Positions 1 to 32,824 of a DNA stretch of 32,824 nucleotides are shown one piece after another; positions within the stretch are counted from its first letter, which is position 1; every line of letters begins with the position of its first letter. Below the pieces are notes generated by a model. That model did not search any database. It was not told the DNA's origin and saw nothing but the letters and a program-made list of their open reading frames with translations. Source of the DNA: a virus (lineage: Duplodnaviria > Caudoviricetes). The position numbers were made by a program, and so were the translations under genes. The stretch covers positions 1 through 32,824 of IMG/VR virus record IMGVR_UViG_3300023276_000579, one strand, 5' to 3'.

Positions 1-141
1 ATTCTCTGGTTTTGCATTATACTTTTTTATTTTGTCTTTATTCTTTGCAGCCCATTGCCTCTGGTAATCGGGGTTAGCTTCTCTAAACTTTTGGCAACTT
101 ATGCGTCTATGTTCTTTCTTCTCTTCTTCAGTAAGAGGCAT
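1..141 (-). CDS. 5' part of a hypothetical protein, possibly HNH-endonuclease-type (runs off the window edge)
   Basis: GAAAGGAAG Shine-Dalgarno precedes ATG at 141. The frame is open to the edge: MPLTEEEKKEHRRISCQKFREANPDYQRQWAAKNKDKIKKYNAKPEN. This charged helical pattern often precedes phage HNH domains, but no catalytic motif lies in the window. Confidence 0.6.
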   Translation of the reverse strand, partial: MPLTEEEKKEHRRISCQKFREANPDYQRQWAAKNKDKIKKYNAKPEN

Positions 142-157
142 AAAAACTTCCTTTCAT

Positions 158-199
158 AAAAAAAAAGGCAAGCCAGACACCGTGAATGCCTGACCTGCC
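158..199 (-). terminator. Rho-independent terminator
   Basis: Minus strand reads GGCAGGTCAGGCATT-CAC-GGTGTCTGGCTTGCC followed by a T run, just downstream of the 213..530 stop. Confidence 0.85.
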
Positions 200-212
200 G
201 TGACTGAAAGCA

Positions 213-530
213 CTAGCTTACGCTAACACTAGTGTATTCGCTTGCCGTACCTGCGTTCTGTGTGACATTCTCGGGCATAAGCTCAAGAGCACCCTGAAGG
301 CAGGCGATTGCGGACTGAATCTCAAGCTTGTTGAGGAATGTGATGTTCATATTTGTCCATTTACGTGCTCCACGAGCCTTATAGCCCTTCTGAAGCTGTA
401 CAGAGTGCATAACACCCTTTTCACCCTCATTCTGCCATACTGCTGTCCTGACGCTCTTACAAGATTCGTTACGGAACTCACCAAGTTTAGTTCCATTACC
501 TACTGCTACTGTTCTTTGGTTCTTACTCAT
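213..530 (-). CDS. Small protein, probable PC4/Whirly-like ssDNA-binding fold
   Basis: 105 aa with GAAAGGG SD and its own terminator. The pattern VRTAVWQN..G..HSVQLQKGYK....W.N..F...EI..AI..L resembles small phage PC4-like ssDNA-binding proteins. Confidence 0.55.
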   Translation of the reverse strand: MSKNQRTVAVGNGTKLGEFRNESCKSVRTAVWQNEGEKGVMHSVQLQKGYKARGARKWTNMNITFLNKLEIQSAIACLQGALELMPENVTQNAGTASEYTSVSVS

Positions 531-607
531 TGTGATACCCTTTCAAATGTGCCCATTTCAGGCGTTGATACATTACTCACACACTTCGTTGTGCATGAGG
601 TACTGAA

Positions 608-669
608 GGCTGGGAGCCGGAATCGAACCGGCAGTTGCTAACGAGTGTCCAGACACACTTTAACCCAGC
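608..669 (-). ncRNA. tRNA-like element (acceptor stem plus canonical T-arm, truncated D/anticodon region)
   Basis: Minus strand has GCTGGG...CCCAGC as acceptor-like stem and GCCGG-TTCGATT-CCGGC as T-arm. Only about 30 nt separate them, with one hairpin AGTGT/ACACT. No encoded CCA. Confidence 0.55.
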
Positions 670-730
670 AATAATAAAATAAAACATAACACAATAAAAC
701 AAAGGCAAATGCCAACAAATTAGAAGAGAC

Positions 731-979
731 TTAAGGTAATAAGAAATTATACATAATATCAACCCATGCATCTAACTGGTCTTCTGTGAAAGGTGCAATG
801 GCACTGCATTGAATGGCGGCACACTGAACAGCCCGCCTGAGCTTCGCATACTCAATCTCTTTGAATACATGGCATTCAGTAATAACACACTTAGTTCCAA
901 TAACCACAGGTATGCCCAGTGATGTATATTGCTCACAATCACACTTTTCGTTCGGTCTTATAAATCTTTCCATAACCAT
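731..979 (-). CDS. Hypothetical Cys-rich protein
   Basis: 82-aa ORF with GAAAGGA SD, co-oriented with its neighbours. Confidence 0.65.
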   Translation of the reverse strand: MVMERFIRPNEKCDCEQYTSLGIPVVIGTKCVITECHVFKEIEYAKLRRAVQCAAIQCSAIAPFTEDQLDAWVDIMYNFLLP

Positions 980-1006
980 AATAAATCCTTTCGATATTAC
1001 AATAAT

Positions 1007-1195
1007 TCATTTAATGTGATAGTATGGGTTTTGCTTACGGTCCTTACGTTCACGGTTCTTGCTGGTATTGACGAAGCCCTGACGAGCACCTGCACGGGGC
1101 CCACATTGATTACACAGAGACCACTTAGACTTAGTGTCTCTGCCACACTGTAAACAACACACAATCTCACCTGTTGGATTCGGCTGACATCCCAT
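1007..1195 (-). CDS. Small zinc-finger protein
   Basis: 62 aa, GGAG SD, CLQC...CNQC pair followed by a basic tail. Confidence 0.65.
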   Translation of the reverse strand: MGCQPNPTGEIVCCLQCGRDTKSKWSLCNQCGPRAGARQGFVNTSKNRERKDRKQNPYYHIK

Positions 1196-1290
1196 AATAA
1201 ATACTCCAGATATACAACACTAATTAACGACCCATTCGAACCATATCAAACGCGGCCACTTCCTTACTGTGATATGTATTACCATAACAC

Positions 1291-1362
1291 TCATAAGAGC
1301 ATAACATATACCAAATACAATAACAACACGACCAACAATACAAAAACAATAAAGCGATACAT
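1291..1362 (-). CDS. Putative 23-aa single-pass membrane peptide
   Basis: MYRFIVFVLLVVLLLYLVYVMLL*, preceded by AGGGGTG SD-like sequence. Below the ORF-track size cut-off. Confidence 0.35.
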   Translation of the reverse strand: MYRFIVFVLLVVLLLYLVYVMLL

Positions 1363-1451
1363 GTTACACCCCTACCAAACAAAATAGGTCAATAGTAGTT
1401 AACGCCTTACCTTCTCTTGTTAGCGGTATTAGGCTATTATTTGTTTAAATA

Positions 1452-1485
1452 AGAAAAAAAGAGAGAGATTGCTAGTCTCCCTCTT
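1452..1485 (-). terminator. Rho-independent terminator
   Basis: Minus strand reads GAGGGAGA-CTAGCAA-TCTCTCTC followed by a T run, immediately after the 1496..1675 stop. Confidence 0.75.
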
Positions 1486-1495
1486 GCTCCCTGAG

Positions 1496-1675
1496 CTACT
1501 CGGTCTTGGCTGCGAGGAACTTAGCCGCCTTGTTGACATTCTTGCGTGACAGTCCGAGAATGCCCTTTACGCCGTGCAGTACGGTCTTTATGGGTTTATC
1601 CAGGCCAGTGACGCTTATGCTTACATCCGCACCAAACGCATGTATTCCGAGTGTGTTCTGTGTTTTCATTTCCAT
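1496..1675 (-). CDS. Hypothetical 59-aa basic protein (first leftward gene)
   Basis: GAAAGGAA SD, MEMKTQNTLGIHAFGADVSISVTGLDKPIKTVLHGVKGILGLSRKNVNKAAKFLAAKTE*, followed by a terminator. Not in the supplied ORF track. Confidence 0.75.
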   Translation of the reverse strand: MEMKTQNTLGIHAFGADVSISVTGLDKPIKTVLHGVKGILGLSRKNVNKAAKFLAAKTE

Positions 1676-1701
1676 GATACGTTCCTTTCAAAGAACAAGA
1701 T

Positions 1702-1730
1702 ATAATATTAACACAACAACACCAAGGCAA
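1702..1730 (-). promoter_or_regulatory. Candidate sigma70-type leftward promoter
   Basis: TTGCCT-17 nt-TATTAT on the minus strand, just upstream of the SD of 1496..1675. Confidence 0.35.
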
Positions 1731-1739
1731 AGGCCCCCG

Positions 1740-2380
1740 CCTTGTTTTAAACCCACGAAACGCGAATCCGATAAAGACCGGTACCTTCGCTTGTGTAGTG
1801 ATGTAATCCTCTCTTGCTTATGATTTTGGGGGATTTTGATTTTATGATTCCTTGGTTGCGTGGTTTCATATGCACTTCATATTTTTGTGGGGATGTGGAA
1901 TATGCGTTTTTGGCTTAGAAATGTGGTTGTGTCATGTCAAGGATTGCCGGATTTTGTATGATTTTGCGTAAGGTGTCGCCGTATACAGTAGAAGTAAAGA
2001 AATCGCGGTTTTTTGCATCTTAATGCATGATTTTAATTTTCCGGTTTTCCGTGATTTTGGTTGGAATTTTGTGTGATTTTGGAAGTTTCTGTGAAAGTGC
2101 TGATTTTCGTGGATTTTTGCCCGGTGTGTATTATCGTCTTGCCCGGTGTGTATTTGGATTGGGGCGGTGTTTTTTGTGGGATTTGGTGAAGTTTGTCAAT
2201 ATTTTCGTGTTGGTGGTGGTTTGGGTTGCTTTTAATCTCACGCACAGGGCTTGTATATTCGTCGTCAGTGGCAAAACTCCCGATTTGCGGCTCATTGCCG
2301 GGGTGGGACTTAAATCGGCTCAGATCGGCTTGTATAGAACGTTGTTTTTGGGGTATTTTGGGGATATTCTAAGTGCGGTG
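1740..2380. other. Non-coding G/T-skewed region; candidate genome terminus, packaging site or origin
   Basis: The plus strand switches from A/C-rich to G/T-rich near 1800 and carries about ten GATTTT motifs. Transcription diverges from this interval. Confidence 0.45.
2117..2154 (+). repeat. Perfect 16-bp direct repeat, 22-bp period
   Basis: TTGCCCGGTGTGTATT at 2117-2132 and 2139-2154. Confidence 0.85.
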
Positions 2381-2408
2381 TTGACAATGGGCTGGATTGG
2401 GGTAGAAT
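2381..2408 (+). promoter_or_regulatory. sigma70-type promoter P1
   Basis: TTGACA-16 nt-TAGAAT. Confidence 0.7.
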
Positions 2409-2411
2409 ATG

Positions 2412-2552
2412 TGGTAGAAAGTGACTCTTGGTGAGTTTCTTGCCATTCCTCAAGTCATCGAGGCCCGCAGCTGAAGGTCGGGTATAACGTCAGCCGTGAT
2501 AAGTTCCTTTTGAGATGCCGGTTACAACTCCATAAACCGGCATTTCTTTTTA
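2412..2552 (+). ncRNA. Putative ~135-nt small RNA
   Basis: Lies between promoter P1 and a strong terminator with no credible ORF. It has a 5' hairpin (2412-2445) and a possible pseudoknot (2463-2494). Confidence 0.5.
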
Positions 2553-2555
2553 TTT
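2512..2555 (+). terminator. Rho-independent terminator
   Basis: GAGATGCCGGTT / AACCGGCATTTC 12-bp stem followed by TTTTTATTT. Confidence 0.8.
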
Positions 2556-2566
2556 ACAATTAAATA

Positions 2567-2594
2567 TTGCATTATTCGTATTCTGTGGTATACT
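2567..2594 (+). promoter_or_regulatory. sigma70-type promoter P2 with extended -10
   Basis: TTGCAT-16 nt-TATACT, with TG-N directly before the -10 box. Confidence 0.6.
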
Positions 2595-2600
2595 TTCTTT

Positions 2601-2684
2601 TGTTAGTTTATCCGGTGAATATGAAAATACAAGGCTTCGTGACAAACCTCCTCACCGGGTGGCTGACACACGAGGCCTTTTTTT
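2601..2684 (+). promoter_or_regulatory. Attenuator- or pseudoknot-like leader element
   Basis: Stem 1 is 2601-2618/2652-2668 (17 bp with G-U pairs and one bulge). Stem 2 is 2631-2641/2669-2679 (11 bp) followed by a T run. The two stems cross. Confidence 0.55.
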
Positions 2685-2694
2685 ATTGCCTCCA

Positions 2695-2952
2695 CCCAGT
2701 ATCAGCTCCGGTTGGTACAGAGAAGTAAGTGGCATTCGCTCCATAATGGCGTTGAGCAAGCGAGGATGGCTACTGGGCCTGAAAGCAATCCAGTGAAGTA
2801 CAAGTCCTGATCGATTCGGTATCCGCACTGTCGATTAGGCCGTCGCTTAACAGTATGGGCATCATGGCGAGCATACTGTGGGATTGAAAGCTTGTCGGCT
2901 CCGCTATACTTGATAAAGCTTTACGGTTTCCTCCTTTGGCTAGGGGGAAATC
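2695..2952 (+). ncRNA. Multi-hairpin structured RNA or ssDNA element
   Basis: Back-to-back stems at 2699-2718, 2728-2774, 2806-2839, 2850-2879, 2887-2922 and 2925-2952. Several depend on G-U pairs in the plus-strand orientation. Confidence 0.5.
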
Positions 2953-3064
2953 TGCTTATCTCACCAATACCTTGATAGTATAGTTTATAAGTAACCTACC
3001 AAACACGCAAAGACTTACAGTACAGTATAGATTTAACAGTTAATATTATTATGAAGGGATTATC

Positions 3065-3439
3065 ATGAAGAAAGTTATACTTACCCGCGATATGATCGAA
3101 GCTGGCGTAAGCTACAATGGCTCGTATAACAGCAAGCAAATCAAACAACTCGGCAGTAGAATGCATAAGAATCCCGGATGGTTCGAGAATCTAATTGGAA
3201 AGCCTGTTACTCCTGCTCAGTATGAAGCTTTTCTTGACCTAAAGAATGATCATCTCAAGAAGAAAAAGCGTAACTTACGCACCAAAAGATATGTATACAA
3301 AGGTCAAGACTCATGCCCACTAAGTGCCTGGGCACATGATGGAGACTATCGGGTATGTGTTCTTACTGATGACCAGTGTGACCTCGATAACTGTAAACTT
3401 AAAGAACATGGACGTATAATCGTAGATTGGAGAGGATAA
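3065..3439 (+). CDS. Hypothetical phage protein
   Basis: 124 aa, GAAGGGA SD, LT...IEAG.S..G....Q...LG......GW...LIG pattern and a Cys-containing C-terminus. Coupled to the next gene by TAATG. Confidence 0.75.
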   Translation: MKKVILTRDMIEAGVSYNGSYNSKQIKQLGSRMHKNPGWFENLIGKPVTPAQYEAFLDLKNDHLKKKKRNLRTKRYVYKGQDSCPLSAWAHDGDYRVCVLTDDQCDLDNCKLKEHGRIIVDWRG

Positions 3440-3804
3440 TGGCTAAATCAACCCATGGTATAATGAGAAGAAGACTTCTTCTGGCGGCAGGAGTAGAGAA
3501 GATCACACTTGATGACCTTTATGAGTCTGAATGGAGTCCTCGGTTTGAGCAGTTAATGCGAAACCGTCTGGTTATGGGTTCATTTAGATACGAACTCATG
3601 GAAGAGAAGAAAAAGAGCATTGCCGGTTACGACATGCCTGGCGAAGCACAGCGAAGAATTACAGAATATGTATTAACTGGCAATCTTGAACATCTTGTAG
3701 ATGCGGCAAATATGCTGCTAATCGAATTCGAATGCGGTAATCATCCACTGAGATACTTTGAATCTGTTGATGATGGAATGCATAACGAGAAAGTGAGTGA
3801 ATAG
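3439..3804 (+). CDS. All-alpha MazG-like nucleotide pyrophosphohydrolase-type protein (tentative)
   Basis: Start placed at ATG 3439 (GGAGAGGA SD, TAATG overlap) rather than 3427. Motifs F..LM.NRL.MG.FRY and Y..TGN.EHLVDAAN.L..EF resemble phage dNTP diphosphohydrolase/MazG-like proteins. Confidence 0.5.
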   Translation: MAKSTHGIMRRRLLLAAGVEKITLDDLYESEWSPRFEQLMRNRLVMGSFRYELMEEKKKSIAGYDMPGEAQRRITEYVLTGNLEHLVDAANMLLIEFECGNHPLRYFESVDDGMHNEKVSE

Positions 3805-3805
3805 T

Positions 3806-3847
3806 GAAACAAAAATGAACCCCCGGCAGGATTAGGTCCGGGGATTC
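3806..3847 (-). terminator. Terminator between convergent genes (end of the late operon)
   Basis: GAATCCCCGG / CCGGGGGTTC stem followed by ATTTTTGTTT on the minus strand. Confidence 0.7.
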
Positions 3848-3870
3848 TGACGCAGTAAGGCAGACTGCAA

Positions 3871-6800
3871 TTATCGTTTGTATGTTCTGTTTACATCCAA
3901 TCCAAGGTTTGTCTTCATAATCCCAGTTATCACGTTCTCTTCTCCGCCAAACAGCTCAAACACATTCTTTGCCTGAATCGGAAGAAGCTGTATCGCCTGC
4001 CATGTAGCATATGACGGCAGTTCCGCATGAGACAAAGGGCCACGCTTACCGCTTTTCCACGTTGCAAGCCCTTCTTGACCGATCTTTGAGAATGTGGTCG
4101 GACGCTTATGGTCATACCGAGTGCCGCTTATCAGGTCAGCAATCGGCTTTGCGACCGTTGAACTCTTATGATATGCCATCCGTACCGGATCAAAAGCAAT
4201 CTTAGCAGGGTCAAGGAAGTGACCGAGAGTATTCAGATAGTGGTCTGTTTCCCGATCACCGCCCATTAAGTGTATAAACGGGCTTATATCGGCCTTAAGG
4301 ATGTTAAATTTCCCACGACCTTTGGCTTTTCTCATTCTTTCGGCTATGGAGTCATCATCAATACCGGCCATAAGCAGGTTTATCGCGGTGGTGATAGCAA
4401 GACTTCGACCAATGATCCGCAACCAGAACGCCTGATAAACCTTCCTTTCAAGATCAGTGCCGGCACGATTTGTACCAACGCCATCGATCTTGCCCGTGGG
4501 TTTAAGCCCAGGAACAGCTTTCACAGCAGATATGATATTAGAATATGTCCAGTCAGGACCGAGCAATAACAGCCTCATTACGTCCTGAGCACCCTTCGAT
4601 ACCCCCAACCGACCCATATGCATACCACCGAAGTCAGCATTAGCTAATCCGGCAACAACGCGGTATATCTCTTCTTCCTTGGCCGAATAGAAGTCGTCAA
4701 ACTCAACATCTCCTTTTTGGCCAAATACTTCCCAATTAGCCAGAACATGTTTTGCGATGAATTTCTTGTCTTTAGTTTTCAAATATTCTCTCTCGCTTGC
4801 CTTCTTCTCAATAGTAATCTGCACTCGGTTATTTGTCTGAAGTGCGACAAGCTCATTGAACGCAGTGGCAGTCTTCAGTGAGGATCCAAATATCCCGAAT
4901 AGCTCACCCTGAAGTCTTGATGTCATTGCTTCGAACTTCTTAGCACCCTTACCGACTATCTTGGTAGTCTCACCACGTTTGTGTCCGGCAATGAACTTCT
5001 CGATGCGGGTCTTATTCTGCAGGTTTTCTTTGCCGATATCCTGAACCTGGAACAAGGTCATGCCATAATAGTTCAATGCCATCATCTCAGGCGAGAACTC
5101 CATCATCATGTCCATTCCAGCCTGACGCCGGCTACCATAGTCAAACCGGCTCTTCATCTTGTTCATGACCCCAACCTGATCCTTATAGTCAGCATTCAGT
5201 TCCCCGGCCATGATAGCAGACCAAAGAAGACCACGACGATGAAACATTCCGAAATTAATGCGAATCGCTTTCAGTTTAGCGTTAAGGCTCATAAGCCCCA
5301 TAAGGAATTTGTTATTCCGAAGAGGAGACGTCGCCGTGATCTTGTTGAAGTAGTCTGCAATCTCGTTGGGAGCATATACGTCACGATACTCACCTTCGAT
5401 TGTTGAGCCTTGATGTTTCTTTGATATTTCTTTGGCAGAATCGAAATCCTTTGCCCGGTCAACTATCTTGCCGTCTTTGACGATCTTCAGAGCATAGAGC
5501 TTGCTTCCTGCCGGTTTCAATACTGAATACCCAGACTGAGGTTTCAGAGTGAAGAACTTATCGAACAGATTAGCATGAATCATCTCCTGATTACTCAATG
5601 CTTCGATGGACTGGTTCTGAGCCTCAAGAGCATTGACAAGAAAGTTGTCGAATTTGAGAACCTTTCCTTCTGCAAGATGCGGAACAAGGTTGTCGTATCT
5701 CTTTTCAAGCATCCGGCCTGTAATCTGGCTCATAAGATGCTCCGGAGTCTCTTCGGTCTGTTTCTGAACGAATACGGCGGCATTATAGAGATATTGCTTC
5801 TCACCGGCAAACTTGCTCCGGGAGACGACATCATCGTAGAATGCATCCGACATTTTCTTATAGTCGGTCTTCAGCCACGAATTGAGCTTCTGGCCATACT
5901 CGCCCTCACTGTTTACGATCTCCGCAACCTTGTCCATCGATGCGAGGTAGTTATGGTATTGAGCGAGAGCATAATTCTCGTCATTAGTCAGCTTATCCAT
6001 TGCCGTCAGACGGTCTATGTTCGCTTGTATGGCAGTTCTCTGTGCTTCGATAGTCTCGGCTGGTTTCTCGGAGTTCATAGCGTCAGCGGCAAACCGCATC
6101 GCCCGAGAGTATTCGCCGGCAACACCGCGGGGCTTAGAATCCTGCTTGCCAGAAAGTACGTTCCGTATGATGTCACGCATCTTGTATTCTGGTTTCATGC
6201 CGAATATGTCAAGATAGCTTTTCTCAAGCTTCATTGATTCGATCAGAGCCTTGAGCTTACGCATTCCAGAGATACCGAATAATTGGTCGGCAAAGTCAAT
6301 GTGCGTCAGAGCAGCGGCAACAATCTTCGCTGCTTCATCCCCTGAGACTGACTTCATTGACATATTCAGGTCGATACGCTTCTGTAATCTGCCTATTGCC
6401 TCGTCAACAATTTCCAGATCAGCATCTTGCTCTATACCCTTGACGAGCAGGTCTATATCGCCTTCGTCGCCAGCCTTGTCGCCGTATTGGAGTAGGTTTT
6501 GCAATTCAAATAGAGCATGTAGCGTCTTCTGCTTTGCCGCTTTATTGATGCCCGGCCTAGCTGGATCGCCAGTCCCCATTGCTTCTTTCATAAATCTATA
6601 ATTTGCCATCGTTCTTCTCTTGCCAGAAGAGAGAATATCCAGCAGTTTCTTCACTTCAGGAGAAGACACGCCAAGAGTATTCTCGAAAGCAACCGCTTCG
6701 GCACCTTCTTTACCATGCGTTCTGCCAAGGAAGTCGTTAAGTGTATTGTCAAGTAATTCAGCGATAGTCATCTCGGTATACTGTCGCGATGCCGCCGCAG

Positions 6801-9800
6801 TCTTCATTAATGCGTTCTTGGCGTCAACAGGTGCTAGGTTGTTCATAGCCCGAGATACGGTCATTGCTTGGCTTGCTACGCCTTGGTATGCGACCTTGTA
6901 CCCAATTCTATGCTGTATGTCAGCTTTCGGCAGGTCAGCAGTCAATAATTCACCAAGGTCTTTGGCAAACTTACGAGTTGCCGCTTGTGCAGTAAGAGAA
7001 GTATTAATGATAGTCCGGATATCACTCCGGCTACCAACGTCCGTCTGGACGGTTGCATGAGCCTCTGGGTCTATATCTGGAGAACCATGCACCCGAGAAC
7101 TAACCTCTGTAGCCGCCGCTTCCTCTATCAGCAGGTCTTCAATGCTTTCAAAGGTAATCTCACCGGGTAACGCTTGGAAAGAGACGAATGATTTGTCGTC
7201 AACAAGCCCCATCTCGATAAAGAAGTCACATACCGCATCGGCCATAATTGTCGAATAATCTGCAAACTGAGCAGATGTACCTTCGACTGGCAGAAACCTC
7301 TTAATTCGCTTTGCTCGGTCCTTCTTTGACTCTGCCTTCTTATTGAGTTCATTGCCGGCGAACGCAAACAGAGAGTGCATTGCCGCTGCCTCTATCTCTT
7401 GCATTGCGTTACGGCTGTTCTTCTTGAATAGTCCATTCTTGATAGCAGTGTAAACTCGGGTGATGTCGGCATCGATCTGACCACCACGGTTCGCTTCTGC
7501 CTGTATTGCCCAGTTAGGGCCAAGCATCTCTGTCATCTGGCGTATGATACGTCTATCCTTGCCAGGGTCAAGCATTTCTGACTTCCCGCTTACTGCAAGG
7601 TCTTTGTAGTCTATGTCAAGATCAGACGCGTCAAGGTCAAACTCCATGCTACCAACTCTAAGTATGTCCACATAGCCTTCAGGCCCGATCGTTGAACGAT
7701 TATCATATCCCAGCCCCATATCTATATAAGCCTGCTCTGTTAATGGAAGTATGACTCCCTCGTAGACCTGTTGGCTGTATTGTCCTTCAACCCCAAATGC
7801 AGTAGGACGGAGATTCTCTTCTGGCGATATACCCTTCAGGTCTTTAGCTGTTGCCGTACTGACACGCTTGCCAGTAAGCCTGATAGAGTCCGTAGAGCTT
7901 GCCATTGAGGTAGCATATGCACGAGAAGCCATGTCCTCGTCTACCGCAGTCACTACCTCTCTTTGGTCGATACCTCTAGTCGAGGTGGTCTCTTTGCTTT
8001 CCAATGACTTGTACTTATGAGCAAGAATCTGCTGTGGACTCCAATTATGAACTCTGCCCAATGCTTCTGAGATTGATTCAATCGCATTCTCTACTTCTGC
8101 TTGTGTCGGATTAGAACCAGACAGAAGGCTTAGTTCTTCCGAAAGCATGCCGAGGTCATTAAGATTCTGCTTATCACCTCTTTGCTGTGCTATATGCTTT
8201 GCTCGCTCTATATCAGAGACAAGCGGACCCATCCTTGCTAACATTGTTTCTACACTTCTGGTAGGCGTATTCACATCGCCTTGCATGAAAGCATAAGGCT
8301 TGCTCATTCCACCAGTAGTCTTACGCTTTGCACTCTCGATAGCCACTAATGCTTCGACGTTTGCACGTTCAAGTGCTTCAGCGGCCTCTCCGTTGAATTC
8401 TTGGTCGGCATCGATCTTTCGCTTAAGTTCGACAGTAAACTCGCTTGCTTTAGCTTCCTCAAATAATGAGAACTCTTCCGAATCTTCTTTTGGAGCTTTC
8501 TTTGTCCTGGCGTATGATTCCTGCATATACGCATTGAATTGCTTAACAAAGTCTTCGAAAGGTATCTGGCCAAGTTTGCCATCCCTGTAATACTTCAGGA
8601 GTCGCTTGAGTTTTGCTACGCCCGCCTTACGGGTCTGTCGAGCCTTGACGTTCTTATCGGCCATATACGTCTTCAGTAAGCCGGGCATCAGTTCTGCTGT
8701 TTGTTTAAGCTCAGTAAGTGCTTTCTTATGTTCATTGACAAACCGTTTCTCTGTTGCAGTTTTAGCAGTGTATACCGATTCATTATTGATCGCACGCTGA
8801 AGTCTGCCATCCATGAACTTCTGTAGTTCAGTACGTTCAAGGCTGTTAAGGTTGTTGTCTTTTGCGTACCTGTCAACGTATCCGTCCTTACGCTGTTCAA
8901 GCTTGTCGTAGTTTGCTTTGAAAGCTAATCTGGCAGTCTCGGATGCGATGGCTTGTTTCTTGCCGAGTTTTAGTTCAGGTGCTTGCTCGCTCTTCTTCCC
9001 GCCGATCTTTGGTCCCGCCTTGCTATCCGTAAATCTACTCAATGCCTGAGTTAGATATTTAAATGTCCTTGGAGCCTTCTCTCGTAACTTAGCAAGCCCA
9101 GTCCCGATCCCGCCAGACGGAAGGACTATGGGCATATTAGACGGAATCTTTTTAAGGGCTGCGTTTATCGCTTGGACATTAGAATCGTACTCGGCATCAC
9201 TAAAAAATGAACCCTGACTCATTGAAGGTTTCTTTTTAGTAGGAATGCCGTACGCGTTCGGTTCATCTCGTATAACAGCCTGCCCGCCTTTTCCGCGACC
9301 TTGAAGATTATCACCAAACAGGAATGCCGCGTTTGGCTTAGAGCGAAGCAATTTGGACGTATACTTTTGTTGCGTGACAACACCTCGCCCAGCTGTTATA
9401 GAGCCGTAGGGAGCAGGTGGAATTGCTTTCTGTTGAGAAACAGCAGTCATAGGAACCAACTCTTGGATATCCTGTTCGGTCAAGAACGGTTTTAGATATC
9501 GCATATCATTGGAAAGCTCTCTCGCTTCGTGCGACTCGATAATACTTGCTGCGATTGCGTAGTTGACATACTTAACCATTCGATCTGTAGCACCAACATC
9601 CCAATAGTTATCTTTCTGTCCGAAATCCACATACCGGTCTTTCCATCGAGACAGCAAATCTCTAGCCCATCCGCTACGAGGGTTATCGTCACCCTCCATA
9701 GCCCACCTTGCGAGAGTGTCACCAATATGCTTTCTTGCCGCTTCTCTTTGGTGCAGAGTCGTAGATGCTTCATATTCAGCGTTAAGTTTATCGGCAGATT

Positions 9801-12800
9801 CAAGATAGTCATACCCACGCTCGATGTCATCTTCCATTTCTCTTACAAAGTCATATTGTTCTATTTTGGGCATGGGCTGGTTGAGTTCAGTGCCTTTGCC
9901 GTTAAAGCCCCATAATTTATCGGAGCGTATTACGCGATCCTTAGCCGCTTGTTTGTCAGTGGCGGAAAATGATACGAGATCGAATTCCCACCACTTTGCA
10001 TCCTCTGCGGTGGCAGTTCCTTTTTTTATCCGTCGATAAGCATCTATGCCTTTTCTCTTAAGCCTTAGATTATGTGTCTCAGTTAAAGCTTTCCATTTTC
10101 GAACAGCCTCAGCAAACTGAGAGAATATGCCAATGCTGATTCCAGAATCGTATTCTTTTTTGTATTTCTGATGGATAGCTTTCAAACCGCCTGTTGAATA
10201 TGAGTCCCAATCGTCGATCGAGTCTATTTCGCTCTCAAAAGAAGGTATCTCTGATTTTGGAACATTCAATGTGTCAACTAAATACGCTACCATATCCTTA
10301 TACATATTCGATATTTCTTCAAGAGTAATATTCCTACGCATATGCTCTGGAGATTTGAATGGTAGGTTGTACTTATCTGTAAAGTCTCGTCCGAACGAAG
10401 ATGGCCTCTCGTATTGCACTCGCTGTACAGAAAACTCCCCTGCTGGTATTTTTATTGCATGACTATATGATATTCTACGCTCTCCTGAAAATTCATCTGA
10501 GGACGCCTCTTGCCCGTCCAATACTTCTTTTCCTTCCGAAGCAATTTCCCATCCTTTTTCTGAAAGTTCATAGAAATAGTAATCCGAGCCAGTCCTTTCG
10601 CCGTATTCCTGTGCCTGATTTAGATCGTCAGTGAATGATATCCCTGTTCCTTTACCGATAAAATTACTTTCGAACATGGTGTCTGTTGCCATCTTCAGAA
10701 CTAATTCGCCGTTTGCGTTTATTTTTGGAGCAAAGCTAGAAGCTCGGAATACACTTTTGTCGCCAAATGTAATTGTTGGCATACTCTGATTCAGCTCAGT
10801 GCCTTTACTGACAGAGTTAGCCACCCTATTAACAGCTTTCTTGCCGATACCCATAATACGGCCACCAGCAGACCTTGCTTTAGCCCCCACATCGCCTTCT
10901 CTAGCCGCCTGTACGCCAGCCTGAGCAACATCGGCAGTCTTCCGGCCAATACGTCCAATACGAGGTCCAATGTCCGTAGGAGAAGCCACGCCAAGATGTG
11001 ACGTCCTTACTTTACTTCCAGTACGAACAGAGGATATAACCTGATTCTCATAATGTCGTTTCTTGCTTGCTTCAGAAGCACTCTTGCCGCGAATAGCAAC
11101 GTCAAGACGGGCATAGATATCGCCGACCCTGCCACCCTGTCTAGCTGCTCTTGCTTCGATAGCTTCAGACGGAGCTTCAAGTTTATTGATACGAGCCTGT
11201 TTTGCTTGCTGTGTTCTCCACTCAGCTTCTTCGGGGTACATAGACCCTTCTTCAGAAACATCAAGTGCCACCTTGTCAGCGTCACGCTCTTTCCACGCCT
11301 GTATTTCCTCAAGAGAAAGGGTCGCTGCCTTATCGTAGAAATTAAGCAAAGCACCGCCAACTGCTTCAGGAGAATTCTGTATAATCACATGTGATGATTC
11401 ATGTGGCATAGTAGAACCTACATAATGGTTTAGAAGCACAACGTCCTTGCCAAGACCCTTCTTCTCGATCTTCGCCCACAATTCAGGGCTAACCTCGACA
11501 GTATCGGCATCGGTGCCAGAGCGATACTTAGACATGACTTGCTGCCCGGCTTCGTTGAGTAAGGGTCCATCTGCCTGCATTACAACTATCTTGCCGCCAA
11601 TCCCGTCACTCATTGTATAGGCCTTACCAGGAATCACTTCTTCGATTGACACATTCCTGCTGTTATCTATGAGCCACGCCTGCATAGGGTCTGCTAGCAA
11701 CGCACTGACCGAATTCGCTACTGCTCTTTCGTAAGCACTATCAAGGTTTGACTTTCTGGATCTTTTGCTAACATCTATCTCTACGTCCGACTGGCTATGA
11801 CCGTGGAAGACGTTATGGTCAAGCACGTTGACATCGCTTCCCCACCTTTTCTTCAACGCAGCCACCAGTGGGTCAGATGCGTTTGCGAATACATATCTGA
11901 TCTCTGGGTTAGCTTCAAGCATCTTCTCTATATTCTCGACTGCTTGACCTCTTTTGCTACCCGGCTTTTTAGCGAGTTGGACGAGCCTGAGCGTGTTCTT
12001 TTTCATTCCAGGTTCGGTCTTTTCGGCGTTGCTCCGTTCGATGACCGCATGTATAGCGAATGTGTCAGTTTCGTACTTGATCTGACCTTCTTCTGTAGCC
12101 TTGTATTTCTTGTCGATTTTCTTTTTCGGAGGATTCATCATCTCTAAATAAACTCGGCGAGCAATAAAGTCAAGTCCCTCTTCAGTTAGTCCTAAATCTG
12201 TTTCAAAATAATCTTCCATCTCTAAATTATCAATAATTGATTGCGTCTCAGCCTCAGTTTTCCCATTGAATGGTATAGCCTGACGTGTTTTTAAGTTATT
12301 CATCACTTTCTTTGTGGAGTGCCTTACATTATTCTTAATGGCCTCTATAGTCCTTGCAGTTTTCCATCGCCCTCTAAGGCTGCCACCGGCCCCTAATACC
12401 CCAAACGACCCTTCGAGTACTGCACCCGCAATAAAGGCGTCATTCATTTCCTGTAGAATCTTAGCTACATCGTAAGAACCATCGGCATTGAGAGGAAGAA
12501 TGCTGTTAAGATCTTCATGCTTGACTGCCAATTCCATCAGACCCAACTGCATTCCTTGCTGTATCCACTCTTCGACTCCCCCAGTAAGTGTTTCAGCAGT
12601 TGTATTTTTTGCAATATTCTTAATCAGTCCAAGTCGTGACGTATCCATGAATGCTTTAGCCATTGCATCCGACAGTTCTACCTGCGTCATCTTTCCGGCG
12701 GCAGTATGGCCTAATGCTTTTTTTATGCCTATTTTCCTTCCGCTACCTCCGAGATTCCTGAGCCTAGCTCGTCTTCCTCCTGCCTCGAATAGTTTTCCAA

Positions 12801-13752
12801 CCACAGGCGTTTTACTTAATACCTTCCCTGTAGCCATCTCGACTGCAGCAACCGACATCCCTATGGCTACCGCTGTTGTTTTAGCTGTTTCCTTGCTTAC
12901 TCCAGCACGACGCAAATCATAATAGGCCTCTGTCCCAGTGTACGAGGCGATAAACCCACCACTTAAAATAGGGCCTATTCCGGGAACAATAGCCGATGCA
13001 AGGGCAGATCCCATCGGTACGGCATTCTGGGCAGTAAGGTGTAAATACTTATCCATCGTACCTGTTGGCTCGTGATACGCGGCCTGTCTGGACGCTTCCT
13101 GCATAGCCATGCCATACTCTTCGCTTCTGCCTCTCGCTGCCTCTAGCGGTGCTCTTGCCATCTCAAAGCCTTGGTTGACCGAGTACATCACATCTTCAAA
13201 GGTATTGCCGGTGAGTTTGCCCTGCAGGTCATCGTACTGAGCGTCAAGAAGCTTACCGTATTCAGCTCTTGCATCGGATGCCGTAGCTCGCATCTTCTTC
13301 TCGCCTTGCCTGGCTGAGTAAACAGCAAACTCTTCTTTAGCTGCCAGTGTGTAGTCTTTTGACTCCCACATCCTCTTAAGGTTTTTATCGTAATCTTTGA
13401 GGTTGTTTGGCATGTACGACCGTGGAACTTTATTGATTGTTCCATGCTTTACGTCTTTGTACTGTCCAGCCCATTCTACGTTTTGGTCAACGGCACCTTG
13501 GTAAAACTTCCCTTGTTCGTATGGACGTTCATTTGCCTTTTTCCCCACAGAGATGTTATTTTCGCGTAACCGATTAATATTCAATTGGTGAGATAGTTCA
13601 GATTTCTCTTTTGCGGTTAGGCTAAATGTTGTTTTGGACTCAATAGGCGAACCGTCAGCTCTTGCTTTATTCAATTGAAGCTGAAGAGAAGCATTTCCGC
13701 TGGTTTTGATCTGCCGTCTACTTCTTGGTGACGGTATTGTAACTTGTGCCAT
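3871..13752 (-). CDS. Giant polyvalent internal-virion/DNA-ejection protein (3293 aa)
   Basis: Last gene of the virion operon, after three ejection-type genes. It has Gly/Ala-rich hydrophobic helices near the N-terminus, a HESSH zincin motif, ART-like and macrodomain-like segments, and a C-terminal DFGG...LG.S...QD..RLLLL.PDWT region typical of large podophage proteins. Confidence 0.85.
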   Translation of the reverse strand: MAQVTIPSPRSRRQIKTSGNASLQLQLNKARADGSPIESKTTFSLTAKEKSELSHQLNINRLRENNISVGKKANERPYEQGKFYQGAVDQNVEWAGQYKDVKHGTINKVPRSYMPNNLKDYDKNLKRMWESKDYTLAAKEEFAVYSARQGEKKMRATASDARAEYGKLLDAQYDDLQGKLTGNTFEDVMYSVNQGFEMARAPLEAARGRSEEYGMAMQEASRQAAYHEPTGTMDKYLHLTAQNAVPMGSALASAIVPGIGPILSGGFIASYTGTEAYYDLRRAGVSKETAKTTAVAIGMSVAAVEMATGKVLSKTPVVGKLFEAGGRRARLRNLGGSGRKIGIKKALGHTAAGKMTQVELSDAMAKAFMDTSRLGLIKNIAKNTTAETLTGGVEEWIQQGMQLGLMELAVKHEDLNSILPLNADGSYDVAKILQEMNDAFIAGAVLEGSFGVLGAGGSLRGRWKTARTIEAIKNNVRHSTKKVMNNLKTRQAIPFNGKTEAETQSIIDNLEMEDYFETDLGLTEEGLDFIARRVYLEMMNPPKKKIDKKYKATEEGQIKYETDTFAIHAVIERSNAEKTEPGMKKNTLRLVQLAKKPGSKRGQAVENIEKMLEANPEIRYVFANASDPLVAALKKRWGSDVNVLDHNVFHGHSQSDVEIDVSKRSRKSNLDSAYERAVANSVSALLADPMQAWLIDNSRNVSIEEVIPGKAYTMSDGIGGKIVVMQADGPLLNEAGQQVMSKYRSGTDADTVEVSPELWAKIEKKGLGKDVVLLNHYVGSTMPHESSHVIIQNSPEAVGGALLNFYDKAATLSLEEIQAWKERDADKVALDVSEEGSMYPEEAEWRTQQAKQARINKLEAPSEAIEARAARQGGRVGDIYARLDVAIRGKSASEASKKRHYENQVISSVRTGSKVRTSHLGVASPTDIGPRIGRIGRKTADVAQAGVQAAREGDVGAKARSAGGRIMGIGKKAVNRVANSVSKGTELNQSMPTITFGDKSVFRASSFAPKINANGELVLKMATDTMFESNFIGKGTGISFTDDLNQAQEYGERTGSDYYFYELSEKGWEIASEGKEVLDGQEASSDEFSGERRISYSHAIKIPAGEFSVQRVQYERPSSFGRDFTDKYNLPFKSPEHMRRNITLEEISNMYKDMVAYLVDTLNVPKSEIPSFESEIDSIDDWDSYSTGGLKAIHQKYKKEYDSGISIGIFSQFAEAVRKWKALTETHNLRLKRKGIDAYRRIKKGTATAEDAKWWEFDLVSFSATDKQAAKDRVIRSDKLWGFNGKGTELNQPMPKIEQYDFVREMEDDIERGYDYLESADKLNAEYEASTTLHQREAARKHIGDTLARWAMEGDDNPRSGWARDLLSRWKDRYVDFGQKDNYWDVGATDRMVKYVNYAIAASIIESHEARELSNDMRYLKPFLTEQDIQELVPMTAVSQQKAIPPAPYGSITAGRGVVTQQKYTSKLLRSKPNAAFLFGDNLQGRGKGGQAVIRDEPNAYGIPTKKKPSMSQGSFFSDAEYDSNVQAINAALKKIPSNMPIVLPSGGIGTGLAKLREKAPRTFKYLTQALSRFTDSKAGPKIGGKKSEQAPELKLGKKQAIASETARLAFKANYDKLEQRKDGYVDRYAKDNNLNSLERTELQKFMDGRLQRAINNESVYTAKTATEKRFVNEHKKALTELKQTAELMPGLLKTYMADKNVKARQTRKAGVAKLKRLLKYYRDGKLGQIPFEDFVKQFNAYMQESYARTKKAPKEDSEEFSLFEEAKASEFTVELKRKIDADQEFNGEAAEALERANVEALVAIESAKRKTTGGMSKPYAFMQGDVNTPTRSVETMLARMGPLVSDIERAKHIAQQRGDKQNLNDLGMLSEELSLLSGSNPTQAEVENAIESISEALGRVHNWSPQQILAHKYKSLESKETTSTRGIDQREVVTAVDEDMASRAYATSMASSTDSIRLTGKRVSTATAKDLKGISPEENLRPTAFGVEGQYSQQVYEGVILPLTEQAYIDMGLGYDNRSTIGPEGYVDILRVGSMEFDLDASDLDIDYKDLAVSGKSEMLDPGKDRRIIRQMTEMLGPNWAIQAEANRGGQIDADITRVYTAIKNGLFKKNSRNAMQEIEAAAMHSLFAFAGNELNKKAESKKDRAKRIKRFLPVEGTSAQFADYSTIMADAVCDFFIEMGLVDDKSFVSFQALPGEITFESIEDLLIEEAAATEVSSRVHGSPDIDPEAHATVQTDVGSRSDIRTIINTSLTAQAATRKFAKDLGELLTADLPKADIQHRIGYKVAYQGVASQAMTVSRAMNNLAPVDAKNALMKTAAASRQYTEMTIAELLDNTLNDFLGRTHGKEGAEAVAFENTLGVSSPEVKKLLDILSSGKRRTMANYRFMKEAMGTGDPARPGINKAAKQKTLHALFELQNLLQYGDKAGDEGDIDLLVKGIEQDADLEIVDEAIGRLQKRIDLNMSMKSVSGDEAAKIVAAALTHIDFADQLFGISGMRKLKALIESMKLEKSYLDIFGMKPEYKMRDIIRNVLSGKQDSKPRGVAGEYSRAMRFAADAMNSEKPAETIEAQRTAIQANIDRLTAMDKLTNDENYALAQYHNYLASMDKVAEIVNSEGEYGQKLNSWLKTDYKKMSDAFYDDVVSRSKFAGEKQYLYNAAVFVQKQTEETPEHLMSQITGRMLEKRYDNLVPHLAEGKVLKFDNFLVNALEAQNQSIEALSNQEMIHANLFDKFFTLKPQSGYSVLKPAGSKLYALKIVKDGKIVDRAKDFDSAKEISKKHQGSTIEGEYRDVYAPNEIADYFNKITATSPLRNNKFLMGLMSLNAKLKAIRINFGMFHRRGLLWSAIMAGELNADYKDQVGVMNKMKSRFDYGSRRQAGMDMMMEFSPEMMALNYYGMTLFQVQDIGKENLQNKTRIEKFIAGHKRGETTKIVGKGAKKFEAMTSRLQGELFGIFGSSLKTATAFNELVALQTNNRVQITIEKKASEREYLKTKDKKFIAKHVLANWEVFGQKGDVEFDDFYSAKEEEIYRVVAGLANADFGGMHMGRLGVSKGAQDVMRLLLLGPDWTYSNIISAVKAVPGLKPTGKIDGVGTNRAGTDLERKVYQAFWLRIIGRSLAITTAINLLMAGIDDDSIAERMRKAKGRGKFNILKADISPFIHLMGGDRETDHYLNTLGHFLDPAKIAFDPVRMAYHKSSTVAKPIADLISGTRYDHKRPTTFSKIGQEGLATWKSGKRGPLSHAELPSYATWQAIQLLPIQAKNVFELFGGEENVITGIMKTNLGLDVNRTYKR

Positions 13753-15506
13753 TAGAATTTTCTCCCAGGGCTAAATGCCCGTTGAGACTTAATTTTTGGA
13801 TCGCTGTAGACTTCTGGCACTTTTTCTGCCACTTTCTTTGTGGTACGGCCTATCACGCTGATAGTTTTGTCTACAGCCTTATTAAACTGTTGCTGTCCTG
13901 GAAGAGTCGCGTCTTCAGGACTGCCACCGGCACTGTAGAACCCTGGAGCACCTTGCCCAATGTTTTTATTGATAGTCCCTTCCGAGACTCGCTTGTCTTC
14001 TTCTTTTTGCATGGTTCTTAATGGCCACGCTGCAATACCCACTATTTTCGACGGCCAATTCCTGCCAGTTCTTCCAGCAGTCATTGCATCAAGTCCTGTT
14101 TTGATCTGATCTGAAAGGAATCGTCTCAAATAAGCCGAATTCTTCTTTTCTTCATCGCTTAGTTCTTCGCCGTCTGGTCCAATAGAAGCTTCAGCCCCAG
14201 CAAGTCTTACCATAGAGTCAAGCTCTTCTTCGTCAAAACCCTTCATCCAGTGAGCAACGACCCGGTCTAATGCACCAGGAACCATTCTTCCGTCTTTACT
14301 AACAAGACCGGCACTCTTTAGGTTCTGATACGTTTGTTCAGCACGATTGACGCCAGTTCGATCAACCTGTTCTTTGGTATACTTAAATCCAAATATATCT
14401 CGAAATGCATTATACTTTCCGCCTACTTTATTAAAAGCCAGCCTTATGACCTTGTCGTGCGTATTTCCATACCCTTGAGCGTCAAGGAACTTATATGCAG
14501 CCGCTTTATTCTCGTCGCTCATATCAGACTGCATTATTTGTTCATTAAAATTGTTGGCTATTATCCGATTGTACGAGTCAGGAAGCTTTCCAAATCTATC
14601 AGCTAACGACATTTGTTTCCATCCGGGGACATATGATTGCCCGAACTTTTCAACAGATTCCTCGAACGCTTCTTTCATTTGTCGTCCAACTTGGTCTGGG
14701 TATAGTTCTTTGCCGAACTTACCCAGTCTGGTGTTTAGGTCAGTTCCAACTTTCTCTCCTAATGCATCTGCATCATTGCCACTTGGCTTATCTGGTTTTG
14801 CGAAGTCGTCATCGACTTTCACATCGATCGGCCTGTCTTTGTCGATATAGCCATCTTTGGTTTCATAAAAAACGCCATTAAGCATTCCAACTATTTTATC
14901 TGACCCAGGAAGTTTGCCGTATTCGATATCTCCAGAAGAACTTCTGGATTGCTGGCCACCGATCTTGCGAAGATTAGGGCTGGTAGGTGCAACGTCGATA
15001 GGCGTAGATTGAGCAGCCTGAGTAGACGTTCCAGCATAATCTTCTTGAGCAAGCTTAAGAACACCTTCGCCAGTGAGGAAGGCGTTTGCACTCCTATCGA
15101 GGTATTCGCCAACTTTTTGAACGGAATCCGTATCTGCCCCGGAAGCGGTCTGTGATTGTCTTGCCTGCTGCGTCTGGGCAGGCTGTTTCCATCCAGTAAT
15201 GCGATCAAATGCAGTAAGCATGTTTTCATACTGCTTAATCTCAGGTCCTTTTCCGTAGCCAGTTTTTGCTTTCGCTATACTGCTAACGAGTCCTGAACGC
15301 ATTTGTATATGTGATAATTGCCTATCTTGTGCTGCATTGACTCGCTGGGTGGCCGTGTATGAGTCCTGTGCCTTCTGACGTTTCATCTGATGCTTAAACA
15401 TCATCAAATCAGCCTGCTTTGCAAGATTGTTATTATACGACCGCATAACACCGTTCATGAAAGCGGCACCGGTCTGGATTGGACTGTATGGATCATTGTA
15501 TCCCAT
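13752..15506 (-). CDS. Internal virion/ejection protein (584 aa)
   Basis: Operon position, TAATG coupling to the giant gene, and helical Gln/Ala/Lys-rich composition. Confidence 0.65.
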   Translation of the reverse strand: MGYNDPYSPIQTGAAFMNGVMRSYNNNLAKQADLMMFKHQMKRQKAQDSYTATQRVNAAQDRQLSHIQMRSGLVSSIAKAKTGYGKGPEIKQYENMLTAFDRITGWKQPAQTQQARQSQTASGADTDSVQKVGEYLDRSANAFLTGEGVLKLAQEDYAGTSTQAAQSTPIDVAPTSPNLRKIGGQQSRSSSGDIEYGKLPGSDKIVGMLNGVFYETKDGYIDKDRPIDVKVDDDFAKPDKPSGNDADALGEKVGTDLNTRLGKFGKELYPDQVGRQMKEAFEESVEKFGQSYVPGWKQMSLADRFGKLPDSYNRIIANNFNEQIMQSDMSDENKAAAYKFLDAQGYGNTHDKVIRLAFNKVGGKYNAFRDIFGFKYTKEQVDRTGVNRAEQTYQNLKSAGLVSKDGRMVPGALDRVVAHWMKGFDEEELDSMVRLAGAEASIGPDGEELSDEEKKNSAYLRRFLSDQIKTGLDAMTAGRTGRNWPSKIVGIAAWPLRTMQKEEDKRVSEGTINKNIGQGAPGFYSAGGSPEDATLPGQQQFNKAVDKTISVIGRTTKKVAEKVPEVYSDPKIKSQRAFSPGRKF

Positions 15507-15517
15507 AGTGTATCTCC

Positions 15518-16408
15518 TTACGACATTGCGTTCTTGTATCTTTCTATGTATGCCTGATTCAACTGACTGCCACCTACCATCATTGCGGCCTGTCCGATCG
15601 CTGCACCCTTATTCGATGCGGCCATCTGGTTTGCGTTCCAAGCGGCAAGGTTGCCTTGGTAGTTAAACTGACCAACGACATTCTCGCGGTTTTGCATATT
15701 CTGTATCTGAGCGACCGAATTCATCAGCCCTTCTTTGGTAAACGCATTCAATGCAGAGGTTGGAGCAAATAACCCGTCCATACGTTCGCCAGCATCAGCC
15801 ATCTGGCCTTTGAGTATTGCACCGCCGACTGCGGCATCGCCACGATCATTCGGCAAAGTATTATACATACTTGCCTGAGCCTTCTGTAATACTCCCATCG
15901 ATGCACGTTGTCGAGTTCCTTCCTGTGACTTCAAGTTTGATATTGCTCCAAACGCCTTACCTCTTGCATCACCGGATATTGCTTTATTGTCTTGCTCCTT
16001 GATTGCAGGTTTCAAAGTTTTGCTTTGAAGTTCTTCGCCTGCAGCTGATAGTTGAACTTTCGACTCCGGAGTCTGTCCAGAAGATGAAAATGCACTCGCT
16101 AATCCCATTCCAGCCGAACCAAGCATCAATGCATTACTCCATCCAGAGCCAGCGACCAATGAACCACCACCTCCACCGCCGCCAATCGCAGGAGCTATCG
16201 TCCCGCCAGCCTGAGTCGCTTCGCCGGCAACAGTGCTTAGTCCGGCACTATTCGGTGCCATGCCGCCAACCGCATAGCCGCCAACCCCGCCTACGGCAGC
16301 ACCCTGCCAGATCGCGTCTTTCGACCAGCCCCAATTATCATGTCCATAAGAGCCAACGCCGCCTCCTATGGCAGCCCCGACTCCCATTGCTAGTAAAGGT
16401 AATGGCAT
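15518..16408 (-). CDS. Internal virion/ejection (pilot-like) protein (296 aa)
   Basis: Gly-rich hydrophobic N-terminus (MPLPLLAMGVGAAIGGGVG), Gln/Asn-rich body and Gly/Ala C-terminal helix. Confidence 0.7.
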   Translation of the reverse strand: MPLPLLAMGVGAAIGGGVGSYGHDNWGWSKDAIWQGAAVGGVGGYAVGGMAPNSAGLSTVAGEATQAGGTIAPAIGGGGGGGSLVAGSGWSNALMLGSAGMGLASAFSSSGQTPESKVQLSAAGEELQSKTLKPAIKEQDNKAISGDARGKAFGAISNLKSQEGTRQRASMGVLQKAQASMYNTLPNDRGDAAVGGAILKGQMADAGERMDGLFAPTSALNAFTKEGLMNSVAQIQNMQNRENVVGQFNYQGNLAAWNANQMAASNKGAAIGQAAMMVGGSQLNQAYIERYKNAMS

Positions 16409-16423
16409 GTTATGCCCTTTCTA

Positions 16424-17026
16424 TTATTGATCACCCATTTTCTGAGCATAATTATAATCCATCATTCCCTGGCCGACACCAGCTGCAATATTAGTCCCGA
16501 ACGTTCCCATTTTGCTTGTCATCTGCATATTAGTTGCCAATGCATTATTGAAAGCCTGTGCACCGCCAATATTGATTCGTTGCTCGTTAGCAAGCATCGT
16601 ACCTGCCATATCCATCCCGACATCCTTATCGGAAACATCACTTGCTCTGAAGCCTCTTTCCATCTGGTCCTGAGACGTTGCATAAGCCCGGTCAAGAGTC
16701 GAACCGACAAAGTTGCGTACCCTGCTGTCTTCAGGTCGAATCGTCCTTGCAAGCTGGCTGTCCATGTCTCTTTTTGTCTGGTCGAAACTTTCCTGAAGCC
16801 CGCCTCTTGCACGTCTTCTTTGCAGGATATTAAATGTTGGCGTACCGAACCCACCGCCACCGATCGCATTCGTCACCAATGGATAAACTTTTTCTTTTGC
16901 CCATCGAGCATCTTCGGTCTCGGCAATCTGAGGGCTTGGTGCAGAACCGCCGCCGCCACCACCGCCCTTAAAGCGGCAACTTGGCCCAGACCAGAAACTA
17001 TTTACATTATAATTAAATTGATGCAT
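16424..17026 (-). CDS. Internal virion/ejection protein (200 aa)
   Basis: N-terminal CRFKGGGGGGGSAPSP motif, characteristic of the small ejected protein that follows the GNAT-like gene in podophages. Confidence 0.7.
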   Translation of the reverse strand: MHQFNYNVNSFWSGPSCRFKGGGGGGGSAPSPQIAETEDARWAKEKVYPLVTNAIGGGGFGTPTFNILQRRRARGGLQESFDQTKRDMDSQLARTIRPEDSRVRNFVGSTLDRAYATSQDQMERGFRASDVSDKDVGMDMAGTMLANEQRINIGGAQAFNNALATNMQMTSKMGTFGTNIAAGVGQGMMDYNYAQKMGDQ

Positions 17027-17451
17027 TATAATTCCTTTTCCATTCTAACTTCTTTGGATAGTGTCATATTCCATGCTCTCGCAAATGCTTTCGGATTACG
17101 TACTGTATCAACCTTATATCTTTTAGCACCACGATCTTTCATCCATTGCTCGGCAAGAGCCAATGCCTTCTTTGCGTTTTCATGCCCGCATTCATTAGTT
17201 GAATGGCTAAACGGTAACCAAGCTGATTCCGGGTCGAGTAATTCAGGTGCAGCTGCCTGAGTAAATCCTACAATTCTATCATTCTTACGAACCACAAAGA
17301 CTGCGACATTTGCCATCCATCCATAATTAAGATAGGCAAGGTAGTTCTTTGCGGAACAAGTTCGGCCTGGTATATCTCTGAACAGCATCAGCAACTGAGC
17401 GATCTCAGCCTCGGTCGGATTAACAAGTTGTCCAATTTCAATATTATCCAT
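17026..17451 (-). CDS. GNAT-fold acetyltransferase-like protein
   Basis: VFVVRKNDRIVGF beta-hairpin and LALAEQWMKDRGAKRYKVDT..RNPKAFARAW match the GNAT topology. It sits directly before the ejection genes. Confidence 0.7.
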   Translation of the reverse strand: MDNIEIGQLVNPTEAEIAQLLMLFRDIPGRTCSAKNYLAYLNYGWMANVAVFVVRKNDRIVGFTQAAAPELLDPESAWLPFSHSTNECGHENAKKALALAEQWMKDRGAKRYKVDTVRNPKAFARAWNMTLSKEVRMEKEL

Positions 17452-17460
17452 TCCTGTTTC

Positions 17461-18054
17461 TTATTGACCTCCTATAACCATGAGAGAAACAATATCTGCG
17501 TCTATAGGAACTGCCGTGGTATTGTTTAATACCTGTATCCTCAAGTTTCCCGTTCCGACAGCTATCGGCCGCAATGTCGTCAATGCCACAGCTGGCACAT
17601 GATGCGAGAAAGTGAAAGCATAATTAGTATTGTTAAATGGAGTCGTGAAATTTACCGTATAATCACCAGTTCCATTTTTTGTTACTGAGCTTACATTTAA
17701 TGCATCAGCTGGTGTTATCGGAGTACTTCCTGTTCCGGCGAATCGACACCATGCCTTCATTGTCCGCTTTGAGTTGCTAATCAGTGACGCGGCTTGGTTA
17801 TTAACGAATTCAGTGCTCGCTGCCTTGTCGGTATCGTCACCGATTGTCTGCGTCTTTACATAGCAGTAGTCGCCGTTGCTGAAATCCTTTAGCCCACTAA
17901 CGACCTGTGCCGAGTCCTTGTCTACTGCATTACCAATAACTTCAGTATTAGCCCATGCTTCTACTTCAGCTACTCGTTCAAGTTCTTTCGAAGCAAATAT
18001 TTTCTGGCCTGCAACGATATCTGATACTGTCATGCTTAGTGCATCTATTGGCAT
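17461..18054 (-). CDS. Short tail fibre/spike-like protein
   Basis: K.ASTEFV fibre motif and KAWCRF.G....NVSSVTKNGTGDYTVNFTTPF.NTNY, a common phage fibre C-terminal domain pattern. Confidence 0.75.
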   Translation of the reverse strand: MPIDALSMTVSDIVAGQKIFASKELERVAEVEAWANTEVIGNAVDKDSAQVVSGLKDFSNGDYCYVKTQTIGDDTDKAASTEFVNNQAASLISNSKRTMKAWCRFAGTGSTPITPADALNVSSVTKNGTGDYTVNFTTPFNNTNYAFTFSHHVPAVALTTLRPIAVGTGNLRIQVLNNTTAVPIDADIVSLMVIGGQ

Positions 18055-18058
18055 TCAA

Positions 18059-18364
18059 TTACCCTACTTTCTTGAGAACTTCTCTAATATCGCCAGCCAT
18101 CTCCTTGACACCGGATTTCACTTCGTTGATGTCAGCAGATAACTGCGTATGTTTCATTTCGAATACTTCATGACGAACAAAGTTCGAATCGTCCTGGTGA
18201 ATGTCCGCATCTTGAATATGTCTATTCGTTGCCTCGTAAACCTTGGCAATTTTTTCATCAGTCTTTTGCGATAGTTTGAAAGACCAGATATACACACCCA
18301 CTACTGCCGAGAACATAAATGCTTGTAATCCAAATATTAGTTTAATCAATGTTGCGATATCCAT
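18059..18364 (-). CDS. Membrane protein, holin-like
   Basis: Start reassigned to ATG 18364 (AAGGAG SD; avoids overlap with the nozzle gene). One N-terminal transmembrane helix followed by a coiled coil. Confidence 0.55.
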   Translation of the reverse strand: MDIATLIKLIFGLQAFMFSAVVGVYIWSFKLSQKTDEKIAKVYEATNRHIQDADIHQDDSNFVRHEVFEMKHTQLSADINEVKSGVKEMAGDIREVLKKVG

Positions 18365-18374
18365 GTCTTTCTCC

Positions 18375-20534
18375 TTATGCCACAAGCGGCAACAATTTAT
18401 AGTAAACTGCAAGTCCAAGTATTTTGAGATTTCTGGAATCATTATTTGAAACGGTTATATTTACTCGATTAGATTTTATAACACGTTTTATTTTCTTATG
18501 GATATTATTGTATCCTTCAGAGAAACCAGCATATCCGGGTTCGTCTGCGTCTGCAGGGTCGGTAGTTCCCGCACCCGCAGCCCAAACTCCATCATCCCAC
18601 ACAGCAACAAATTCTTCTGCGACATTTTGACCGAGCTGTTCCTGGAAAGCCCTTGTCGTGCTAAAGTCGTTATCTGAACCCTCTACTGAGACATTGGCGT
18701 CTACATAAACTCCCTCAACAAGCAATGTCACGGACGATATAAATGTTTTTCTGAATTCGCCGCCAAATTGAATATTGCTTTTCTTGATCGATGCTGGAAT
18801 CCCAAGCATCCCATCAAAGACAGCTCCGGTAACAGATGAATAATCGTGATAGTCCCTACCCTCATAAGTCGAGTCTGTAACTACCGGAACAATATCATTG
18901 TAGTCGTGTTCGTAAACATAGCTCTTGCTATCTCCTTGGCCAATGCTATATAGAGTTCTCCTGCCTGCCGATATCGTCTCATGCGTCATTAGATGCTGAG
19001 TCCACGAGTTCAGATCAACGTCATAAACAAAAGTTTTCCTTACAAAGTCGCTTGTATCTATAAAGGTCAAATAATACCTTCGCTCAAAGAATGCAGAATA
19101 GATAAGCGAATCCTCGTCGTATTTTTTTACCGTCTTTGATATTCTATGTCCATCATCACGCGGGAAGTCGCCTTTAGATCCATACTGTGTGACGAAATCC
19201 GCAAAGTAGACGGTTTCATGTGCCATCCACATTATCCCATGCCCGATCACTTGTACGGAATTGCCGTCATTAGTCCCTATGTTGCAAATCTTGAACGCAG
19301 CACCGTCCATTGTAGTTTTCTGGTAAGTGGAGGATTCAGTAAAGGCATAGAATTTACGGTTAAATTCAACAACAGCCTTGCCCTCTGCGTTAAGATAGTC
19401 GAAGTCTAATGGATTCCATATATCAGGGCTTCCTCCAACGCTCCTGATCATCTTGTAAGGCATTGAAGCGTCGAACCCTACCATATAGCCATCGAGGTTG
19501 CGAACATGCAGCACGCTCAAAGGAGAAGCCCCTGACGGGTTGGTTCCTTCAGGTAAGTCTTCAATCCCCTCGAAACCGAATGGAGTCGCATCAACATACG
19601 TTGTTATCGCATTAACAGCCGTAACCTCTGTTTCGCCTATAAACTTGTATGGTCCGTTGATGTTATTGAATGGTGCTCTGTAAATCATCAACTTACTTAT
19701 ACCGGACGGAACCGTTACGCCGGTAAAGGCTATTGAGACCTGACCTCTATTTGTTGCATCTACACTTATAGGCATTGCATCGGTATTGCCGGGCGTCACA
19801 AGGGTCGATGAAGATTCTCCGTATTTCGTTGTAACATTGGCATCGTCATAGAAATAAGCATATTTATAATACAATGTTCCAGCCGTTATCCTGCTAAACC
19901 CTTCTCCGTTCGTCCCCAACGTTCCGGCAGGCGTAAAGGCTGTTGCTAACGGTGCTGTCAAACCAAGGTCACTTAAAGTGCCGTCCCCAGTGCCATTGTC
20001 CGGGGTCCATCTTTCTGGATTGGTCGCACCTGGGAATATTAGTAAATCAAATGCTTGGTTGATCCTGTACGAATCAAGTGACAATGTTGTATTGTCTTCG
20101 ATAGCATCAGACCAAATATCCTTCCATGTTTCAGTAGCAAGGCAATAAACAGCAACGACTAGTTTGACAGTTGTTGTGTAAGTAAATCTACCCCAAACAA
20201 CATGAAGTTCGTTCTGATAAGACCATCCGGATACATCCTCCTGGAATGTTCTTTGTCCGTCAAGCTGAGTGAGCGTATATGTATTGCCGCCAATATCAAC
20301 TTCGATCGGCTTGTCCTGAAAGGTACTGCTGAATGTCATTGGCCTGAAAGGTGGACGCGTGTACGTTTGTCCTTCCCGGTTAAAGTAAACATTGCTCATT
20401 ACGCCGAATTGATTCTTAGCTTGCGTAGCTTCAGCATCAGTGAGATTAAGGCCACCAGAAAAGTCAGTCAATATTTCAATATCAAAAGTTTCTTGACTGT
20501 ATGACGGTTTAGTTGGTTGTTTTACTGGAAACAT
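18375..20534 (-). CDS. Tail nozzle / tail tubular protein B-like (P22 gp10 / T7 gp12 equivalent)
   Basis: 719 aa, beta-rich, with N-terminal DFSGGLN..D....NQ.....NV.....G....RP and YD.....W motifs. Positioned after the adaptors. Confidence 0.8.
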   Translation of the reverse strand: MFPVKQPTKPSYSQETFDIEILTDFSGGLNLTDAEATQAKNQFGVMSNVYFNREGQTYTRPPFRPMTFSSTFQDKPIEVDIGGNTYTLTQLDGQRTFQEDVSGWSYQNELHVVWGRFTYTTTVKLVVAVYCLATETWKDIWSDAIEDNTTLSLDSYRINQAFDLLIFPGATNPERWTPDNGTGDGTLSDLGLTAPLATAFTPAGTLGTNGEGFSRITAGTLYYKYAYFYDDANVTTKYGESSSTLVTPGNTDAMPISVDATNRGQVSIAFTGVTVPSGISKLMIYRAPFNNINGPYKFIGETEVTAVNAITTYVDATPFGFEGIEDLPEGTNPSGASPLSVLHVRNLDGYMVGFDASMPYKMIRSVGGSPDIWNPLDFDYLNAEGKAVVEFNRKFYAFTESSTYQKTTMDGAAFKICNIGTNDGNSVQVIGHGIMWMAHETVYFADFVTQYGSKGDFPRDDGHRISKTVKKYDEDSLIYSAFFERRYYLTFIDTSDFVRKTFVYDVDLNSWTQHLMTHETISAGRRTLYSIGQGDSKSYVYEHDYNDIVPVVTDSTYEGRDYHDYSSVTGAVFDGMLGIPASIKKSNIQFGGEFRKTFISSVTLLVEGVYVDANVSVEGSDNDFSTTRAFQEQLGQNVAEEFVAVWDDGVWAAGAGTTDPADADEPGYAGFSEGYNNIHKKIKRVIKSNRVNITVSNNDSRNLKILGLAVYYKLLPLVA

Positions 20535-21148
20535 TACGCCTCCATCTGCATTGCATAAAGTGCGGCAGCTTGAAGTCTGATTCCTTCGTATTCTGCAAAG
20601 TGACCATTAGCAAGTCCGGCATCTCGGTCTGCTATCCTTGCACAATAACAAAGATACTGTACTCCTGCCTGTGCCCATTGGTCTGGTATTAAAGTTTCTG
20701 ACGACGTTGCTCCAAGATCTGCAGGAATAAATGAACATGAAATAGTGACATTAAAGTTTACTGTCACGCCTGGCATTAGATCGAATGTCAACTGTTTCCC
20801 AAAAACAGAATACCGAGTTGGCAATACGGTGCTTGCTACAGGCAAGTCCTTCAAATCAGACAATTTACTTTTCGGCAAGAATGAATATTGAGTTCCAGAA
20901 TCAAGACGAACCTGGAACGGAGTAATAATATCGCTTGCACCAGATATCCCTGCAGCAATCGCGGCGTAAGTTAATGTATCAGAAGTTACAGCTATCTGCT
21001 TAACAGACTGGACGCATTGAGTTTCTACGGCGAATCTGCGTTGCCATTCATTGAGGTACGCAAGCATATCATCAAGATATGCATCATCTTCGATGTCAAC
21101 CAGCAATCTCTGTGCCATAGTTATAATTTCTGAGGCTGTGTATGCCAT
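20534..21148 (-). CDS. Head-tail adaptor protein 2
   Basis: T.SEII..AQRLL.D......D.L.YLNE.Q and IPDQWAQA.V.Y..Y patterns typical of adaptor/tubular-A proteins. Confidence 0.7.
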   Translation of the reverse strand: MAYTASEIITMAQRLLVDIEDDAYLDDMLAYLNEWQRRFAVETQCVQSVKQIAVTSDTLTYAAIAAGISGASDIITPFQVRLDSGTQYSFLPKSKLSDLKDLPVASTVLPTRYSVFGKQLTFDLMPGVTVNFNVTISCSFIPADLGATSSETLIPDQWAQAGVQYLCYCARIADRDAGLANGHFAEYEGIRLQAAALYAMQMEA

Positions 21149-21840
21149 TAGTCAGGTATCCTTCCTTCAACACTTCTACATACTTCGGAAAACTGTCTTC
21201 GCTGGACGTGTCGAGGTCCATCGCCATCGTACCCGTCTTTTATCTTTGCAATAACTTCTTCATATAAACTCTTGAAACTTCCGGCGTGTTGCGGCATTCC
21301 AAGTCCAACAACAGCTAATTGCTTAGCTTTGTTTTTGATCGCACTCATCAGAGTCGTTGGGAAGTTTGTGATTACGTCCGTAGGCAACTTCAACACCTTC
21401 ATCGTGATAGTATATGTATTGTCCGGGATAGGCCATAGCGTCAGCCTTACGATGTTTGGATCGTCCGAGCCAGTGTATGCGTAGGCGTAAGGTCTTCCCT
21501 CTGCATTGGCCCCTGGGTCGCTTTGATAGATAGTCTCTTCATCGATCAGACCAAGACATGCCTCTTCTGCTATGATACGTGCAGTCCCGGTTACAACCCG
21601 GAAGACATATTCGTCAAGATCAACATAATCCTGACCGGCTACAGTATCGACTTCGAACGTAGATTCATGGAAAGTAAACGTAGCCACTCCGTATTCAAGC
21701 AGGACCAGCTGGTAGGCATCGATGATCGCTGAGCGTACAATGTCCACCTCGATAGCTGTCATCGTCTGACGGCCCGTTATATTCCTGTGAAGCTGTTGCG
21801 TCTCGCTTACTATGTCGTTTACTGTATTGTATAACCTCAT
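21148..21840 (-). CDS. Head-tail adaptor protein 1
   Basis: TVAGQDYVDL, G.PYAY and L.LWPIPD..YTI motifs typical of podophage adaptors. Confidence 0.75.
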   Translation of the reverse strand: MRLYNTVNDIVSETQQLHRNITGRQTMTAIEVDIVRSAIIDAYQLVLLEYGVATFTFHESTFEVDTVAGQDYVDLDEYVFRVVTGTARIIAEEACLGLIDEETIYQSDPGANAEGRPYAYAYTGSDDPNIVRLTLWPIPDNTYTITMKVLKLPTDVITNFPTTLMSAIKNKAKQLAVVGLGMPQHAGSFKSLYEEVIAKIKDGYDGDGPRHVQRRQFSEVCRSVEGRIPD

Positions 21841-22211
21841 GCTCTTTGTCTCCTTGGTGCGGCAAATAGAACCCTACCGCTTGCAACATTCTTAAGGTCT
21901 GCTTTTGCCTGATACAGTGCGTCTGCATCTTGGTCTGCCAGTATCTTATCGTTAAACTCATCGATCTCTTTAAGAGTATCCTGAGCTCTTTGCTTGTCGT
22001 ACTTACTTCTGTGTCTCATCTGTTGTATTGCATGTTCTACACACTCGCATGAACATATCATATACGGAGGCGAACTGTTTGGTATGTACCACGCCTGAAG
22101 TCTATGATCTTTCTGGTTTCTGCCAAACCGTATCTTCCTGTCGTCAAACTCTCTCTGCAACCGTTTCTGGTCGTTGCGTTCTTCGACAAGGTATCTTAAT
22201 CCTGATTCCAT
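21837..22211 (-). CDS. Hypothetical virion-module protein
   Basis: 124 aa with AAGGGA SD and ATGA overlap with adaptor 1. Confidence 0.7.
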   Translation of the reverse strand: MESGLRYLVEERNDQKRLQREFDDRKIRFGRNQKDHRLQAWYIPNSSPPYMICSCECVEHAIQQMRHRSKYDKQRAQDTLKEIDEFNDKILADQDADALYQAKADLKNVASGRVLFAAPRRQRA

Positions 22212-22270
22212 CTTTAATCCCTTAAAGTTTGGGATGGATACAGTGAAGTACCCACCCCGTTATTGATTGA

Positions 22271-22966
22271 TTAAGTCAACAATGCATGACCGAAAATACG
22301 AATAAGGAACTGACCTGCCGTGTAAGTGGCATCATCCGACCCGCCTTGAGTCAAGTAGTAGTAGTAGTTCGCTACCATACCGGGAACATTATTGACGATT
22401 GTTTCTCCAAGAGCCCAGTCACCTGTGCCGTCACAAAGCGTAGCAGTGTTTGCTACTGTGTCATCAAAGGTTTCATCTGCCGCAGAACCCTGAACAAGAA
22501 GAATATCTGCATCACCAGCGGTAGGCACTTCAAGGCAAGACATTTCTACCTTAAATACCTGACCATTAGTTGCAACGACATTCCTTCCGATGTAAGCCGC
22601 ATCAGTACCCGGAGTCTGCGTTCCGATTACATCATTAGCTGTGCCAGAGGAATCTAAACCAGTAAGATCGATCTTAATCTCAGTGATTATGATGCCGTTT
22701 TCAATTCTGCGGTATGTTGCAGGGGTAGCCGCTGTTCCTATTGCACCTGTAGCGTGCTCGGCTGTTACGGCAGTCTGTACATTTGTAGATTCTACCCAAG
22801 CAGACCCACTGTATGTCTTCCATACGTCGTTAGTAGTATCAAACCACAAATCGCCTTCAGCTGGAACCCAGATACCGTCCGGTACGGCAGCTAGTTCTGC
22901 AGCAGTACCTTTGAACGTAAGTCCAAAAGTGCCACTATCGTTATAACATTTTTGAGGATTTATCAT
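22271..22966 (-). CDS. Capsid decoration / head-fibre-like protein
   Basis: Directly follows the major capsid gene. GDLWFDT....KTY.GSAW fibre-type motif plus a beta-rich C-terminal domain; GAAAGG SD. Confidence 0.6.
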   Translation of the reverse strand: MINPQKCYNDSGTFGLTFKGTAAELAAVPDGIWVPAEGDLWFDTTNDVWKTYSGSAWVESTNVQTAVTAEHATGAIGTAATPATYRRIENGIIITEIKIDLTGLDSSGTANDVIGTQTPGTDAAYIGRNVVATNGQVFKVEMSCLEVPTAGDADILLVQGSAADETFDDTVANTATLCDGTGDWALGETIVNNVPGMVANYYYYLTQGGSDDATYTAGQFLIRIFGHALLT

Positions 22967-23025
22967 AATAAACCTTTCGAGTAAGCTTAGTGAGGGCCGG
23001 AAGCCCCCACCAAGTCATTAAGATT

Positions 23026-24435
23026 CTAGTAAGAGAGTCCTGTGGCCTTCAACTGACCATTAGGATTCTCACAGATGAACTCACAGTAGTTCACTGCGGT
23101 GCCGAACAGGTTGTCGCTACCTTCCATGTTCCTGAGAACACGGCCGCCATCTTCAATCCATTCAAAGCCATTGGTGGCCTTGGCGAACTTGAAGTCGTTG
23201 GTGTTCAGCATGAACAATGAACCCGGTTGCAGAGAGGTAAGGCTCTGCAGCAACAGACTGTATTGGTCGATCACAACGCCGATAGACTTAAATCCAAACA
23301 TCGAATCCATAGTCTTCATGTCGAATCGCCTGTCCTCTTTCCGGTTGCTGAAGTATTTCAGCCGGCTCTTTGGATCAGTGACCAGAACATTCGGAACGCT
23401 CTGTTTGATATTAACCAGATCAAGAACCCAGTCCATCAGAAGCTCTTCGTCTAGTTCGGCACCTGCAGCCGCCTTGAACGTACTCTTCAGAGCGTGCGGA
23501 TGTGTGGAACGAGTCAGGCCCCAGATAGTGGAATAGTTAGTTCCATCATCGACGAGGTTGTACAAACCGTTCAACTCAAGGCAAGAGTCGGCAGTAGTGC
23601 TGCCATCAGCTTCGATCTGTCCGTATGCGTTTTCAAGAACCACAACATATTCAACAGCTGTAAGGTCTGCTGATACGTCAATAGTGCTTCCAGATACATT
23701 CTTAAGAGCGAATGTATTGTCTTCGTAATCGACAGCATCGATCTCGAAAGTGCCATACAGGTCTGCTGTATTCATGGTTCCATCGAACTCAGAAGCAAGT
23801 ACGATATTGACACGGATGCCCGGCTGTAGCCACTGACACTTACTATACGCACCACCAGAAGTAGCGGTCAACGCTGCTCCTGCCGCATAAGCGTTTACAG
23901 CAGTAGTATCGGTGTTCATGATGTAGTAACCATCACCGACATCGTTGGTCGTTGCCATAGCATTAGTGAACCGACAAAGTTCACCATCACCAGCACCACC
24001 GACGATTCTTTCCATCTGCTGTCTGGCAAGCTTGAGTGTGTCGTCCATTGCAGAACTAACTGCATCGACATAAGCACCTTCACCCTGCCGTACCGTACGA
24101 GAGGCAGGTCCGGTCAGAGAGAAGTAAGCGTTCAACTGCTTAATGCGAGTAGAACCCTGGAATCCCTTTTGCTTGCGACCTTTAACAAAGTCACCACCCT
24201 CAGAGATACCACCAAAGCCACCAGCACCACGATGCTTGAATGCCTTGATAATCTTATTCCCTGCGAAGTCGATCGTTCCACCGAAGTCACCGAACATTTC
24301 CATGAGTGGAGTTGCATGGAAAGTCGTATTGTTCAACGCGTTCATATACACGTTCTTAAGCAATCCGTCAACGGTTGCACTGTACTGATGGCTCTGTCTG
24401 GTTGCATCAGTTATATTAACTACATTTGAAGCCAT
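23026..24435 (-). CDS. Major capsid protein (HK97 fold expected)
   Basis: 469 aa after portal and scaffold, with GGAG SD. N-terminal LLKNVY..ALN...PL and C-terminal F.CENPN.Q....GL patterns; hairpin downstream. Confidence 0.85.
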   Translation of the reverse strand: MASNVVNITDATRQSHQYSATVDGLLKNVYMNALNNTTFHATPLMEMFGDFGGTIDFAGNKIIKAFKHRGAGGFGGISEGGDFVKGRKQKGFQGSTRIKQLNAYFSLTGPASRTVRQGEGAYVDAVSSAMDDTLKLARQQMERIVGGAGDGELCRFTNAMATTNDVGDGYYIMNTDTTAVNAYAAGAALTATSGGAYSKCQWLQPGIRVNIVLASEFDGTMNTADLYGTFEIDAVDYEDNTFALKNVSGSTIDVSADLTAVEYVVVLENAYGQIEADGSTTADSCLELNGLYNLVDDGTNYSTIWGLTRSTHPHALKSTFKAAAGAELDEELLMDWVLDLVNIKQSVPNVLVTDPKSRLKYFSNRKEDRRFDMKTMDSMFGFKSIGVVIDQYSLLLQSLTSLQPGSLFMLNTNDFKFAKATNGFEWIEDGGRVLRNMEGSDNLFGTAVNYCEFICENPNGQLKATGLSY

Positions 24436-24453
24436 AATTAAAATCTCCTACAA

Positions 24454-25449
24454 TTAGACCTGTCCCGAACCCTTCATATACTCTCTTGCCATCTGTGCAT
24501 GATTCTGAGCATTGGCATTAGAGAACTGGTTAGCCGGAGGAGCAACGCTACCACCGCCTGAACCCGCTGGGTTTGGAATTTGTCTGTTTCCGTTTAAGTG
24601 ATTATTAGGAGCTTGTCCACTCCTAACCTGATTTGCACCAATCTGAATATAGTGCTGTTTAAGAAGGTCGAGTTCGCCCGTTGCCTTAGTAGCAAAATGG
24701 TTGTACTGCTGCGGAGTAAGAGTTGCCGGGTCAAGACCAAGCTCTCTTGCACCTCTATCAGCCAGCACACCAGTAACCGACATTACTGCCAGTTCGGTTG
24801 CGTTTCGAATTCCTGCGTCCATCTGGGCAAAGTGTGGGTCACTCCTTGCTACATTCAAGACGGCATCCACATTTGCGTTCGCCTGCTGAGCCTGTTCGGT
24901 CGCGGCGTACTTCTGTGTGATTCCATTTATCATAGCTTCGGACTTTGCATCCATTGCTGTTAATAGACGGTTATTAGTTTCAAGGCTGACGCCCTCGCCG
25001 CTTGCAACTTCTGCATCGTATTCGGCTTTGGCATCTGCAAGTTCTTGCACTGCTACTGCTACCGGATCGTTCCCAACGTTAGCCTGGTACTGATTACTTG
25101 GCTGTTGCGGAGGCTGTTGAGTTCCTTGGATATGATTACGAACCATCTCAGGAGTGATTAGTCCTGCTTCAAGCTGTTCTGCTATATCGCTCATTGGGTC
25201 AATACCCACAGCCGATAACATCTTGTTAGTACGTGCGTTCTGCTGCAGGAGACGCTCGTTAACAGCTTTCAGGTCAATAGGCTTGTCATCGGCAACGTCA
25301 GCGTCCTGATTAAACGTGTCAACGTCTGGTTGCTGATCGCGTGCGGGTTCAGGAAATCCGCTACTTACATTTGACTGAACCATCGGGGTTATATCATTTA
25401 CGCCGCTAGCGTCAGTTACCTGATCTGCGTTGTTTACATTAGTTTCCAT
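24454..25449 (-). CDS. Capsid scaffolding protein
   Basis: Between portal and capsid. Acidic/Gln-rich and helical, with a Pro/Gly linker and a short C-terminal helix. Confidence 0.75.
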   Translation of the reverse strand: METNVNNADQVTDASGVNDITPMVQSNVSSGFPEPARDQQPDVDTFNQDADVADDKPIDLKAVNERLLQQNARTNKMLSAVGIDPMSDIAEQLEAGLITPEMVRNHIQGTQQPPQQPSNQYQANVGNDPVAVAVQELADAKAEYDAEVASGEGVSLETNNRLLTAMDAKSEAMINGITQKYAATEQAQQANANVDAVLNVARSDPHFAQMDAGIRNATELAVMSVTGVLADRGARELGLDPATLTPQQYNHFATKATGELDLLKQHYIQIGANQVRSGQAPNNHLNGNRQIPNPAGSGGGSVAPPANQFSNANAQNHAQMAREYMKGSGQV

Positions 25450-25451
25450 TT

Positions 25452-27650
25452 CTACTTACCTTTCTTATCTTTATTACTATTCGATTTACCCGACAAGTCC
25501 ATCTTGCTCAGGGCTATTTGTTCTGGGGTCTTTCCCTTTATCAACATCTGTGCATTCAGATCTTTCTGGAACGCCATATCTGCACGCTGCTGGATTACCA
25601 TCTGGTGCTGGCCAATATGCATATTCATACGGTTAAGCAGTTCAATCATTAAGGCATTGCCAGTACTCTTTGCTTTCCAAAAGTTACTCAACAAGTATTC
25701 ACTGTGCACCTGAATGTGAACTGAATGATCGTCAAAGTTATTAACCTGCGGTACAAATAAATATTGCTCAAGTATCTGAGCCGTTTGCTCAGGAGTAGCA
25801 TTTTCCGGAATGTTAACATCTTTAAGATTCTCTTCTGCAGCAAGGAATTCTTTTGCCGCAAAATTCTTCTGCTTTGAATGCTTCTGCATAAGAGCAGTAG
25901 CGTTACCCATATTCATTTGCTCAAGCGTCCATATTCGAAGTTCCGGGTCCTGCGGATCACCGAGAACACCAGACCCCCATGCTTGAAACGCCTGTATCTT
26001 TTCAGCTTCTTTGTCAAGCGGCATAGAAGAATGACGCCTGACTATTACATTTACTTTACCTTGCAATTGCTGACGATCGATCTTGTAGACTGTCCAGTCG
26101 TAATCGGTTCCGACGACATTTACAAGTCTATCGCTTTCATAGTTTTTAAGTGCCAACGTCAATGCCTGATACGCTACTCTCTGGTCTGCTTCTTCGAACC
26201 CTTCGACTATCGGCCCAAGTTGCCTTGTGTCTGCATTGGCAAGCCTTTCAAGCCCTTTACCGCTTTCGATGTTCCGTGGTGCTATTCCCTGTGATGCATG
26301 ATGGAATGCAAACAAAGAATCGATCGCAAGTTTCTTGTCATTTAAATAAGAAAAGACCTGGCTATTCATAGGAACGCCCGCTTCTCGCGTTGGCTTTCCA
26401 ACTGGGCCGTCATATTCGATTATATTACCAGCACCGTTAGATAACGTTCTATGCCTAAGCTTAGCCGACTTCGGTGCCATAATAATGGCATTACCCATAA
26501 TGTCGATGTTCTCGTCAATCTGACTTGCCAGCTCGTTCAGCTTTCTCTGTAACGGTCTTGCTTGGCTTATCCGGCTGATGGAACCGTTAGATACACCGAC
26601 AACGTTCATCGGTGCTGCAGGGATAAACGGAAGTTCTCCGTGAGGATACATTTCTGTTGGATATGGGGCATGCATAACAACCTGCGTCCCAAGCATAACA
26701 GCATAGATTCCGGTCGGCATTGACTTTGAAGGCTTTTCCCAGTATTCGTAATAATCAATGAACTCGTCAGATTCAAGTTGCATATGAGATGAAGCATCCA
26801 TCTTTGGCGTAAATGTTGTTTTGTTTCCGGCAAACCCACTGACCAGACTATTGAACCGTCGCGTCAATCCAACTTCAAACTCAGATTCCCCTGCCTCCCT
26901 TGCAGATGTAAACTGAGATTTTAGCTTACTGTGTACTTCTGTGCCAAATCTGTCAACTACCCAGTTGCCGGTAACACGCTTTGAATGGATAATCCATTTC
27001 AACTTATTAAGATTCGTTTCCCTGAAATCATAGATAAGTTGATTTGTTGGGATGCATTCAATTTGAACATCTCCCTGCATGATTGCTTCGCCAACCTCAA
27101 GGTTTGGGTTATGTGCAAGATTTTCTGAGCCATCTTCATTGAATGGATCCGGATTGATACCGACAACCGTTTCATTTGCGTCCCAGTAAACCTTACGCCA
27201 TCCGATAGTGGAAATATCCCACCACAGAACAGCCTCACCGCGTTTAAAGTCTCTTCCGAGCTTACGCTGAAGAACCTTGAGTATCTTATCGCCGGCAATA
27301 GCGGTCGCACGATCATCATCGTCAGTACCAGCCGGTACAACGTCAAAGAGTGCCGGACTCGCCGTAGCAGTAGCGACATCATTCTGTACCGCAGGCAGGA
27401 TGACATTAACAACTTCATCGGTTGTACGCCTCTTGGCTGCAGGCCGAATAACGTCACCAAGAATCTCGATGTTTTGATACCCAACAAGATAACATACATT
27501 GGCAGTAATCTCGTTGACAATCAATCTTCTATGTATATTGAAACTGTATTTCCGCGTACTCATCATCTTCCCGATATGAAGAGCCTGCGGATCGTCAGTC
27601 ATTATGAACTGAGTCTGCATTTTTATTTTGTCAGTCTTACGTTCTTCCAA
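25452..27650 (-). CDS. Portal protein (P22-like size class)
   Basis: 732 aa downstream of the terminase genes, with GWRKVYWD, YPHGELPF, RPLQ..LN...SQI.EN and ESG..L..L...D motifs. Confidence 0.9.
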   Translation of the reverse strand: MEERKTDKIKMQTQFIMTDDPQALHIGKMMSTRKYSFNIHRRLIVNEITANVCYLVGYQNIEILGDVIRPAAKRRTTDEVVNVILPAVQNDVATATASPALFDVVPAGTDDDDRATAIAGDKILKVLQRKLGRDFKRGEAVLWWDISTIGWRKVYWDANETVVGINPDPFNEDGSENLAHNPNLEVGEAIMQGDVQIECIPTNQLIYDFRETNLNKLKWIIHSKRVTGNWVVDRFGTEVHSKLKSQFTSAREAGESEFEVGLTRRFNSLVSGFAGNKTTFTPKMDASSHMQLESDEFIDYYEYWEKPSKSMPTGIYAVMLGTQVVMHAPYPTEMYPHGELPFIPAAPMNVVGVSNGSISRISQARPLQRKLNELASQIDENIDIMGNAIIMAPKSAKLRHRTLSNGAGNIIEYDGPVGKPTREAGVPMNSQVFSYLNDKKLAIDSLFAFHHASQGIAPRNIESGKGLERLANADTRQLGPIVEGFEEADQRVAYQALTLALKNYESDRLVNVVGTDYDWTVYKIDRQQLQGKVNVIVRRHSSMPLDKEAEKIQAFQAWGSGVLGDPQDPELRIWTLEQMNMGNATALMQKHSKQKNFAAKEFLAAEENLKDVNIPENATPEQTAQILEQYLFVPQVNNFDDHSVHIQVHSEYLLSNFWKAKSTGNALMIELLNRMNMHIGQHQMVIQQRADMAFQKDLNAQMLIKGKTPEQIALSKMDLSGKSNSNKDKKGK

Positions 27651-27855
27651 GATTCACTTCCTTTTCAATACCGTTATCGGTAGTTACAAGAAACGATGTA
27701 TCACAACCAATGCATTTTATTACCGCGTCCCTGGCAAGGACTTCCATGCCTTTGTGTTTCACATGAACAAACGTGCCGTCGTCTTCGAAGTCGCTAATCT
27801 TAGCAACCTTACGGTAGCATTTTGGACAGTTCAAATTTTTAGATGACTTGGCCAT
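27637..27855 (-). CDS. Small zinc-ribbon protein
   Basis: Likely start MAKSSKNLNCPKC at 27855 rather than 27912. CPKC...CIGC pair resembles Mu Com-type zinc ribbons. Confidence 0.65.
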   Translation of the reverse strand: MAKSSKNLNCPKCYRKVAKISDFEDDGTFVHVKHKGMEVLARDAVIKCIGCDTSFLVTTDNGIEKEVNLGRT

Positions 27856-28117
27856 GTTCTTCTTCCGCATCTTCTGTTTCTGTTTCGTCTTTAGAGGTAT
27901 CATATCCAGCAATAAACAATTCGATATCGCCCATCTCCTTGATAAGCTCAGGTTTCAGCAATTTCATCCGCAACCAACATGAATGGAAATAACTATCTCT
28001 TGTGCACAGTACGTCACTGATCTGGTCTGGAACTTTTGCTGGCTCTGGCATATCCAGTGCTTTCATGACTTCATCTACCGTTGACCCGAATAGTCTTTCC
28101 CTAATCTTTTCAATCAT
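27839..28117 (-). CDS. Hypothetical protein
   Basis: 92 aa with GAAAGGGA SD, ATGA overlap with the nuclease gene and an acidic tail. Confidence 0.65.
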   Translation of the reverse strand: MIEKIRERLFGSTVDEVMKALDMPEPAKVPDQISDVLCTRDSYFHSCWLRMKLLKPELIKEMGDIELFIAGYDTSKDETETEDAEEEHGQVI

Positions 28118-28824
28118 AATACAATCCCTTTCTGTGTTCTGCCTGACGACAATTGCTTCCTAAACTGTTTCCATGCTTTCTGTACGTCAACGTCCTGCGT
28201 CTGATGCGTTATTACCTGTTTTTTCCGAGGCTTTGCAAACGGATAAAGCTTTGCTCCATGATAGGCCATCATCAAGGCCATTACCGTATCGTCATTGAAT
28301 CCGTCTGCCGCACCTGCTTTTCCCTTTGACTGCATATAGACAAAGTTCATCATCTCCGAGATCGTTACCGGGTCATGCAGGACGATACCGCCTTCTGACA
28401 ATGCCAGTTGCATTTCATTTATCAATAACCACTTTGACGATTCTGTGGTTCTGAATCCATACTTGTCCGAGATATCCATATCCTGATCGAGTCTGGTTTC
28501 AGCTTGATAGTTTCTTGGGTACTTATAATAATCTAAAAGAGCATCCTGTACTGAGTTACCCGGGTAGTTGATTTCCATTACTATCAGGGCTTCGTTATAA
28601 AACCGTCCGAGTTGGTTGGCGAATTCGCTTACTTTATTTACAGGCCATTTCGCTCGGAATACGGCGACCTGCTCGAACGGTATTGTGTTACTTAGTATTT
28701 GGAAGCATGTGTAGTCGTCTGCAAGTCCAGTACTTGCGTCACCGCCAAGCGTGTATACCATTCCTGGCTCTGGAAGCCTCATAATTCGCAATGGACCCAT
28801 TTCTTGTTCGACAAATTGGTGCAT
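28114..28824 (-). CDS. terL: Terminase large subunit, nuclease (RNase H-like) half
   Basis: YTLGGDASTG..DDYT, IVMEIN..G, GFRTT..SK and FNDDTVMAL motifs supply the terminase nuclease acidic residues. No ATPase motifs. Confidence 0.9.
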   Translation of the reverse strand: MHQFVEQEMGPLRIMRLPEPGMVYTLGGDASTGLADDYTCFQILSNTIPFEQVAVFRAKWPVNKVSEFANQLGRFYNEALIVMEINYPGNSVQDALLDYYKYPRNYQAETRLDQDMDISDKYGFRTTESSKWLLINEMQLALSEGGIVLHDPVTISEMMNFVYMQSKGKAGAADGFNDDTVMALMMAYHGAKLYPFAKPRKKQVITHQTQDVDVQKAWKQFRKQLSSGRTQKGIVL

Positions 28825-29093
28825 TATTCTACTTCTACCCAGTCGTCAGCTAAAATGTCACTCTGTGATGCTAGCCAAGGAACCACATTGCCTTGATCTG
28901 TCTTCATTGCGATATAAGCACCGTATTCTACTGTGTCTCCGAATTCTGCTTTTGCGACATCTGTGACAGTTTTGTAGGAGTTGGCTGGAACATGATATAG
29001 AAACATCCCTTTGCCGTTCCATCCTGCCCTTGCGACTTTTCTGCCATCCATTAAGATCCCGAGTGCATCGCTGAAAAATAAACTTTCTTCCAT
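28824..29093 (-). CDS. tad2: DUF2829 / Tad2-like anti-defence (signal-sponge) protein
   Basis: 89 aa with the F.DAL..L..G.KVARAGWNGKGMFL...YIAMKT....VPWLASQSDILADDW signature of DUF2829, the family of Thoeris anti-defence 2. Confidence 0.8.
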   Translation of the reverse strand: MEESLFFSDALGILMDGRKVARAGWNGKGMFLYHVPANSYKTVTDVAKAEFGDTVEYGAYIAMKTDQGNVVPWLASQSDILADDWVEVE

Positions 29094-29116
29094 AATCCTA
29101 TGCCTTTCTTAATATA

Positions 29117-29983
29117 CTATCCTGCTAACGCCAATGTCCCATCGACATGTGGCATTGCTGAATTTTCAAGTGCTACTAATAGTTTCCTGTCGAATACCGG
29201 ACGGCCACCAAAGATGATATATTTGCCTTCAATACGAACCTGTCTTTCATCTTCCGGCATTGACTTACAAAGCTTGTCAATCTCGCTGATCGGAATGTAC
29301 GGATTCTCACGCATTCCAGCCATCGTGTAATAAACATCTTCTCGGTCAAGCGTGTCCTTCAGCCACTTGGTTCCTTCGACTGGTGTTGCTGTCATTAGCC
29401 AAGGTGCTGCCTTGTCAAGCGTCCTGATCTCAAGCTCACCAAACACACCCTCTTTCAAAGGTTCTTCGTCTACCCAGGCAAAGTCGATCTTAGCACTTTG
29501 AAACTTTTGCTTTCCGGAGTCTACTGACTTAAACCAGACTTCCCATTCTCTGCCGTCAGACTTCAATGACCAGTACCCAAGCTTACCGTGCCATTTCCCT
29601 TTTTCTTTGTACCGCTTTGGGATAAGCGATTCGAAATAAGGTTGCAATACAGATCCTATACACTTGCTGTCAAGCCCGACAATCCATGCTATGCCCTCTT
29701 TAGGGCTTTCATAGGTAGGATGCTCGCCTGTGACCATCATCGCTGTCACAAAGGCACCCATTTGACTTTTGCCGATACGGTTCGCTCCACAAGCGACACA
29801 GCCTTTGTATTTTGGCATATTCCAGATAATGTCATACTGCCAACTCGGTCCACCGCTACGGTTCCGGTACGGCATCATCTTGTAGTAGAGTTCTTCGCCT
29901 CTTGCCAAAACTTCCGTCACTAGCTGTCGATTCGTTTTTAGCCAGTTCAAAGCCTCTTTCCCCTTCGACGTATGACTCGACAT
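29117..29983 (-). CDS. terL: Terminase large subunit, ATPase half
   Basis: Walker A GANRIGKS, Walker B FAWVDEEP, motif III MTATP, then ENPYI and R.EG.Y, ending in a stop at 29117. The start is uncertain: the frame is open to 30088, and ATG 29983 has an upstream AGGA. Confidence 0.9.
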   Translation of the reverse strand: MSSHTSKGKEALNWLKTNRQLVTEVLARGEELYYKMMPYRNRSGGPSWQYDIIWNMPKYKGCVACGANRIGKSQMGAFVTAMMVTGEHPTYESPKEGIAWIVGLDSKCIGSVLQPYFESLIPKRYKEKGKWHGKLGYWSLKSDGREWEVWFKSVDSGKQKFQSAKIDFAWVDEEPLKEGVFGELEIRTLDKAAPWLMTATPVEGTKWLKDTLDREDVYYTMAGMRENPYIPISEIDKLCKSMPEDERQVRIEGKYIIFGGRPVFDRKLLVALENSAMPHVDGTLALAG

Positions 29984-30446
29984 AGCGGCGAGATTCCTGA
30001 GCCTCGTCAATTTGTCTAAATAGTTCTTCATCTGATGATAAGGAAACCTCAACTGTAATGTCTTTTTTTGCTGGAGCTTTGAGTCCATAGATATCTATTA
30101 CCTTTCCAAGAGCTTTGTCTCTCGCAACATTGTCCGGAACATACTGTATCTTCTGGTGACTTGCACCTTCTTCGTCGATATCTTCGAGTATTATTGGCTT
30201 TTCAGCATCAAGCCCTTTTACTAGAATATCCATAGTGCCGGCAACGCCTCCAAGAGTTCCATCGTCAAGAAGCTGTAAGGCCATAGCTCGATAGTCCTTG
30301 TCTCTCTTGTAGGTCTGCAAGGTATTCCTAGTCACGCCCATTTCTTTTGCACATTGCACAACAGTCTTACCTTCTACAAGGTGCTTCTGAACGAACTGAA
30401 CCTTATTCACCAGCTTTTGCTTTTCCTGTGTCTTCGATGCTGGCAT
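29856..30446 (-). CDS. terS: Terminase small subunit
   Basis: N-terminal HTH (KTVVQCAKEMGVTRNTLQTY) and a GLDAEK...PDNVARDKAL....IYGL segment. Immediately upstream of the TerL ATPase. Confidence 0.75.
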   Translation of the reverse strand: MPASKTQEKQKLVNKVQFVQKHLVEGKTVVQCAKEMGVTRNTLQTYKRDKDYRAMALQLLDDGTLGGVAGTMDILVKGLDAEKPIILEDIDEEGASHQKIQYVPDNVARDKALGKVIDIYGLKAPAKKDITVEVSLSSDEELFRQIDEAQESRRYVESYVEGERGFELAKNESTASDGSFGKRRRTLLQDDAVPEP

Positions 30447-30870
30447 CTTTTGATTCCTCTATTGACTTGTCAATGAGCTTTGCATACTCTTCCGGATGTT
30501 TAAACTTCATGTGCTGGCTGATGCAATTTTTCGGCATCTTCCTTTCACAGTGCGGACATTTCTCTTTCTTGAGAACTGTTCCACGTTTAACGCCACGTTT
30601 TCTTGGTCTGCCACGGCCTTTCCTTTCTGGCGGTTTCTTGACTGGCTCTTTAGCAGCCGTCTCAATAACCGGATCAAGGCAAAGCTTTATGATGCATTCA
30701 TGACATACTGCCGAATCAGGCTTTTTGGGTTGAAGGTGTCTTATTAAGAGCACGATCATCCCGCGTTTTTCTTTCTTGCATATTACACACGTTTGTCTTT
30801 TTGACGACTGCTCAAAAATCCTAGCCTTTATGTTTTCCAGGCCGGTTTTGAATCGAACTAACACTGACAT
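30403..30870 (-). CDS. Zn-finger / AT-hook DNA-binding protein
   Basis: CVIC...CHEC finger, KGRGRPRK AT-hook and CPHC-x10-HMKFKH C2H2-like finger; GAAAGGA SD. Confidence 0.7.
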   Translation of the reverse strand: MSVLVRFKTGLENIKARIFEQSSKRQTCVICKKEKRGMIVLLIRHLQPKKPDSAVCHECIIKLCLDPVIETAAKEPVKKPPERKGRGRPRKRGVKRGTVLKKEKCPHCERKMPKNCISQHMKFKHPEEYAKLIDKSIEESKDASIEDTGKAKAGE

Positions 30871-30891
30871 TGGTTTTCCTTTCTATATAAA

Positions 30892-31143
30892 TTAGTATCC
30901 ATCTTCGACAAGCAATAAGTCGTAGCCGCCTATAGCGTCATTGTCAATTTCGGTTGCATCAATGCATGAAACAGCTCTTATTTTAATATCAGTGCTAGCA
31001 GGCAATGGGCCTGCCGGTGCTCCATATTTATAAGCAAAATGTGAACTCCCGATATTTACAAGTGTGACTTGCCCTTTAATAGAAGCACCCAGCAGTAAAG
31101 CAAAAGTGAAACCAAGGAATATATATATAAGTTTCTTTTTCAT
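30892..31143 (-). CDS. Small secreted or membrane-anchored protein
   Basis: MKKKLIYIFLGFTFALLLGA signal-peptide-like start at 31143 (the track starts it at 31161). Confidence 0.6.
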   Translation of the reverse strand: MKKKLIYIFLGFTFALLLGASIKGQVTLVNIGSSHFAYKYGAPAGPLPASTDIKIRAVSCIDATEIDNDAIGGYDLLLVEDGY

Positions 31144-31154
31144 AACAGATACCC

Positions 31155-31634
31155 TTACCACGGACGAAGATAAACCTTGTGCTGCGAAAGGGCGGCACCA
31201 GTGACTGCCGTTATAAGGCCAACGATGTTTGCGAAACCAAGCGAGTCCATCTTCAGGACTGCTTTTCCATCAGCTTGATTTAGGATCGTAACAGTATGCT
31301 GACCCTCTACTGATTCTACGAATTCATCAACATAATATCCGCCATCAGACGCTTCCATCGTACCGGCCGTATATGTATAAGTGCCGAGATATTCAGCGTC
31401 GCCATTCAAAGGGTATCCCCATAGTTCAAGCGTTCCAGTCTCGCCATCGGCCCCACAAGTGACATCTATAAAGATGCCATTAGTGAAATCTTGAACCTTA
31501 ATGCTCTTATCCAGAAGGTTTGTTTGTCTATAAGCCTCTGTTCGTTGTACTGCATTCAAAGCTGTATCCTTAGACGCCTCTATAACCGTATTGATCTTTC
31601 GCTTAGATGCTATTTTGACATTTGAATAACTCAT
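31155..31634 (-). CDS. Hypothetical beta-rich (probably virion) protein
   Basis: 159 aa with AAGGA SD, inside the late operon. Confidence 0.65.
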   Translation of the reverse strand: MSYSNVKIASKRKINTVIEASKDTALNAVQRTEAYRQTNLLDKSIKVQDFTNGIFIDVTCGADGETGTLELWGYPLNGDAEYLGTYTYTAGTMEASDGGYYVDEFVESVEGQHTVTILNQADGKAVLKMDSLGFANIVGLITAVTGAALSQHKVYLRPW

Positions 31635-31654
31635 AAGTTTTCCTTATAATAGTT

Positions 31655-32287
31655 TTATAAATTTGCTTCATCTAATCTTTTTTTCAGAGCTAATAATTCT
31701 GACCGGATAAATCCGACCTCTGTTGCATCAATGCCCGCAACCCCCGGCCTTCCTGTTGGACCTGGTATACCGCGTCTTCCCGGAGGCCCTTGCTGTCCAT
31801 CCTTGCCGTCGACTCCATTCGTTCCATTTATTCCATCGCTTCCACGCTCTCCACGTTCGCCGTCAATGCCATTCGTGCCATTAGTGCCATCAATGCCGTC
31901 TCTGCCAACAAAACCGTCTAAGCCGTTCTTGCCGGGATTCCCATCGACACCATGAAGACCATCTGTGCCGGGTTCACCTTTAGGACCGCGAGGGCCAAGT
32001 TTTCCGTCCTTGCCGTCTTTTCCGTCCTTGCCGTTAATGCCGTCCTTATAATCAACTCCCTTTATCGGAGTAAGTCCATTAGCCCCATCAGCTCCGTTAA
32101 CTCCATTGGTCCCGGCAATACCAGTCGCACCCGTATCGCCCTTATCTCCTTTGGCGAATATCTTGATCGGCTTCTTTGGGTCACCTTTAAAGAAAAGCTT
32201 GCCGCCCTTCACCATAAGCGAATCCATTAAAGTCTGAGCAAGTGCAGTCAGTTTTTGTTTTCCGCTATACTTTGTTCGATCAGTCAT
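31655..32287 (-). CDS. Collagen-like (Gly-X-Y repeat) protein
   Basis: Long G-X-Y run interrupted by TPIKGVDYKDG, with a C-terminal coiled coil. Confidence 0.85.
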   Translation of the reverse strand: MTDRTKYSGKQKLTALAQTLMDSLMVKGGKLFFKGDPKKPIKIFAKGDKGDTGATGIAGTNGVNGADGANGLTPIKGVDYKDGINGKDGKDGKDGKLGPRGPKGEPGTDGLHGVDGNPGKNGLDGFVGRDGIDGTNGTNGIDGERGERGSDGINGTNGVDGKDGQQGPPGRRGIPGPTGRPGVAGIDATEVGFIRSELLALKKRLDEANL

Positions 32288-32607
32288 CGTGCTATAAACC
32301 TCTGTAATCCGGCTATTTCGTTTGTATATATGAATACTGGTTCAAGAGTAATATTAGCAGTCGAGCTAACTGCGTACAATACAATATGATCTGCGTATGT
32401 CTCGTCCTGGGTTATATTAAAGATGTAGACTCCCGGAGCATTTGTTGGATCAAGTTCAGTTGGGTTGATATCATCTGTTGCCTGCATCGAACCAGCATCT
32501 AATGAAATTTGAGCTGTGATATTCAGAGTATCCCCGGTCTTTGCTGCTTCAGCATCAGTGTCGTATGCAAAGACCGCTATAACTTGATCAGGGACGTTTC
32601 TATACAT
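32284..32607 (-). CDS. Small beta-sandwich virion-associated protein
   Basis: 107 aa, AAGGAGG SD, KTGD..NITAQIS.D...NPTELD...APGVY.F..TQ.ET pattern. Confidence 0.65.
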   Translation of the reverse strand: MYRNVPDQVIAVFAYDTDAEAAKTGDTLNITAQISLDAGSMQATDDINPTELDPTNAPGVYIFNITQDETYADHIVLYAVSSTANITLEPVFIYTNEIAGLQRFIAR

Positions 32608-32824
32608 TGTGCCTCCTTGCTCTCATTTGCCTTCCTGTTCCACCGCCGCCGCCAGTGGGTTCTGTTTGCAATGCACCTACATCGCCCCACCTATCTTGGT
32701 CACCACCCAAGTCGAGGTCATTCGGCACCGCTGCTGACCTACATAAGGCGCCACCTGCTGTGTCCTTCAATTTAAAATCACTAGCTAGCGCGTAAGAACC
32801 GCCAGCGTTTAAGAATGGGTTAGC
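32600..32824 (-). CDS. 3' end of a beta-helix/tailspike-like protein (starts outside the window)
   Basis: Open frame ANPFLNAGG...DFKLKD..GALCRSA...DVGALQTEPTGGGG...*. The P.F...DF.L...D.GA.Q pattern typically ends right-handed beta-helix proteins. Confidence 0.6.
   Translation of the reverse strand, partial: ANPFLNAGGSYALASDFKLKDTAGGALCRSAAVPNDLDLGGDQDRWGDVGALQTEPTGGGGGTGRQMRARRHNV

Follow-up and report, generated by a model that had tools for sequence, protein, structure and literature searches.

The large terminase subunit, TerL, of an uncultured phage is encoded in two parts, an ATPase gene and a nuclease gene, with a putative anti-defence gene between them. The locus raises the question whether the two halves are made and used as separate chains, and whether the inserted gene has anything to do with the split. 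A first-pass annotation, made from the letters alone, had answered both in the affirmative. The window, i.e. the whole stretch of DNA that was analyzed, is a linear virus record of 32,824 bases and about 61% complete.

Layout of the Terminase Locus

The head module of the window is P22-like and lies on the minus strand, as do all features described below. The terminase pair sits between terS, the gene for the small terminase subunit (29856-30446, 196 aa; phrog_7344, E 3e-4), and a P22-like portal gene (25452-27650; PF16510, E 4e-8; phrog_156). The TerL ATPase gene (29117-30088; phrog_2, E 6e-13) encodes 323 aa from the ATG at 30088 or 288 aa from the ATG at 29983, and its reading frame ends in PVFD...DGTLALAG, with the TAG stop at 29117. 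It is followed by a 23-nt spacer (29094-29116) with the SD sequence AAGAAAGG, by an 89-aa ORF (28824-29093), and by a gene for a 236-aa RNase H-like nuclease (28114-28824; phrog_24361, E 6e-20; RB49/T4 gp17 nuclease profile, E 1e-18). The last base of the TAA of the 89-aa ORF is the first base of the nuclease ATG (TAATG). The anatomy from the ATPase stop to the nuclease start had been described in the first-pass annotation and is confirmed in the sequence; the SD sequence before the 89-aa ORF is also present, but a crude duplex test rated it as weak (-2.6 kcal/mol).

A stop codon and a start codon also share one base at several other junctions of the same packaging operon. We found no terminator at the ATPase/nuclease junction, and promoter-like sites there numbered 8 against 6.4 expected. 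One of these sites (9 of 12; 29140-29111) has its -10 element within the spacer before tad2, in an overall count that is not above chance. Two small conserved ORFs occupy the interval between nuclease and portal (27637-28117), and the junction between the nuclease gene and the first of them takes cargo in relatives. An ORF of 3,293 aa (3871-13752), with a DUF7831 domain at residues 1459-1569, was seen after the head genes.

The catalytic motifs had been described as intact in both halves, and the alignments bear this out. The ATPase ORF contains GANRIGKS (29765-29788), which we take, from general knowledge of terminases, to be the Walker A motif, and which is an intein insertion site in some relatives. 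Walker B (FAWVDEE, 29462-29482) and the TAT motif are also present, and the D-E-E of Walker B is invariant in 39/39 aligned rows. The acidic residues of the nuclease (D29, D37, E84, D178, and D179) are all there and are invariant in 34/34 aligned rows.

The stop of the ATPase gene stands as annotated. Its start had been placed at 29983 and probably lies at 30088 instead, since in 75/77 distinct loci an ATG is found 78-106 codons before Walker A, with a frame that is open through the overlap with terS. In the window, this frame is open from 30088 and overlaps terS, which is read in another frame, by 233 nt (29856-30088); the median overlap in the 75/77 loci, fused forms included, is 170 nt. An SD-like word accompanies the upstream ATG in 66 of the 75 loci, and the methionine at 29983 is replaced by leucine in several relatives. 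Under random synonymous terS codons, the median chance of an open overlap frame is 0.037 per locus, for loci that are related to each other. In the one pair tested, the first 35 ATPase codons showed selection in the terS frame only and no purifying selection in the ATPase frame.

The Split Is Shared by a Clade and Both Halves Are Under Selection

The two-gene arrangement is not peculiar to the window. A survey of relatives in viral, metagenome, and genome collections identified 71 distinct junctions, of which 69 were split and 2 fused (the count leaves out loci that end before the junction and distant outgroup loci). A protein search gave a similar picture. It returned 71 ATPase homologues of 202-325 aa and 4 longer ones, with a common end point in all 75; the longer proteins are interrupted at Walker A by an insertion and do not match the nuclease. 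Outside the clade, 125/147 further representatives were at least 400 aa long, as expected for an ordinary single-chain TerL. The separation can be wide: a distance of 4,447 nt lies between the halves in the complete genome G007 (L207:1120-5568). This interval contains four ORFs (94, 538, 51, and 757 aa), and the three of them that were scanned had no Pfam match. We found no cultured close relatives, the best reaching 27% and 32% identity.

Some individual loci deserve mention. An intein-like insertion of about 350 aa lies inside the Walker A motif of the ATPase gene in L007 (L007:2603-4648) and also in L013, L016, L020, and L103; intein-type families match the L007 insertion weakly. A relative with 47% identity (L166, G001:C58) may be a prophage: its 120-kb contig, from a Planctomycetaceae MAG, encodes an integrase and DnaB and, at a greater distance, contains bacterial genes. 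The ATPase match in L008:3684-4537 shifts from one frame to another around residue 59-73, which points to a sequencing error or a broken copy. Four distant short ATPases that end near the same site (P0096, P0101, P0111, and P0126) were considered as further independent splits, and this was not confirmed; locus searches with P0126 and P0101 led to 7 loci, namely 6 single long ORFs and 1 split from within the clade.

In the window itself, both junctions are bridged with 0 differing letters by contigs (not raw reads) of run X3 and of runs X1 and X2, either of which may be a source of this DNA, and the Tad2/nuclease junction is also bridged by one contig of run X4. The runs containing the sequence are seawater metagenomes, with no RNA run listed among them. 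A 48.9-kb record is identical to the window over all 7,705 compared bases and contains no other terL, and no second terL was found in the complete genome G003 or in the 92%-complete genome G002.

Strong purifying selection acts on both terminase halves: comparisons among the four closest phages gave a dN/dS of 0.04-0.15 for the ATPase gene and 0.03-0.07 for the nuclease gene (6/6 pairs in each case). The split in 69/71 junctions, the selection on both halves, and the lack of another terL in G003 and G002 support the functional two-chain TerL of the first-pass annotation, with two chains that are predicted to package and cleave DNA.

Position and History of the Break

The two fused TerL proteins (L150:2580-4313 and L162:2869-4602) allow the break to be placed. 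Both halves of the split form align to them, and the alignments extend as far as the break. A model of the fused L162 protein (mean pLDDT 79.9) has T4 gp17 as its best fold match. In this model, the break corresponds to an 8-residue loop between the strands 312-319 and 328-333. The strands that flank the loop correspond to the last residues of the ATPase chain and the first residues of the nuclease chain: in the window, the C-terminal DGTLALAG of the ATPase (29120-29143), with a conserved G, matches the strand before the break, and the N-terminal FVEQEMGPLRI of the nuclease (28783-28815) matches the strands after it.

In the nuclease tree, whose rooting is weakened by long outgroup branches, L150 and L162 fall inside a clade with 100/100 support and are flanked there by split forms. 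A tree in which the split forms are monophyletic was rejected (p-AU 0.022, 2 state changes). Since the fused forms nest among split ones, re-fusion is likely, and one fission followed by one re-fusion in L150/L162 is the simplest history of the gene. The ATPase tree does not resolve the base of the clade, and two fissions at the same site agree with it no less well than a single fission and a re-fusion. A recombination breakpoint at the junction, hinted at by differing trees for the four closest phages, was dismissed, as the informative sites are mixed in both genes.

The ATPase chain ends in alanine in 55/73 cases. We considered a degron as an explanation, and found no specific support for it, as the nuclease ends are non-polar in 60/60 cases. 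Among the homologues of this chain end (29117-29125 in the window), a final alanine is also seen in 28/43 junctions without an ATGA overlap, and could reflect strand packing or a protease signal.

A Probable Terminase of Two Chains

Together, the above observations make it likely that TerL of this clade is encoded by two separate, selected genes whose products probably assemble non-covalently, and that the Tad2 gene is a likely recent and exchangeable insert at a pre-existing boundary. A single ancient fission would have occurred in the loop of a beta-hairpin, and would have been reversed once, in L150/L162. The motor would be rebuilt by pairing of two strands, the last of the ATPase chain and the first of the nuclease chain; such rejoining is suggested by the secondary structure and its order in the model of the fused relative.

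A different question is why the split has been kept. It may lower detection by immune sensors that recognize the ATPase and the nuclease within a single polypeptide, such as Avs3 and, by similarity, Avs1. The part of PMC13601566 available to us reports binding of SeAvs3 to both the ATPase and the folded nuclease, which speaks for this explanation. The same source describes activation of EcAvs2 and of all three Upx homologues by the ATPase domain alone, and activation of KpAvs2 by either domain in some cases, which speaks against it. As EcAvs2 and the Upx homologues need the ATPase alone and SeAvs3 also binds the nuclease, only Avs3-like sensors could be affected by a split. The persistence of the split in 69/71 junctions, even though re-fusion is possible, fits immune evasion, but it is also expected if the split is neutral. 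On balance, we regard evasion as an unlikely reason for the persistence of the split.

Cargo at the Junction

The 89-aa ORF, originally annotated as DUF2829, belongs to the Tad2 family of sponges. It matches the Tad2-like family PF11195 over its full length (E 1.4e-23; 83.6 bits versus a cut-off of 25), and its closest solved relative is ModTad2/MoTad2 (PDB 9EIB, full-length match, E 8e-26). As far as the accessible part of 10.1101/2025.08.24.671296 describes it, MoTad2 has one pocket for His-ADPR and another for cUMP/cCMP, and the window protein is therefore likely to target signals of type II Thoeris or Pycsar. Like MoTad2, it may be a tetramer that sequesters nucleotide immune signals. Specificity varies within the Tad2 family, and the ligand of the window protein is a prediction by homology.

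Insertions of more than 80 nt were found in only 6 of the 69 split junctions. The other 63 have no insert, which implies that the split predates the insert; the distribution indicates that the Tad2 gene did not cause the split, which is clade-wide and older. Among close relatives, some have no gene at this place and others have a different one. Nothing but a 9-nt gap separates the halves in L088 (88% ATPase identity) and L106 (93%, partial). L002 (94%) has nearly the same 23-nt spacer and gene ends, including the TAATG, around a different PF11195 protein of 74 aa that is only 24% identical to the window Tad2. To judge from these relatives, the cargo of the ATPase/nuclease junction is dispensable. 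The junction of L016 harbors a Tad1 gene (PDB 8KBB, E 1e-26), whose stop overlaps the nuclease start. L165 has a reverse-strand HNH gene at this place, and L102 and L107 have ORFs of unknown function. In L108, two other ORFs follow the ATPase gene, and the contig ends before any nuclease.

Cargo is also found at other junctions of the operon. Tad1 homologues with 48-59% identity to the L016 protein follow the nuclease gene in 5 loci (L128, L139, L143, L148, and L156), where they lie past the nuclease stop and at or close to the next junction. Another Tad1 homologue lies upstream of terS in G007 (L207). The junction after the nuclease gene has extra DNA in 19/50 loci, many of them from one subclade. 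The presence of Tad1 after the nuclease and upstream of terS means that the ATPase/nuclease junction is not a unique cargo site. Sponges in 3 of the 6 inserts are striking, but the small sample may be part of the explanation, and an enrichment over neighbouring junctions is not evident from these counts.

These data bear on the proposal of the first-pass annotation that the sponge gene is bound to the split: a dependence of nuclease translation on the sponge gene would lock this gene in place, and its expression would be timed to packaging. The stop/start overlaps in the window, L002, and L016 agree with this proposal, as do the occupation of the ATPase/nuclease junction by three different sponge genes and the orientation of the insert on the strand of the packaging operon. 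Translational coupling at the TAATG is plausible, and this part of the proposal can be retained. It is not a special coupling, as similar overlaps are common in the packaging operon, and a crude measure of SD strength before the nuclease gene is similar with cargo (-3.7, -3.0) and without (-3.9, -6.2). The lock itself is not supported, in view of the empty junctions (the 88% and 93% relatives included), the exchange of cargo between phages that are 94% identical, and the Tad1 genes and extra DNA at the neighbouring sites. We therefore consider a sponge gene locked in by the split quite improbable.

For an exchangeable insert at an older boundary, which we prefer, small accessory genes, sponges among them, would enter the junctions of the packaging operon and ride its transcript. 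Tad2 would then be translated from this transcript and made together with the virion proteins, the start of the nuclease would be reached by re-initiation at the TAATG, and Tad2 would bind Thoeris- or Pycsar-type signals.

One Polypeptide by Recoding or Splicing Is Unlikely

A single TerL polypeptide could still arise from two reading frames by recoding (frameshift, read-through, or ribosomal bypass), or by intron or split-intein splicing. Tight overlaps are found at most junctions (-4 in 27 of the 64 distinct split junctions), bypassing has been proposed for the terminase of Streptomyces phage Hau3 (PMC10732093, part available to us), and split-intein fractured terminase genes exist (PMC2677866, likewise). 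The frame relation at the 64 junctions, however, is not constant (+2 in 42, +1 in 14, and 0 in 8), and all the nuclease ORFs begin with their own start codon. Varying frames and halves that are up to 4.4 kb apart make recoding and splicing unlikely. The insert in the window had no Rfam intron match and folded no better than shuffled sequences (z +1.2), and no intein family was found in the window proteins. The alignment of both halves to the fused relatives up to the break also leaves no room for intein halves. A single chain produced by any of these routes is thus very improbable, and two separately translated chains are the better account.

A decayed gene or an assembly artefact, which might be suspected in an uncultured, 61%-complete record, can be set aside as hardly conceivable, given the unchanged bridging contigs of other runs, the strong purifying selection on both halves (dN/dS 0.03-0.15), and the conservation of the split throughout the clade. 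The first-pass annotation had already judged that the locus does not resemble decay or a sequencing frameshift.

Comparison with Known Systems

In herpesviruses, the terminase coding sequence of UL15 is interrupted by other genes and rejoined by splicing. Split-intein fractured genes (PMC2677866, as far as its accessible part describes them) likewise include an interrupted terminase that is rejoined by splicing, whereas the clade of the window shows no sign of splicing. The blocks proposed to be bypassed in Hau3 are short (PMC10732093, accessible part), unlike the window junction.

A terminase laid out over two genes is already known from annotation. In most Arthrobacter phages of cluster AY, the ATPase and the nuclease are annotated as two genes, according to the part of PMC11920828 that could be accessed. 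In one of them, the cultured phage BillyTP (PP978841.1), these are the consecutive genes 2 and 3. Their products had no match to the profiles of the window clade, which indicates an independent split in an unrelated family. In the AY phages, the nuclease ORF begins immediately ahead of its first catalytic strand and lacks the N-terminal strands found in the window clade. BillyTP also has no insert between the two genes, in contrast to a separation of up to 4.4 kb in the window clade.

The best fold and profile matches are to gp17 of T4 and RB49 (PDB 3CPE, 3EZK, and 3C6A; PF03237), which has the same ATPase and RNase H-like nuclease motifs. In the description given in the accessible part of PMC7617512, gp17 is one polypeptide joined by a linker, and not the product of two genes as in the window. 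An anti-signalling hotspot in Migulavirinae (10.64898/2026.06.04.730250, part available) is similar in that related phages carry different signal-sponge genes at one locus. It differs from the site in the window, which is a junction inside the packaging operon that is usually empty and has neighbouring junctions that also take cargo.

Searches of the open-access literature turned up neither an account of this clade nor one of sponge cargo between terminase halves. The accessible parts of PMC8601537, PMC11526630, and PMC11564622 contain nothing on split terminases. The present analysis adds the extent of the clade, halves that can lie 4.4 kb apart, a probable re-fusion, the site of the break, and three different sponges at one junction.

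Significance

A more far-reaching scenario can be put forward for the whole lineage. The motor would have two subunits, with a nuclease that is docked by beta-hairpin complementation, dosed and released apart from the ATPase ring, and able to escape sensors that require the two domains in a single polypeptide (Avs1/Avs3). The fission boundary would be a recurring landing site for interchangeable sponges (two Tad2 types and Tad1), whose expression would accompany that of the virion proteins triggering those defences. Taken as a whole, this scenario is rather unlikely.

Gene pairs of this type should not be annotated as pseudogenes. Sponge genes are swapped inside a core packaging operon. In models of packaging, the covalent link between ATPase and nuclease is part of how cutting is coordinated with translocation. 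The matched natural split and fused proteins of this clade allow testing whether the covalent link is needed, and also whether an Avs3-type sensor requires ATPase and nuclease to be joined in a single polypeptide.
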